DNA of 64,000 nt from the NCBI GenBank assembly GCA_965240325.2, contig OZ251245.1, positions 992,001 to 1,056,000 on the forward strand. The letters are read 5' to 3'. The notes below the pieces were generated by a model. That model was not told the DNA's origin. It saw only the letters and a program-made list of their open reading frames with translations, and ran no database searches. Positions within the stretch are counted from its first letter, which is position 1. Each line of letters opens with the position of its first letter. Of the stretch, positions 1-64,000 are shown piece after piece. This DNA is from Rebecca billardiae RCC1528. Lineage: Eukaryota > Protista > Haptophyta. A program made the translations under genes and the position numbers.

Positions 1-1459
1 GCCCAACAGCCTCCTCCTCGCCGTCCTGGCGCCGGCACGGCAGATACGCGGCGCGCCGACCTACTGCCCGAACGCGGACGCGCCAGCAGACGCCGGTCAG
101 CGGCTGCTCGCGCACCACGCGGCACTCGCGCGCTGCCCCACGATGGCGACGTGGTGCCCCTCCGGTTGGACGAAGCCATCTAATTCCACGCGATTGGAGC
201 GGCGACATCGGTCTCCGCTCTCGCCGCGCGACCTCGCGTGCGAGGCCGGGTGGAGCGGACGGCAGCTGCCGGTGCGCGAGGCCTGCGATTGGCCTCAGCC
301 GCGCGCGTGCACCGCCTCTTCGTCATACGGGCACTCCTTCCCTGCGCTGCTCGTCCACGCCAGTCGGGACACGGGCCTGGTCGTGTACAAGGCGAAGAAG
401 GCGGGCTCGACATTCATCGAGAAGTGGTGGAAGGCGTGCTTCCACGCGGGCGGCGTGGACCCCAACGAGCCCATCGAGTTCGCGCCGGGCGTGCGCGCGC
501 ACGCGCTGCTCACGGTGCGCGAGCCCGCGCAGCGCGTGCTCTCCGCGCTGGGCGAGCAGCTCTTCTGGAAGGCCGGAGAGGGCGTGACGCTGCGCTCCGG
601 CCGCGCGTTCCTGCCGTCGGTGACGGCGCTCCTCCGGCTCGCCGGCAGGGAGCACGCGGAGCAGATCGCGCGCACGTACGGCGGCAGCCCAGCCGAGTGG
701 CCCGTCGCCGCCTACGAGCGGCTGCTCGCCGGCCTGGTCGAGAGCGGCGAGGACTGGGTACTGAGCGGTCTTGGCCTGCGCGGGCCGGCGCTCGCGGCAG
801 CGCTACGGACACTCGTGCGCGCGACGGGCGGGCACGCGGGCGAGCGGGCCGAGCTGGCCACGCGCCACTCGCACGACGAGGCCCTGCGTCTGCACTCCTT
901 CCTCGCGCTCGCCGAGTGCACCGCTCGCTTCACGATGGCGGTGCAAGTGCTCAGCGCGTCGGCGAGCGCCACGCAAGCGGCGCACGCGGACGTGCCGATG
1001 CTCGAGAGGCACGAGCAGTACCTGATACGCCACCGGCCCTACAGGGACGGCAGCGAGCGGAGGTGGCGCGCGAGCGCGCAGGTGCAGCGCAGTGTGCACA
1101 CGGAAGTGCTCGACGACGAGCTCAGCGCGAGCCTGCGCGCAGCCAACCTCTCAGCGCTGCTGGATCGCTGCGGGCTCCCCGGGCGCATGAACAGCGCGGC
1201 GTCCAAGGAGCGGTACCGGCACGGCGAGCAGACGGCCAAGTCGCTGTACGCAGGCGGCGCACTCGACGCGCTGCTGCGCAAGGATGCGGCGATGATGCAG
1301 AGCGTTTGCCGCGCGTTCTACCAGGATTACGTCTGCTACGGATATGCACTGCCCGCAGAGTGCGATGACGCCCTCCACCCCGGCTGGCGATGTCCTGCCG
1401 CCAATTGGACGATTATGCCGCCCGTCGGAGACGTGGGCGCTGCCACGACGACCCTCTAA
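1..1459 (+). CDS. Sulfotransferase-like protein (Sulfotransfer_2-type), probably 5'-partial
   Basis: The frame is open from position 2 to TAA at 1457-1459. It has a 5'-PSB-like motif KAKKAGSTFI, a 3'-PB-like motif TVREPAQRVLSA and a C-terminal FYQDYVCYGY resembling the Y..D...FGY end of this family. Confidence 0.6.
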   Translation, partial: PNSLLLAVLAPARQIRGAPTYCPNADAPADAGQRLLAHHAALARCPTMATWCPSGWTKPSNSTRLERRHRSPLSPRDLACEAGWSGRQLPVREACDWPQPRACTASSSYGHSFPALLVHASRDTGLVVYKAKKAGSTFIEKWWKACFHAGGVDPNEPIEFAPGVRAHALLTVREPAQRVLSALGEQLFWKAGEGVTLRSGRAFLPSVTALLRLAGREHAEQIARTYGGSPAEWPVAAYERLLAGLVESGEDWVLSGLGLRGPALAAALRTLVRATGGHAGERAELATRHSHDEALRLHSFLALAECTARFTMAVQVLSASASATQAAHADVPMLERHEQYLIRHRPYRDGSERRWRASAQVQRSVHTEVLDDELSASLRAANLSALLDRCGLPGRMNSAASKERYRHGEQTAKSLYAGGALDALLRKDAAMMQSVCRAFYQDYVCYGYALPAECDDALHPGWRCPAANWTIMPPVGDVGAATTTL

Positions 1460-1942
1460 AGCTCTACCAGCCCCGCCCACTGTCAACGCAGTAGCTACCG
1501 TCCGTAGGCGTAGTTCAGCAGCGCGCCCGCGTGAGTGATGACGCGTCCGTCTGGTGACGGTCATACGTATATATCCGATAGAATTGGTCCCACGCCTGCA
1601 AGTTGTCCCGTCCCGCGCCGCCACTACTATATCTCCGACTATGAGGCTGTCAGCCGCGCCGCCGCTGGCAACAGACAGCAACAGTGACTCAGTGAGTAAT
1701 GTGAATCACGCGTCGGTCAGCCAGCCAGGCCCGGAGGCGTCTGACGAGTGCGACGGCCACACGTCAGCAAGGACGTAGTGGCTCAGCCCTGGCTGGATAT
1801 CATGTCTGCTCTTCAGTCACGACGTCGAAGCAATCGGCTATGCCAGCGGCACATGTGACACAGTCAGACTTTCAGCTCCGAGGTTCTTCTGACTTCCGTG
1901 CGAGGCTCGACCACCCGACTGTCGCGCCATCTGTGCTGCCGT

Positions 1943-2431
1943 CTACATGGGAACGAGATCAACGGTCTCAGCGGCGTGGTGGCGGTGGTGGTGGTGGCCG
2001 TGGTGGTGGTGGTAGCGCTTCTCCTCGAGCTCGAGCGCCTCGACCGCGTGGTGGCGGTGGTGGTGGCTGAGTGGGGAACAGGTTGTGATGGGGAGGGCAA
2101 GGTGTCAGCACGCGTGCATCCTCCGTGGGCGGGCGCGCGCAGTGGGCGCCAGCGCGGAGCGAGATAAACGTACTGGTGGTGGTGCCGCTTCTCGACAAGG
2201 TCAACCGTCTCCGCCGCGTGGTGGTGGTGGCGGCTGTCGTGGGCGAGGCGCGCGGGCACGCAATCAATGGTGAGTTCAGCACGCGCGCGCGACCCGCGCG
2301 CTGCTGACGAGTGGAGGCGGGCTCAGGCGTGGGGAATGTGGGTGGCGTGCGTACTGGTGGTGGTGGTGACGCTTCTCCTCGACGTCGACTTCCATGTCGA
2401 ACTCGACGGGCTGCATGTTGAAGAGATCCAT
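1943..2431 (-). CDS. 86-aa histidine-rich repeat peptide/precursor, 3 exons (2431-2355, 2233-2174, 2066-1943)
   Basis: ATG at 2431; introns GTACGC..ACAG (121 nt) and GTACGT..TCAG (107 nt), both phase 2; 77+60+124 = 261 nt ending in TAG. Product: MDLFNMQPVEFDMEVDVEEKRHHHHHRHHHHAAETVDLVEKRHHHHHHHRHHAVEALELEEKRYHHHHGHHHHRHHAAETVDLVPM. Confidence 0.75.
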
Positions 2432-2770
2432 TGCGATGGGACGGCGGGAGTCGAGTCGAGACCGGCCGGAGGAGCGTGAGCTTGTCGTCTGCGCTCGGTT
2501 TGCAAAATGTCCCGCCAATGGTGAGCGGACCTGAAAAGCGAGCGTTCGGCGGATGTAGCACAACACAGACGGAACGAACAATCGCGGGTCCGGGAGAGTA
2601 CCAAACAAATACCGTATCGGTCAGGGCAAAGGGTGTCGTCAAGGGAAGCATCGAGGTGGCGGTCGGCACCAAGGCCAGAGCAGTCGCGCGGGTGGACGCG
2701 AGGCGACAAGCCCCGGCGGACCACACGCACGCCACTTCCTTGGACAATCGAACGCGCACTCGGCTCAGCG

Positions 2771-2992
2771 ATGGCTCTTGTCGTGCAGTACCCCAGCGGG
2801 GAGATCTTGCAGTGCTCGGGGGCCATGAGCGGCGAGGAGCACATCGCCCCGCACTGCCTCGCAATCGCGCAGTCGGCAGCGGCGCTATTGGAAGGCGAGG
2901 GCGGTGGGCTCGAGCGCATGACCATCACGTTCGGCCGGAAGGCGTACATTTTGGCCTTTTCGCCCACGGCTGTGCACGTGACAAAGGCATGA
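2771..2992 (+). CDS. LAMTOR4: Ragulator subunit LAMTOR4-like roadblock protein (start may lie further upstream)
   Basis: GEILQCSGAMSGEE...LERMTITFGRKAYILAFSPTAVHVTK parallels, by eye, the LAMTOR4 pattern GAVLASSGDLENDE...[26 protein letters not shown]. First in-frame ATG at 2771. Confidence 0.6.
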   Translation: MALVVQYPSGEILQCSGAMSGEEHIAPHCLAIAQSAAALLEGEGGGLERMTITFGRKAYILAFSPTAVHVTKA

Positions 2993-3548
2993 GGCCCGTG
3001 CTCAAGCTTCCATTCTGCGTCCCTCTCACGGCGCCCTCTCACACGTCCTCGCAGCTCGCGGACGTCGTGGAGGGAGCCACTGGGCTTCGGGCTGCTGCAG
3101 TGGCGTTTGGCTGCTTCCAGTGTGGCAGCGCGTGTCACCATTGGGTCTAGTGGATCTCACTTACGGGTGACTTGGCGGATGGCCACGCGGGCGGGCGCCG
3201 GTCCGCACGAGCAGTGCCCACACATCAGCCGAGTCCGCGAGTGTCACTCTCCCGTCTCCGATGCCAGATGACTCATATCATCTAACTATACAGTCATATC
3301 ATCACTCTACATCATCATCAGGGCCGCCAGGCGCCCCTGCGCGCACTCAAATAAAGATATCCGGCCGCGCGCAGTGCGCAGTCGAGTCGTGAAGCCTGCC
3401 GGGCTGAGTCGACGGCCATCTGCCGATCAGTAGTGCCCGATACAGCCCGGCCCGCGGCCGCAGCCCGTGTCAGGCGATGCACGCGTGAGCAGACTACGGC
3501 TGCTTTGTCAGCATCGGCCCTGGGCCTGGCGTGCGCAGCCGCTCAGCA

Positions 3549-4796
3549 TCAGCTCGGCGCGCGGCGCTGCCCGTGGATGACTGCGTCCTCAAACGAGCCA
3601 AAGTCCCTGTCTGCGCGGAAGTGGCTCAGGTCGAAGGTGTGCGCGGCCGCGCCGTCCGTGGCGAGCGAGGCGAGCACGTCGCCGCACCACGGCGCCAGCT
3701 TGAACCCGTGGCCGGAGAACCCCGCGCCCAGCACGAGCCGCCCGCCGCCCGGTGTGCGCATCGCGTCCAGCACGTAGTCCTCGTCCGGCGTCATCGTGTA
3801 CGCACAGTGCTCGGTGCGGCGCGGGCCGGCGTCAGCGTCCACGTCCGGCAGGCTCGCGCGCACGAACTCGCGCACCGCCGCCTCGGCGTGCGCGTCGTCG
3901 ACGTCGTCGCGCGCGTCGGCGTCGTCGAAGTACGGGCCGTCGTGCAGGCCGAGCTTGATGCAGCCGTCCGCGGTGGGCATGCCGTAGACCTTGCCCTCCG
4001 CGTCGTAGTCGATGAGCACCGGGGTGGCAGCCAGCTCGGCCGCGCGCGCCGCTGGCAGCTGCCAGTAGCTGGTGCGCACCTTCTTGGGGCGCAGGGGTAG
4101 CTGGGCCCAGGGCGAGCGCGCTGTGAGCGAGAGCCGTGCGAGCAGCGGCCCGGCCCACGGCCCCGCCGTGAGCACGCACGCGGGCGCGCGGAAGCTCACG
4201 GCCTGATCGCCCGCGCCGCCCGCGCCGGCGCTCTCGACGCGAAGTTGGCCGCCGTCGTCGACAATGTCTGTCACAGCGTGGCCGGTGAGTATCGTGCAGC
4301 CCCGGCGCTGCGCGAGGTCGGCCAGCATCGCGCGCGCCGCGTCCGCGTGGATCGAGCCCGCCTCGGGCGAGTACACCGCCTCGTACTCGTCCGGCAGCCG
4401 GAGCAGCGGGAAGCGCTTTCGGACCGCCGCCGGCGTGAGCCGCTCGTACGGCACGTCGTAACGGTCGCAGCCGGCGACGAGGGCGGCGATGCCGGGGTTT
4501 CCCGCGCGCGCAAAGTCGAGCCCGCCCGTGCGCGTGATCACGCGCACGCCCGACTCGCCCTCCGCCTCCGCCCACAGCGCGTACGCGCTCGGCATCGCCT
4601 CCATGTAGTGCCGCTGCGGGTACGTGCGCCGGATGATGCGGCTGCAGCCGTGCGAGCTGCCTCGGTCGTGGGTGATGGAAGGGAAGCGCTCGATCAGGAG
4701 CGTGCGCTGCCCGCGCAGCGCGAGGCGCCACGCCGTCGCCACGCCGACGATGCCTCCACCCACCACGATCGCGTCGAACGCGGCCGCCGCCGCCAT
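3549..4796 (-). CDS. FAD-dependent monomeric sarcosine oxidase / L-pipecolate oxidase family
   Basis: Rossmann motif DAIVVGGGIVG, GSSHGCSRIIR, flavinylation-site motif CAYTMTPDEDYVLD and GFSGHGFKLAP. Confidence 0.92.
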   Translation of the reverse strand: MAAAAAFDAIVVGGGIVGVATAWRLALRGQRTLLIERFPSITHDRGSSHGCSRIIRRTYPQRHYMEAMPSAYALWAEAEGESGVRVITRTGGLDFARAGNPGIAALVAGCDRYDVPYERLTPAAVRKRFPLLRLPDEYEAVYSPEAGSIHADAARAMLADLAQRRGCTILTGHAVTDIVDDGGQLRVESAGAGGAGDQAVSFRAPACVLTAGPWAGPLLARLSLTARSPWAQLPLRPKKVRTSYWQLPAARAAELAATPVLIDYDAEGKVYGMPTADGCIKLGLHDGPYFDDADARDDVDDAHAEAAVREFVRASLPDVDADAGPRRTEHCAYTMTPDEDYVLDAMRTPGGGRLVLGAGFSGHGFKLAPWCGDVLASLATDGAAAHTFDLSHFRADRDFGSFEDAVIHGQRRAPS

Positions 4797-4894
4797 CGTG
4801 AACCCCAGCTACACTGGCAGCCACGGTGGCTTGCGGAAAGCTGGGTCGGACTGCACGGACTGCAAGGCCGGCGGCGGCGGCGCGCGCGGGCGCC
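4797..4894. promoter_or_regulatory. Putative bidirectional promoter (98 bp between divergent ATGs)
   Basis: Head-to-head oxidase and C2-protein genes; inferred from geometry only. Confidence 0.4.
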
Positions 4895-5907
4895 ATGCTG
4901 CAGCTCAAGGTGTTCGACGTGTGCTTCGAGCAGGAGCCGCCCGAGGGCGCGGAGTTCTTCGTCAACTGCGACATCGTCGGGCACACCCTCGAGGGCCGCG
5001 ACGCGCTCGCGTACGACCCGCGGGACGACGGGCTGCTCGAGTTCAACCAGACGTCCGTCTTTAGAGCGGAGCCGGGCACGGCGTTGCGCGCGGCGCTGCG
5101 CGACGCGCTCGCGAGCGCGGACGAGGAGGACGCGGACGTCTTCTTCATCGTGTACCGCGAGGGCTCCGCAGGCGACGGCGCCGACGGCACGCCGCGCGAG
5201 GTCGGCTCCGCCTTCCTCAACCTCCAGTCTATGCTCCGCGACCGTTGCGACCGCCTGGACGAGACGCTGAATCTGCTCGACGACGGCGGCACGCTGGTGG
5301 GCGCGATCAGCGTGAGCGTGCTCGGCTGGCCGTTCCTCGCGCGCGTTGGCGCGCCGCCCTTCGACGCGCAGCTCTGCCGCCTCGCGCACGCGCCGCCGCC
5401 GCCGCCGGGCGCGCGCGCCGCGCCGGCGGCGCTCTTTGTGTCGCTTGGGCAGCTGCAGCTCGCGCCGGCGCTGCTGTGGGCGCGCCGGCCGGAGCACGGC
5501 GCCGCGGAGGCGGGGATGGACGGCGTGTCGCTGGCGGATGTCTTCTGCGCGTGCGAGCTGCCCGGCGAGGCCCCCGGCGAGAACGCCGCCCTCGAGACCC
5601 CCTCCCTCACGCTGCCACCGCTCTCCTCGGTGGGGCTCGCGCCGGCGGCGCGCGGCGGCGGGAGCGGCGGCGGGAGCGGCGGCGGGAGCGGCGGCGGGAG
5701 CGGCGGCGGGAGCGGCGGCGGGAGCGGCGGCGGGAGCGGCGGCGGCGGCGGCGCGCAGCCGCCAGGCGGCGGCGTGGTGCTCACGTTCGACTGGACGAGC
5801 GCGCCGATACAGCTGCTGCGCGCGGAGCGCGTCGCCGCCGCGCCCGCGGCGTGTGCGCCAGCTGCCGCAGCCGCTCCCGCCGGCAGCGCGGACGGCGGTG
5901 GCCACCG

Positions 5908-5949
<42 letters not shown>

Positions 5950-7354
5950 CGGCGCGGCTGCTGTGGTCGAGCGGCTCGCCGCGGCGCTCGCGCCGGACGC
6001 GCCCGCCGCGGGCTCGGAGCTGCGCGTGGTGGTGCTCGCCGAGAGCGACAGGGGCGCCGACGAGCTCTGCTCAGGCACGCTCAGCCTGAGAGACGCGCTC
6101 GCGAGCGCGCGCGCGCTGCCGCCTGCAGACGGGAGATTGAATCTCGTCGTGCCGCTCGCGGACGCGGAGGGTGCGCCCGCGGGCGCGGTGAGCGTGGGGC
6201 TGGGCGGCTGGGAGGTGCTCGGCGAGATCGCCGCGCTGGGGGCGCAGGCGTCGCAGCCGCAGCCGACTGTGCGTGCGGCCGTCGCTGACGACGGAGCCAG
6301 CGCGCACAGTGCCCTAGCTGCGCCAGCTGCGGCGGCGGTGGCGGCGGTGGCGACTGCGGCTGCTCCTGCCGCCGGGGCGAGCGAAGGCGGCGCGGCCACG
6401 GGGCGGAGCGCGTCGCAGAGCACGTTGGTGGGCACGCCGGCGGCGGCGCCGGCCGCGGCGCCGCGGGCGTGCACCGCAGCGCAGCAGGCGGATGGTGAGG
6501 AGCCTGCGCGGACGGCGACACCGGCGGGAGCCGTGGCGGCGGCTGCGACGGCGGCGGCGCAGTCGCCGAGCGCGTCGGGTGTGCAAGCGGGCGCCGAGCG
6601 TGGCGCAGGGAGCATGGCGTCCTGCGCGCCGAGCGCCCACTGCCCGCCGGCGCAGGGTGTGCCGGCCGAGGCTGGCGCGCCGCTCGCGGGCGCCGCCGCT
6701 CTGGCCGCGCCGCGCGGCGGCGGCGGTGGGAGCAGCCGACAGTTGGGGCCGCTTCGCGTGGCCCCGCACCGCGCCTCGCAGCCGCAGCAGCCGCCACCGC
6801 CGCCACAGCCGGCCACCTGCCACAGCCCGCCGGGCGGCGGCGGCGGCCTCGGCGCAGCCGCGCACCCTGACCACCTCCGGGGCGGGGCAGGGCAGCAGCC
6901 GCCGCAGCCGGCGCCGCGGGGCCCGAGCCAGCGCGAGATTGATGAGCGCGCCGCGCACATGCGCGCGCAGAGGGACCAGCTGCGCGCGCGCCAGCCGCAG
7001 CCCGCGCCGCCCGCGCCGCCCGCGGGCAGCGGCAGCGCCGAGCCGGCCGGCCGCGGCGCGCCGCCGGCTGAGCGCCGCGGGAGCGGCGGTGGCGGCCGGG
7101 TGATGCCGTCGCCGCGTGTGCGGCCCCCGGGCGCGACGGCGGCGGCCGGGCAGCACGGCGCGCCCGCGAACGGCGCGCGCGCGCCGCCGCCGCGCCCGCC
7201 GCCGCTCCCGCTCGGCGCCGCGTCCGCAGCGGAGCCGGCGCTCGACGAGCGCCCCAAGAGCGCGCGCCGCATCAACGCCAAGCACGAGCGCATGCGCGCG
7301 CAGCTCGCGAGCCAGCTGCAGCAGGACCTGCAGTGGGGGCGGCAGCAGCAGTAG
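4895..7354 (+). CDS. Protein with two tandem C2-like domains resembling the RPGRIP1 C-terminal C2 domain, plus a low-complexity tail
   Basis: First ATG at 4895 (MLQLKVFD). Domain 1 has FFVNCDI..LEFNQTSVF..VFFIVY..EVGSAFLNL..VGAISVSV. Domain 2 has the LETPSL motif and ELCSGTLSL..AGAVSVGL. Confidence 0.55.
5654..5737 (+). repeat. (GGCGGCGGGAGC)x7 encoding (GGGS)7 inside the second C2-like domain
   Basis: Direct reading of a 12-bp tandem repeat. Confidence 0.9.
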
Positions 7355-7604
7355 TACTCACTAGTCGTAGCTGAGGCGGACGCGCGCACGCGCGGGGCTG
7401 CGCTGAGTGCGATGCTGTAATAGTACAGTTAGATGACAAGGCGCGCAGTCGTCGTATACCTGTCACTGTGCATCATATCGCTATATGCGGTCTGAGACTG
7501 TGAGTGACGAGTTATAGCGCGTGACTACAGATGCGCGCAGTGTGACGATAGATTCTTATAAAAGTGATACTATGATAGATGATCGATGATTGATGATGAT
7601 GACG

Positions 7605-7628
7605 ATATATATATATATATATATATAT
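7605..7628. repeat. (AT)n microsatellite in a convergent intergenic spacer
   Basis: Direct reading; preceded by GAT-rich sequence. Confidence 0.9.
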
Positions 7629-7904
7629 GCGATACGACTCACTGATATACACTACTGCTACGACGACTCGGTCGTCGAGTGTCAGTGACCGCGCGCACGT
7701 GCCGCGTCTGTCGAGAGTGCGCGCGCAGCCGCTGCTAGCTATAGCAGTAGCGCTCGTCGCGCGTCGCGCGCGGAGGCCGGAGTCGTCGGCGCAGCAGCGC
7801 GCGGTATGGCTGGGCAGCAGCAGTCGTGGCGCGCGAGCTGCGATGATCGAGAGCAGCCGCGCGACTAGATAGGTTGAAGAGTATGACGACCTGCCTGCTG
7901 GTTC

Positions 7905-10059
7905 TCAAGACAGCACGCAGCCGCAGCAGCACCCACCAGGTGTGCTGCCTTTGCCGGCGGTCTGCGGCGTCAACGCCGAGTCCAGCCGGACGTGGCCTGC
8001 ATCGATTTCGTCTGCTGCCGCCGGCGGCGATGCTGGATCGGGCGGGTCGGTGAAGGGGAGCCGCTTGGGCCCCGCCTCCGAGCCGTGGGGAAGGTGTTCC
8101 TGACGCATCTCCGTGTCCCGTTCGCTCTGCTCCGTACTGGGGCCGCCGTGCGCGGGTGTCTTCTGCGCTGGAGTCTCCGGTGCACGTTCCTGCGGCGCGC
8201 GGCGCAAGCGGACGATGCGCGTGACAAGAAGACAAGCAAGGGCGGGTGTCGCGGCACAGTCAGCGGCACGCACTCAAGGGGAGCCCGCTCGCAGTAGTTT
8301 GCTACCGCGCTGCCTCGTGCCCCTACGGGAAGAGCCGCATGCTCTCGCACGGCGCGGTGCACGGCGGCAGGTGGCGACGCTTACCTCGTGCTGCTGCGCG
8401 GCCGAGCCCGACTCACCGTCGTGCCGCAGCTCAGCGGGCGCCTGCGCCGCGCTCGCCTCCTCCTGCGCGACGGCCGCGTCAGCCGAGCCCAACTCGCCGT
8501 CGTGACGCGGCTCAGCGGGCGCCTGCGCCGCGCTCGCCTCCTCCTGCGCGACGGCCGTGTCAGCCGAGCCCGACTCGCCGTCGTGACGCAGCTCAGCGGG
8601 CGCCTGCGCCGCGCTCGCCTCCTCCTGCGCGACGGCCGCGTCAGGCGCCTCGCGCGCCGCGTCACGTTCGAGCAGGTCGGCGTCTTGACGCTCGAGCTCG
8701 GCGTACAGCGTGTGGAAGCGTGCGCGCGCCTCGCGCGCCGCGTCGCGTCCGGCGAGCAGGTCGGCGTCTTGACGCTCGAAGCGTGCGCGCGACTCGCGCG
8801 CCGCGTCGCGTTCGGCGAGCAGGTCGGCGTCTTGACGCTCGAGCTCAGCGCACAGCGTGTCGAGGCATGCGCGCGCCGCGTGCGCGTCCGCGGCCGCCGC
8901 GGCCGCCGCGGTCGCGCGCAGGCCATCCGCCTCCCGCTGGGCGGCGGCGCGCGCCTCCTCTTCGCGCGTGAGCGCTTTGCGTGCGGCGTCGAGCGCGGTG
9001 AGCAGCTCATGGACGTGCGCTTCGAGCTCGGCGATCTGCTCGGCCGCGGCCGCCGCGCGCTTGCGCTCGGCGCGCTGCGCGTCGTGGTGTGTCTGACTCA
9101 TGGCGCTCGCGCTGGTGGTGGCGGCAGCCTTAGCTGGGTCGTCATGGGCGCGGGCGCTGAGAAGTCCCATGCTCTGGAGCTGTGCGGCACTTGGCAGCTT
9201 CACGGAGCGGGAGGCGTCGCCGAGAAGAAGCTGCATGCGCTGCTCCAATACGCACATGTCCGCACGCTTCCAGTTCGTCTCGCCCAGGCCGGGCACCGCG
9301 CCAGAATCGAGCGCTCGTTGCGACAGCTTGTCCTCCATGAAGCGCTCCATCTTGGTCCGCTTGTCGTTGCGAGCGGCGGCTTCGTTGGTGGTGTGTTTCA
9401 TGATCAGTCTGCCGAGCCCGTTCTTGATGGCCTTGCTGCGCAGAGCCGCAGGCAGGCAGGCGACGAGTTCGTTGGTTGGGAGGGCATAGGCACGGCGCGC
9501 ACAGCACGGATGCGGAGAATGGTCAGCCAGGCAGCTGCAAGTACATGCGGCGCGCGCATCACGATGCCCCTTCCCAACCGCAGTCGTCTGTCTGCTGCCC
9601 GTCTGTGCACGGTTGGTTGGCAACCAGCCGGCGTGGTGGTGGTGGCCATAGTAGTAGCGCGGCAGCAAGCACTTACAACTTGCTTTCCTCGAGCGGCTCC
9701 GGAGCGCCGAGCCAGCGCATAGTCTGGTCGATGTCGCCGTTGAAGAGAAGGCACGTGCCAAACAGCTCCTCAAAGGCGCCCGCCCCTGCCCGCAGCTCCA
9801 GCGTCTTGGCATTCAGTGCATTGCAGGCCTTCGTCACTTCGGACTTGGTGACGCCGTAGTTGCACAGCAGCTGGTGAAACTTCTCGTAATCGCCTACTCG
9901 CATGTACAGTCCGACGAGCATGGCGGGCGATGCATTGTCCACCATACCTTGAGTGCCTGAGAGGCTGAGACGCCCAGGCACGTCCCGCTCTGCGAGCTCG
10001 CGGGTCGGTGCTGTGGAGCTGCGGATGCCGTGTCCTGTCTCGCGCTTGGCAGTTGGCAA
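7905..10059 (-). CDS. Spliced protein with BAF-like segments, coiled coil/repeats and a C-terminal CaaX (5' end uncertain)
   Basis: Exons >=9945-9677, 9435-8385 and 8189-7905. Introns 9676-9436 (GTAAGT..GCAG, phase 2) and 8384-8190 (GTAAGC..GCAG, phase 0) join three track ORFs in frame. The product ends GGCCCGCVLS*. Confidence 0.55.
8401..8643 (-). repeat. Three near-identical 81-bp coding repeats (DAAVAQEEASAAQAPAELRHDGESGSA)
   Basis: Units start at 8401, 8482 and 8563. The adjacent 8648-8862 region has three ERQDADLL(A)xRDAARE repeats. Confidence 0.85.
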
Positions 10060-10508
10060 GATGCACTTGGGGGAGTCGAAGATGCGTGCGGCAAGCCCTA
10101 CTTGCGTGCGGGTTCGCCTGGCCAGTGGCAGCGGTTCCCCGTCATCGTCTTCCTATCCTAGTACTGTACGGTTTACTGGTACTGTATTCAAAGTTGCCAC
10201 TTTAATTAGGTCTGCGAAAAGACTAGAAGAGACGAATCAGGAGACCCGCGTCGTCCTACCTGTGTCGTTAAATCATAGAATGAGTCAAAGGTCTCGTAGT
10301 ACGACACGAATCAAATTGCATACTTTACGGTAGAAACTAGAAAGTACATCATAGTACGTAGTACGTACCCGACGACGACGCTGCGCTCGTTTGCCGCGCG
10401 TTCGGTACCGGGTTAAACAGGCAGCAATATTATAATCACGCGGAATGTGATCATTGACGAATGCGGGTAGTGTACATCTAAGATTCAAACGTGTCGTCCG
10501 TCAGATAC

Positions 10509-12506
10509 TCAGATGTGCGAGACGAGCGGCCGCTTGCGCGCGAAGTCGAGCGCGTCGTACGAGAGCAGCAGCGCGCGCAGCCCCTCGTACCGCGCCGCGT
10601 CGAGCGAGAGCGGCCGCCCCCTGCGCAGCCCGACGTCCTCCTCGCCGTGCTCGTCGAGGTAGGGCGAGCCCCAGAAGCCGGCGCCGCCCTGCGCGATCAG
10701 CACGACGCACGAGCGCTGCACGAGCAGGAAGGGCGCCGTGCCGACGTGCGCGGCCTGCGCGTGCTCGAAGCAGCCGTCGACGACGCCGGGCACGACGTGC
10801 GGCACGCCGTACACCGAGTCCGCCGTGACGGTGTGCCCGCACAGCAGGCACACCGCCGGCCGCTCGAGGTGCACGCACCCGTCCGCGCGCGCGTGCGAGT
10901 GGTACAGCACTTCGTACGAGAGCGGCAGTTGGATCAGCTCGGGCGCGGGGCTGCGCGCCGGCAGGGCGGAGGAGACGGCGCGGAGGGCGCGGCTGGGCGC
11001 GAGCAGCAGCCGCGACTCGTCCGAGCCGCCGACGAGCGCGGCGGCGGAGTGCAGCGAGGGCGTGAGCGCCGTGGTGGCGAGCGCGCTCACCCAGCGCACG
11101 ATCAGCGCGCGCCACGCGGGCGCGTCCGCGCCCGCGCCCGCCGCGCCCGCCGCGCCCGCCGCGCCCGCCGCGCCGCCGCCGCCCTCCGCGGCCGCGCCGC
11201 CGGCGCTGCCGCCGCCCGCCCCCGCGCGCGGCGGCTCATCCGGCAGCGCGCCGCCGCTGAGCAGCGCGCTCGGCGGCGGCAGCGCCAGGTACTGCATCAG
11301 CGCGCCCGAGTGCAAGACGGGCGGCAGCGGCCCAAGGCGCGTCGGCAGCAGAGCGGCGCCCACCACCGCGGCGAGGGTGAGCAGCTCCTCGACCGCCGCG
11401 GCGACGTGCACGCTCAGCTCGGCGGAGGAGGGCGGGGCGCCCAGGCTCGGCTCGGGCGCGCGCGCCGGCGCCGGCGGTGAGAGCGGGCGCGGTGGCAGGC
11501 CGTCGCCGGCGCCCGCGCCGCCCGCGCACGCGCCAGCGCACGCGCTTGCGCCCGCGCCCGCGCCCGCGCCCACGCATGTGCCCGCGCACGCGCTTGGCTC
11601 GGCGCTGCCGCCGCACAGCCGCACGGCGGCAAGCCCGCCGCCGGCGGCAGGCGTGCCCAGCGCGCCCCGCGGCGCGGCCGCCGCGCCGCCCGCGGCCGCG
11701 CGCGCGGCCGCGGCCTCGCGCGAGCCCGCGGGCGCGCCGAGCGCGGCCGCGAGCGCGCGCGGCGCGCGCGTGAACGTGCTGTCGACGATGTGTGCGAGCT
11801 CCTCGAGCGCGGAGACGGCGGCGGTGCTGGCCGTGGTGGGCGTGTGCGCGCGCGGCGCGGCGGCCGATGCGCCCGGCGGCGACACGGCGTGTGCCGACGG
11901 CGGCAGCAGAGACTCTGTCTCGGCGCGCGAGAGCGCGGCCGGCGGCGGCGGCGGCGAGCCCGCGCGCTCGGCCGCGCTTGGAGTGGGCGCGCGCGCGGCC
12001 TCGTCCGCCGCGCCGCCGGCCGCGCCCGCGCCGCCGGCCGCCTCCAACCCGTCGTCGCGCCCGGCGGGGGGAATCAAACCTCGGTCCTGCCCGAGCGAGT
12101 GGATCAGACCTCCCTGCCCGCGCCGCACCGTCCCGACAGCGAGCGGCTGCGACGGGCGGCGGGCGCCCGCGGAGTCGCCCGCGCTCGCCGCTTGCGGGAA
12201 GGTCGCGCTGAGCGCGCGCGCGAGCGGCTGCGGCACGCCGGCGGCGCGGCCTGCGCGGCCCGCGCCGCCGCCCGCGCCCGCGGCGGCCGCGGCGCTCGCG
12301 CGGCAGCCGAGCACGGCCTGAGTGACGGCGCACGCATACACCGCACGCACGATCGCCAGGTACTGGTGGCGGCCGAGGCTGTGCGGCGTGCCGCTCACGA
12401 GCTCGAGGAGCATGCGCGTCGGCGCGCAGAGCAGGACGAGCGGCGCGCCGCCCGGCGCGCGCGGCGCGCCGCCCGCGCCGCCGCCCGCCGCCGCGCCATC
12501 CGCCGA

Positions 12507-12547
<41 letters not shown>

Positions 12548-13180
12548 CGGCCCAGAAGGCTCCGAGCCCGAGCTCTGCGGCGAGCGATGGCGCCCAGCCG
12601 GCGTGCGCGGGCAGCCCCAGCCTCGCGAGCGCGCGCGCGCCCGCCGTGCCGACGCGCGCGCCGCGCGCCGCCCGGACTCGCTCCGCCCACTGCGCGGCGT
12701 GTACCAGCAGCCGGACTGAGGAGAGCGAAGCCTGCGTGGGCGGCCAGCGCTGCGGGCGGCGGCACAGCCGCTCGACTGCACACGCGGTGACGAGCGCCGC
12801 GCCGCTGAGGTGCGCGCACAGGGAGTCCGCTGCCGCCAGCTCCGCCTCCTCCGCCTCGGCCAGCGCACGGTCCGCAGCGGCCGCCGCCGCCGCAGCGGCC
12901 GCCGAGCCCGCCGCCGCGTGCAGACCGCCATGCAACAGACAGCCGGCGGCGGCGGCGGCGCCGCCGCCGAGCGTGGTTGCCGACGCGGCGGCGGCGCGCT
13001 CGGCGCGCGCGGAGCGCGCCGCGGCCTCGAGCGCGTGCTCGAGCGAGCGCCGCCGCGCCGCCACCGCGGCCGAGTCGAAGTAGGCGCTCGAGCCCGACAG
13101 CTCGAGGCTCGGGTCAGCATGGCTGCCGCTCGCCGAGCCGGCCGCCGCCTCCGCGTCCGCAGCGTCGTCGGCGTCGTCGG

Positions 13181-13212
<32 letters not shown>

Positions 13213-14024
13213 TCGGAGTAGCGTCCGTCCGAGCCGGCGCCGCGCTGCCGCGTCGCGCGCAGCGTCGCGCGCGCCGACGCAATCGACTCGGTGCCCGAGC
13301 CCGAGCCCAGCCCGCGCACGCGCGCGCGCGCGGAGGAGAGCGGCGTGTCCGCGCCGCGCGCGCCGGCGCGCGCCGGCGCGCGCTGCTGCCGCGCGGGCGT
13401 GACGAGGCCGTCCGAGCTGAAGGCCGCGGCCAGCGTCTCCTCGTCGTCCTCCTCCGCCTCGTCGGCGTCGTCGGCGTCGTCGTCGTCGGCGGCGGCGGTG
13501 AAGCGCGTGCCGCCGCCGCCGCCGCCGCCGCCGAGCGCGCGCGTCTCCGCGGCGCTCGCGCGCGCGCCCTCGCGCGCGGCCGCGGCCGCGCGCGCCGCGC
13601 GCCGGCCGCGCGCGCGCGCCTCCTCCGCCCAACGAGGGCTGTGCACAGAGGCGTCGTCGGCGTCGGGCTCGTCGTCGGCGTCGCCGCTGCCGACGAGCGC
13701 GAGCGCGCGCGCCAGCCCCGCCGCGCCCGCGCCCTCGCCGCCGCTCGCCTCGAGCGCCGCGCGCAGCCAGCCAAGCGCGCTCGCGCCGCCCAGCCCGCCG
13801 CCCTCCTCCTCCTCGCCGCCGCCCTCGGCGCTGCCGCCGCTGCGCGGGCGGCGCGCGTCGGCGCTGTGGGCGTCGTCGTCGTCGGCGGTGGCGTACGCGC
13901 CGGCGGCGCGCGCGCGCACGCGCGCGCGCGCGCCGGCGCGCGCCTCTGCCGCCTCCTCCTCGTCCAGGCCGCCCGCGCCGACACCGCCGCCCGCCGCCGC
14001 CGCGTGCGGGCCGAGGTAATAGCG

Positions 14025-14055
<31 letters not shown>

Positions 14056-14082
14056 TCATCGTCGTCATCGTCGTCGTCGTCG

Positions 14083-14124
<42 letters not shown>

Positions 14125-14305
14125 GGCGGGATGCCGTCGTCCTCCTCGTCGAGCGAGCCGATCGGCAGCGCCGCCTCGCACGCCGAGCCGAACGTCTCGA
14201 CGAGCCCCTGCAGCAGCGCGGACACTTCTGCCGGAGGGGCCTCTGGCACCGCCTCTGGCGCGGCCTCGGCCGAGGCGGCGCGCGGCGCCGGCTCGGCCGC
14301 GGCCG

Positions 14306-14336
<31 letters not shown>

Positions 14337-14686
14337 TGCGGCTGGGAGAGCGGCGGCGGCGGGCACATGGGCGTGCGCGCTCGAGCCCGGCGCCGCCGCC
14401 GGCGCGCGCGGCGGCAGCGGCGGGCACACGGGCAGCAGCCCGTTGCAGATGCGCTTGCAGTACGGACAGGAGAACTCTGCGGGTCGGAGGAGCAGGGACG
14501 GCTGCAGAGCCCAGCCCGCCGCCGGGATGTTGAGGATGCGGAGGGACTCGCGCGCGCGGTCGACGCACTCGTAGTGCGCGGCGTGGCCGCACGTGAGCAC
14601 GTGCATCGGGCGCGAGCCGCTCGGCGCGCCGCCGCCGCTCAAGCCGCGCGCGTCGCCGTCGCCGAAGCGCGCGAAACGGCCCGACT

Positions 14687-14731
<45 letters not shown>

Positions 14732-15568
14732 GCGTGTGCTGCCCGTGTCGAGCGGCGGCGCCGCCGCCGTGCGCCCAGCCCAGTCGCGCGCGCGCGTCGA
14801 GCGCATCCGCGCCGCCCTGCTCGGCGTGCAGCTCGAGCTCCAGATCGCGCGCGAGATCGAGATCGAGCTCGAGATTCAGCTCATCTGCGTCCGCGTCCGC
14901 GTCCGCGTCGGCGGCGGCGCGCCAGCGCGGTGGCGCGCGACCGCGCCGCGCGCCGCTCGCGTCGGCGGCGGCGCCGGCCGGCACGTCGGCGGCGTGCAGG
15001 CGGCGCGAGAGCGCTTGCAGCGCGGAGGAGAAGTCGCGAGCCCCTCCGCCCTGCTGCTGCGCGGCGAGCGCCGTCGCCAGGCTCGAGCCCCCCGCCGCCG
15101 CCCACGGCTCCGCCGCCGCCGCGCCGCCGAGTGAGTGCGCGCGCGGCGCGCGCACGCAGCAGCCCGGTGCGTGCGGCGGCGCGGCCTCCGCGATGCACGG
15201 CTGCGCGCACGCGAGCAGGCCGAGAGGGCTGGTCTCCGAGACGGCGCTGTGGCACAGGACGCACTCGATCGAGCTGTCCGTCGGCGGCTCGAGGTCCGCC
15301 GCCGCGGCCGCGGCGGCGTCCGCCGCGGCGGCGTCGCCCGCCGCCGGCGCGCCGCGAGGCGTCTGCCGCGCCGAGCCCGAGCCTGCGCGCGCGCGCGCGC
15401 GCGGCGTGGGCGCGCTCGCCTCCGCCGCGGCCTCCGCAAAGTCCTGCTGCTGCGCCGCCATCTGCTGCAGGATCGCCGCCTGCCGCCGCGCCGCCGCCGC
15501 CTTGCGCTCGCGCCTCCGCTTCTCCCGATCCTTGTCGGACACTGCGCCGGCCGCGGCGGCGCCGTGCT

Positions 15569-15602
<34 letters not shown>

Positions 15603-15913
15603 CGCGCCGCCCGCCGCGCCGTCCGCGCCGTCCGCCGGCCCCAGCCCGATGATCTGCGTGCCGCGAACCGAGTCCGCCACCGAGACGGAGATCCCAGAGC
15701 TCAGCGGCACGACGAGCGAACGCTCCACCGCCGAGCTGAGAGCAGTCCCAATCAGCCGGCGGGGCGTGACGCCCGCCGAGCCCGGCTGGCCCGGCCGAAG
15801 CGGCGGCACGCCCAGCGCGCCGAGCAGGCTGGAGACCAGGGCGCGCTGCTCGGCGGTGAGCCCGCCGCCGCCGGTGCTGCCGCCGCCGCGCGGCGTGCCG
15901 CCCGGGCCCGGCC

Positions 15914-15946
<33 letters not shown>

Positions 15947-18360
15947 CCGCGGCCTCGCGCAGCAGCAGCAGTAGCCGGCGCGCCGTGAGCAGCTCGCGCT
16001 CGGCGCCCGTCGGGCCTCCGGAGATGACGAGCTGCGTCGAGCCGAGCAGGTCGGGCGCGGCGGCGCGCGCGGCCGCGCCCGCCGCGGCCGCGCCGCCCGC
16101 GCCGCCGAACACCATCCCCGCGGCGGAGGCGCGCGGCGCGCCCGTCGCGGCGGCCGCGCCGCCGGCCGCGTCTGAGCCGGCCGCGGCGGCCGCCGGCGCC
16201 GCGGCGGCGGGTGTGCCGACCGAGCCTTGCGCCGCGGCCGCCGCGGCGAATGGCCCGGCGGCGGCGGCGGCGTGCGCGGCCGGCGGCGCGGCCGCGGCCG
16301 AGCCGCTTGCGCCGCGCAGCACGCAGCCGCTGCGGCGCGGCAGCGCGCTCCCGCCTGCGCGCACGCCCTGCGGCGCCGCGCCGCCCTCCGCGTACACACT
16401 GCCGGCCGCGCCGCCCGCACCGCCGCCGCCTGGCGCCGAGCACGCGGCGGCGACCGGGCGCACGCGCGCGCTGCCCGCGCGCGTCATGCCTGGCCGCGCC
16501 GACGCGCCGCCGCCCGCCGCCGACGCCTCTGCGCCGGGCCCGCAGCTGTTGCGCCGCGCGGCCGCGGCGGCCGCGGCCGCGCTCGGCGGCAGCGGCGGCG
16601 GCGCGTCGGCGTGTGGGCTCGCGCGCGCGTGCGCGCCCGGCGTCGGCGTGGGCTCGAGCCCCTTGGGCGCGTCCGCCGCGGCCGCGCCGCCGTGCTCCCC
16701 CGGCGCCGCGCCCGCCGCGGCGGGCGTGGCGAACACGAGGTGCAGCAGCCAGAGGGTCGCGGTGAGAAGGCCGTCAGTCGCGGCTGAGCGCGTGTGCGCG
16801 CAGTAGTGCAGGAGCGTGAGGCAGAGGCAGAGGAGGCGGCGGCAGCGCAGCGCGCCGGGCAGCGCGCTGAACGTGGGCGAGAGCGAGCCGGCGGGCGGCG
16901 CGCGCGGGAGCAGCGCCGCCGAGCCGCCGCCCGCCGCGCCCGCCGCGCTCGCCGCCGCGGACGGCCGGCGGCCGGCGGCGGCGCGAGCGCCGCCGCCGGC
17001 CGCGGCCGCTGCGTCCTCCGCCGCGCCGCCGCCGCCGCGCGCGCCGCCCGCGGCGGCGGCGGCGGCGGCGGCGGCGAGCGCGGCGGGCTGCGCCGCGCGG
17101 AAGTTGTCGAGCGCGCGCTGCGCGTCCGCGTGCGAGTAGTGCTGGTAGAACGGGTCGTAGTCGCTGAGCCACAGCTGGGGCAGCACCCGATACCGCCCCT
17201 GCGTGGAAGCGCCGCTCGCGCCGCTGCCGTGCGCGATCGTGTCGGGCGGCGTGAAGGTGGCGAGCTCGCGCAGCGTGGGCGCGAAGAGGGGCGACTCGGT
17301 CACCCGGCGCGAGAGCGTCTCGGTCAGCGCCGAGAACGTCTGCGGCCCCAGGAAGAGCCGGTGCAGCAGCGCGCGCCGCACGCGGCCGCGCTCTGAGAGG
17401 CCAATAGACTCACGCTCGGACGCGAGGGCAATCAACACGCGCACGCAGTCCTCGGCGAGGGAGGCCTCGGCGTGCGAGAGCGCGGGGCGGAGGGTGGCCG
17501 CGCCGCTCGGCCCGCCGCTCCCGCCGCTCCCGCCGCCGCCGCCGCGCTCCGGCAGCAGCAGCGGCGCCAGCCCCCACACCCCGAGTAGTGCGCTCACGAG
17601 TGTGTCGCCGCCTGACACGCACGCGCCCGCCTGCAGCAGCAGCACGTCGCGGTCGAGGAAGCCGTCGAAGTACGCGGAGCGGTACAGCGCGGCCTGCGCG
17701 AGGCCGAGCGCCGGCGCGTGGGGGCGTGCGCGCGCGCGCGGTGGGGCACGGGCGCTCAGAGGGCCGTGCGGCGTGGCGTGGCGGACGCGCGCGCGCGCGG
17801 CGCCGCGGCGGCTTGGGCTCGGGGCACGCGCCTCGCCGGGGGGCAGGGCGCGGCGAGCGGCGCGCGCGGTGCGCACCTGGCCAAGCGCCTCCTGGCCGTG
17901 CCGCGCCCACAGGCCGGCGCGCGTCTGCGCGGCCGCGTGCAGCACGCGCATCGGCAGCGCGAGCGCCGCGCGGACCACCGTCGCCGCCGCCGACGGCGCG
18001 GCGGCCGCGCCGAGCTGTGGCGCCGAGGCCGCGGCGCCACTCGCGCGCCGCGCGCCGCCGCCCTCGGGCTCGGCCGTGCCGCCGGCGGCGCCGCCGCCGC
18101 CAGGCGCGCCCGGCTCCCTCCGGCCGGCGCCGCCGCCGTCCGCGCCGCCGTGCAGCAGCGGGCGCAGCATCTCGTGCAGCGAGAGTCGCCAGCGGCGCGC
18201 GCCGAGCTCGAGCAGCCCGGCGAGGCAGCGGTGCACAGGCGCGTGATAGGAGACGGCGGCGGAGAGCGGCGAGTGAAGCGAGGTGGCGGCGGTGGCGGCG
18301 GTGGGCGTGAGCGCGGTGGGCCAGGGCACGCGATGCGCGCGCGTCGCGCCGACGCTCAGC

Positions 18361-18416
<56 letters not shown>

Positions 18417-21400
18417 CGCCGCCCCGGCCGCGCCGCCGGCGCGCGAGTGCTCCGGGCGCGCGGCCAAGTCGGCGCGCGAGTAGTCCGGGCTGAGCTGCTG
18501 CAGCGCGGCGCAGCACACGTGCACGGCCGCGAGGAACGCCTGGCGCTCGGCGTCGTCGTCCGACTCGGCGCCGCCGCCCGCTCCCGCCTGCGCCGCGCCC
18601 GGCGCCGCGCCCGGCGCCGCGCTCGGCGCCGCCTCCGCGCCGGCGGCGGCGGCGGCGGCGGCCGCCGCGGCCGCGGCCCCGGCAGCGATCGGCCCGGCGG
18701 CAGCGCCGGCTGGCCCGGCATCTGCGCCCTCCGGCTCGAGCAGCAGCGCCTCGAGCAGCACGGCGAACACGCCCATCACCTCGATCTCGAGCGAGAAGGC
18801 CTTGGTCCAGCCGCGGCCGTCCCAACCCGCCGCGGGCGGCGCGCGGCCGCGCTCGAGAGGCTGCATGTGGTGGAGCAGCATGGCGGCCTTGAGCCAGGCG
18901 GCCCAGAGGCGCGGCGTGGTGAGCAGCTCGCGCGAGATCTCGGGGTGGCGGAGCGCGTACCGCAGGTCGCACACCACGCGGCCGTAGTACCGCTGCACGA
19001 TCGCCGGGTGGTCGCAGTCGACGACGGCGTGTGCGGAGTGCTGCGCGTGCGTGGCCGTCTGCGCCAGCAGCGCGAGTAGTGAGCCGAGCAGCATGTCCAG
19101 CGTGCGCGCGGAGGCGTGGACGGGCACGAGCGCGCGCGCCGGGAGCAGCGCCACGCTGAACTGGTCCAGCAGCCGGTGGCACCCGCCCTCCTCGTCCAGC
19201 CCGTCCGAGTCGATCAGCTGCTGGGTGAGCACGGGGTAGGAGCGCGTGAACGCGACCGCAAAGGCGTTCGAAAAAGGCTCTTCGAGCAGCAGCTCGAAGA
19301 AGAGCGAGTAGACGGCCTCGCGCACGGCGGGGAGCAGCCGGTCGTCGAGCATGATCAGCGTGTGCAGGATCGAGCCCGGCGCGTGCGACGCCGCCGCCGC
19401 GCGGAGCTCAGGCTCCACGCCCTCCTCGCCCGCGCCCGCCTCGCCAGTGCGGCATGACGCGACGGCCGCGGCCGCGGCGGCCGCGGCCGCGCTCGCGGCC
19501 GCGCCGCTCGCGTGCAGCGAGACGGAGCCGGGCGCGCCCAGGCCTGAGCTGTCGCCGAGCAGGCTGAGCGGCGAGGCGCCGTCCACGCCCGCCGCGCTCG
19601 CGCCCGCGCCGCTGAGCAGCGCGGCGGAGAGCGCCGCCGGGCTGAGCGAGAGCTGGCTCACCCCGCGCGCCACGCGCCGAGGCGAGGGCAGGGCCGCGCG
19701 CGCCGGGGCAGCAGGCTCGGCCGCGGACGCGCCGGCGACGATCGCGGCGGCGGCGGCGGCGGCCGGGGCGGCGTGGTGCGGCGACGAGGCGGGCGCGTCG
19801 TCGTCGCCGAGCTCGGCGCGCTCGGCGCGCACCGCCGTCGCCGAGCCCGCCGACGCGCTGCCGCCCGCCGCGCGCGCGCCGCCCTCCGCGTCGCCGCCGG
19901 CCGCGGGCGCCGCGCCGCCGCTGTCGGTGGCGAGCAGCTCCGCCACCAGCGCGGAGCGGATGGCGGGGCGGCCGGCGCAGATCTCGCCGAGCCAGCTCGC
20001 GGTCTGCAGGGCGTCCTCCGCGTGCGCGTACCCGTGCGAGATCGAGTACGCCAGCAGTTGGATCACTGACTGCAGCACCGCGTGCGCCGTCGCGACGTGC
20101 GCGGACTCGAGGCCCGGCGCCCGCGCGCGCGCGAGGGCGGGGTCGGACGGAGCGCGGGCGGCGCCGTGCGCGCTGGCGGCGGCGGCGGCGGCGGCAGCGG
20201 CCGAAGGCGCGGCGTGCGCGGGCACGGCCGCGCCTTTCGAGCACGCGTGCGCGCGCGCCACGCCACCTGCCGCCGCCTGCTGCGGCTGCGTAGGCGGCAG
20301 GTGGCACGGGCACGAGCCAGAGGCCACGCCACCTGCCGCCGCCTGCTGCGGCTGCGTAGGCGGCAGGTGGCACGGGCACGAGCCAGAGGCCACGCCACCT
20401 GCCGCCGCCTGCTGCGGCTGCGTAGGCGGCAGGTGGCACGGGCACGAGCCAGAGGCCACGCCACCTGCCGCCGCCTGCTGCGGCTGCGTAGGCGGCAGGT
20501 GGCACGGGCACGAGCCAGAGGCCACGCCACCTGCCGCCGCCTGCTGCGGCTGCGTAGGCGGCAGGTGGCACGGGCACGAGCCAGAGGCCACGCCACCTGC
20601 CGCCGCCTGCTGCGGCTGCGTAGGCGGCAGGTGGCACGGGCACGAGCCAGAGGCCACGCCACCTGCCGCCGCCTGCTGCGGCTGCGTAGGCGGCAGGTGG
20701 CACGGGCACGAGCCAGAGGCCACGCCACCTGCCGCCGCCTGCTGCGGCTGCGTAGGCGGCAGGTGGCACGGGCACGAGCCAGAGGCCACGCCACCTGCCG
20801 CCGCCTGCTGCGGCTGCGTAGGCGGCAGGTGGCACGGGCACGAGCCAGAGGCCACGCCACCTGCCGCCGCCTGCTGCGGCTGCGTAGGCGGCAGGTGGCA
20901 CGGGCACGAGCCAGAGGCCACGCCACCTGCCGCCGCCTGCTGCGGCTGCGTAGGCGGCAGGTGGCACGGGCACGAGCCAGAGGCCACGCCACCTGCCGCC
21001 GCCTGCTGCGGCTGCGTAGGCGGCAGGTGGCACGGGCACGAGCCAGAGGCCACGCCACCTGCCGCCGCCTGCTGCGGCTGCGTAGGCGGCAGGTGGCACG
21101 GGCACGAGCCAGAGGCCACGCCACCTGCCGCCGCCTGCTGCGGCTGCGTAGGCGGCAGGTGGCACGGGCACGAGCCAGAGGCCACGCCACCTGCCGCCGC
21201 CTGCTGCGGCTGCGTAGGCGGCAGGTGGCACGGGCACGAGCCAGAGGCCACGCCACCTGCCGCCGCCTGCTGCGGCTGCGTAGGCGGCAGGTGGCACGGG
21301 CACGAGCCAGAGGCCACGCCACCTGCCGCCGCCTGCTGCGGCTGCGTAGGCGGCAGGTGGCACGGGCACGAGCCAGAGGCCACGCCACCTGCCGCCGCCT

Positions 21401-22296
21401 GCTGCGGCTGCGTAGGCGGCAGGTGGCACGGGCACGAGCCAGAGGCCACGCCACCTGCCGCCGCCTGCTGCGGCTGCGTAGGCGGCAGGTGGCACGGGCA
21501 CGAGCCAGAGGCCACGCCACCTGCCGCCGCCTGCTGCGGCTGCGTAGGCGGCAGGTGGCACGGGCACGAGCCAGAGGCCGCCCACAGCCGCGAGTCGCCG
21601 CAGTTGCAGCAGCCGCCGCCCGTGCGCACCATGAAGTACTCGTGGCCGACGTGGTCCGAGTGCAGGAAGCACTCGGCGCACAGCGCCGACGTCGGGTCGA
21701 GCTGGCACGTGCGGCAGTGGTAGATGGTCTCGCCCGGCTTCAGGATACGCGAGCACGGCTCGGCCGTGTGCGCGCCGAGCTGGTTCACACGGAGCGCCTG
21801 CGCGGCGACAGGGGCGGACGGGGCGGCGGGGCGCGCGGGGGGGCGCACGGTCGGCATGTCACCGGCTCGCAGCTCGCGCGCTGGCCCGTCGGCAGGCGCG
21901 CCGCTCGCGCGCGGCGCGCGCGACCCACCTCGAGCTCAGCCACAGGGTCATCACCGCCAAACATGAGCGCGTCGCACCACTCGAACATCTCGGGCAGCGT
22001 GCAGTGCTCGAAGACGAACGCGAGGAGGAAGGGCACCTCGTCCGCGCGCGAGCGCAGCTGCGGACGCCAGGGCACGCGCGCGCGCACGCACGCACGCACG
22101 GCCGCAGCCAGCCAGAACGTGTCAGACGCATGAGCCGCGCACACCGCGCGGCGGCGCGCGCGTGGGGGCTGCGGCGACGCCCAGGGCAAGCTGGCGTGCG
22201 CACCTGATGCGCGGCCGCGCGCGGGCCCTCGGCGTACAGCATCTCGATCTCCGCGGCGCGCCGCACGGCGTCGTCGCTGAGGTGATCGCCCTCCAT
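10509..22296 (-). CDS. UBR1/UBR2/PRT6-type N-recognin E3 ubiquitin ligase
   Basis: UBR box YHCRTCQLDPTSALCAECF..HVGHEY..GGCCNCGD; split RING CVLCH..CGHAAHYEC..EFSCPYCKRICNGLLP; C-terminal PAVCLLCG..SPYLDEHGEEDVGLRRGRPLSL. Upstream exons 22296-22204 and 22057-21929 splice in frame to 21797. An internal 183-nt intron lies at 17876-17694. Confidence 0.9.
14028..14123 (-). repeat. (GAC/GAT)n poly-Asp tract in the UBR ligase
   Basis: About 30 consecutive Asp codons. Confidence 0.85.
20257..21576 (-). repeat. Perfect tandem repeat, 20 x 66 bp, encoding SGSCPCHLPPTQPQQAAAGGVA
   Basis: The unit recurs every 66 bp from 20257 to 21576 with no visible substitutions and no spacers. Confidence 0.95.
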
Positions 22297-23189
22297 TGGG
22301 TCGCGCCCCCCGGATGAGCGACGCCCAGCTGCTGCTGAGCAGATGGCTGCCGGTTGACGAGTGTCAAGCGAAACGTGCTTGGGGAGCCGGGTCGGCCCGC
22401 TTACGTCTTCTCGTCGCGGTTACACGACCTTGTAACAGCCCACCCTTTTTTGGAACCGTTTGTCGATTCACGATTGACGATTTGACGCGCGCCCAACGCG
22501 AGCGCTTTATTCCGCCCTTCTTTTTTCATATCGCGTCAACTCCCAGAGCGTGATTCACGATGGCGCCCGCTTCCAGTTCCTTGCTGCGCCGCACAAGTTT
22601 ACATTCACGCGGCTTCTCGCGGCAATTGCGCGCCCGTGTCTCAGGGGAACTCGAGCCCAGCGATCGCCCTGTCTTCTAGCGAACTTACGAATGTATTCAG
22701 ATCGTGCTGCATTGTGTTGCGCCACGACAGATCCAGATGCGCCATAAACACGCAGCGGACGCGGGCGCGGGCCCGCGGCCGCGGGGGCGCGGTCTGCGCG
22801 GAGTCGGACTGCCCGACTGCCCGACGAACTGGCTGAGTTCCCGGGTGCCTACTGCGCGGCTTCGGACGGCCGCGCGACGGTCCGGCTCGGCATGTGCACG
22901 GCACGAATTTGGCCGCAGTGTCGACGGATGGTAGTTCTTGGCCATGCGGCACAGCATGAACACGCGATGCTGATCCGTCCCGCCCGGAGAGCTGCCGTGC
23001 CGAGCACGTCGGACGGCACAGGCCGCCGAAACCCGGCGCGCAATTCCGCTGCTCCAGCGCGTGAGGAGCTGCGGCAAGATGCGCGCCGCGCACACGGGCA
23101 CGGGCGTGACCGCCGTCGCCGTCGCCACCAGCCGGCCGGGCGCGACGCTCGGCTCACGCCGCCACTGCGGCGCCGAGCAGCGGCGACGG

Positions 23190-24329
23190 TCATCGCGCCG
23201 GCGGGCGCGGATGCCGGCCGGGCCCGCCGCGCGGCGAGCTGGGCGCTCCGCCGCCGCCGCCGCTGCCGCTCGGGTTGAGCTTCCTGCTCTTGAGCGTGAT
23301 GCTGTGCGCGCTCTCCATCAGCCGGTCCCCCTGCAGCTGCGCCATGCGCATCGGCGCCGTGCGTATGTGCTCCGTGAGCTGCTGCACGTCCTGCATGCGC
23401 AGCAGCTCGTGCTCGGTCGCCTTGAGCACCGCGAGCACGATTCGAAAGAGAATCTTCGAGCCCTTCGGGTGCGGCTCGCCGAGGAAGACGTCGAGCACGC
23501 GCAGCGTCGACTCGAAGGGGAAGTCCTTGGTGAAGAGGGTGAGGAACCACGGCATGGCGTACAGGTCGACCGTCACGCCCTCGGCCTCCAGGTGCCGGTG
23601 AAGCTTCGGGTGCCGCGCGCGCACGAGTGCGTCCAGCTTGTCGCGCCCGTACTCCTGCCACCCCGCCATCGAGTCCGCCCAGATGCGGCTGTACCCGCGC
23701 TCGGACACGATGCTCGCCATCACGAAGAAGGCCTCCTCCTCTGCGCGCGTCGGCGGTGCGGGGCGCCGGCGCGGGCGGAGGGCGAGTGGCGGTCAGGCGC
23801 GAATCTGGGCCGTCGCGCGGGCGAGTGCGCGCGCCGCGCGCGCGCTCGCACCAGTCATGTACGTGAGGAGGGTGGCGGCGACGTAGGCCTCGGCCTGGTT
23901 GTAGCCCATCTGCGGCTCGTGGAGCGAGAGCGCGTGGCACACGTTGAACAGCTGCTGCTGCCCGTCCGCGCCCTGCTTGAACTGCACGTGCATCGGCATG
24001 GTGCGGTGCAGGTCCTTGCGGATCTGCGAGTCCATCGGCGATGGCCGGCGCAGCAGCGCGCGGTACGCGCCCGGCCGCGCGAGCCGCGCCTCGAGCGCGC
24101 CGGACATGGACTGCCAGACGTGCCCACGCACCCCGTCCGGGATGCCATCGCGCACGCGCCGCTTCAGCTTCTTGTGCTTGTCGCCGCGCGCGTACGTCGA
24201 CCAATCGCCCATCATCTTCTGCCATTGGAACAGCCGCGCGTTCTCGGCCTGGGCGCGCTCCACGAGCTCCTTGTCGGAGGGCACGCCGCGTTTCCCAGCC
24301 GGCAGCTCGAAGCCGTACCGGTCGAGCAT
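23190..24329 (-). CDS. TBC-domain Rab GTPase-activating protein
   Basis: LDRYGF, GIPDGVRGHVW, Arg finger IRKDLHRT, Gln finger GYNQ, YAMPWFLTLF and LRVLDVFL. Intron 23851-23741 yields YMTEEEAFFVM. Confidence 0.9.
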
Positions 24330-24520
24330 GGCGGCCGCGCGCAGCGAGCCCGCTGGCCGCGTGCCGGCCACAACGGCCAGCGCCGACACGGCCAGCTTGT
24401 GTGGCGGAGGGCTGGCGAGCGGCAGCCGCGGGGCACCACTTTTTGCCAAGACTAACCGAATGATGACGGCTGCCGGCCTGCCGGGCGGCTTGTCACTGCC
24501 GGCAGCGCATATGAATCACG

Positions 24521-25483
24521 ATGGCGCCGAAGGTGGCCGAGATCGAGAACAGCCTCGCCGGCGTCGCGCGCTTCATCCGCTCCGACGCGTGCCGCAACGT
24601 CGCGCTCCTCACCGGCGCGGGCGTCTCGGTGGCGGCGGGCATTCCCGACTTCCGCTCGCCGACCGGCATGTACGCGACGCTCCCGATCGACAAGCTGACC
24701 GCGAGCGAGCGGGAGAAGGCGCTGGTCCGCGCAGAGCCCACGCACGTCGTGGAGAAGTCGATGTTCCTGGCCAACCCCTTCCTCTACCTCGAGGTGCGCC
24801 GGCCGTTCATCCTGGGCACGCGCGAGCGGCGGTGGAAGGCGACGAGCGCGCACCGCTTCGCCGAGCTGCTGCACCGCCACGGCAAGCTGCGCCGCGTGTT
24901 CACGCAGAACATCGACGGGCTCGACTTCCAGACAGCCGTGCCCGACGAGCGCATCGTGCCCGTCCACGGCTCGATCGGCGCGGTCGCGTGCGAGGCGTGC
25001 GGCCGGCCCGAGCCGCTCGGCGCGTTCTGCGACAGCGTGCGCGCTCACATCAAGGACGTGTACGGCGTTGACGCGTCCGCGCCGACGGAGTCGTCGGCGA
25101 TCAGGTGCCCTGGATGCGGCAAGGCGGCGCTCAAGCCAACGACCGTCCTCTTCGGCGCGAGCCTGCCCGAGCGCTTCTTCACCACTGCGCAGCAGGACCT
25201 GCCGGCTCTCGATCTGCTGATCGTCGCAGGCACCTCGCTCGTCGTCGCGCCCGCCAACAGCGTCGCGGCGGCGTGCGAGTGCCCGCGCGTGATCGTCAAC
25301 GACGAGCCGGTGGGCGCGGAGCTCGGCGTGGAGTGCGACGAGCGCGCCCCGCCGACGGCCTCACGCCGCGACGTCTTCCTGCGCGGCGCGTGCGAGGACA
25401 CCTTCCGCGCGCTGGTGGCTGAGCTCGGCTGGGCCGAGGAGCTGCGCGAGCTCGAGCGCGCGCAGGGCACCGTGGACGGCTGA
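24521..25483 (+). CDS. NAD-dependent deacylase sirtuin (class I, SIRT2/Hst2-like)
   Basis: LTGAGVSVAAGIPDFRS, FTQNIDGL, catalytic HGS, CxxC...CxxC and GTSLVVAPAN. Confidence 0.93.
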   Translation: MAPKVAEIENSLAGVARFIRSDACRNVALLTGAGVSVAAGIPDFRSPTGMYATLPIDKLTASEREKALVRAEPTHVVEKSMFLANPFLYLEVRRPFILGTRERRWKATSAHRFAELLHRHGKLRRVFTQNIDGLDFQTAVPDERIVPVHGSIGAVACEACGRPEPLGAFCDSVRAHIKDVYGVDASAPTESSAIRCPGCGKAALKPTTVLFGASLPERFFTTAQQDLPALDLLIVAGTSLVVAPANSVAAACECPRVIVNDEPVGAELGVECDERAPPTASRRDVFLRGACEDTFRALVAELGWAEELRELERAQGTVDG

Positions 25484-25639
25484 CGGCTGACGGTTGAGTG
25501 CTTGGTGCGGCGTGTTTGCCGTGGGCGCCGACTTGGGGACGATAACGTGGGGCGTACGTGGGCGCGTGTGTCATCAGTCACAGTGGACGAGGCAGCAGCG
25601 CTGGCTTTGCCATGCCCGCCATCAGGGTGAGGCAATTAG

Positions 25640-25757
25640 CAATATATATGATCGATCGATATTAATATTAAAATATTAATATTAAGGTATTATTAATTAA
25701 TACTGTAGTCTTATAGTTAAATTAAATATATTATTCATGACCTCGAGACGCATATAT
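25640..25757. other. Very AT-rich tract between the convergent 3' ends of the sirtuin and SGNH genes (possible termination/polyadenylation region)
   Basis: ATATTAATATTAAAATATTAAT... within otherwise extremely GC-rich DNA. Confidence 0.5.
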
Positions 25758-28700
25758 CATTCTGACGACTGACGATGCTCGCCAGGTCGCTGCACGGCGA
25801 GCGCGATCAGCTTCACCTTGGTGCACGGCGTGTCGGGGCAGGCGGGCTCGCCGGCACCGGGCGGCGAGGCATTTGTGAGCACGAGCTCGCAATGACGAGA
25901 CTGGCTCACACCCGGCATCACGGAGTGGTTCATCACCGCGAACTTGTGGTGCGGCGCGAGCGTGAGCAGCCGGAAGGGCGCGCACGTGCACCCGGAGGCG
26001 CACGCGAGCTCTGCCGCGCCTGCGTACTCGTACGACTGCAGGTACGTAATGAGCACGCGCGCGGAGCGCGACTCTCCGCGCTCGCCGTCGAGCGTGGTGT
26101 CCAGCTGGAGGCGCACGCTGTCGCCGGCGTGCACACTCGTGAGCCCAGGCTTCTTCTTGCCTGCAGTCTTGCCGCTGGGCACCCACGCCGCACGAGCCTT
26201 GTCGAACACGAGCTCATCGGCAGGCATGTGCCAGCCTGGTCCGCGGGTACCGCCGCCAGAGCTGGGCGCGGCGTTCGCGCCCCCTGGCACAAGCACTTTC
26301 CACCACTTGCCGCCGGCGAGGCCGTAGCAGCGCATGGTCGTGTCCGACACCGCGGAGTGCGGTTTGTAGAGCGGCGGCGGCATCGCCGAGTCGGCACTGT
26401 CTTGCGCCAGGCGGCGCGCAAGGTGGCGCTCCGCTGCCTCACCCACATCATCAAGATGGCGGCGGCGGGGCGCGCGCGCGCTGACACCAGCGCTGGCTGT
26501 CGTGCGAGCTCGCGGCAGTGGCCGCGCGCCAACAGCGCCCACCCTGCTGTCGGCGCGCTTGCACGCGGGGTGGCCGCCATTGACCGTCGCCGGCCCCAGC
26601 CCAGCGCTCCACACGTGGCGCGCATCCCAGCTGGCGTTGTCGTGGCCACCGCCTCCAGCCGTATCGGCCGAGGTGCGCAGCATGCGTGGGTCAAGAGCGT
26701 GCGCGAGGACGTCACCGATGATGGTAGTGTACAGCACGCCGTGCTTGCCGTCCTGGCGAGGATGCATGCCGTCTGTGGTCAGCCACACCGCGTCCAGCAC
26801 AGCCTCGGCGGGGCCGGACGTGCGCGGCGCGGCGCCGGGCTTGCAGCTGGCCCAACGCGACGCGCGCGTGCGGGCAGCCACCCAGCCGCCGCACGCGCGC
26901 GACGCGTTGGGCGCGAGGAGGGGCTGCAGTGCGGAGTGGACCGAGCACGCGCCCTGCCCGTACCGCCGCGCGATCTCGTCGAGCTGCACGTCGCGCGTCT
27001 CCGGGACATGGCGCTTGCCGAGGCCCGTGCGGAACTGCTCGCGGGCAAACAGCTGTCGCTGGCACAGCGAGTGCCCAAGCCCGCGGTCGCACCACGACGG
27101 GAGGTTGAGAAGCAGCGTCGGGATGCGCACGCGCGTGAGCGATCGCACGACCGACTCGAGGTTGCCCAACTCCTGCGGCGAGCCGGTCGTAAGCGCGAAC
27201 TCCAACACCACTAAGTCGGGTAGCGCGCCGCCCGAGAAGGCGCCGCGACTGAAGAGCCAGTCGGCCGGGCACGCGGCCGGCGTCACGGCAGCCATCCCGC
27301 CGTACGCGCGCGTGAACGCCTCGATGCGCGCGAGTGGGTACGCCGCGCGCGCGTGCGCAAGGAATCGCGCGAGGTAGTCCCGTCCCGGGTATCGGCCGCG
27401 CCGCGCGAGGCGCGCGGCGACGTCCGCGACGGGTTCGCCCGCGGGCAACTCACACCGGCGCGCGCACGCGGAGGCAAACATCGCCGAGACGGACGCGCCA
27501 ATCACGAGCACGTTGAGGGTGGCGCGAGAGCCGTTGCGCAGCTCCGCGGCGAGCTGCTCGAGCAGAGGCGCTGCACCCGCGGCGCCCGCCGGCGCCGAGC
27601 GCGCGAGCAGCGCCCTGGGCAGACTCGATTCACCGGGCGGCGGCGGCTGCGTGAGCGAGCGCACGTCCTCGTCCTCGCAGCCGTGCGCGCACCGCTCGGA
27701 TGCTAGCAGCTCGTAGTCGAGCGGGATGTCGGCGTACTTGTCGCGCAGCGAATCACTCGAGCCCACGCCCAGGCAGCTCAGGCCGCCCTTCCCAGTGCTG
27801 CCGAAGCGGACCTGCCACACAGGGGTCAGCTGCACGCTGCCGGCCGCGTCTGCCACGGGCAGGTGCGCCCCCTTGCCCCGCGCGCGCAGCGCGCGCACGT
27901 CGCGCGCGCTCAGCGCGCAAAGCCGCAGGAGCCGCGCGGCGCGGCACGGCGCCCACGTGGCATCGAGCTGTGGCGCGCTCGTCGGCGCGCGCGGGCGGTG
28001 CGGCCGCGGGCGCTCGAGCTGGCTCAGCAGCCACGGTGCGAGCGCTGCCACCGCGACGCCCGTCGACGCCGCCGTCGAGGCCGACGCCGACGCCTCTTGC
28101 GGTGGGCGCGCCTGCATCGCCGCAAACGGCGCCCCCACGCTCACCAGCACGCGAGCGCGCACGTCGATTGTCACGCCCGCGCCGTCGCCACCGAGCGCGC
28201 GGCTGTCGGCACGGGCTGGCGCGATGGCGCGCACGAGCCGACCGCTCGCGCCATCGGCCCACAGCGCCAGGAGCAGCGTGCCCGGCTCGGGCGCCCGCGG
28301 ATCGAGGCGGAGGCGGAGCGCTTTGGCCAGCGGCGCAAGCCACGGCCGCGTGGGCTCTATCGAGACGACGACTGCGCCGCCGTCCGGGTGCGGATGCACT
28401 GCGCCGATCGCGACGCGCGCGCGCACGCACCCGAACGCGCTGCCGCCTGTCGGGGCGCCCTGCAGCAAGGCGTGGGCGATGGAGGCACCGCCCGCCGCGT
28501 CGTCAAAGCAGCGCGCGGGGAAGAGCAGCTGGCTCGGCATCAGCAGCACGCCGGAACACGCAAGCCCGCCGGCGCCCACCACCGTCGCGACGGGCTGCAG
28601 GCCGAGCAGCTCGTCAATCAGCCCTGCCCACGCCGGGTCGTCCGCGACCGATGGAAGCGCAGCGGCAACGACCGGCTCGCACGCGCTGCTCACGTTCGGT

Positions 28701-28762
28701 GCCGCCCCCACCCGCGCAAGCCATAACGCCGCGAACACGACCGGCCTAGGGAGAACGAGCAT
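25757..28762 (-). CDS. Secreted SGNH-hydrolase-like protein with a degenerate trypsin-like N-terminal region
   Basis: Signal-like N-terminus; SGNH-like blocks VLVIGASVS, GG, PDLVVLEFA and DGMHP; upstream CSGVLLMPSQLLFPARC and AVHPHP resemble S1 protease motifs. Confidence 0.5.
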   Translation of the reverse strand: MLVLPRPVVFAALWLARVGAAPNVSSACEPVVAAALPSVADDPAWAGLIDELLGLQPVATVVGAGGLACSGVLLMPSQLLFPARCFDDAAGGASIAHALLQGAPTGGSAFGCVRARVAIGAVHPHPDGGAVVVSIEPTRPWLAPLAKALRLRLDPRAPEPGTLLLALWADGASGRLVRAIAPARADSRALGGDGAGVTIDVRARVLVSVGAPFAAMQARPPQEASASASTAASTGVAVAALAPWLLSQLERPRPHRPRAPTSAPQLDATWAPCRAARLLRLCALSARDVRALRARGKGAHLPVADAAGSVQLTPVWQVRFGSTGKGGLSCLGVGSSDSLRDKYADIPLDYELLASERCAHGCEDEDVRSLTQPPPPGESSLPRALLARSAPAGAAGAAPLLEQLAAELRNGSRATLNVLVIGASVSAMFASACARRCELPAGEPVADVAARLARRGRYPGRDYLARFLAHARAAYPLARIEAFTRAYGGMAAVTPAACPADWLFSRGAFSGGALPDLVVLEFALTTGSPQELGNLESVVRSLTRVRIPTLLLNLPSWCDRGLGHSLCQRQLFAREQFRTGLGKRHVPETRDVQLDEIARRYGQGACSVHSALQPLLAPNASRACGGWVAARTRASRWASCKPGAAPRTSGPAEAVLDAVWLTTDGMHPRQDGKHGVLYTTIIGDVLAHALDPRMLRTSADTAGGGGHDNASWDARHVWSAGLGPATVNGGHPACKRADSRVGAVGARPLPRARTTASAGVSARAPRRRHLDDVGEAAERHLARRLAQDSADSAMPPPLYKPHSAVSDTTMRCYGLAGGKWWKVLVPGGANAAPSSGGGTRGPGWHMPADELVFDKARAAWVPSGKTAGKKKPGLTSVHAGDSVRLQLDTTLDGERGESRSARVLITYLQSYEYAGAAELACASGCTCAPFRLLTLAPHHKFAVMNHSVMPGVSQSRHCELVLTNASPPGAGEPACPDTPCTKVKLIALAVQRPGEHRQSSE

Positions 28763-29230
28763 CGCCCTTATGACCTTGCGTCGTCGTCCCTTTGAAGCAA
28801 CTCAAGCAACCTGCGGTAAGGGGATAAAGTGATAAACTTCGCAGCCAGCCGCGGCGGGAAAAAAAATGTGCGCGCCCGGCGCCGCGGCCCCGAGCCTCGG
28901 CGGGACGCCGCAAAAGCGCGTGCGGGTTCGCCGCACCAAACTCCCAACTGCTGCAATAATTCGTGCTTGCCCAAAACTCCGAAAACTCGAATCAGGCCGA
29001 CGTCACATCGGCGAAGCGGCACGTAACATCAGGCTCACATCAGACGAGATCGCGTCAGATCGGTGTGCGGATTGGACAGCTGTTGGCCTGCCTGCACACG
29101 CTCGTGAGTCGTGAGTGTGCGTCGCGCACGACAAAAGAGGGCTGCTCGGGTGGGCCAACGCCGAGCTACGCGCCACCCATCTGTCGGGAAGGGGCCGAGA
29201 TGCGGGTCTAGCAGTGCCGGCTCGAGACGC

Positions 29231-30178
29231 ATGCCGCTCTTCGCAGGCCAGCAGCACGCGCTGGCGTGCGTGGCCATCACCTTCTGCTCGCTCCCAAAGG
29301 CCGCCACCTTTGAGCACCGCCTCGCGCACCTGCGCGCGCGCCAGCACGCCGTCGTGCGCACGCCGCTCGCCCGGCGCCTCGCACTGCGAGCGAGCTCGTT
29401 GGCCGTGGACGGCGGCGGCGGCGGCGGCGGCATCGATGACGGGCGAGGCGCGGGGGGCGGCGGGTCTCGCGGCGATGGCAACGACGGCGCGCGCGGCGAC
29501 GACGGCGGCGACTCCTTCTTCTCGCCGATCGAGTGGATCCTCACAGACCCGCGGCGGCGAGCGGCCGCCGTCGCCGCGAGCTGGGGCTACGCCGTCGCGA
29601 CGTCTGTCGAGCTCGTGCAGCACGAGGCGCGGCGCGAGGCGGGGGCGCCAGGGGTCGCGGGCGGTGGCGGCGCGGCCGCCGCCTCGGCCTCCTTCTCCGG
29701 CGAGTGGGAGCTCTCTGCCTCCGAGAACTTCGACCGCTACCTCGAGTCAGTTGGCGTGTCGGCGCTGCACCGCCGGTACGCGGTGGGCGCCAAGGTGAGC
29801 CAGATGATCGAGGAGGTGTCGGCGGGCGGGCGCACGGCGCTCAAGGTGTGCGTGCGGAACCAACTGGGCACGCGGTGCGAGGAGATCATGGTCGGCGGCC
29901 CGCCCGTCACCTCCACCGACGTGCGCGGCGAGGAGGTCGTCAAGAAGTGCTGCTGGGAGTCGAGCGGCGGCGCGCGCGTGTGCGCGACCGAGACCAAGCA
30001 CGCCACCAAGGGGCTGATGCGCGAGCGGCGGTACATCCGGCCGGACGGGACGATGGTGATGGAGCTCACCTCGCCGAGCGGGGTGACCGCGCTGCGCATC
30101 TTCCGCCGCGTCGCCGACGCGCCCGTTTCGAACGCCTCTTCCAGCAGCAGCGGCAGCAGCGGCGACAAGAAGGCCTGA
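29231..30178 (+). CDS. Fatty-acid-binding protein (iLBP/calycin)-like domain with an N-terminal presequence
   Basis: FSGEWELSASENFDRYLESVGV matches the FABP N-terminal signature; C-terminal RERRYI..MVMELT..GVTALRIFRR. ATG at 29231. Confidence 0.75.
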   Translation: MPLFAGQQHALACVAITFCSLPKAATFEHRLAHLRARQHAVVRTPLARRLALRASSLAVDGGGGGGGIDDGRGAGGGGSRGDGNDGARGDDGGDSFFSPIEWILTDPRRRAAAVAASWGYAVATSVELVQHEARREAGAPGVAGGGGAAAASASFSGEWELSASENFDRYLESVGVSALHRRYAVGAKVSQMIEEVSAGGRTALKVCVRNQLGTRCEEIMVGGPPVTSTDVRGEEVVKKCCWESSGGARVCATETKHATKGLMRERRYIRPDGTMVMELTSPSGVTALRIFRRVADAPVSNASSSSSGSSGDKKA

Positions 30179-30797
30179 CACTGCCCTAACCCGTAACCGC
30201 TAACGGATGCGGAACGTGTCCGCGATGGATGTATTACTTCGGAGGACCCGCGTCTTGCCGGCGCAGGCACTCTGACGACCAGTCGGTCGGCCATCGCGCG
30301 CGTATATTTTATTTATTGCCGCAGCCTTGTTTATTGTTACTGTCCGTGATCACACGACCTTCAGTGCCCCTAATTGTCTTATTTAATTGACCTCGGGCGA
30401 CTCAGTTACCATCGTCGTCCTGCGCGCGGCGTCAGGTGAGCCGGACCCGGAGTCGCCACGGGCCCACGGCGGCGCCGAGTGGTGGCCTTGACGGGCCGTT
30501 GAGTACTATGACTCTTGAGCCCGGACTCTGACAGTGACACTAGCACTGCTGCTCGGACCGCGCGCGACCGTCACTCACTAGTCACTGACACTACTACTGC
30601 CGTCTAACTCTACTCCGAGACAGCGGGCGGAGACTCTCACTCTCAGTCTCAGCTTGAGACGGTCGTGAGTCGTCGTGTCTGCCTCCGGACCCGCGGTCAC
30701 GCAGACTGTCGGACGTGACTAGTAGTAGTAGTAGTAGTGTCGGACTCGCGGGCGTCCGTGCCTCTGCGATCATTAGATTATTCAGATTTCAGTAGTG

Positions 30798-30798
<1 letters not shown>

Positions 30799-30869
<71 letters not shown>
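30799..30869. repeat. (TA)n microsatellite with TATG interruptions
   Basis: Direct reading. Confidence 0.9.
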
Positions 30870-30870
<1 letters not shown>

Positions 30871-31560
30871 CTGTGACGTGCTGTTTATATGTGGCGTTAT
30901 AACGGAGTTATAACCGAGTGTGTCGGGAGGCTGGAAAGGCAACGCGCAGCTGGTGGACAAGGGCCGCCATCGTCTTCTAGGTCCTGCAGGTAGTTGCAGT
31001 CGATTTCCGGAGCTCATCGGCCACGGAGCTATCCTTTATCATCATCATGGCGGGCGCTGGTCCTTTCATATCGGCCAACCACACTGGCTCCTCTGTAAGT
31101 ACCCGCTCCTCTCCACTATCCGGCGCTCGAGATCATATACAAGGTCATCTTAAGTCGGCGTGGCAACTTACCAAAGTTCATATCAAGCAGCCCACCTAGC
31201 AGAGCTCGCTCGATCATCGGTTACACGACCTTTCGGGCCGAGCTGCTCATCTCTCGGCAGCCCCTGCTTCGGCCTGCGCATCTGCAAAGCCCGAGGTCCC
31301 GCCATCTCCTCTGCGTTCTTTGCTTGTGCTCGTTGCGAAACCCGCCATCCGCCCCTGCAGCCTCCGTTGTGGTTGACAACCTGCTTGTCGTCAGGCCTGT
31401 GAGTGCTGCGCCTGCCTGAGCCAGGGACCTTGCTGCCACACGCGGCGCAGTCTGCGCGCAGCTTTGGCACCGTCGGCTCAGTCGCTCTTCCCGTTCAGCC
31501 AGGGACAAATCCCCAACATCCATACTCAATGGCGTCGCGTCGCTCTTCATGCAGGAGGAC

Positions 31561-31569
31561 ACACACACA

Positions 31570-31603
<34 letters not shown>
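31561..31603. repeat. (CA)n(TA)n microsatellite
   Basis: Direct reading. Confidence 0.85.
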
Positions 31604-31921
31604 ATATGATGACATCCCGGCCCTATCTCGGAGTATCTGATCCGCGGGAGTCTGACGTCACTGCCACGTCACCGTCTCACGCTGGCGCCGGATCTAACCG
31701 ACGCTGCTAACGCCGCCGCCGCGATCGGGCTGGCTGAGAGTGAGAGTCGGAGTCGAGCGGGGCCCGACCGCCCCGAGGCTGTGCAGCCTCACCGGTGTGC
31801 AGGCTGCGCGCTCTGAGACTGACTTCCGCCGGCCGACGAGCGCCGAGGCCGAGGGCGATGGCCGCACTCGGCGGCGCGGCGCCCTGCTCCTACCGGTGCC
31901 TCACGCGACGCGGCGCATGGC

Positions 31922-33863
31922 CTACTCGTCAGGCACGTCGTCCGCTTCCGCATCGAAGAGGCTGGCGTCTATCGCGCCGCCGCCGCCGCCGCCGGCCGCG
32001 TCGGCCGCCGTCTCTGTGGAGGTGGCGGCGCCCTCGTCGTCTCTGGGCGGCGAGACAGACGCGTGCGGCAGGTGGCGCGCCATGCGCACAAGCGCGTGCG
32101 GGTGCGCCTTCGACGCGTCCTTCTTCTGCGTCTCGTAGCACTCGATGCAGAGGCAGAACTCGTCGTCGCACTCCGGGCAGTCGTACCGGCGAGCGGTCAG
32201 GATGTCGCCCTCGCACCCGTCACAGAACCACTCCACCTCCTCCTCGCCGCCGCCGCCGCCGGCGTCGGCGTCGTCGTCGGCGTCGGCGTCGGCGGCGTCG
32301 TCGTCGCTCTGCCCGCCCTGCTCGGTCGGGTCGTAGAGCGGGTGCGCCGCGTACCGCTCCTCGTCCTCGTCCTCCTCCTCCTCGTCGCCGCCCGCGCCGC
32401 TCGCGGCGCCGAGCCCTCCCGCGCCCGCTCGCCGGCGCGCGTAGTCAGCAAAGTAACCGCTGTCGTCTCCGCTGCGCTCGGGAAGAGGCGCGCGCGCGGG
32501 GGGCGGGGCAGCGCGGCGGGCGGCGCGGGCGGGCGCGGCGGGAGGGCGGTGGGCTCGCGGGCTCGCGCCGTCGCTCGTCGCCCGCGGCGCGCGCGCACGC
32601 GCGCGCACCGCGCGTTCGCGTCGTCCGCAAAGAGCGAGGGGTCAAAGGAGAAGAGCGCGCGGCCGGAGAGCGAGTGCACCTCCTTGCCCTTGCTGCGCGC
32701 CTCCTTGGCCGCCGTGAGCTTGGCCTCCTCCGCCTCCACGCCCTCGCGCACCTTGCGCGCGCGCCACTGCAGGAAGAGCTCGTACGTGAGCGGCGTGCGC
32801 ACCTGCGGCGCGTGTGCGGGCGGCGGGGCGGGGCGACGCCGTGTGGGCGGCGCGCGGGCGGCACACATGCGTTGCGCGTGCCCCGCGCGCCCTCTCTCTC
32901 CCTCTCTCTCCGCGCGCTCCCCGCGGTGGGTGGTGCGGTGCGGTGCGGTGCGGTGTGGTGCGGTGTACTGCGGTGCGGTGCGGTGCGGTGCGGTGCGGTG
33001 CGGTGCGGTGCGGTGCGGTGTACTGCGCGCACCTTGAGCTGCGCGCGCTGCTCCTCAATCTCGTCCTCAATGGTGGGGCCCTCCTGGTCGGCCATCAGCA
33101 GCCGCTCCGCCTCGAGCTCGCTCTTGAGCTTGTACCCCGGCGGCAGCGCGTGCCTGTACTGGCACTTGTCCCCGCCGTTCGGGCACGTCCACACCCAGCC
33201 GTACTGCCGCCGCTCCACCGCCTCCAGAAAGTGCTTGCAGATCTTGTCCGACGCGCACCGCCGGCCGTGGCCGCCCTCCTTCTGCGAGATCGCGTTCTCG
33301 AGGGTCTCCTGGTCGGCGTAGATGTCGTCGCGCTTGTCCGCGTACACGTTGATCTTCGCCGCCTTGCGCTCGATGCTCAGGTCGTGCGAGAACTTGCACT
33401 TGCCGCCCTTCGTGCACTTGCCCTGCTTGAAGAAGGCGCAGACGACTGACTTCGGGTCGGCGCCTGCGCGCCGCGGCGCGCGGCCGCGCGCAGCCGGTGC
33501 GGCGGATCGGCGCGGGTGGGCGGCGTGAGGGCGCGCGCGCGCGCATGGGCGCGCATGGGCGCGCACGCGCGCCGCGCGCGGCGCGCGCCGCGCACCCTGC
33601 GGCGCCTTGCTCTGCACGATCACGGGCTTGAAGAGCGCCTCGCGCTCGGCCTGCGCGGCGCGCTCGCGGTCGCGCGCCTCCTTCTCCTTCTGGCGCTTGC
33701 GCTCCTCGTCGGTGAGCTGGTTGGCGGTGCTCGTCGCCTGCTTGATATACTGCTGCACCGCCTTCGACTTGTTCTTGTTCTTCAGCCCGAAGGTCTTGTC
33801 CTCGAGCTTCTTCGCCTTCTCCGCCTTCTCTGCCTTGGACGGCGCCTTGGCCTTGGGCGGCAT
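31922..33863 (-). CDS. ZC3H15: ZC3H15/DFRP1 (Tma46) CCCH zinc-finger protein with a C-terminal ZZ-type zinc finger
   Basis: MPPK..EDKTFGLKNKNKSKAVQQYI, DPKSVVCAFFKQGKCTKGGKCKFSHD, ICKHFLEAVE..YGWVWTCPNGGDKCQYRHALPPGY and LSGRALF. Introns at 33595-33464, 33032-32803 and 32608-32472. The last exon has FCDGC..RYDCPECDDEFCLCIECY..HPH. Confidence 0.9.
32931..33020. repeat. (GCGGT)n pentanucleotide microsatellite in ZC3H15 intron 2
   Basis: Direct reading. Confidence 0.85.
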
Positions 33864-34395
33864 GGTGCGAGGCGGCGCTCAGCGCGGGGGAGGCGGACGG
33901 GGTGCCCGGACGCACGTGTAGCGACTCTCGCGCGCCGCCGTTCCGAGCCGGCCGCGCCGCCAGTCGACGGCCACGACCGCGCGCACGCAGTCCACGTACG
34001 TCTGGAAGCGGGATGCGACACGATGGCGTCCCGGAATAAAGTCCGGGAGTCGTGAGGAGCAGATCCTTCGTCGGTTGTTCATATTTTCCATTTACTTCCA
34101 CTGGTTTTTACGGTATGGCCTTGGGCATTCTGGTAATCTGGTTGCATTTCTGGGTAGCAATGGATAGCGCTCACAATCTCCTGCTACTCGAATCACTCCA
34201 ATTTCGACGCAATCTCGAATGGTTTTCCGACGTTCTGCGGTTCGGAAGCCGTATTCGCCATTCGCCGATGAGCTTTTGCTCCCATCATCAATTCATCATC
34301 GCCCAGCCTATTATTCAACGCCGTTCCGCATCGCGCCGTCTGAGAAGAAGCCGCGCGGTTGCAACGACGCCCGCTTGCAGAGCGACGCCTCGGGC

Positions 34396-37300
34396 ATGCG
34401 TTGGTGTACTAGCGTCGTCGTGCTCGTCGCGCTCGCCGCGTGCGCGCGGCGCGCGGCGGCAAGCTTCGCGCCGGCGATACGCCTCGCCGCCGGGCGGCAG
34501 CACACCTGCGTCGCCAACGCTCTCGACCGGCTCAAGTGCTTTGGCGGCAACGCGAAGGGCCAGCTCGGCCTCGGCCACGCGTACGACGTCGGCGGCTCGA
34601 CCTTCCCCGCGCAGCTCGGGAACGCGCTGCCCGAAGTGGACCTCGGCGCGGGTGCGGGCGCGGCCGTCGTGGAGATCTTCTCGATGGACCTGCACACCTG
34701 CGTCCTCACGCGCGCCGGCGCGCTGCGCTGCTTCGGCGCGAACGGCAGCGGCCAGCTCGGGCTCGGAGACCCCCTTGACCGCGGCTACGGCGACGGGCCG
34801 ATGGGCGACGGGCTGCCGCAGGTCGACCTCGGGCTCGCCGGCACGAACGTGACGGCGGTCGCGACGGGCGCCCTCTTCACCTGCGCCAACTTCGTCGCGC
34901 CGGGCGGCGCTGAGGCGCTCCGCTGCTTTGGGCGCGGCGGCGACGGCGCGCTCGGCACCGGCGACACCGAGGACCGCGGCCTCACGCCCGACCAGCTGGG
35001 CGACAAGCTGCCGCCCGTGCAGCTCGGCCCGGGCGCGCAGGTGCTCCAGCTGGTCGCGGGCGGCTCGCACGCGTGCGTGCTCACCGTCAACCAGGCCCTC
35101 CGCTGCTGGGGCGACAACACGTGGGGCCAGCTGGGCGCGGGCGACAACGTGCAGCGCGGCGACCAGCCGGGCGAGATGGGCGAGGCGCTGGCGGACGTCA
35201 GCCTGGGCGACGGGGTGAGCGTGGACGGGATGTGCGCGGGATGGGGGCACACGTGCGTGCGGCTCGAGGGCACCGGGCACCTCAAGTGCTGGGGCTCCGC
35301 CAGCTCCGGCCAGCTCGGCACGGGCGACCGGGCGAACCGAGGCATCACGCTCGCGTCGATGGGCGACGCGCTGCCGACGGTCGACCTCGGCGCGGGCGGC
35401 GAAGCGGTGCAGAGCTTCGGGTGCGGGTACTACCACAACTGCGCGGTGCTCGCCGGCGCCGGGCTCAAGTGCTTCGGCTCTGGCACCGACGGCCGCCTCG
35501 GCACGGGCGACGCGCTCGCGCGCGGGGACGGCCCGGCGGAGATGGGCGACGCGCTGCCGATGGTCGACCTCGGCGAGGGCGCGGTGCCGACCGCCGTCGC
35601 CGCGGGCGAGCGGCACACGTGCGCGCTGCTGCAGAGCGGCCGCGTGCTCTGCTGGGGCTCGGGCTCGTACGGGCAGACCGGCTCGGGCTCGACCGCGCGC
35701 ATCGGCGACCAGGCGGTGGAGATGGGGGATGCGCTGCCGCACGTCCCGCTGTGGGAGCCCGACCCTCCGCCGCCGTCGCCCTCGCCGCCCGCGCCGCCCG
35801 CGCCGCCGCCCGCGCCGCCGCGCGCGCCGCCGCTCGCCGGGCACTCGCGCGCGATCGTCGACATCGGCGTGGGCACGTCGTTCAGCTGCGCGCTCTCCGA
35901 CGCCGGCAGCGCCAAGTGCTGGGGGCGCAACTCGGACGGCCAGCTTGGGCTCGGCCACCTCGCCGACCTGGGCTGGCGCGCCGTGCCGCCTCAGATGGGC
36001 GACCGGCTGCCTGAGGTGCTGCTCGGCGCCGGCGCGGGGCCGGCGCGCGCGCTCGGGATCGGCGACGACCGCGCGTGCTACATCTTCGCCGCCGGCCGCG
36101 TGAAGTGCGTCGGGAGCAACACGGCCGGCATGCTCGGCCTCGGCGACGCCACCGACCGCGGCGCAGACGCCTCCGCGCTCGGCGACGCGCTCCCGCACGT
36201 GCCGCTCGGCCGAGTGAACGGCACCGGCCCGGCGGAGCTGGCGGCGAGCCAGCTCGAGCTGGGCTGGGTGCACAGCTGCGCGCTCTTCGCGCCGGAGGCG
36301 CGGGTGAAGTGCTGGGGCGGCGCGAGCTTCGGCGCGCTCGGGTACGGAGACCTGAGCGCGCGCGGCGACGGCGCGGGCGAGATGGGCGACGCGCTGCCCT
36401 TCGTCCCGCTCGGCGCGGGCGCGCGCGTGCTGCAGCTGTCGGTTGGGCGCACGCACTCGTGCGTGCTGATCGAGGCGCCGCGCGCCGTGCGCTGCTGGGG
36501 GCAGAACTCGTGGGGGCAGCTCGGGTACGAGGACACCACCGACCGCGGCGCCGCGCCGAACGAGCTGGGCGACGCGCTGCCCGACGTCGACCTCGGCGCG
36601 CCCTCTGCCGACGAGATTGTGCAGGTGGCCAGCGGACACTACCACAGCTGCGCGCTGCGCGGCTCGGGCGCGGCGCTCTGCTGGGGCAAGAACAACTACG
36701 GCCAGCTCGGCGTGGGCGACGCGTTCACGCGCGGCGAGACGGCGTACACGATGGGCGAGCGGCTGCGCCCGCTCGCGCTCGGCCGCGCCGAGGCCGCCGC
36801 GACCCTCGCCGCCGGCGACGACATCACGTGCGCCATCCTCGAGGGCGACGGAGGGCTCAAGTGCGTCGGCCAGAACGGCAACGGCAGGCTCGGGCTCGGC
36901 GACTCGACGGCGCGCGGCACGCTGCCCGAGCAGCTGGGGGACCGGCTGCCGCGCGTGCCGCTCGGCGGCGTGCGCGTGGAGAAGGTGGCGCTGCGCTCGA
37001 CCCACGCGTGCGCGCTGCTCAACAACTCGATGGCCAAGTGCTGGGGGTGCGCGCGCCGCGCGCCGCGCCAAGCGCCGCGCGCCGCGCCGCGCGCCGCGCC
37101 GCGCCGCGCCGCTTGCGCGCGGGCGCGCCCCCCGCCCGCCGTGGCTGAACGACGCACCGCGGCTGCCTGCGCCGCGCTGCGCGCCGCAGCTACAACGCGT
37201 ACGGCCAGCTCGGCCTCGGCTCGACGCAGACGACCGGCGACCAAGCGGGCGAGGTGGAGGCGCTGGGCAGGGTCGAACTGTGGCCCGACGCGTCGCCCGC

Positions 37301-40300
37301 GCCGCCGCCGAGCCCGCCCGCGCCGCCGCCCGCGCCCGCGTCACCGCCCGCGCCGCCGCCGACCGCCGGCCACACGACGGAGGCGGTGGTGGTGGGCGCG
37401 GGCGGTGACCACTCCGCGGCCATCAACGCCGTGGGCAAGCTCAAGCTGTGGGGCCGGAACAACCAAGGTCAGCTCGGGCTGGGCCACACCGTGCAGATCG
37501 GCGCGGTGAGCACACCGTGGTCGATGGGCAACGCTCTGCCCGCCGTCAGCCTCGGCGCGGGCCTCCGCGCCACCGCCGTGTCGCTCGGCCGCGACCACAC
37601 GTGCGCGCTGCTGCACACGCAGCGCGCCAAGTGCTGGGGCCTCAACGTCGGCAGCGGGCGGCTGGGGTACGGGGACGCGCTCGCGCGCGGCGTGAGCCCC
37701 GAGACCATGGGCGACGCGCTGCCGTACCTCGAGCTCGGTCTCGACAACTCGAGCACCCCGCTCCTGGTGCTCAGCGTGCACGCGGGCACGAGCGGCGGGT
37801 GCGCGCGGCTCGGCGCCGCGCACGGCGGCATGGCGGAGGCGGCCAAGTGCTGGGGTGGCGGCACGTCTGGCTTCCATGGGCTCGGCGACGCGTCCGACCG
37901 CGGCGACGACGCGGGCGAGATGGGCGACGCGCTGCCGTTCGTCCCGCTCGGCGCGGGCGTGCGCGTGCTGCAGCTGTCGGCGAGTGACGCGCACGTGTGC
38001 GTGCTGCTCGGACCGGCGCGCGCCGTCAAGTGCTGGGGCGCGGCGAGTGCCGGCCAACTCGGCTACGAGGACACGGAGGTGCGTGGGAACAACGCGGGCG
38101 AGATGGGCGACGCGCTGCCTGCCGTCGACCTCGGCGCGGACGCGGCCGGCAACGTCGCGACCATCTCGGCCGGGCGCGAGCACAGCTGCGCCACGCTCTT
38201 TGACGGCCGCGCAAAGTGCTGGTCCGCGCCGCGCCGAGTCGCGCCTCGCCGCGTCGCGCTGCGTGCCGACGCCCGCGGCCAGCGCCGCGCGCGCGCCGAG
38301 GCGCCGAGAGCGCCGCGCCGCGCCGCGCCGCGCCGGAGCGCCGGAGCGCCGGAGCGCCGAGCGTGACCCTCCGCCGCGCGCCGCTCGCTCGCTCGCTGCG
38401 CGCAGGGGCGACAACGCTCACGGCCAGCTGCTGCAGGGGCACAGCACCGACCTGGGGAGCACAGTGTACAGCATGGGCGATGGGCTGCCCTTCCTGCCGC
38501 TCGGCGCCGGCCTCTCGGCAGCCGCCGTCGTCGCGGGCGCCTACCGCACCGCGGCGGTGCTGACGGACGGCAGCCTCAAGACGTTCGGCAACAACGCGTT
38601 CGGAGCGCTCGGCCTCGGCGACACCGCGCACCGCGGAGACGAGCCAGACGAGCTGGGCGACAAGCTGCCGCGCGTGAGGCTGGGCGCGTCCGCGCGCGTC
38701 GCGAGTGTGCACCACGGATTGAACCACATCTGCGCGCGCCTCGAGGGCTCCGGCCACGTCAAGTGCTGGGGCTACCAGGCCAACGGCCAGCTGGGCACGG
38801 GAGCGGTGTTCAACCTGGGCGACGCCGCGAGCGAGATGGGCGAGGGCCTCGTGCGGATCGAGCTGTGGCCCGACGCGTCGCCCGCGCCGCCGCCCGCGCC
38901 GCCCGCGCCGCCGCCAGCGCCGCTCTCGCCGCCTGCGCCGCCGCGCTCGGCGCCCGAGCAGGGCGCCGCGCTGTTGTGCGCGGGCGAGGCGCACACGTGC
39001 GCCGTCTCGGCGGGGACGCGCGAGCTCAAGTGCTGGGGCCGCGCGCTGCGCGGCGCGATCGGCTCAGAGTACCACCTCGATGTGGGCGCGCGCGCGGGCA
39101 TGCTCGGCCACGACCTCACACCCGTGCGGCTGCCGCGGCCGCCCGACGTCACGGCCGCGCGCGTCGCGGCGCTCTCGTGCCACGGCGAGTCGACGTGCGT
39201 CGCGCTGTCTGAGGCGCAGGGCGGCGCGGTGCTGTGCTTCGGGCGCAACGACTGGGGCCAGCTCGGGCAGGGCGACACGCTCGATCGCGGCGCGGCCACC
39301 GACGACCTCGGCGACCGCCTCCCGCCGGTCGCCATCCTGCGGAACGCGACGGCGGTGGCGTCCGGCACGCAGCACACGTGCGCGCTCGCGGCCGGCGGGG
39401 GCGTGCTCTGCTGGGGGCGCGGCGCGTCGGGCGTGCTCGGGCAGGGCGACGTGCTCACGCGCGGGGACCAGCCCAACGAGCTCGGCCTTGCGCTCCCGCT
39501 GCTCGCGCTCGGCGCGGCGGTGCGCGCCGTCGCCGCCGGCTTCGACTTCACCGTCGCGCTGCTGTCCTCCGGCGAGCTGCGCGCGTGGGGCGCCGCGGCT
39601 CAGGGTCAGCTCGGCTATGGCGACACGCTGGCGCGCGGCAGCTTGGCGGGCTCGGTGGCGGCGCTGCCGAACGTCGAGCTGGGCGCCGGCGCGAACGCGA
39701 GCGCGGTGTGCGCGGGCGCGCTCTACGCGTGCGCGCTGCTCACCACTGACGCCTCCGCGGGCGCGGCCGTCGCCAAGTGCTGGGGCCGGGCGGACGACGG
39801 CGCGCTCGGCCAGGGCGACGTGGTCGACCGAGGCGACTTTGTGTACACGATGGGCGACAGGCTGCCCGCGGTGCAGCTGCGCGCGCCGCACGCGCACCCA
39901 GCGAGCGTGGCGTGCGGCCATTCCCACGTGTGCGCCGCGCACGACGACGGCAGCGTGCAGTGCTGGTGCGCGCTCGCGCCGCGCCGCGCCGCGCCGCGAG
40001 CCGACGCGCCGCGATGCTTCGAGGGTGCTGCTCGCGCGCTCACACCGCGCGCGCGCGCGCGGCTGCGCAGGGGGCGCAACACGAACGGGCAGCTCGGCCT
40101 CGCCGACAGCGCGCACCGCGGCGACGCCCCTGGCGAGATGGGCGCGAGCCTGCCGCTGGTGCCGCTGCCCACCGGCTGGGCGGCCGCGTCAGTGGCCGCG
40201 GGCGCGGCACACTCGTGCGCCCTCGAGGCGGAGCGCGGCGAGGTCGTGTGCTGGGGGTCCGGCGAGAACGGGCGGCTCGGCCGCGGCTCGGCGACGGCGC

Positions 40301-43300
40301 ACGGCCTCACGCCGGACTCGATGGGCAACGCGCTCCGCGCCGTCGAGCTCTGGCCCACCCAGCCCCCGCCCTCGCCGCCCGCGCCGCCGCCCGTCGCGCT
40401 CGCGGCCGCGAGCGTGCGCGCGGCCGGCGGCGCACGCCACTCGTGCGCCGTGAGCGACGGCGGCGAGCTCAAGTGCTGGGGCGACGGCGGCGGCGGGAGC
40501 CTGGGCGCGGCCGACCCAGACGACCGCGGCCACCTGCCCGGCACGATGGGCGCCAACCTCCCCGCCGTCGACCTCGGCGGCACGATGGCCGCCTCGGACG
40601 TGAGCGCCGGCAGTTCCTTCTCGTGCGCGCTGCGCGCGGACGGGCGCGTCGTCTGCTTCGGCCTCGGCGGGAACGGGCGGCTGGGCACGGGCGACACGCA
40701 GACGCGCGGGACGATCGCGGGCACGATGGGCGACGCGCTCGTCCCCGTCGCGCTCGGCCCGCCCGCCACCGTGCTGCAGCTCAGCTCGGGCGACACGCAC
40801 ACGTGCGCGCGGCTGCTCGTCGCGGCCACCGGCGCGCGCGCGCTCAAATGCTGGGGCGCCAATTTCGCCGGGCAGCTGGGCACGGGCGACCTGGCGGACC
40901 GGGGCGGCGAGGAGGGCACGATGGGCGACGCGCTGCCAAGCATCGCGCTGGGCAACGCGGGCGACGCGAGCGCGCTCGACGTCTCGTGCGGCGCCGACTC
41001 GAGCTGCGCCGTCGCCGCGCTGCCCGACGGTACCGAGCGCGCGGTGTACTGCTGGGGCGACGGCGCGTTCGGCGCGACCGGTCTGGGCGACACGCTGGAC
41101 CGCGCGAGCGCGAGCGAGGCGGTCGAGCTGGGGAGCGACGCGGACGGCGCGCACGCGAACGCGACGGTGGTCGGCCTCGCGCACGCGTGCGCGCTGCTGC
41201 GCTCCGGCGCCGTCCGCTGCTGGGGACGGTCGGACATGGGGCAGGCCGGTTACGGCGACACGCAGACGCGCGGCGACACCGCCGCCAGCCTCGGCGACGC
41301 GCTGCCCGACGTGCCGCTGCTCGGCGGAGCGCGCGTGGCGCAGCTGGTCGCGGGCAGTCGGTTCACGTGCGCCCTGCTGGCCGAGTCGCGCGCCGTCGTG
41401 TGCTGGGGCGAGGCGCTCCGCGGCGAGCTCGGCACGGGCGACATCGAGACCCGGGGCGACCACCCAAACCACGCGCTGCAGCCGCTGCCCGCGGTCGAGC
41501 TCGGCGGCGCGGGCGGCGTGGCGCACGTGGCGGCGGGCGCGAACCACGTGTGCGCCGCGCTGGACAGCGGCGCGCTCAAGTGCTTCGGCAGCGGCTTCCA
41601 CGGCCGCCTCGGCCTCGGGGACACGGAGGCGCGCGGCGACGAGCCGTCTGAGATGGGCGATGCCCTTCCCCGCACGGAGCTGTGGCCGGCGGGCGCGCCG
41701 CCGACGCCGCCCTCGCCGCCGCCCAGCCCGCCGCCGAGCCCGCTGCCGAGCCCGCCGCCGAGCCCGCCGCCGACGCCGCCCTTGCCGCCGCCGAGCCCGC
41801 CGCCGAGCCCGCCTCCGCCGGCGACGTCGCCACCCCCGCCGCACGCGCCACCGAGCGCGCCGCCGTCGCGCCCGCCGCCGAGCCACCCGCCGCCCAGCGC
41901 GCCGCCAAGCGCGCCGCCGAGCGCGCCGCCGAGCGCGCCGCCGCCGCCGCTGCCAGCGCCGCCGCCCACGCCACCGCCGCCGACACCGCCGCCCTCACCG
42001 CCGCCGCCCGCGCCGCCGCCCGCGCCGCCGCCCGCGCCGCCGCCGCCACCGCGCGCCGAGCCGTTCCCGCCGCCCTCGCCGCCGAGCCCGCCGCCCTCGC
42101 CGCCGCCGCGGCCGCCGCCGTCGCTGCCGCCCGCGCCGCCGCCGAGCGCGCCGCCGAGCACGCCGCCGAGCGCGCCGCCGAGCCCGCCGCCGAGCGCGCC
42201 GCCGAGCGCGCCGCCGAGCGCGCCGCCGAGCCCGCCGCCGAGCGCGCCGCCGAGCGCGCCGCCGAGCACGCCTCCCGCCCCACCGCCACCCAGCCCACCG
42301 CCAGGCCCGCCACCCGCCGCTCCGCCGCCGGCCGCGCCACCGGCGCCTCCGCCGGCGCCCCCGCCGGCCCTGTCGCCCCCGCCGGCCGCGCCGCCGCCGC
42401 GCCCGCCGCCACCTCCGTGGGTGAGCACGGCGTACGCCTCCGCCCTCTCCCCGCTCGGCGTGCCGCTCGGCGACTCGCTCCGCCCCGTGATCGGCGGCGG
42501 CGGCATGGCGGCTCGCGAGGGCGTCGCGCCGCTGTGCCTCTGGGTGCCCGCGGACGGCACGGGCGGCGCAGCCGTGGCCGAGGCGGCTGAGCTGCTCTCA
42601 AACTCGAGCGCACGCTGCACGGTGCCCGAGCTGCCGCGCGGCGGCGAGTACACCCTCCACCTCTCCCTCGACGGCGGGAGCACCGCCGTCGAGTGGCTCT
42701 TCGCGCCGCCCACCATCGTCCTCTACTCGCGCGCCACGGTGCACGTGCTTGGGCTGTTTCCGCACGGCGGCCCGGCGGGCGCGCCGACAGAGATCACGGT
42801 GGTGGGGCGCGGGTTTGCCGAGTTTGGCGACGGGCTGCTGCGCTGCGTGTTTGCGAGCGGCGGCGGCGGGCTCGGCGGCGGGTTCGATGACGGCGGCGGC
42901 GGCTTCGAGGTCGGCGGGCCGACGGAGAGCACGCCGGCGCGGCTCCTCGCATCCGCCGCCGGGCAGGACGAGGGCGGCGGCGGCGGCGCGGGCGGCTCCC
43001 TGCAGATGGCGGCGTGCGCCGTGCCCGCGCTCGCGCTCGAGCTCGATCGCGGCCGCGCACTGCAGAGCGGCAGCGGCGCGGTGAGCGTGCGCGCGGTGCG
43101 CGTCGCGCTCAACGCCGACGAGCCCGCCTCGCAGAGCGCCACCTCGGCCAATTTCGTCACGTACGATTCGGCCGTGATCTCGCTCGCCGAGATTCGGCCC
43201 GCGGCCGGCTCGCCGCTCGGCGGCGAGCTCGTCACGATCGTGGGCTCGGGCTTCGACGCGCTCGTCGACGCCGCCGCGGCGAGCGGCGCGCCGGCGCAGC

Positions 43301-46300
43301 TCAGCCGCGCGCTGCTCGCCGTGCGCTTCGGCTCGGTGCTCGCGCCCTCGCCCGAGTTCGCCAACGACACGCACATCGTCGTGCGCTCGGCGTGGGGCGA
43401 GCCGGGCGCGGTGGCGGTGAGCGTCGCGCTCAACGGCGTCGACTTCACCAACGCGTCCGCCGTGCCGGGCGGCGCGCTGACGTTCAGCTTTGGCGAGGGC
43501 CCGCACGCGCCGCGGCTCGTGGGCGCGCGCTTCAACGCGGCGGCCACCGCGCTGCTGCTGCAGTTCGACGCGCAGCCGACCGACCGCGCGGGCATGACGG
43601 GCGTGCAGCCGTGCGCCCTCGTGCTCGACGACGCCACCGTGGCCACGCTGCGTGGCGCCGCCGCCGCGCCGCCCAACTGCGCGTGGCTCGACGCGAGCAC
43701 GCTCGTCGCGCTGCTCAGCTACACGACGGCCGTCCGGCCCGGCTCGGCCGTCGCGGTGCGTCCCGGCGTGCTCGGCCCGGCGGCCTCGCTGCTCGGCGGC
43801 AGCGGCGTGCCGGCGTGCCCGGGCGGCGCGCTTTGCGCCAACAGCTCGCAGCAGCTGATCAGTCTCGACCCGCAGGCGGTGTGCGCGGGCGGCGCCGGCT
43901 GCCCGCGGCCGAGCGTGAGCCTCTCCGGCCCGGCCACGCTCACCAGCTGCGCGGACGCCTCGCTCGCGCTCGTCGCCGAGCTCACGGCCGGCGGCGGCGC
44001 GGGCCAGCCGACGTTTGAGTGGTCGGTCGACCCCGCGCGCACGGACAACGGCGCCGCGCTGCGCGCCGCGCTGAGCGCGTGGCAGGCGAGCGCCGCCTTC
44101 GACCCGTTCTCGCCGAGCCTCTTGCTCTCGTCTGCCGCCGCGCAGGCCGCGCTCGCCGGCGGCTCGCAGTGGGTCTTCCTCGTGCGCGCGCGCTCGTTCC
44201 TCGGGGTCCTGTCCGGCGTGGCGGAGTGGCGCGTCGTGCGCGCGCCGGACGCGCGGCCGAGCGTGCTGATCGACGGGCCGCGCGTGCGCGCCGCGCGGCC
44301 CGACCGCGAGCTGCTGCTCGCCGCGACGGTGCTCCGGCCGAGCTGCCTCGCGCAGGCGGCGTCGGCGCAGCTGCGCCTCACGTGGGCGGTGGCGCGCGTC
44401 GAGGACGCGTCGAGCGGCGCGGAGGAGACGGACGAGGCGGCGCGGCCTCCGCTCGGCAACGCGAGCGGCGCGGTGCTGCAGCTCGCGCCGTCGGCGCTGC
44501 GCGCGGGCAAGCTCTACTCGTTCGCGCTCACCGCCGAGCTGCAGACGGCCGGCGGCGCCACGGCGAGCGCGACGGAGCTGGCGCTCGTGTCGGTCGGCGT
44601 GCTCCGCCTCTTGCCGCTCATCGGCGGCGGGAACCGCACGCACGCGGCCGCGCGGCCACTCGTGCTGGACGGCCGCGCGAGCTACGACCCGAATCGGCAG
44701 AGCGCGCCGCTGGCGGCCTCCACGCTCGGCGAGCCGTCGGCCGAGTCGGCGGCGCAGGCCGCGGCGGCGTCCGGGCTGAGCTACGCGTGGAGTCTGCGCG
44801 GCGCGACCGCGGCGCTGCTCCCGGGCGAGCCGCTGCCCCCCGGCCTGAAGGGCACGCTGCCGGCGCTCGCGCTGCCGCCGGGCGCGTCGGGCGCGGGCTC
44901 GGCGGTGCTCGGCCTCGCGCCGGGCGCGCTCGAGCCCGGGCACTACGAGTTCACGCTCACGGTGAGCAAGGCGGGCCTCGAGCCCGCGCAGGCGTCCGTG
45001 CGCGTGACGCTGGTCGGAGTGCCCACACCCACCATCATCGTCCAGCCGCTCGGCCGCGCCAAGTTCAACCCGGTGTGGGCGGTGGGCGGCGAGCGGATCG
45101 CGCTGCGCTCGACGCTGGACAACGCGTCGATGGCGGCCGAGGCGGCGGGGCTCGCGCGCTTCGAGCGCTCGTGGCGCGCGCGCGTCGTGCTGGACGGGGA
45201 GGTGGTCGAGCTGGCCTCGCACGAGCTCGCGCTCGCCGATCGGGCGGTCACGAGCACGGGCGCGCGCCAGCCCAACCTCGCGTTCCGCTCGGGCGCGCTC
45301 GGCGCCGGCGTGACGTACTCGTTCGAGCTGACCGTGCTCGGCGGCACCTCGCCCGCGGTGGCGGAGGTGCGGCTGCTCACCACGCGCCCGCCGTTCGGCG
45401 GTGAGCTGGTCGTGCAGCCCTCGCCCGACGGCGAGCCAGGCATCGCGCTCAGCACGCCGTACGCGCTCGAGGCGGTCGGCTGGACGGGCGACGACCCGCC
45501 GCTGAGCTACGAGTTCGACGCGCGGCGCGCGGGCGGCGGCGCGGCCGGGCTCATCTCGCTCGTCGCCGCGCCCACGCGCAGCTCGCGGCTCGGCGAGGTG
45601 GTGCTGCCCGCGGGCGAGCTCGAGCTGGTGCTCACGGTGCTGGACTCGCTCGGCGCGCGCGCGACCACCGCCGTCGCCGTGCGCGTCGTCGAGCCGCCGC
45701 CGCTCACGCAGGCGCAGCTGCTGAGCGCGCTCGAGCTCGCGGCGAGCGCGGCGGGCGACGGCGCGTTCGGCCGCGCAAACAACATCATCACCGCGCTCGC
45801 CGCGCTCACGCTCGACCCGGACGCGCAGGTGGACGCAGCGGCGGAGTCGATCCTGAGCGGCGTCGAGACGGGCGTGCCCGCCAACGCCACCGATACGATC
45901 GTGCGTGAGATGCTGCTCGTCACGGCCGCGGTGGCGGACGGCGCCGCGCCGACGGCGACGCTGCGCCGGCAGACGGCGGGCGCGCTGCGCGCCGTGCTCG
46001 CGCGGCCCGCCGCGCTCGACGGCGCGGCGCAGGCGTCGGGCCTCGAGCAGCTCGCCGCGCTCGTCGCCGGCGCCGCGGCCGGCGGCGTCGACGGCAGCAC
46101 GGCCCTCAGCCTCGTGCGCGCGGTCGACTCGGCGCTGCAGGCGGACGAGCGACGGCTCGATGCGCCGCAGCGCGCGCGCGCGGACGCGTCGGCGCTCTCG
46201 GCGGCGCAGCGGCTCGGCTCGGCGTTCCTCGCGGGCGCCGTGGCGGGCGAGGAGGCGGAGGGCGTGACGGGCAAGCAGCTCAACGTGAGCGCCGAGCGCG

Positions 46301-47260
46301 CGCAGCCGCTCGAGCTGCAGAACTCGACGCGCGCCGCGCCCGACGCGATCGGCGCGCTCGCGTTCCCACCGAGGGGCCTCTTCGCCAAGTACGACCCAAG
46401 TAGCGAGGCCGGGGAGGGCGGCGGCGCGGGCGGCGGGCGGCTCGCGCTGGGCGTGGACGTGCTGCTGCAGACGCTCGGGCGCAACGTGCACGGAGACACG
46501 TCCGCGCAGCCCGCCCTGCCGCCGGACGGCGCAGACGGCGCCGCCGAGCTGTCCGCGCTGCTACCGCCAGGCGCGCGCGTGCCGCCCGGCGCCGCACTCG
46601 GCGAGCTGCTCACCGTCGTGCTGGCTGTCGAGCTGCGCTCGGCGGCGGACGGCGGCGCGCTCGAGGTCGACGGGCTGGACGAGCCGATCGAGCTCGCGAT
46701 CTCGCGCGCGCCGCCGGGCGAGGACGACGAGGCGGCGACGTGCGCGGCCGCGGACGACTGCTCGCGACGCGGCGCGTGCGGCGCCGACGGCGCGTGCGCG
46801 TGCGATGTGCCGTTCGGCGGCGAGGCGTGCGACGCGCTGCCGAGCTGCCAGTTCTGGGACGAGGCCGCGTCGGCCTGGTCGGCGCGCGGCTGCACCACGC
46901 TGCCCGCGCGCGAGGGCGACCCGGCCGGCCTCGTGCGCTGCGCGTGCGACCACCTGACCTCGTTCGCAGGCATCGACATCCCCACCTCCCTCGAGGAGCT
47001 GGACGCTGACGTCTCGAGCTTTGGCGTGAACGAGCTGTCGGGCAGGGACGTGGCGGCGGTCGCGACGCGGGCGGCGTTCGCGGACAACCCGATCCCGTTC
47101 TACGTCGCGCTCGCGCTCGCGGGCGCCAACGTGCTCACCGTCGGCCTGCTCGCGCTGCGAGACCGCGCGGACGCGCGCGGGCGCGCGGCCAAGGTCGCCG
47201 CTGAGAACGCGTCGCCGAGCGCGTCGCCGCGCGCCGCCACCGCCTCCGGCTCGGGCGTGA

Positions 47261-47303
<43 letters not shown>

Positions 47304-47886
47304 GGTGGGCGAGCTCGCCGAGGCGGCGGGCGCCAAGGCGCGCTCGCTGTGGCGCGAGGTCGTGAGCCAGGTGAAGACCGAGCACACCCTCCTAGGCCTC
47401 TGGTTTGGCCAGCCGGATCAACAGAAGCGCGCTGAGCTGTGCCAGGCGTTCTGGTCGCTGCTCGCCCTCGGGCTGTTCATCGAGTGCCTGCTCTTCTCGG
47501 ACGCGCCGGGCGACGTGGCGGGCGGCGGGCTCAACCTGACGCACATGCTCATCACCGCGCTGATCACGACCGCGCTCTCCGCGCCCGCCATCATGCTCCT
47601 CGACCTCACGTTCGCGCTGGGCGCCGGCCGCGCGCCGCCGCCCGTCGCGTATCGACTGTTCGGCCTGCTGCAGGCGGAGCTGGACGCGCAGCTGCTCGGC
47701 CGCGCGGCGGCGGAGGGCGCGAGGCCGCCGGACGAGCCGCGCGCCTCGCCCCCGCCGCCGAGCCCGCCGCCCGGGCCGCGCCCCTCGCCGCCGCCGAGCC
47801 CGCCCGCCGCAGCCGTGGGCGCGTCAGGCAGGGCGGGCGGCCGTGCGGCCGCGGCGAGTACGGCGCCCGCCGGCGCGGCGCGCGAG

Positions 47887-47935
<49 letters not shown>

Positions 47936-49318
47936 GAGGCGGCGGCGGCGGCGGCAGCCCGGAAGAGCCGGCTCGCGAGCGGCTGCTGCGCATGGCGAGC
48001 CGGCCGTCCAACTTGCAGCCGTCGCCCGTCGTGGGCGGCGGCAGCAGCGGCGCGATCGCGCGCGCCGGGCCCACGCCGACCGACGTTGTGCGCGCCATCG
48101 AATCGCTCGGGCCCGAGCTCACCAACCTGCTGGCGGCACGCTTCAGCGCGCTGGATGCGGACGGCTCGGGCGCGATCGAGCTCGCCGAGCTCGGCACGCT
48201 CAGCGAGCAGCTCGGCCTCTCACTCACCGCGCGCCGTCTGGGACAGCTGATCTCGCTCCTCGACGCTAACCACTCGGGCCGCGTCTCCTTCGCCGAGCTG
48301 CTGCTGTGGTACGAACACATGCTGCAGGTGCGCGGCGTGCGCGCGCGCGGGCGCGGCGGTTGTTCTCGCGCGCGCTCGCGCGCGCGTGCCGCGCGGGCGC
48401 GCGGCTGCGCGCGCGCGGCGGGGCGCGCTCGCGTGCGCGCGTGCCCGTGCGCGCGATGCAGCGGCGGCGGTGTCGTGGGGCGCGCGGCAAGCAACAAGCC
48501 CCGCGCGCGGACAGGCCTGGCCGAGCGCGCGCGCCGCGCCGAGCGTGCCGCGCCCGCGCGTGCCAGCGACTGAGCGCGCGCGCCTGCGGCCCTCCACGCC
48601 ACCCTTGCGTGCGCGCGCGCACGCGCCGTGCCGCGCAGGAGGCGGCGCGGCGCGAGCGCATGCGCTCGACCGGCGTGCGCGGCCGGATGCGCGCGTGCGC
48701 GCGCGCGCTCACGCCGCCCAGGCCGGTGCGCTTCGCGCTGGCGTGGGCGCTGGCGGCCGTGACCACCGCGCTCTTCCTCTGGCTCAGCGTCTCCTTCGCG
48801 GTGGCGTTCGGCCCGGCGATGACGCGCCGGCTGCTGCAGAGCTGGGGCGTGGCGGAGAGCATCACACTCACACTCGAGGTGCGCGCCATCGCACCGGCCA
48901 GCAAATACCCACGTGGGTACTCGGCACCCGGTCGTCACTCCCCGAGTACGGGGATGACGCCGCGTGCGATGTGCACGCACGGGCCGCGCGGGGGGAGCGC
49001 GCTAGGGGCGCACAGACTGTGGCCATCGCTCAATGGCGCGCAGGCAGGGCTGGGGCACCCGCGAGCGCTGTGCATGATGCGGACTGATGCACGCCCCGCG
49101 CCGTCCGGCCCGCCGCGCGGGCGCCGCCCCTGTTCACATCCCGCGCGCCCGCACCTCCTCGTGGCGGTGCGCAGGAGCCTGCCCTCATAGCGGTTGGCGT
49201 GGCGGTCGCGTATCTGATCGACCGGCTCACCTCGAACGAGAGCGCGGCGGGCGCGCTGGGCCAGACAGTCGCCGTTGGGCTTGGCGTCGCCTCCGCAACC
49301 TTCATGCCGGCGCCATGA
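34396..49318 (+). CDS. Giant (~4600 aa) polycystin-1-like surface protein: signal peptide, five RCC1-repeat blocks, Pro-rich stalk, IPT/TIG, REJ-like, EGF, GAIN/GPS, about 5-6 TM and an EF-hand pair
   Basis: ATG at 34396 with a signal peptide; many HTC..KCWG.N..GQLG repeats; LDGRASYDPN and LSYAWS (REJ-like); GPS CQFWD..WSARGC..CACDHLTSF; EF-hands DADGSGAIELAEL and DANHSGRVSFAEL. Introns 37047-37189, 38222-38405, 39966-40070, 48328-48638 and 48879-49174 join the track ORFs in frame. TGA at 49316-49318. Confidence 0.82.
41696..42417 (+). repeat. Extensin-like (S/A)PPP and SAPP coding repeats (stalk)
   Basis: About 240 aa of PPS/SAPP/PPPA repeats. Confidence 0.85.
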
Positions 49319-49911
49319 TGCGACGACGCGCGACGACGACTGATGGCGATGACACTATATGACTATGATGACTACGCGACGCGAGTGCATGCGCTGCTGA
49401 CGATGATATATGAGCAGTCGTCGCGTGCTGGCGACATCAGTAGCATCACCAATATGCTGCTGCTGATCGATATGATGATGATGCTGATGCTGATACGATG
49501 ACATCACGCGATGCGATCGTCATCGATGATGATACATTATTGACGACGTACGACGACGATGCGCTAGTAGCGCAGCGCGCGCTAGAGAGAGAGAGAGAGA
49601 GCAGAGAGAGCGCGCGCGCGCGCGCGCGCGCAGATCGACCCCCGCCGGCATTCGTCGTCATATCTCGGATTTCGGTTATTGCATGTGACGACGCGACATG
49701 ACACGTACGCGCGCGCCGATCGGCGGATGCCGTGATCTCGAAGTGCCGCTCGCCCCGAGCGGGACCGCGCCGCGGCGGATGCCCGAGCGCCGATGAGAGA
49801 CGCGATGATGATGGTATATCGATCGAGTCGTGAGTATAGATCAGCAGTGCATATGGGCTGACTGCCGTACTGCTGGCCCCAGTTACCCCGCCGCCGCTTA
49901 TACCCACCCCG

Positions 49912-51048
49912 TCACGGAGCAGTCGGCGGAGTGGCCGCGTCATCATCAGCGTGCAGCGGGTCGTGCGTGCATGCTCCATAGATGAACCCATCGCCCAGCA
50001 TGGCCACGCGCAACTCATCGGCATCGGCGCCTCGACCTTGGACGAGGAGACCACGGTCTCGCGCGCGAGCCAAGCGCACGGCGACACCGATTGCACCCAC
50101 GAGCGCAGCCGCCGCAGCCGACATCACCGTGGCGACCACGATGGCGGAGCGCGCGACCGTGGGCGGTGAGCGCCATTTATCCGCGTCCGCCTGGGTGGCC
50201 TGCAGCCGCGAAAGCTCAGCGCGCAGGTCCGGCGCCAGCGTACTGCTCGCGGGCGGCGGCGCCACTGGCGCGAGGGTGGAAGCCCAGGTGAAGGTGGGAG
50301 CAGCCGTCGGCGGCGGAGGGGTGGTCGGCATGGATGGTGGCGGCGGCACGCCCGGCGGAGCGATGCCGGTGGCTGGGGGTGCGCCTGGCGGTGGCCCGGC
50401 GAGGGGCGGCGGCAGAGGCACGTCCGTGGCTCGAGGGCTCGGAGGCGGCAGGGCGTCGGGGTCCGTCCACCACAGCGGCGCGGGCTTGCCGCCCGAGCCC
50501 GTCTGAGGGCGAGCGGTGGGCGTGCTCTGAGGATGGGCGCCACCGCTGCCCGCGGTCGCGCGCGCGGGTTGCCACCACGGGTTGGACCACGCCGGCTGGA
50601 CGGCGGCGTGGACGGCTGGGCTGAACGGCGCGCGCGCCTCGGCCGAGCTCGTGCCCTTGACCTGGGTGGACTGCGCGCGCTCGTCGCCGCCGCCTCCTGT
50701 GGCGATGCGCTCCGGAGCAGCGGAAGCTGTCGCCGCGCGTGCGGTCTGGGGCGTGGCGCCGGGCGTGGACCACCACGGACGCGCCGGCTGGCGGGGCGGC
50801 TCAGTCGCGCGCGGGGCCGTGGGGGGCGCCGCGGCGGGCTGCGCCGCGGCCGCAGGAGCATCAGCAGAGGAGCCGCCTGCTGCCCACCGCGTCGGTCCGG
50901 CACCCGCCGCGCTTGGGCTCCCGCTGGCGGCGGCATCGGCGGCCGGCCACCACGGGTTGGTGAACGAGCTGGTCGTTGGGCTGGCAGCGACCGCTAAAGC
51001 CGCTGGCGTCGAGACGAAGAGGGCGGCTACGGCTAGGACCAGCGCCAT
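49912..51048 (-). CDS. Pro/Ala-rich type I membrane protein of unknown function
   Basis: Signal-like MALVLAVAALFVSTPAALA at ATG 51048; TM segment IVVATVMSAAAAALVGAIGVAVRLA; short tail. Confidence 0.6.
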   Translation of the reverse strand: MALVLAVAALFVSTPAALAVAASPTTSSFTNPWWPAADAAASGSPSAAGAGPTRWAAGGSSADAPAAAAQPAAAPPTAPRATEPPRQPARPWWSTPGATPQTARAATASAAPERIATGGGGDERAQSTQVKGTSSAEARAPFSPAVHAAVQPAWSNPWWQPARATAGSGGAHPQSTPTARPQTGSGGKPAPLWWTDPDALPPPSPRATDVPLPPPLAGPPPGAPPATGIAPPGVPPPPSMPTTPPPPTAAPTFTWASTLAPVAPPPASSTLAPDLRAELSRLQATQADADKWRSPPTVARSAIVVATVMSAAAAALVGAIGVAVRLARARDRGLLVQGRGADADELRVAMLGDGFIYGACTHDPLHADDDAATPPTAP

Positions 51049-51564
51049 GTGCGCGCGTGCGTAGTGGAGTGGCACCGGCTGCTCGTTTGTCGGCAGCGAA
51101 GACCGTTGGTCGCTCATTGAATTCCTTTGGTCCGCTCGCCAATATTACTGTACTGGCCAGCAGCAGATTGCCAACTCGTCTGCCGACGAGTCGACGACGC
51201 GCTTTACCCACGGCGTCCACTACTGGTACGTACCAGCAATTAATATCGGAGATTAGTCCGTTTCAAATGTTCCGGCCGTCATTGACGAGATGCAGTTGCA
51301 CTGATGTCCAGATGTAATCTTCTGCAGCCGATCTGGGCGTTCGTCCGCGACGAGTCTGATGTATTGTGCTCGACGACTGCGAGCGAGTCCGAGTCATCAG
51401 CCTTTGTCGTGGCACTCGTAAGTCGAAAAGTATACGCCATTGTGATTATAAGTAGTCTTACACAGACGCCGCGCAGCCGCCCCTGACTGCGCGGCCCCGC
51501 GCGGCCAGGACCGGACACCGACGGTACCACACCGCACTCAGCCGCGCAGCACGCCGTGTCGCCG

Positions 51565-54229
51565 TCAGACCCAAAGCTTGCTCCCCTTGAACTTGCGCCG
51601 CACCTTGAGCCGGGTCGACTTGGTGCACGGCTCGCGCCCGGCCGACGGCCGCTGCTCGTCGAGTGCCAGCGTGTACAGACTGTCCAGCTGCGGCAGCGCG
51701 TCCGCAATGGCCGCCACGCCGGCGTCGCCGATCCGGTTGCCGTGGAGCCACAGCGTGCGCAACGACGGCATCGCGGGCACCTTGAGCACGCGCGCGAGCG
51801 CGAGCGCGCCGCGGTCTCCGATCCGGTTGCCGCGCAGGTTGAGCACGGTCAGCTGCGCGCCGCTCGGCGCCGACAGGGCGTCGGCGAGCGCGATCGCGCC
51901 CGCGTCGCCGATGCCGTTGAGCTCGAGACTGAGCACGAGGAGCGCGGCCATCGGCTGGGCCTTGAGCGCGCCCGCGAGCGCGATCGCGCCGTCGTCGCCG
52001 ACGCCGTTCTCCCGGAGCGTCAGGAAGTTCACGCCGGCCATCGCCTCCGAGCTGAGCGCGCCGGCGAGCGCGGCCGCGCCGCGCGCGCCCAGCCGGTTCT
52101 CCCCGAGGATGAGACGCTCGATGGAGGGCGTGGTCCGGAGCTGCTCGGCGAGCGCCTCCGCGCCGTGTACGCCGAGCGCGCAGCTCGAGAGCTCGAGCTG
52201 CTGCACGCGCCGCGCGCCCGCCGCGCCGAGCAGCGCGCGCACCGCCTGCGCGGACAGCTCGCACCGGCTGAGCACGAGCAGCTGCAGCTGCGTGCGCTCC
52301 AGTCTGAGATACGCCGAGATTGCATACGCCTCCTCGTCGCCGCCGCCCACGTCGCTGTGGTGGGCGGGGGCGGCGCGGGGGCGGCGAGGCGTCAGCGCGC
52401 GTGTCACTCACCCTCGGCTGCCAGCGCGGCGCCGCTCGCCTCCGCGCACGCCGTCGCGCGGACGCCCAGCGCACGGCAGCGGCGCGCGCCGCGTGCGCAG
52501 CGCACCGCAGATAGACCACATCAGTGCCCAGCACGTCCTGCAGCCGGATGCGGGCGCTGGCCTCCGCGCTGCGCGTGAGCTCGGAGAGCGGCCTCTCGGC
52601 GTACGCGCCGCCCAGCGCGCCGCCGAGCAGCGCCACGGCCCGCACCAGCCCGAGCTTGAGAGCCGCCAGCAGCAGCGCCAGGCTGAGCGACGCAGCGCGC
52701 GCCTCGAGCAGCGCGCGGATGGACTGCGCGGACGGCGGCGCGAGGAGGAGGGATGGCTGCTGCACGAGGCGCGCGAGCGCGCCGAAGCCCGGCTGCCACG
52801 GCGACGCGAGCTTGAGCAGCCGCAGGTCGTGCCAGACGAGGCGGTACTGCGCCACCACCTGCGCCAGCAGCGTGGGCAGGAAGTGCTGCGCGCTGCTGCC
52901 CTCCGCGCTGAGTGCCGCCCACGCGCCCAACACGCCAGCGGCCGCGATGCCCTGCAGCGCGAGCGAGGCGAAGAAGAAGACGGTGACGGCGTAGATGGGC
53001 TCGCGCCACTGCTCGAGCACGCGACGTCGCTCGGCCTGCACCTTCATCGGCTCGATCCAGCGGAGCGCGTCGCGCGCGGACGCGGCGACCGCCTGCGCGC
53101 TCGTGCGCGCGCCGCGCCGCGCGTGCGCCTTGCCGCCGTCTGCGTGCTGCGCCGGCGCATCGTCTCGGCCCGCGCGCGCCCCGGCGAGCGCGTGCAGCCG
53201 CTGCACGAGCGGCACGACGAGGTACCGCGCGAAGCCCAGGCTGAGCAGCGCGAGCGGCGCGAACGCGAGCAGCGCGACGAGCGCGCCGCCCGTCGGCACC
53301 GTCCACAGCAGCGCCAGAGCCACCGCCAGCGCCGACAGCCAGGCCTGCACGGCGGCCACGCCGCCAATCAGCGCGCGCTCGGCGAAGCGGAGGGCGCGCT
53401 GGGCGAGCGGCGGCAGGGAGGCGTGCCGGTACGCGCGCAGGCCCCCGCGCAGCGCGAGCGGGTGCATCAGCGCCACGGCGAGCGCGGCGAGCACCGCCGG
53501 CTGCAGCCCAACGGTCGTGAGCGTCACAACATCCAGCAGCCTCGGCCCGGCCGGCCGCGCGGCGAGCCAGGGCGTCGCGCAGCAGAGGTAGTGCTGGTGC
53601 GGGGCCAGCAGCGCGCGCAAGGTGGTCGCGAGCGTGCCGAGCGCCAGCACCCACTGCACGACCGTCAGCGAGACCCACGCCACGTACCCCGCCACGCCGA
53701 GCGCGCCGCTCGGCACTGGCACCGAGCCCCAGTGCGCGGCCACTAGGAAGAGCACCGTGGCGGGTGCGACCGTGAGCTGCGCGAGGGGCTGCGCCTGGTC
53801 GGCGACGAGCTCGAGGAAGGCGTTCGCCTCGTCGATCGCGCACGCTGCGCCGCCCACGGGCTCGATCGCGCGCATGCACTCCACGTCGAAGAAGGCGTGT
53901 GCGAGTGGATGCGGCTCGGCGCACGCGCGCGAATCGTCGGCACGCGGCGCGCACGCGGCCGGGCTGACGGCGCCGGCGTGCGACAGGGTGCGGGCGAGCG
54001 CGACCGCGGTGAGCACGAGCGCGACCACCAGCGCCACGAGCGCGGCCGGCGTGACGATCAGCCTGTACCACGGCCGGTCGCGCGCCGCGGCTGTGGACGG
54101 CTCCTCGCCTGGCTTGGCCACGTGCTCCCCATCCGCGTCGCTCGGCGGCGCGCCCTCCTCGAGGAGGACGCCGTCGTCAAGAACCACGTCCGCGTCACGC
54201 GGCGCCGAGCAGCTCGCGAGCGCGCCCAT
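51565..54229 (-). CDS. Multi-pass membrane protein with C-terminal RI-type leucine-rich repeats
   Basis: Several hydrophobic segments. Intron 52505-52355 joins them to LxLxxNxIGDxGAxALAxAL repeats. The N-terminus MGALASC is a possible acylation motif. Confidence 0.7.
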
Positions 54230-54473
54230 CGTCGTCTACCAACGCGCTGTGGATCGATCAGCGACAGCAGCGGCGCGACACAGGAGCCCCTCCCCGCTGA
54301 TGCCCATGTTTCGGGCGCCTGATTACGACGCGCCGGGCTGCAAAAAGTTGCAGCCCCTGCAGTGCAGTGCAAACTGTCTTGACCGCTCCGGGAGTTCGTC
54401 GCTCCACGGGAGTTCCGGACTTCTTGTTCAGCACGGCTCTGCAAGCCTGCGCGGTCCCGATTCGCGTGGAGCC

Positions 54474-55625
54474 ATGGCGGACCCCGAGGCCGCGCGTGAG
54501 CTCGTGCAGTACCTCTCCGTCGACAGTGACGCGCACGTGTGCCTCGCGCTCGAGCACGTGGCGGCGCTCACGGGCACGGATGAGGGCGCACAATGCCTCA
54601 TCGACACGGGCGCCATTCCGCGCGTGCGCGCGCTGTGCGTCGAGCACAGCAGCGCCGAGGCGCGCGGGCACGCGGCCGCTGCGCTCGCCAACGTGTGCGC
54701 GGCCAGCGCCGAGACGTGCGAGGAGCTGGCGGGCGCGAACGAGCTGATCGCCGCGTTGTGCACCCAGCTCGTACGCGCCAAGGATCTCGCCGAGCGCGTC
54801 GCCACCTCCGCCCTGCTCGCCAACCTCACCACACGAGACGCGGCCGCGAGCACGGCTGCCGAGCATGCAGACGCTCTCGTCGATGCGCTGCTCGGCGGCG
54901 CGGAGGACGAGTCGAGCGCGCACGTCGCGCTGGTCCTCGTGAACGTGTCGCAGCTCGCCCACTTCGCCACCTTCGTCCTGCGCGACGACGCGCACCGCCT
55001 CGTGCGCCTGCTCGACGCGGAGCTCGCGCACGCGCGCGACGCGCGGCGCGAGGGCGTGGCGGGCGTGGTCAAGAATCTGTGCATCAACAAGTACAACCAC
55101 GCCGTGCTCCTGCGCGCAGAGGCGGTGCTCCCGCGGCTGGCCGCGCGGCTGCTCCCGCCAGGCGCCGCGGTGGACGCCGAGGACCTCGCGCGCATGTCGC
55201 CCGCCACGCGCGCCGCGCTCGAGGCCGCGCTGGCCGCGGGCAGCGGCGGAAGCGAGGGCGGCCGAGGCGGCACCTGTGCTGCCGCGTACGAGCCGGTGGC
55301 AGGCGTCCGGCTGGCGCTCACCGAGGCGCTGCTCGCGCTCACCGTCACGCGCGCGGGGCGCGAGGCGCTGCGCGCGGCGCACGTATACCCCGCGCTGCGC
55401 GAGAGCCACAAGGCCGAGCCGGACGAGGCGGTGCAGGCGGCCAACGAGGAGCTGGTCTCAATGATCATGGCAGACGAGGCACCGCCAGCGCGCGCCGCCG
55501 GGGCGGACGCGCTGCCTGAGCCGAGCCCAGCGGCGGATGCGGACGCGGGAGAGACGGGCGCGGCGGCGGGCGGCGGCGCGCTCGCAACGCACGCCGAGCA
55601 CGCCGCAGAGGAGGAGGTGGACTGA
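54474..55625 (+). CDS. HGH1: HGH1/FAM203 homolog (ARM-repeat eEF2 chaperone)
   Basis: ATG at 54474; RREGVAGVVKN and EP..VRLALTEALLALTVTRAGREALRAAHVYPALRESHKAEPDEAV are characteristic of the family. Confidence 0.85.
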   Translation: MADPEAARELVQYLSVDSDAHVCLALEHVAALTGTDEGAQCLIDTGAIPRVRALCVEHSSAEARGHAAAALANVCAASAETCEELAGANELIAALCTQLVRAKDLAERVATSALLANLTTRDAAASTAAEHADALVDALLGGAEDESSAHVALVLVNVSQLAHFATFVLRDDAHRLVRLLDAELAHARDARREGVAGVVKNLCINKYNHAVLLRAEAVLPRLAARLLPPGAAVDAEDLARMSPATRAALEAALAAGSGGSEGGRGGTCAAAYEPVAGVRLALTEALLALTVTRAGREALRAAHVYPALRESHKAEPDEAVQAANEELVSMIMADEAPPARAAGADALPEPSPAADADAGETGAAAGGGALATHAEHAAEEEVD

Positions 55626-56156
55626 GCGCAATGCTCCGCCCGCGCAGTCGCCGTCGGCGGGCGCGCAGCGCGCAGCTCTGAGCTCAACGTCAGCGCGACA
55701 CTCTGAGACGAACAGCAGCAGTGTCATGACGAGGCTGCTGATGTCGCGTCGTCACATGTGCTGACGATATGGCGGTCGTCATCATTGCATGCGCGTCGTC
55801 ATCATATGGCGGGCAGATGTAGTTGTCATCTGCTGTTGATAATAATATATATAATAAATAATTTAATAAATAAAAGCGTCGTCCCGCATCATTGTCGTCG
55901 TCGCATCAGCAGTCGTGGACCCGGTCTGATGATGATGCGCGCTATACAATCATCATCATCAGCATTGTGTCTCATACATCATCGCGATCGGCGGATTATT
56001 CGGCGGGCGCATATCATGCGGCATGGCAGCCGCGCGCGGCCGCCGGGTGCAAGCCGTGCAGTTTCGCGTCAAGGCTGCCGCTGGGCTTGGCGCTTGCCCC
56101 ACTCAGCAGACTGCGGAGAGTAGGGGGCCTGATGAATGCTGCAGACGACGGTGAGA

Positions 56157-58898
56157 TCACACGGCAGCGGACCACGAGAAGCCGGCCAGCGCCTGGCGCA
56201 ACGCGGCGTGCGTCGCCCGGTTGAACTCGTCGGCGCCCGCCTCCGCATCGCCGAAGAGGTCCTCGAGCATCTCAAAGATGATCCGCCTGTCCTCCTCCAC
56301 GGAGGACACGGAGGCGCGCACGTCGAACTTGGTGAGCGCAGAGTCGAAGCTGGAGCGGTCGTTCGCAAGCGCCGCCGCGACCGCGCGGAGCTCAGCCGTG
56401 GGCAGCGCAATGCCGATGGGCAGCTCCTCCAAGGCAGCCATGAGCACCTCGACTGCGGTGGCGGGCGGCAGGGGAGTGCGCGTGTGTCGCCGGACCGTCA
56501 GGGCGCGCACTCGCGTTCGCGTGTTCGCACCACGCGCCTCGGTGGCCGCGCGCACGGGCGCGTGCGGCGTACAGAGACACCACGCGCGCGTGAGGCAGAC
56601 GGGCGCCGTCCACGGCTGCAGCACGAGCACCACTCGGCCGGTCGCGCGCACGATGTCGCCGATGTACCGGACCTCCTGACGGGACGTGCCTTGCCGCATG
56701 CACAGCACATCGATCCCTGCGCCGTGAGCGCGCGGCGCGCGGCACACACGGGGCGCGCTGTCAGTGAGCAGTCTTGAGACCGGGGCAGGACGGACCCGCC
56801 ACGCAAGCCCGGTGCAAACGCCACGCAGGAGGAGCAGCAGGCCGGGTGGCGCGAGGCCGCTCAGCGCCACGCGCGAGCGGCACGGCGGTGCGCGAGATGC
56901 AATCTCGACCCCGCGCCGGCGCGCACAGAGGTAGGTGTCGGTGGGCTTCAGGTCGTGGATGCGTGCGTACAGCTCGACGGCGGAAAGCATCTGGTCGAAA
57001 TTGCAGGCCTGCGCGTGGCTGACGAACAGGTTGGCGCGCGCCACCACCGGGCAGCCGTCCGCCGTGTGCCGATCCCTCACCATCTCCGCCACTGAGCACG
57101 GGCCTGCCGGCCGGCTGAACCCGTGCATGCGCCGAGCGGCCGGCGACGCGCTGAGCCGCTTGGCAAGAAGCGCGACCTGGTAGGAGGCGAGGTGTGGCGA
57201 GACGTGGAGCCCGGCCTGCAGCTTGCGCAGGTAGCCCAGCTGCACGCCCAGGAGCAGGTGCGGCTGCTCTTCCTCAAGCTCGGGCGCCTCGGGCTGCTGG
57301 ACGGCCACGGCACCAGCGTTGCTCAACGCCGGCACAATCCTACGCGATCGAGTTGAGAAGAGCGAATGTTTCGGCGGCGTGCCCTGGGTCGAGGCCGAGA
57401 CCTCCGTGTGCTCGATGGAGGTCACGCTGTAGGCCGAGAGCCGAGCCTCACCCGCCTTGGTCGCGTTCGCGTCGCAGCGGCAAACCTGGCGCACCGCGCG
57501 CCATGCGAACGAGCACAGGCGAGCGGCGGCCGCGAGCAGAGCGCGCGCGCAGCGCTCGAGCGGCCCCGGGACCAGCTTCACGCCGAGGGGCGCAAACGTG
57601 GAGGCGTGCACGGCGGAGCTCACGTTGAGCGCGCTTACGAAGACGATACTCACGACGAGGAAGAACCATGGTCGCACCGACGCGGCGGGTGTGCACGCGC
57701 CCGCGAGCAGCGCGACCGCAGACGCTGCGTTGGCGCACGCCATCGAGCGCGTCAGGCTGCGCGCGACGCCAGGCGGCAGAGACGGCAGCACCGTGCGCGC
57801 GCGCCAGTGCGTGTGCAGCGAGAGCACGAGGACGAGGAGCGGCAGCAGCACAATGGCGGTGCAGACCTGCACGACCGCGAGACTATCCGGCGCTGGGAAG
57901 AAGACGACCGCGCCCAGGCCCATGTCGAGCACAGCGATAGCTGCGATGAACGCAAGCAGCCGGCGGCGTGCGCGCGGGCTGTGCGCGAGCGTGGGGGACG
58001 CGAACCGCACGCCGTCGACTTCGGCGGAGGGCCAGGCTGCCTGCGCCCAGTAGAGCAGGAAGAGCGTGGCCGCGACGACGCCGATCGAGATGTGCGCGAA
58101 GTTGACAAGCAGCCACACCGGGTACGGCAGCCTAGTCGGGTGCGCGAGCCGAATCACCAGCCGCACCAGCTGAGCGCACAGCTCGAGCAGCAGCACAGCC
58201 TGCGCGATGCCCGGCGACAGCCGTCCGTCCGCGCGCCAGAACGCGCGCAGCCGGTTGGCGATGAGCTCGATGAGCACGAGCGACTGCAAGACGAGCAGCA
58301 CCTCGCGCCCGACCCACGCGGGCGAGAGGTGCACCGTCGCCCACACCGTCTCCGAGCGCGTGAAGCGAGCGTGCACCTCCTGCCCGGCGAGGAGGGCGTC
58401 GACGAGCGGCCTCGCGTCGCGGTGCGTGACGTCGGCGGCGGGCGGGCGGGGCAGACTGCGCGAGTCGCCGGGCCAATAGTGGTGATACCGCCACCCCGGC
58501 AACGGCTCGAAGCGCATATCCGCCGCGACGCTGTAGATGAGCCAGCCGACCGCGCCCGCAGCGCCCGCGCCGCGCGCGTTCGACTCGTACGAGCAGTCGG
58601 AGTACGACGGTCTGTACCGCACGACGATAGCGCCGTCGAGCGACTGCGGGCCGACATACACGGGCGGGCACACCCCGTTGTTCCACTCGTCCGAGCGCGT
58701 GAGCACCACCCGCGCGCGCACGTCGAACGCGGCGGGCGTGAACGCGAACGGCGCGGCGAGCAGCTCGGCGCCGAGAAGGTGCGGCGGACCAGCCTCGATG
58801 ACGAGGCGAGCGCAGACGGGGCACACCACGAAGAGGAGCAGGAGGGTGGCGAAGCGGCCGGTGACGCCGCGCGGCGAGCAGCCGCGTCTTTGGCGCAT
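56157..58898 (-). CDS. Signal peptide + PA domain + 7TM + C-terminal HET/TIR-like domain
   Basis: ATG at 58898; PA-like LDGAIVV..CSYESNARGAGAAGAVGWLIY; seven hydrophobic helices. Removing introns 56926-56717 and 56572-56453 gives FVSHAQ..YLWIDVLCMRQ..VVLVLQPWTAPVCLTRAWCLFEV. Confidence 0.75.
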   Translation of the reverse strand: MRQRRGCSPRGVTGRFATLLLLFVVCPVCARLVIEAGPPHLLGAELLAAPFAFTPAAFDVRARVVLTRSDEWNNGVCPPVYVGPQSLDGAIVVRYRPSYSDCSYESNARGAGAAGAVGWLIYSVAADMRFEPLPGWRYHHYWPGDSRSLPRPPAADVTHRDARPLVDALLAGQEVHARFTRSETVWATVHLSPAWVGREVLLVLQSLVLIELIANRLRAFWRADGRLSPGIAQAVLLLELCAQLVRLVIRLAHPTRLPYPVWLLVNFAHISIGVVAATLFLLYWAQAAWPSAEVDGVRFASPTLAHSPRARRRLLAFIAAIAVLDMGLGAVVFFPAPDSLAVVQVCTAIVLLPLLVLVLSLHTHWRARTVLPSLPPGVARSLTRSMACANAASAVALLAGACTPAASVRPWFFLVVSIVFVSALNVSSAVHASTFAPLGVKLVPGPLERCARALLAAAARLCSFAWRAVRQVCRCDANATKAGEARLSAYSVTSIEHTEVSASTQGTPPKHSLFSTRSRRIVPALSNAGAVAVQQPEAPELEEEQPHLLLGVQLGYLRKLQAGLHVSPHLASYQVALLAKRLSASPAARRMHGFSRPAGPCSVAEMVRDRHTADGCPVVARANLFVSHAQACNFDQMLSAVELYARIHDLKPTDTYLCARRRGVEIASRAPPCRSRVALSGLAPPGLLLLLRGVCTGLAWRVRPAPVSRLLTDSAPRVCRAPRAHGAGIDVLCMRQGTSRQEVRYIGDIVRATGRVVLVLQPWTAPVCLTRAWCLCTPHAPVRAATEARGANTRTRVRALTVRRHTRTPLPPATAVEVLMAALEELPIGIALPTAELRAVAAALANDRSSFDSALTKFDVRASVSSVEEDRRIIFEMLEDLFGDAEAGADEFNRATHAALRQALAGFSWSAAV

Positions 58899-59599
58899 CG
58901 CCCCCCGGGAGATGCACCCCGCAGCCGTGCAAGCGTGAGGGCTTTGATGAGAGTCTGAGCCGAAGGGGCAGTGTGATTTGATATGACCCAAGTGGATAAC
59001 ATTTTTGATGATGAACCGTCAACGCATAAATCGCGAAGCTTCCTTATTATAGTGAGGCGAGCGCTTCTCATCACAAACGTTTCGGAAAAGTTCCCCCCAA
59101 GCATTCATCATGACGTGAAAACAATCTGTCGTATCATCATTCATCAATCTCATCTGTTCGCAGCCTGTTCGGGTTCAGCAGGGTGAACAATTGCTATTGA
59201 CAATGATTTGACACTGCGCCTAAAAGGGGGGGATCCAAATTGTCCACCGACGACGGCGCGATGGCTGCTGCACAGTCATTGTCAAGCGTGCCTTGCTGTG
59301 TACATGCAGGTACGGGCGTCCCAACAGCGAGGGCGGGGTGGCGTAGATGGTCTCGTGGGAGGTCCGTCCGTGTGCCGGAGACGCTTCGACACCTTGGTGG
59401 CGTGTCCACACCCCTCCTTGTCGCCGCTTGCCCAGTGCTGCGCCGCGCGGCGCGGCCCGGCAGCGCGGCCCGACGCCGCGCCGCGGACACGGGACAGTGT
59501 CGAGTGCAGACGTACCCTCCTCCTGCTCGGACGCGGGACTTGAGTCTTGAGGACTCAGGGGAGTGCCTCGGCCCCGGATAAAGGCCGGATCAGCAGCGC

Positions 59600-60724
59600 C
59601 TACGCGGCGGGAGCTGGTCCGACGCGGTACACGTCTGGTCGCTTCTGCGCGCTCGTCGGGATACCCGCTCGCACCTCGTCCACCTTGCCCATCTCCAGGT
59701 CGAGCACGAGCACCTCCGCCCCCTCCTTCGCGCCGGCGACCACCTCGCCCCACGGGTTGACCACAAGTGAGTAGCCGTACGCCGTGTAATGTGGGTACTT
59801 GGAGCCGGTGGGCGAGTCGGGCGCGGGCACGCGCGCGGGCGAGGCGCCGATCACGTACGCCTGCGCGTCGACGGCGCGCGCGCGCATCAGCAGCTCCCAG
59901 TGCGCCGGGCCGGTCACCAGGTTGAAGGCGCCCGGGAAGACGAGCAGCCGAGCGCCCTGCTGCTGCATGAGCAGCGAAAGTTCCGGGAAGCGCACGTCGT
60001 AGCAGATGCCGACGCCGACGGGGCCGACGCCGATGGACGAGGCGTCGAAGACGCTCGGCGCGCTGCCCGCGCTCAGCGTGTCGCTCTCCTTGAAAGTGAT
60101 CTTGCCGGGCACGTCGATGTCGAAGAGGTGCACCTTGCGGTGCTGCGGGCGGCGCCGGCCGCGGTGGGCGGCGCGCGCAGCGGCCGGCGGGCGCGCACGC
60201 GGCGCGCGCGTCAGCGAGCGGCGAGCGCGCGGGCGCGAGCCGGCGCGGCGGTAGCCCACCTTGGCCCTGACCGTCCCTTGTGGGTCGTACACGAGGCACG
60301 TGTTGAACACGCGCCCGTCCGCGTCGACCTCGGCAATGGAGCCGCCGATGATGAAGACGCGAAGCTCGGCGGCGAGCGCGGCGATCGCCTTGACCGACGG
60401 CGAGGCGGAGGATGTTGCGTCGTCGCCGATGGACGGGCAGGTCTCTGCGTACTCGGGGAACGCCGCCGTCGCGTATGGCCCGTTCCACACCTCGGGGAGC
60501 ACGACGAGGCGCGCGCCCTGCTGCGCGGCCGAGCGGATCGCCTGCGTCGCCGTGCGGATGTTGGTCTCCTTGTCGTGGGTCACCTCGAACTGGCAGACGC
60601 CGACGCGCGCGGCGCACGGCGCCGCGGAGGGCGCTGCCGCCATCGCGCTGAAGCCCCTCGACGCTGCGTAGCTCGCGCCCACGCCGACGGCCACCGCCCG
60701 GAGCGCAGTGCGCGCGCGCCACAT
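59600..60724 (-). CDS. NIT2: Omega-amidase NIT2 (nitrilase family) with a probable mitochondrial presequence
   Basis: VVLPEVWNGPY, HRKVHLFDIDVPGKITFKES, GICYDVRFPE and FNLVTGPAHWELLMRARAVD; intron 60259-60143; ATG at 60724 (MWRAR..). Confidence 0.93.
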   Translation of the reverse strand: MWRARTALRAVAVGVGASYAASRGFSAMAAAPSAAPCAARVGVCQFEVTHDKETNIRTATQAIRSAAQQGARLVVLPEVWNGPYATAAFPEYAETCPSIGDDATSSASPSVKAIAALAAELRVFIIGGSIAEVDADGRVFNTCLVYDPQGTVRAKVGYRRAGSRPRARRSLTRAPRARPPAAARAAHRGRRRPQHRKVHLFDIDVPGKITFKESDTLSAGSAPSVFDASSIGVGPVGVGICYDVRFPELSLLMQQQGARLLVFPGAFNLVTGPAHWELLMRARAVDAQAYVIGASPARVPAPDSPTGSKYPHYTAYGYSLVVNPWGEVVAGAKEGAEVLVLDLEMGKVDEVRAGIPTSAQKRPDVYRVGPAPAA

Positions 60725-60875
60725 ACGAGATGCGATGGCGGTCTTTCCCGCTTTCGTGACGTCCGCCACCCCGCCTGCGTCCGGTCACTGGATGCCCAGC
60801 AGTTTTCTGCTTTGAGCTTGTTCAAAGCGCCGCCTCCGCATCCGACATCGTGCGGCGGCAGGCGTTGCGGGCGCG

Positions 60876-61580
60876 ATGAACAACGAGCTGCGCTCGACGT
60901 ACGTCGACGCAGACGAGGCGCGGATGATGCGTGCGCTTCGGCGCTTCCGCGGGGACGACCAAGCGCGCGACGCCGGCAACAAGTACAGCGCTCAGAATCG
61001 CGCGCGGCAAGAAGCGCTCGCCGAGCGCAATGCGGGCAGGCCGCCGCCCGAGCCTGAGCCCAAGGCGCCCGTGCGCCGTGGCCTCGAGCCCCACGCGAGC
61101 CGGCGGGCTATCCCTGTCCCGCGCCCCGCGCGCGCTCGCCCGCAGCGGCCGGCGGCGATCGACCTCGTGCCCAAGCTGGGCAAGCCTGCTGAGACGGTCA
61201 GTGCGACTGGAGGCCTGCGGCCAGACTACAGCTCATACGAGCCGGCGCCTCTCCCGCCGTACCAGCCCCCGCAGGAGACGCGCGAGGCGAAGAAGGAGCG
61301 GCTACAAGACCGTCTCACCTACGGCGACGCGGCGCCCAGCCGCGTCATCACCGAGTCCCCGCCGGTGCGCGTGCCGGTCGTGCGGACGGAGCGCGAGCAG
61401 GCTCAGCAGCTGGCGGACGAGATCGCGGCCGAGATCGAGGAGCGGCAGGCCTTCCTCGAGGAGATGAGCGCGCTCGGGAAGCGCGACGCGTACGAGGCGC
61501 AGATCAAGGGCGAGGTCGCCGTGCGGCTCAAGGAGCTCGAGCGCATCGACCGGCTGCTGGCACAGGCGCCACATGGGTAA
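60876..61580 (+). CDS. UPF0193 / EVG1 (C22orf23)-like protein
   Basis: KKERLQDRLTYG and EIAAEIEERQAFLEEMSALGK..YEAQIKGEVAVRLKELERID. Confidence 0.75.
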   Translation: MNNELRSTYVDADEARMMRALRRFRGDDQARDAGNKYSAQNRARQEALAERNAGRPPPEPEPKAPVRRGLEPHASRRAIPVPRPARARPQRPAAIDLVPKLGKPAETVSATGGLRPDYSSYEPAPLPPYQPPQETREAKKERLQDRLTYGDAAPSRVITESPPVRVPVVRTEREQAQQLADEIAAEIEERQAFLEEMSALGKRDAYEAQIKGEVAVRLKELERIDRLLAQAPHG

Positions 61581-62081
61581 ATGCTGTCCTCGGCTGCCGG
61601 CGCTCGCTGACGCTCACGCTGTCGGCTGTCCGCGGCCCTGACGACGCGGACACGTGTCACGTTGCAATTTCATCATCAGGCGGAATTGCGTCGACACGGA
61701 CGGAGCCGATGCCGCGTCCAGGCTGCGCGGGAGGCGCTGACGGCAAATGGCAATGGCGACGAGACTGACTCACAATCTCTCATGAGTCATTCGGCTAACT
61801 ACTACTACGTTACCCCCGTATTCATACTACTGAGTACTGTATCATCATTGGATCTGCTTACGCCCGCGCGAAACGTCCAACGGTCCAAGTCGGCTTTTCG
61901 GTTGGGTTGAATGAATGACGACGATGATTATCGTGAAGCAGTGGCTGAGCAACCGAGTGAGCCCCGCCCGGGCCGGCCGCCGCCGCTTTGGCGCCAACAG
62001 TCCAACCAAAAAAAACGACGCGAGCAGCTTTGTAGCTGGCAACAGCACTAACGCACTTCATCGGGCGTCGGGCGGGCGCGA

Positions 62082-64000
62082 ATGGCACACGTCGCGCCCA
62101 ACCGGTTCGGCGCTGCGCCGGCTGCGCCACCGAGGCATGCCGGGAGAGAGCGCGCGAGCATCATTGACCGGCGTGGCTCCGAGGCGCGTGCCGCGACGAT
62201 CAACTCGTTGCGCGGCGGCCCGGCGCCGACCGCTGCGAACAGCGGCTGGGGCGAGGGCAAGCGCGGCCAGTTTGCGCGGAGCGGCTCGCACGGCAGCCTG
62301 CTCGCGAGCTACAAAAAGACAAAGATTCGCACGAAGGCGACCGTGCTGCGCGGTGGCACGCAGAAGCGCATTGCCATGCGCCGGCGCACGCTCAACCCCG
62401 CCGCGTCGTCGCTGCTCTCCTCGCGCGGCCGGCTGCGCGACTTTGGGTTTGTGGCGGGCGGCGCCAAGGACGCGGACAGCGTCCTCGCCGAGCCGCTGGC
62501 GCCGAACGAGGCGCTGATCGACCACCTGGTCGCGGAGTACGAGGAGGAGCAGCGCACGCGCGAGGGCATGCGCCGCTGCTCTCTCTTCGCCGACTCGCCC
62601 GTGCGCCGGCTGTGGGAGCGCTCTCTCTTCTACCTGCTGGTGGTTGTGTACCTCGTGCGGCCGATCGACATTGCGTACAACCGCCACCTGGGGCCGGAGG
62701 TGGCGTGGACGATCTCGCCGACGTTCGACGTGGTGCTCACGGTGACGTACGTCGTCGACGTCGCGATGCAGCTCCTCACCGTCATCGAGGACGACGGCGA
62801 CGGCCGGCTCGTCTACTCGCTCAAAGGGATCGCGTCGCGATACGCGCGGCGCGGCACGCTCGTGACCGACGTGCTGTCGTGCGTGCCGTACGCGCTGGTG
62901 GCGACGCTGTCGGACACGACGTTCGGCATCGTCTTCTTCTCGATGCTCTTCAAGGTGCCGCGCTTCATCCGCATGCTGTACGCGCGCGTGCACCTGCTCG
63001 TCGAGCACCAGGCGGAGATGCGGCTGCTGAACGTGATCGTGCTCTTCTTGTTATTCGCGCACTGGATCTCGTGCATCTGGTACGCGGCGGGCTCGGTGCG
63101 GTACCAGGAGGCGTGGGAGGAGGAGGAGACGTGGGTGTACACGCACAACCTGCAGGACCGCCCGCTGTACAGCAGGTACATCCGCTCGCTCTACTACACC
63201 ATCGCCACGATGACTTCGCTACCATTCTCGACCATACAGCCGGTGAGTGCGCCGCGCGCCGAGCGCCGCGTGCCGCGCGGCCGCGCGCCGAGCCGAGCCG
63301 CACGCCCCGCGCGCCCGCGCCTCCCGCCGCAGCGCACCGACCTGGAGCACACGATGACGGTGTGCATGCAGATGATTGGCAACGCGCTCACCGCGTACCT
63401 CTTCGGCTCCGTGATCGCGTACATCAAGAAGCTCGACGAGCGCGCCGACCTGACCGAGCGGCGGATGAGCTCGCTCCGTCTGTACGGCCAGGTGCACAAC
63501 GTGCCCGCGCCCGTGCGGCAGACGCTGTACGACTACAGCCAGGCCATCCTCGACACGGGGCTGAACGAGCGGCACGTGCTCGAGCAGACGCTCGACCTGA
63601 TGCCGCCCGGCGTGCGCGCCGACGTTGTCCTCAAGATGCGCCGCCACCTCGTCGAGGCGGTGCCGATGTTTGCGAGCACCTCGTCCGGCTTTGTGCGCGA
63701 GGTCGTGCAGAAGCTCAAGCCGGTGCTCTGTCTCTCGGGCTCCGCCGTGTACCGCTCCCTCGAGCGCGCGGAGGAGATGTTCTTCATCCAGTGGGGCGCC
63801 GTCGTGCTGCTCTCGAGGAACGAGCGGCGCGTGTACGTCACGCTCGAGTCCGGCTCCTTCTTCGGCGAGCTGGCGATGGTGAGCACGTGCCGCCGGACGA
63901 ACACAGCCAAGGCCATCTCGGACTGCCACCTGTTCGCGCTGCACAACCAGCGCTTCGCGCAGATCATGCGCGCGTACCCGTCCGACTTCGACGCGGTGCT
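62082..64000 (+). CDS. Cyclic-nucleotide-binding-domain 6TM channel (EAG/HCN/CNG superfamily), 3'-partial; missing from the ORF track because it runs off the window
   Basis: ATG at 62082; DSPVRRLWE, DVLSCVPY, S4 FKVPRFIRML, AHWISCIWY, pore YIRSLYYTIATMTS, C-linker, CNBD GSFFGELAMVSTCRRTNTAKA; intron 63243-63332. Confidence 0.88.
   Translation, partial: MAHVAPNRFGAAPAAPPRHAGRERASIIDRRGSEARAATINSLRGGPAPTAANSGWGEGKRGQFARSGSHGSLLASYKKTKIRTKATVLRGGTQKRIAMRRRTLNPAASSLLSSRGRLRDFGFVAGGAKDADSVLAEPLAPNEALIDHLVAEYEEEQRTREGMRRCSLFADSPVRRLWERSLFYLLVVVYLVRPIDIAYNRHLGPEVAWTISPTFDVVLTVTYVVDVAMQLLTVIEDDGDGRLVYSLKGIASRYARRGTLVTDVLSCVPYALVATLSDTTFGIVFFSMLFKVPRFIRMLYARVHLLVEHQAEMRLLNVIVLFLLFAHWISCIWYAAGSVRYQEAWEEEETWVYTHNLQDRPLYSRYIRSLYYTIATMTSLPFSTIQPVSAPRAERRVPRGRAPSRAARPARPRLPPQRTDLEHTMTVCMQMIGNALTAYLFGSVIAYIKKLDERADLTERRMSSLRLYGQVHNVPAPVRQTLYDYSQAILDTGLNERHVLEQTLDLMPPGVRADVVLKMRRHLVEAVPMFASTSSGFVREVVQKLKPVLCLSGSAVYRSLERAEEMFFIQWGAVVLLSRNERRVYVTLESGSFFGELAMVSTCRRTNTAKAISDCHLFALHNQRFAQIMRAYPSDFDAV

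Follow-up and report, generated by a model that had tools for sequence, protein, structure and literature searches.

A small gene of three exons, lying on the minus strand at positions 1943-2431 of the window (the whole 64,000-nucleotide stretch of Rebecca billardiae DNA that was analysed), encodes a histidine-rich protein of 86 residues. By comparing this gene with its relatives in the same genome, we found that the spliced nuclear gene is real, far beyond chance, and that it belongs to a gene family that is genuine and unnamed. Judged by its leader and by the VDLVP segment that follows its cores, it is one of four poly-His paralogues and a sister to a group of Cys/His mini-proteins. The reading that we favour, with confidence and doubt in about equal measure, is that the product may be an intact, cytosolic, disordered protein that buffers or sequesters metals and releases them in a pH-dependent manner. 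The gene is built from the following parts.

2355..2431, minus strand: exon 1, 77 nt, with the start codon at 2431-2429; the 21-residue acidic leader and the His start of core 1
2234..2354, minus strand: intron 1, 121 nt, GTACGC...GACAG, phase 2, splitting a CA/C His codon
2174..2233, minus strand: exon 2, 60 nt; the end of core 1, the spacer AAETVDLVEKR and the start of core 2
2067..2173, minus strand: intron 2, 107 nt, GTACGT...CTCAG, phase 2, splitting a CA/C His codon
1943..2066, minus strand: exon 3, 124 nt including the stop codon TAG at 1945-1943; the end of core 2, the spacer AVEALELEEKR, the 13-residue core 3 and the tail AAETVDLVPM

The joined coding sequence comprises 261 nt. Exon 1 is translated into the leader MDLFNMQP...EEKR followed by four and two-thirds His codons of core 1, exon 2 into R-H4-AAETVDLVEKR-H3, and exon 3 into H3-R-H2-AVEALELEEKR-Y-H4-G-H4-R-H2-AAETVDLVPM-stop. 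The resulting protein consists of the 21-residue acidic leader, three His-rich cores (10, 10 and 13 residues), two 11-residue acidic/hydrophobic spacers and a 10-residue tail. Each core is preceded by E-K-R and holds one Arg; the longer third core also contains one Tyr and one Gly. His accounts for 28 of the 86 residues (33%) and is encoded by CAC in every case, and there is no Cys. Both introns begin with GTACG and end with CAG, following the GT-AG rule, and both interrupt the frame in phase 2. Neither intron length is a multiple of 3, and if intron 1 is retained, translation reaches a stop at 2276.

An earlier reading of this DNA, made from its letters alone, had proposed the same three-exon gene, and our exon-by-exon translation gives the same text. 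Its count of 86 residues with 28 His and its layout of three EKR plus His-core modules were reproduced from the exons. The repeated AAETVDLV that it described is indeed present twice, in the exon 2 spacer and in the exon 3 tail, and these two copies are identical at every non-synonymous site, with changes at 6 of 6.7 synonymous sites. We also confirmed that the gene is invisible in the list of open reading frames, from which it is missing because the first in-frame start codon of exon 3 is the last ATG. No in-frame ATG was found upstream of the start of the window copy.

When the assembly to which the window belongs (72 Mb in 41 contigs) was searched at the DNA level, copies emerged on contigs C5 (a tail-to-tail pair), C20 and C36. 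The C5 and C20 paralogues match positions 1-258 and 366-489 of the query contiguously, exactly the 107 nt of intron 2 being missing. They begin like the window gene, carry an intron (134 nt in C5, 112 nt in C20) in the corresponding codon of the first His run, and also end alike, with ...VD-I-L/V-P-M-stop. The position of intron 1 is common to the window, C5 and C20 copies, and intron 2 is found only in the window copy. After splicing, EKR stands at residues 19, 40 and 61 in each of the three independent poly-His genes, giving an exact module period of 21 residues, and the junctions are supported because any other junction would break this period. All nine cores of the three independent intact genes are preceded by EKR, with synonymous variation of the Arg codon (CGT, CGG and CGC at the three sites of the window gene); in this count, the coding exons of one C5 copy (C5a) stand also for its twin (C5b). 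The core length is 10 in eight of the nine cores, the exception being core 3 of the window copy. As to where the introns came from, an introner origin was rejected, introns 1 and 2 both being unique in the genome. A search for intron 2 as a copy of intron 1 yielded only a non-collinear 17-nt GC-rich match, and even the orthologous introns cannot be aligned.

The exclusive use of CAC, the period-3 and period-15 arrays that TRF detects within exon 3, and a 2-nt insertion at the end of exon 1 in paralogue C5b would all suit a non-functional locus, either a CAC microsatellite that happens to be open in one frame or a duplicate in decay. Such an origin is extremely improbable, and we regard it as largely refuted by the near-constant core length and exact period described above, by the internal repeat, whose peptide stays identical under saturated synonymous change, and by a dN/dS of around 0.25 (0.22-0.28 over 53 non-core codons of the poly-His paralogues). 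By this last measure the non-core codons, spacers included, are under purifying selection. The DNA motif encoding HHHHHRHH is also rare genome-wide, with 10 matches vs 4 in the control. Additionally, the window was compared with two Logan assemblies from this organism or one very close to it, made of genomic DNA and not cDNA: over 5.4-5.7 kb, 2 sites differ in one and 14 sites, plus 3 indels, in the other, and neither shows a change in the His-rich gene or in its His-run lengths.

Divergence is distributed unevenly along the gene. Exon 1 shows 82-88% identity between paralogues, and introns and flanks lie at approximately the shuffled baseline. The C5 twins have no mismatch in 252 exon positions vs 4 in 134 intron positions, and their flanks are roughly 20% mismatched. 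Between the window and the sample ERR14847151 there are 14 substitutions in 5.7 kb, along with intergenic indels of 7, 4 and 1 nt (window 1700-1712 and 3399-3402), and these differences suggest a second haplotype or strain.

The gene has further relatives in the genome. A DNA pattern for the leader gave nine matches in the genome and none in the reversed control, and an E-K-R-H-H-H pattern gave 11 matches vs 0 in the control. Because all of the latter fall within four genes, the poly-His subtype has four members. The Cys/His subtype comprises one intronless 100-aa gene on C36 and, clustered on C19, four intact 99-aa genes and a fragment; the family as a whole is multi-copy, with tandem and inverted duplicates. 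Cys/His proteins contain two 24-residue cores with two Cys each. The leader pattern MDLFNxQP is common to the two subtypes, in which residues M1, D2, L3, F4, N5, Q7, P8 and F11 are invariant. In a profile-profile comparison, the poly-His tail aligns with the segment after the first Cys/His core, x-VD-L/I-V/L-P (P = 2.4e-4). The leader, with its DLF..QP, acidic stretch and EK, looks like the first copy of the spacer motif and not like a separate element. At the site equivalent to EKR, the Cys/His subtype has EK-H, EKG, EKH or EKK. Of the poly-His genes, the window copy has diverged furthest (dS 0.6-0.75 from the others vs 0.32 between C5 and C20), and its tail is the poly-His tail nearest the Cys/His subtype. 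Other loci with His tracts, on C1 and C21, proved to be wrong-frame R/H-rich readings and are unrelated.

The inverted C5 twin (C5b, C5:2164552-2164939) deserves a separate description. Its 2-nt insertion sits at the very end of exon 1, next to a donor GTGCGT, and its exons are otherwise identical to those of its partner. The usual junction loses the frame, and a GT four bases downstream keeps it, placing T-S-A inside core 1. From this sequence, C5b may be a young pseudogene or a splice variant.

The sequence-only reading had also raised the idea of a Kex2-processed precursor of several peptides, and on the predicted protein, secretory Kex2 processing is not supported. That reading had itself noticed the lack of a visible signal peptide, and this holds: over the first 30 residues the maximum Kyte-Doolittle(8) value is 0.12 and the longest hydrophobic run is 2, and the N-terminus is acidic (leader net charge about -5) with no hydrophobic core. 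A hidden upstream exon encoding a signal peptide, which had been left as a way out, is excluded because conservation in the nine family members compared begins exactly at the ATG and no AG acceptor site adjoins it. With neither a signal peptide nor an upstream exon, a Golgi kexin cannot reach the protein. The dibasic site is moreover not a family feature, being replaced in the Cys/His subtype as described above.

The search for suitable enzymes gave no support to such processing either. The only P_proprotein match of the genome (C37:709316-709624, 28.9 bits) lies in a 1586-aa open frame and is not joined to a subtilisin domain; domain searches, which an S8 exon could escape, detected no S8 domain in this frame or on contig C37. 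The frame occupies positions 221-4978 (minus) of the extracted C37 stretch. Elsewhere in the genome there are at least 38 S8 subtilisin matches, including a repeated set on C5 (841-888 kb). We found no processing or modifying enzyme common to the family loci: in an all-against-all comparison of open reading frames within 10 kb on either side of five loci, only the family genes themselves were shared, and no RiPP-type tailoring enzyme stood next to the precursor gene at these five loci. Pfam assigned to the neighbours a DAO oxidoreductase (window locus only), RCC1 repeats (C19) or nothing.

The strict EKR conservation in the poly-His subtype is nevertheless real, and simple metal binding leaves the strict conservation of EKR, leader and spacers unexplained, for which reason some chance has to be kept for a cleavage that is not secretory. 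One such reading, which we consider unlikely, is a multi-core precursor cut after each E-K-R, and perhaps also after the leader, so that three His-rich peptides with antimicrobial, signalling or metal-carrier roles would be released. The EKR ahead of nine of nine cores with its synonymously varying Arg codon, the succession of acidic spacer, dibasic site and cationic core that resembles known multi-copy precursors, the internal repeats with KR between them (two of the three features that define KEPs; PMC6339444) and the N-terminal leader kept across two subtypes with different cores all agree with it. It is opposed by the acidic N-terminus without signal peptide or upstream exon, by the altered boundary in the sister subtype, by the sole P-domain match lacking a subtilisin domain and by the neighbourhoods without an enzyme in common. 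In addition, the spacers take up as much length as the cores and purifying selection acts on them too, and the leader resembles a first spacer copy (DLF..P / VDLVP, acidic stretch and EK) and not a recognition sequence. Quite unlikely, in our estimate, is a variant in which the motif shared by spacers and leader (DLF..P / VDLVP, acidic stretch and EK[R]) would guide a cytosolic or organellar protease on a signal-peptide-less multi-core precursor to free His-rich or Cys/His metal-carrier peptides, or in which the proteins would serve intact as scaffolds of metal/polyphosphate granules. If peptides were released by a protease in this way, they would represent a ribosomal-peptide route not described in haptophytes.

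We return to the favoured metal-buffering protein, whose function, including metal binding, location and pH-dependent release, we infer from composition and architecture. The sequence-only reading had likewise proposed a protein for metal binding or storage, and this part of it is still the one that we prefer. The 86-residue protein, carrying no targeting signal, would stay intact in the cytosol and would be largely disordered when metal-free. Its imidazole runs, aided by the neighbouring carboxylates, would bind and buffer divalent Zn, Ni, Cu or Co, and acidification would free the bound metal, since the protein, with an isoelectric point near pH 7, turns strongly cationic below pH 6.5 (computed pI of about 7; net charge about -5 at pH 7.5 and about +14 at pH 6). 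We prefer metal buffering because the two subtypes keep the same scaffold and frame while their cores have in common a richness in metal-ligand residues, which are His alone in one and His plus Cys in the other. The 28 His, the absence of a signal peptide, the multiple copies and the absence of a fold were further points counted for it. AlphaFold gave the poly-His body no globular fold and one continuous low-confidence helix (mean pLDDT 60.5), and modeled each Cys/His module as a small helix-hairpin (pLDDT about 70-76). Metallothionein-type CxC/CC clusters are absent from the Cys-free protein, no metal transporter or chaperone was found near the family loci, no known metal-responsive promoter element was recognised in the upstream regions, and neither Pfam nor the poly-His profile hmmsearch indicated homology to a characterised metal-binding protein.

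The same charge behaviour could be read differently. Acidic and His blocks alternating at the exact 21-residue period, which is kept in three paralogues, might form a pH-switchable block polyampholyte in which metals are not primary and which would self-associate, condense or bind polyanions such as polyphosphate or nucleic acid. The pI of about 7, the steep charge change between pH 7.5 and pH 6 and the continuous low-confidence helix without globular fold are consistent with such behaviour. Polyphosphate binds His repeats, and Pavlova-group cells have prominent polyphosphate bodies. The sister modules with Cys and His, predicted as small hairpins, fit metal sites better than a charge switch, and we give the polyampholyte a small chance of being right.

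Two further features lie next to the gene or close to it.

2432..2632, minus strand: 5' flank, putative 5' UTR and promoter, pyrimidine-rich, not conserved among paralogues, holding ATCCGCCG at -123
3549-4796, minus strand: gene for a DAO-family FAD oxidoreductase, sarcosine-oxidase-like, intronless, 415 aa, assigned by Pfam

The 8-mer ATCCGCCG is located at window 2554-2547 (minus), -123 from the ATG, and four of the five independent members of the family have it at 56-176 nt upstream of the start codon. The window background amounts to about 0.02 per 300 nt; in composition shuffles, 8-mers of this kind averaged 0.0, with a maximum of 1. It offers a weak lead to a promoter element that the family might share. 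The best named match of the DAO gene is Diacronema lutheri KFE25_003799 (57% identity), and local synteny is not conserved because the neighbours of this gene in D. lutheri and on related contigs differ (adh_short, arginase, lactonase). The D. lutheri genome has 73% GC (PMC8379373), and GC in the window is 59-83%. The match and the GC content agree with a haptophyte of the Pavlovales group but of another genus, and the sequence-only reading, which had turned to haptophyte transcriptomes for comparison, holds in this respect.

Several other open frames surround the gene. A frame of 119 aa at 2633-2992 (plus) without Pfam match runs divergently from the His-rich gene, with about 200 bp between the two starts; if it is a real gene, a short bidirectional promoter would be common to both. 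A 438-aa frame at 143-1459 (plus) is convergent with the His-rich gene and has a weak Sulfotransfer_2 match (E 0.24). KAGST and REPxxRxxS motifs can be seen in it by eye, and motifs of this type mark the PAPS-binding sites of carbohydrate sulfotransferases. Farther along, very long frames at 4826-7354 (plus) and 3832-7389 (minus) overlap and contain GGGS and PPPL repeat runs, and at least one of them must be a mirror-frame artefact of GC-rich repeat DNA.

For relatives elsewhere, the outside searches and the fold predictions took exon pieces and paralogue exons as queries; the joined 86-aa model served for the counts of composition, charge and substitutions. Pfam gave no family for the exon pieces and paralogues. 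Neither a Cys/His member nor C5 exon 2 retrieved anything in word-indexed searches among 5.8 billion proteins, and when the poly-His body profile was run exhaustively with hmmsearch on 1.84 billion representatives, there were 0 matches at E <= 0.001. There was no usable match among ESM Atlas look-alikes, and the intronless members were not present in the public protein collection upon exact look-up. No family member was located in the flanks of five DAO orthologues, that of D. lutheri included. The leader DNA pattern had a sole match in JGI metagenome contigs, which we rejected as chance, as it lies in an unrelated frame of a 55% GC contig. At the present locus, the public gene caller recorded a wrong-frame 252-aa Pro-rich open reading frame (ERR14847151 contig 2952-3710, equal to window ~1968-2730 minus). 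By these sequence searches the family has so far been seen only in this genome, and its absence outside carries little weight, since genes of this kind are missed by database gene callers; the searches used could have detected proteins of related algae only where these derive from transcripts.

The finding opens no long-standing question. It illustrates how, in algal genomes of very high GC content, small spliced genes go unseen by open reading frame tracks as well as by database gene callers, and the wrong-frame 252-aa frame in the public collection is a concrete case of a gene hidden in this way from protein databases. Should the protein be a metal buffer, bacterial Hpn would have in it a modular counterpart from a eukaryote, and it would be a candidate in the handling of the trace metals Zn, Ni, Co and Cu by marine phytoplankton, in a group that is used in aquaculture and in metal-toxicity work. 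Together with its Cys/His sister, the conserved EKR and spacers offer a natural series on the division of work between His runs and Cys/His hairpins.

Within the same genome, the closest comparison is with the Cys/His mini-proteins. They are alike in the invariant leader residues, the EK boundary before each core, the post-core segment (A/E)(A/V)(D/E)xVD(L/I)(V/L)P, the size of about 100 aa and the lack of a signal peptide. Unlike the poly-His genes, those of the Cys/His subtype are intronless and encode two 24-residue cores with two Cys each in place of three poly-His cores, and one long acidic linker in place of the 11-residue spacers.

Among systems from other organisms, the fungal KEPs and other multi-copy precursors (PMC6339444, PMC7329392) are similar in their internal repeats, in having KR just before a short core, in small size and in several gene copies. 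Three features define KEPs as a class, namely a signal peptide, repeats within the protein and, between these, Kex2 sites (PMC6339444). The window protein has repeats with KR between them but no signal peptide, it has long, conserved spacers, its Cys/His sister subtype has lost the dibasic site, and the domain searches run on this genome identified no canonical kexin. Histatins (PMC12787115) are His-rich cationic peptides that bind Cu, Zn and Ni, and cleavage of the window protein into peptides would give similar products; however, histatins are secreted vertebrate proteins with signal peptides and a much lower His density, and there is no homology.

The nearest likeness is to Hpn of Helicobacter pylori, a 60-aa protein with 28 His together with two pairs of Cys that sequesters nickel in the cytosol and has a lineage-restricted paralogue (PMC4671568). 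Hpn and Hpn-2, like the protein predicted here, are very small, cytosolic, without signal peptide or globular fold, and form a lineage-restricted pair or family with a Cys-containing relative. Their extreme His content is likewise arranged in runs, 28 of 60 residues in Hpn vs 28 of 86 here. The poly-His profile search returned nothing that would indicate sequence homology, and the likeness is one of analogy. The window protein, unlike Hpn, comes from a eukaryotic spliced gene, is built from 21-residue modules with acidic spacers, an EKR boundary and a conserved leader, and has no Cys, and its metal binding is predicted. Tiny His-rich cytosolic metal-binding proteins are a kind known from bacteria, and a spliced, modular eukaryotic version with a Cys/His sister would be new.

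Follow-up and report, generated by a model that had tools for sequence, protein, structure and literature searches.

Gene structure and splicing

The window, a 64,000-nucleotide stretch of Rebecca billardiae RCC1528 DNA (contig OZ251245.1), carries a minus-strand gene, very GC-rich and of haptophyte-type algal sequence, that is predicted to encode one collinear membrane protein from three exons separated by two introns. It runs from an ATG at 58898 to a stop at 56157-56159. Unspliced, this interval (56157-58898, minus strand) is a read-through open reading frame of 913 codons with no internal stop; the predicted spliced product has 803 residues. The exons and introns are as follows.

56927..58898, minus strand: exon 1, 657 complete codons and the opening T of a split Trp codon, from the ORF and junction mapping
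56717..56926, minus strand: intron 1, 210 nt, GT..AG (GTGCGC...GCGCAG), phase 1, stop-free, a multiple of three
56573..56716, minus strand: exon 2, 144 nt, opening with the GG of the Trp codon and closing with the T of a split Phe codon
56453..56572, minus strand: intron 2, 120 nt, GT..AG (GTACGC...CCGCAG), phase 1, stop-free, a multiple of three
56157..56452, minus strand: exon 3, the TC of the Phe codon, the Glu codon, the helical C-terminal part of the last domain, and the stop

The in-frame reference for exon 1 is 56928-58898 on the minus strand, and residues 30-657 of its product align with the homolog P0001. Exon 2 codes for I-D-V-L-C-M-R-Q ... L-T-R-A-W-C-L, and the family-invariant Glu codon of exon 3 lies at 56448-56450. 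Reading across junction 1 (T|GG) yields Y-L-W-I-D-V-L-C-M-R-Q, and across junction 2 (T|TC), L-T-R-A-W-C-L-F-E-V. A preliminary description of this DNA had proposed both introns, both junction motifs and an F-V-S-H-A-Q motif ahead of them; we recovered all of these, the introns at 56926..56717 and 56572..56453 and F-V-S-H-A-Q at 57009-57026. Intergenic stretches of lower GC flank a single GC-rich block, and no low-GC break occurs within the gene. The neighboring gene encodes a DUF383/DUF384 protein, and the neighborhood holds no pointer to defense.

Paralogs elsewhere in the genome bear directly on the splicing. In nine intronless paralogs, the three exon pieces are contiguous in a single frame, and each junction is occupied by exactly one codon, which is always W at the first and Y, F or W at the second, there followed by an invariant E. 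Four close intron-bearing paralogs have GT..AG introns at both identical sites (240/129, 240/119, 398/136 and 151/124 nt), with lengths that are mostly not multiples of three. Because the intronless paralogs have one codon per junction and the sister copies have introns of non-3n length, we judge the introns to be real. The 70 and 40 residues that the introns would encode are missing from all intronless relatives and, by modeled secondary structure, would sit just before the W-I-D block and before the invariant Glu. Logan contigs (runs ERR14847148 and ERR14847151) are uninformative on splicing, since one is 100% identical to the paralog L015 over 2694 nt and the contig encoding P0003 is continuous through that gene's GT..AG-bounded insertions.

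It is very improbable, in our estimation, that the architecture is an artifact, whether of retained introns (a 913-residue protein with a broken domain), of a decaying pseudogene, or of membrane and tail parts made from separate transcripts. Such an explanation could draw on the possibility of reading through two stop-free introns whose lengths are multiples of three, on splicing having been deduced from sequence comparison, and on dN/dS values that approach 1 for some parts of the gene when it is compared with the nearest paralogs. However, stop-free 3n introns are not rare at such GC content, the intron-coded residues absent from every intronless relative would disrupt the domain, and the sister copies carry non-3n introns at the same sites. 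The near-invariant residues of the family are also all intact in the window copy, the collinear design is found again at approximately 47 loci and in gene models from Diacronema, and the gene lacks an internal low-GC break of the intergenic kind.

A PA-like ectodomain and a seven-helix core

The spliced product divides into the following regions.

58809..58898, minus strand: start codon and signal peptide region, aa 1-30, with a hydrophobic core at aa 16-34
58344..58808, minus strand: PA-like ectodomain, aa 31-185, with conserved Cys C77 and C102
57597..58322, minus strand: seven-helix membrane core, aa 193-434, predicted GPCR fold
57261..57563, minus strand: predicted cytosolic helix 8 (aa 446-493) and low-confidence linker (aa 494-546)
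56927..57260, minus strand: N-terminal portion of the HET-like TIR-fold domain, starting with H-L-L-L-G-V at aa 547, based on alignments A1 and A4 and the model of the paralog L013

The N-terminal half was modeled with AlphaFold at a pLDDT of 81.4. In the signal peptide region, hydropathy peaks at 2.5, a low-confidence model helix (residues 15-21) precedes the folded ectodomain, and homologs align only from about aa 16-30 onward. The ectodomain (aa 31-180 in the model) is a beta/alpha structure with conserved C-P-P and C-S motifs, and it is predicted to have a PA fold. The Pfam PA model (PF02225) scored 17.9-19.9 bits (E, 3.5e-3 to 8e-4), under its 23.9-bit cut-off, and the homologs P0004, P0005 and P0001 gave comparable subthreshold matches. 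Foldseek paired the ectodomain with the aminopeptidase 2ek8 (E, 9.5e-4), with the ZNRF3/RNF43 ectodomains (TM by target, 0.61-0.64) and also with VSR1.

The core is predicted to have a GPCR fold, with model helices at 193-224, 231-251, 259-288, 308-333, 338-373, 376-401 and 410-434. VIA-align matched it to GPCR structures at Z 19.4 (MRGPRD) to 16.6 over 224-253 aligned residues, above the caution line of about 13 that applies to helical proteins, and Foldseek returned GPCRs at E values of 6e-4 to 3e-3. The class A hallmarks D-R-Y (after helix 3) and N-P-x-x-Y (helix 7) are absent from the core helix sequences, and no Pfam 7tm family matched the window protein; for these reasons, the fold does not imply G-protein coupling.

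Beyond helix 8, model pLDDT falls below 50 from aa 497. Arg residues concentrate at the predicted cytosol-facing helix ends and in helix 8; for seven helices behind a cleaved signal peptide, this pattern predicts that the tail lies inside the cell. The AlphaFold model and the PA and GPCR fold matches thus support the order of parts in the preliminary description, from signal peptide through PA-like ectodomain and seven membrane helices to a cytoplasmic domain, and the modeled topology likewise has seven helices and a predicted cytosolic C terminus.

The tail is a HET-like TIR-fold domain

The tail domain comprises about 250 residues. Its motifs in the window protein, F-V-S-H-A-Q, W-I-D-V-L-C-M-R-Q and R-A-W-C-L-F-E, follow the family consensus F-V-S-H-A-W, W-x-D...Q and R-x-W-C-L-x-E, and neither the W nor the E of the last varies among the 82 relatives. 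The putative catalytic Glu that had been pointed out in a W-C-x-x-E context is therefore present and conserved in all of them. The window motifs also match the three sequence blocks of HET domains (S-Y-x-W, W-I-D-x-x-C-I-x-Q and R-x-W-x-x-Q-E), as defined in the preliminary description and in PMC4986451.

Standard sequence models scored poorly. Pfam HET (PF06985; curated cut-off, 22.5 bits) gave no match to the window protein, either per exon or read through, and nothing above cut-off when the whole genome was scanned in six frames. Among the 82 tail relatives it was the sole recurrent Pfam match, hitting paralog or homolog domains in seven sequences (E, 0.003-0.3), all below cut-off. TIR_2 (PF13676) matched a single one of the 82 (E, 0.0082), and the tail did not reach the curated cut-offs of the TIR models PF01582 and PF13676. 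PDB sequence-profile searches with alignments A2 and A4 returned chance-level matches only, none of them a TIR. The genome carries separate bona fide TIR_2 genes. An hhalign comparison put the three tail-family motifs in register with TIR_2, at a probability of only 8%, and in that same low-probability alignment the tail Glu falls on the invariant Glu of the genome's own TIR_2 domains. The latter residue in turn falls, by alignment, on the Glu of W-C-L-D-E-L in the plant TIR ADP-ribosyl cyclase 7xoz (motif S-W-C-L-D-E-L).

For structural comparison, the tail was modeled on the intronless paralog L013 (pLDDT, 95.6). The modeled domain has a flavodoxin-like alternating strand-helix fold, with moderate match scores. 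Residues 63-252 align with the TIR domains of SARM1 (Z 7.1), SpbK (6.4), RPP1 (6.3), RPS4/RRS1 (6.3), IL-18R-beta (6.2) and MyD88 (6.2), the best solved matches, although Z values of 5-7 are "middling" by the aligner's own scale. Eight of the top nine structural matches are TIR domains. Nucleoside 2-deoxyribosyltransferases score close to TIRs and, with MilB/YtoQ-type folds, range from Z 4.5 to 5.7. TIRs dominate the Foldseek list as well, at E values no better than 0.047; against the PDB, Foldseek gave no match at an E of ≤0.001. An Atlas cluster of fungal proteins, 98% of which carry PF06985, matches at a TM of 0.51 (191 residues aligned; rmsd, 5.2). In the L013 model, strand 129-132 is followed by helix 145-156, which contains the invariant Glu; its putative equivalence to SARM1 E642 is drawn from motif and secondary-structure order. 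A homodimer prediction for the tail scored 0.00, which speaks neither for nor against self-association.

The tail is thus a HET-like TIR-fold domain that is a member of neither Pfam family; membership in either was rejected because scores stayed under the thresholds. Of the HET/TIR-like effector in the preliminary description, the HET-type motifs and the TIR-like fold stood, with TIRs the best of the solved structures, but the family thresholds were not reached and both the fold scores and the Foldseek E values were modest.

One of some 50 paralogs

The window gene is one of about 50 paralogs of the same design. Approximately 60 genome loci have the ectodomain-7TM module, and in about 47 of them the tail adjoins it. 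A single rare fusion is rejected on this count. The design also extends to another alga, since we found it in Diacronema lutheri gene models, which one source names HET-domain proteins. When the whole ORF was the query, a word-based search of proteins found nothing; the family was reached only through an intronless paralog and an exhaustive profile search, in which the profile matched 8,877 cluster representatives. In 17 of the 68 top homologs, the domain is N-terminal to TPR arrays (TPR_10/TPR_12), a placement that had been expected for such domains. P0007 and P0008 have the domain followed by weak TPR_12 matches, and the genome itself holds short stand-alone copies of the tail, L018 (393 aa) and L019 (332 aa). 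IMG/VR viral contigs yielded no relative with a search method of limited sensitivity.

Selection differs along the gene. Exon 2, which holds the motif core, has the lowest dN/dS (0.05-0.36), indicating the strongest purifying selection, and the ectodomain, 7TM and linker regions range from 0.45 to 1.2. Values near 1 in the youngest paralog pairs could also reflect relaxed constraint.

Comparison with known receptors and effectors

The receptor-tail design was not found in the literature searched. Fungal HET domains (PF06985) are cell-death effectors of heterokaryon incompatibility, and the blocks S-[HY]-x-W, W-[IL]-D-x-x-C-[IL]-x-Q and R-x-W-x-x-x-E are common to them and the tail family; HET homologs in haptophytes were noted by Dyrka et al. 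2014 (PMC4986451). Fungal HET domains, however, stand alone or N-terminal to NACHT, WD40 or TPR regions, whereas the window family has its domain C-terminal to a 7TM receptor and with an extra N-terminal helical subdomain of about 60 residues, and no member of the tail family reaches the Pfam cut-off.

NADase TIRs (SARM1; the plant TNLs RPP1, RPS4 and RPPT; bacterial SpbK, AbTir and ThsB) align with the tail model at Z 7.1-5.6 over 107-134 residues and share its strand-helix order, and the W-C-L-x-E motif of the tail, predicted to open the third helix, resembles that of plant TIRs. In contrast to these TIRs, the tail goes undetected by TIR sequence models and has a longer loop (D-P-W-D-x-P-V) ahead of the Glu helix. 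TeTIR, the TEP1 extended TIR of animal STAND proteins, is likewise enlarged and TIR-like, divergent, overlooked by standard TIR models and marked by a conserved Glu; it was demonstrated to be a Glu-dependent NADase and is associated with TPR/WD40 proteins (bioRxiv 10.64898/2026.09.21.753143). Going by its published description, the R-W-G loop and NACHT context of TeTIR are both absent from the tail family.

On the receptor side, wiring through the membrane to a TIR domain is found in TLR/IL-1R proteins and in the membrane TIR proteins of Gephyrocapsa huxleyi (PMC12489294). The GPCR-bigrams of oomycetes and other protists (PMC6033456) resemble the window protein in joining, within a single chain, an N-terminal GPCR-fold 7TM region to a C-terminal domain that is predicted to be cytosolic and is possibly catalytic. 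Their listed accessory domains are PIPK, AC, PDE, INPP and TKL; the TIR/HET-like domain falls outside these types, the word TIR does not occur in that article, and the window family has a PA-like ectodomain in addition. PA membrane proteins (ZNRF3/RNF43, vacuolar sorting receptors and PA-TM-RING ligases) share the ectodomain fold (TM by target, 0.5-0.64) but cross the membrane once and carry a RING or other type of tail, whereas the PA-like domain of the window family sits on top of a bundle of seven helices.

Proposed function and its alternatives

Across bacteria, plants, animals and fungi, TIR and HET domains are drivers of immune responses and regulated cell death. We infer an immune, cell-death or NADase function for the window protein. 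Our leading interpretation, which we hold at slightly under an even chance, is that the cytosolic TIR-like domain of this type-I-like 7TM protein, on activation, cleaves NAD+ or a related nucleotide. A ligand would bind the ectodomain or the helix bundle; the bound receptor would shift conformation or cluster; and the cytosolic TIR-like domains might thereby reach an active arrangement. With the invariant W-C-L-x-E Glu acting in cleavage of NAD+ or a related nucleotide, NAD+ would then be depleted or a signal produced, making the protein a one-component surface receptor for immunity or non-self. This proposal has precedents in active NADases among extended, divergent TIR-like domains that conserve a Glu (bioRxiv 10.64898/2026.09.21.753143) and in membrane-anchored TIR proteins of G. 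huxleyi that respond to virus (PMC12489294).

Many animal TIRs work as adaptors, not enzymes. The tail could similarly be a nonenzymatic adaptor that makes homotypic contacts with soluble domain-TPR proteins, as a receptor-adaptor pair of the TLR/IL-1R kind, a possibility that we regard as substantial though on the unlikely side. The TPR-linked homologs and the stand-alone copies described above would supply partners for such contacts, the adaptor TIRs MyD88, IL-18R-beta, MAL, TRAM and TRIF score as well on the tail model as enzymatic TIRs do, and adaptor action has been proposed for HET domains (Dyrka et al. 2014, PMC4986451). Yet a Glu and W-C-L context that is invariant across all 82 relatives is more typical of a catalytic residue. 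Less probable still, and in our view rather doubtful, is that the family consists of sensory or housekeeping 7TM receptors, serving nutrient or chemical sensing, mating or adhesion, with a tail that is a nucleotide- or nucleoside-processing or -binding module of the GPCR-bigram type, unrelated to immunity or cell death. The near-TIR scores of the deoxyribosyltransferase and MilB/YtoQ-type folds, the GPCRs with C-terminal catalytic domains known from oomycetes and other protists (PMC6033456), and the DUF383/DUF384 neighbor in surroundings with no pointer to defense would all accommodate it. The predominance of TIRs at the top of the structural matches and the HET-type motifs argue the other way, and some 50 fast-evolving copies resemble repertoires of recognition receptors more than metabolic sensors.

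Extended beyond the window, the NAD+-cleaving interpretation leads to a broader conjecture that we consider unlikely, though not negligible: that haptophyte-type algae carry about 50 one-component receptors per genome in which a GPCR-fold sensor directly activates a TIR/HET-type NAD+-cleaving or nucleotide-signal domain, with neither a G protein nor an NLR. If true, this would be an undescribed route by which extracellular recognition of viruses, bacteria or non-self cells leads to TIR-type immune responses or cell death. It would give a handle, tractable at the level of the enzyme, on the action of HET domains, the killing mechanism of which is still unknown in fungi (PMC10890737). For this class of effector, direct coupling of a GPCR-fold receptor to a TIR/HET-like domain would represent a new receptor logic. 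With the description of antiviral immunity in marine microalgae only beginning (PMC12489294), the large, fast-evolving family would offer candidate surface sensors in alga-virus or alga-bacteria interactions, and it would provide a soluble domain of about 250 residues with an invariant Glu that can be assayed directly for NADase activity. The gene also illustrates that, in very GC-rich genomes, stop-free introns with lengths in multiples of three can conceal key motifs from ORF-based annotation.

Two introns lie within the region encoding the C-terminal domain

The receptor gene begins at an ATG at 58898 and ends at a stop at 56157-56159 on the minus strand; read straight through, these 913 codons contain no stop. 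GC content is 68-74% across the gene region, with low-GC flanks (GC 0.48-0.59) at about 55600-56100 and 58900-59300 and none within the gene. Intergenic islands at 55800-56000 and 58980-59200 have lower GC and abundant TCATCA-type repeats. Between 55500 and 59500 (68-79% GC), several frames on both strands stay open for 300-900 codons and overlap real genes. At such GC, therefore, an open frame by itself says little, and its length is no evidence of coding. The features of this region are as follows.

Features of the receptor gene and its neighbor
56927..58898, minus strand: exon 1
56926..56717, minus strand: intron 1, 210 nt, GTGCGC...GCGCAG, phase 1
56573..56716, minus strand: exon 2
56572..56453, minus strand: intron 2, 120 nt, GTACGC...CCGCAG, phase 1
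56157..56452, minus strand: exon 3
53622-55625, plus strand: DUF383/DUF384 protein gene (Pfam E 3e-17 and 3.5e-14), convergent with the receptor gene

The DUF383/DUF384 neighbor has no evident link to the receptor gene, and the other long open reading frames nearby gave no Pfam match.

We examined the introns by comparison within the genome, using the C-terminal 379 read-through residues as the query in a six-frame search of the organism's own 72-Mb, 41-contig assembly. This search returned 107 matches, in many of which query residues 10-123, 195-242, and 290-376 directly adjoin. Fifteen loci were fetched and searched by tblastn with the three exon pieces. At paralogous loci L013, L014, L019, L021, L022, L023, and L027, pieces 1 and 2 and pieces 2 and 3 lie three bases apart in one frame; L015, L017, and L018 have the same one-codon gap at the first junction. 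When the tails were aligned as protein, the 70 and 40 intron-coded residues were pure insertions, and the junction codons of the intronless copies encoded an invariant W and a Y, F, or W directly before an invariant E.

Among paralogues in which both junctions were mapped, the four closest (L002, L003, L006, and L008; exon 1 identity, 51-84%) retain GT..AG introns at both sites, with lengths of 240/129, 240/119, 398/136, and 151/124 nt, respectively; five of these eight are not multiples of three. In L006, intron identity falls to 41-63% while exon 2 is still 94% identical. Because intronless copies have one-codon junctions and paralogues carry mostly non-3n introns at the same sites, we consider both canonical GT..AG introns to be real, and the junction-spanning peptides in the preliminary description to be correct, on this comparative evidence. 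By exon arithmetic, the predicted spliced product has 803 residues; the searches reported here used separate exons, the read-through frame, or intronless paralogues rather than joined exons.

Every family intron seen starts with GTGCGC or GTACGC. In another family member, paralogue P0003 (Logan contig L041:493-4446), both places hold 3n insertions that are free of stops and have GTGCGC and CAG at their ends. Relative to the family consensus, the P0003 junctions are a few bases from those here (phase 0, ahead of the Trp codon, and phase 2, within the Cys codon), which suggests intron sliding or independent gain.

The N-terminal half has a PA-like ectodomain and a GPCR fold

Residues 16-490 of exon 1 share 30-83% identity with paralogues and 29-34% identity with the N-terminal half of numerous database proteins sharing its C-terminal domain. 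An AlphaFold model of residues 1-545, built with that homologue alignment (pLDDT 81.4, pTM 0.76), starts with a hydrophobic leader and an ectodomain of beta/alpha structure (aa 31-180); seven long helices, an eighth helix, and a disordered linker follow.

Helices in the AlphaFold model of the minus-strand gene product
aa 193-224, 231-251, 259-288, 308-333, 338-373, 376-401, 410-434: seven helices
aa 446-493: eighth helix

The ectodomain matched PA-domain structures by Foldseek, including aminopeptidase 2ek8, the ZNRF3/RNF43 ectodomains (TM 0.61-0.64 by target), and VSR1. Pfam PA matched it, and homologues, below threshold, and C77 and C102 are conserved. Superposed on solved GPCRs, the helix bundle has Z scores of 19.4 to 16.6 over 224-253 residues, above the aligner's caution line for helical proteins, and matched GPCR structures by Foldseek at E 6e-4 to 3e-3. 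The helices lack both D-R-Y and N-P-x-x-Y, the motifs of class A, and the gene matched none of the Pfam 7tm families; we therefore read the superposition as a GPCR fold and not as evidence of G-protein coupling.

A cleaved leader followed by seven helices would leave the C terminus in the cytosol. Arg clusters at the helix ends predicted to be cytosolic and in helix 8 agree with this topology. Taken together, the model and fold matches bear out the proposed order of signal peptide, PA-like ectodomain, seven transmembrane helices, and cytoplasmic domain.

As a lead only, the ectodomain-7TM half (57264-58898, minus strand) resembles unnamed protein-atlas clusters (feature score 0.95-0.96), mostly from Endomyxa and Zoopagomycota; in one, PA is present in 10% of members.

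The tail resembles TIR domains in fold and HET domains in sequence

Pfam found no match to the tail in the exons, and HET reached only subthreshold scores in paralogues and homologues. Among 82 aligned tail sequences, HET was the sole recurrent family (7/82; best E, 0.003), TIR_2 matched one (E 0.008), and a whole-genome scan with PF06985 gave nothing over the cutoff. A tail profile retrieved 8877 cluster representatives at E <=0.001 and 980 at <=1e-30; the named members are Diacronema lutheri KFE25_009421 and KFE25_009422, called heterokaryon incompatibility domain proteins by their source. About 20 of the top matches have the ectodomain-7TM module upstream. F-x-S-H, W-x-D, P-W, and R-x-W-C-L-x-E are near-invariant, and the gene studied here retains every such residue. 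The W and E of the last motif are invariant (82/82). In this gene the putative catalytic Glu is intact, as described earlier.

We modeled the tail on the intronless L013 domain (L013:3583-4341; pLDDT 95.6, pTM 0.92). The model has a small helical subdomain (residues 1-60) and an alternating strand-helix core, with the invariant Glu in the helix after the third core strand. Foldseek returned nothing at E <=0.001 for this model, with TIR domains dominating the list. Exhaustive structure alignment placed TIR domains first, those of SARM1 (Z 7.1; 118 aligned, rmsd 4.0), SpbK (6.4), RPP1 (6.3), RPS4/RRS1 (6.3), IL-18R-beta (6.2), and MyD88 (6.2); nucleoside 2-deoxyribosyltransferases and ThsB followed at Z 5-5.7. 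In the ESM Atlas, the fold recurs at TM 0.82-0.86 in oomycete, haptophyte, and taxon-less clusters, often with TPRs, at 0.73 in a chlorophyte cluster, and at 0.51 in a fungal PF06985 cluster.

Aligned by hhalign with TIR_2 domains of the same genome, the tail gave a weak match (8% probability, E 0.004) that sets F-V-S-H-A-W against F-I-S-Y-A-W and W-x-D against W-L-D, and in which the Glu of C-L-x-E meets the Glu that is invariant in TIR_2. In an alignment with the plant TIR cyclase 7xoz, that TIR_2 Glu falls on S-W-C-L-D-E-L. Fold and motifs support the HET/TIR-like character proposed for this domain, with TIRs as best solved matches; Pfam cutoffs for both families are missed. We class the tail as a HET-like TIR-fold domain outside the current Pfam boundaries of HET and TIR.

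Possible action of the tail

HET homologues outside fungi, in haptophytes among others, and a relationship between HET and TIR were described in 2014 (PMC4986451); as of 2024, how HET acts was still unknown (PMC10890737). In the receptor, a signal would pass from the ectodomain or helix bundle to the tail. We rank Glu-dependent cleavage of NAD+ or a nucleotide first among its possible actions because the Glu is invariant and the TeTIRs, divergent extended TIR-like domains with demonstrated NADase activity, offer a precedent (bioRxiv 10.64898/2026.09.21.753143). Second, we place an adaptor role toward TPR-linked relatives; TPR_10/TPR_12 arrays occur in 17 of the 68 top tail-profile matches. A nonimmune signaling enzyme of the GPCR-bigram type (PMC6033456) ranks third; the partner domains listed for GPCR-bigrams include neither TIR nor HET, whereas this gene has a TIR/HET-like tail.

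Gene structure, domain order, folds, conserved residues, and family size are all direct results of the analysis. Of the single-chain immune or cell-death receptor first proposed, the architecture and fold stand on models and matches, while the function is what we infer. The literature searched held no description of a PA-7TM-TIR/HET design. Virus-responsive TIR proteins of G. huxleyi have extracellular regions or several membrane helices (PMC12489294). The present design is a variation on two known kinds, receptor-TIR wiring and GPCRs fused to a catalytic domain.

Signs of uneven constraint in a paralogue family

A profile of the N-terminal module gave 76 genomic matches at about 60 loci; by coordinate comparison, about 47 of these have a tail within a few kilobases downstream on the same strand.

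dN/dS between the receptor gene and its closest paralogues
Exon 2 (motif core): 0.05-0.36
Exon 3: 0.35-0.72
Ectodomain: 0.45-0.57
7TM core: 0.63-1.17

With few counts and low dS in the youngest pairs, these values are only indicative of a receptor part evolving fast over a constrained effector core. Against L002 and L003, the seven-helix core (57597-58322) gave 1.17 and 0.95, exceeding the ectodomain; values near 1 in the youngest paralogues could reflect diversifying selection, relaxed constraint, or gene conversion.

A few short stand-alone tail genes lack the 7TM module, among them L018:2873-4051 (minus strand, 393 aa) and L019:3138-4133 (plus strand, 332 aa); their products might serve the receptors as soluble partners or as decoys. 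Large open reading frames elsewhere in the assembly (L028-L037) encode at least 10 bona fide TIR_2 (PF13676) domains that are distinct from the HET-like family, including contig positions C13:293189-293515, C5:1949398-1950210, C13:1545244-1546164, and C34:1015527-1015853. Two of these reading frames carry tandem TIR pairs in one frame.
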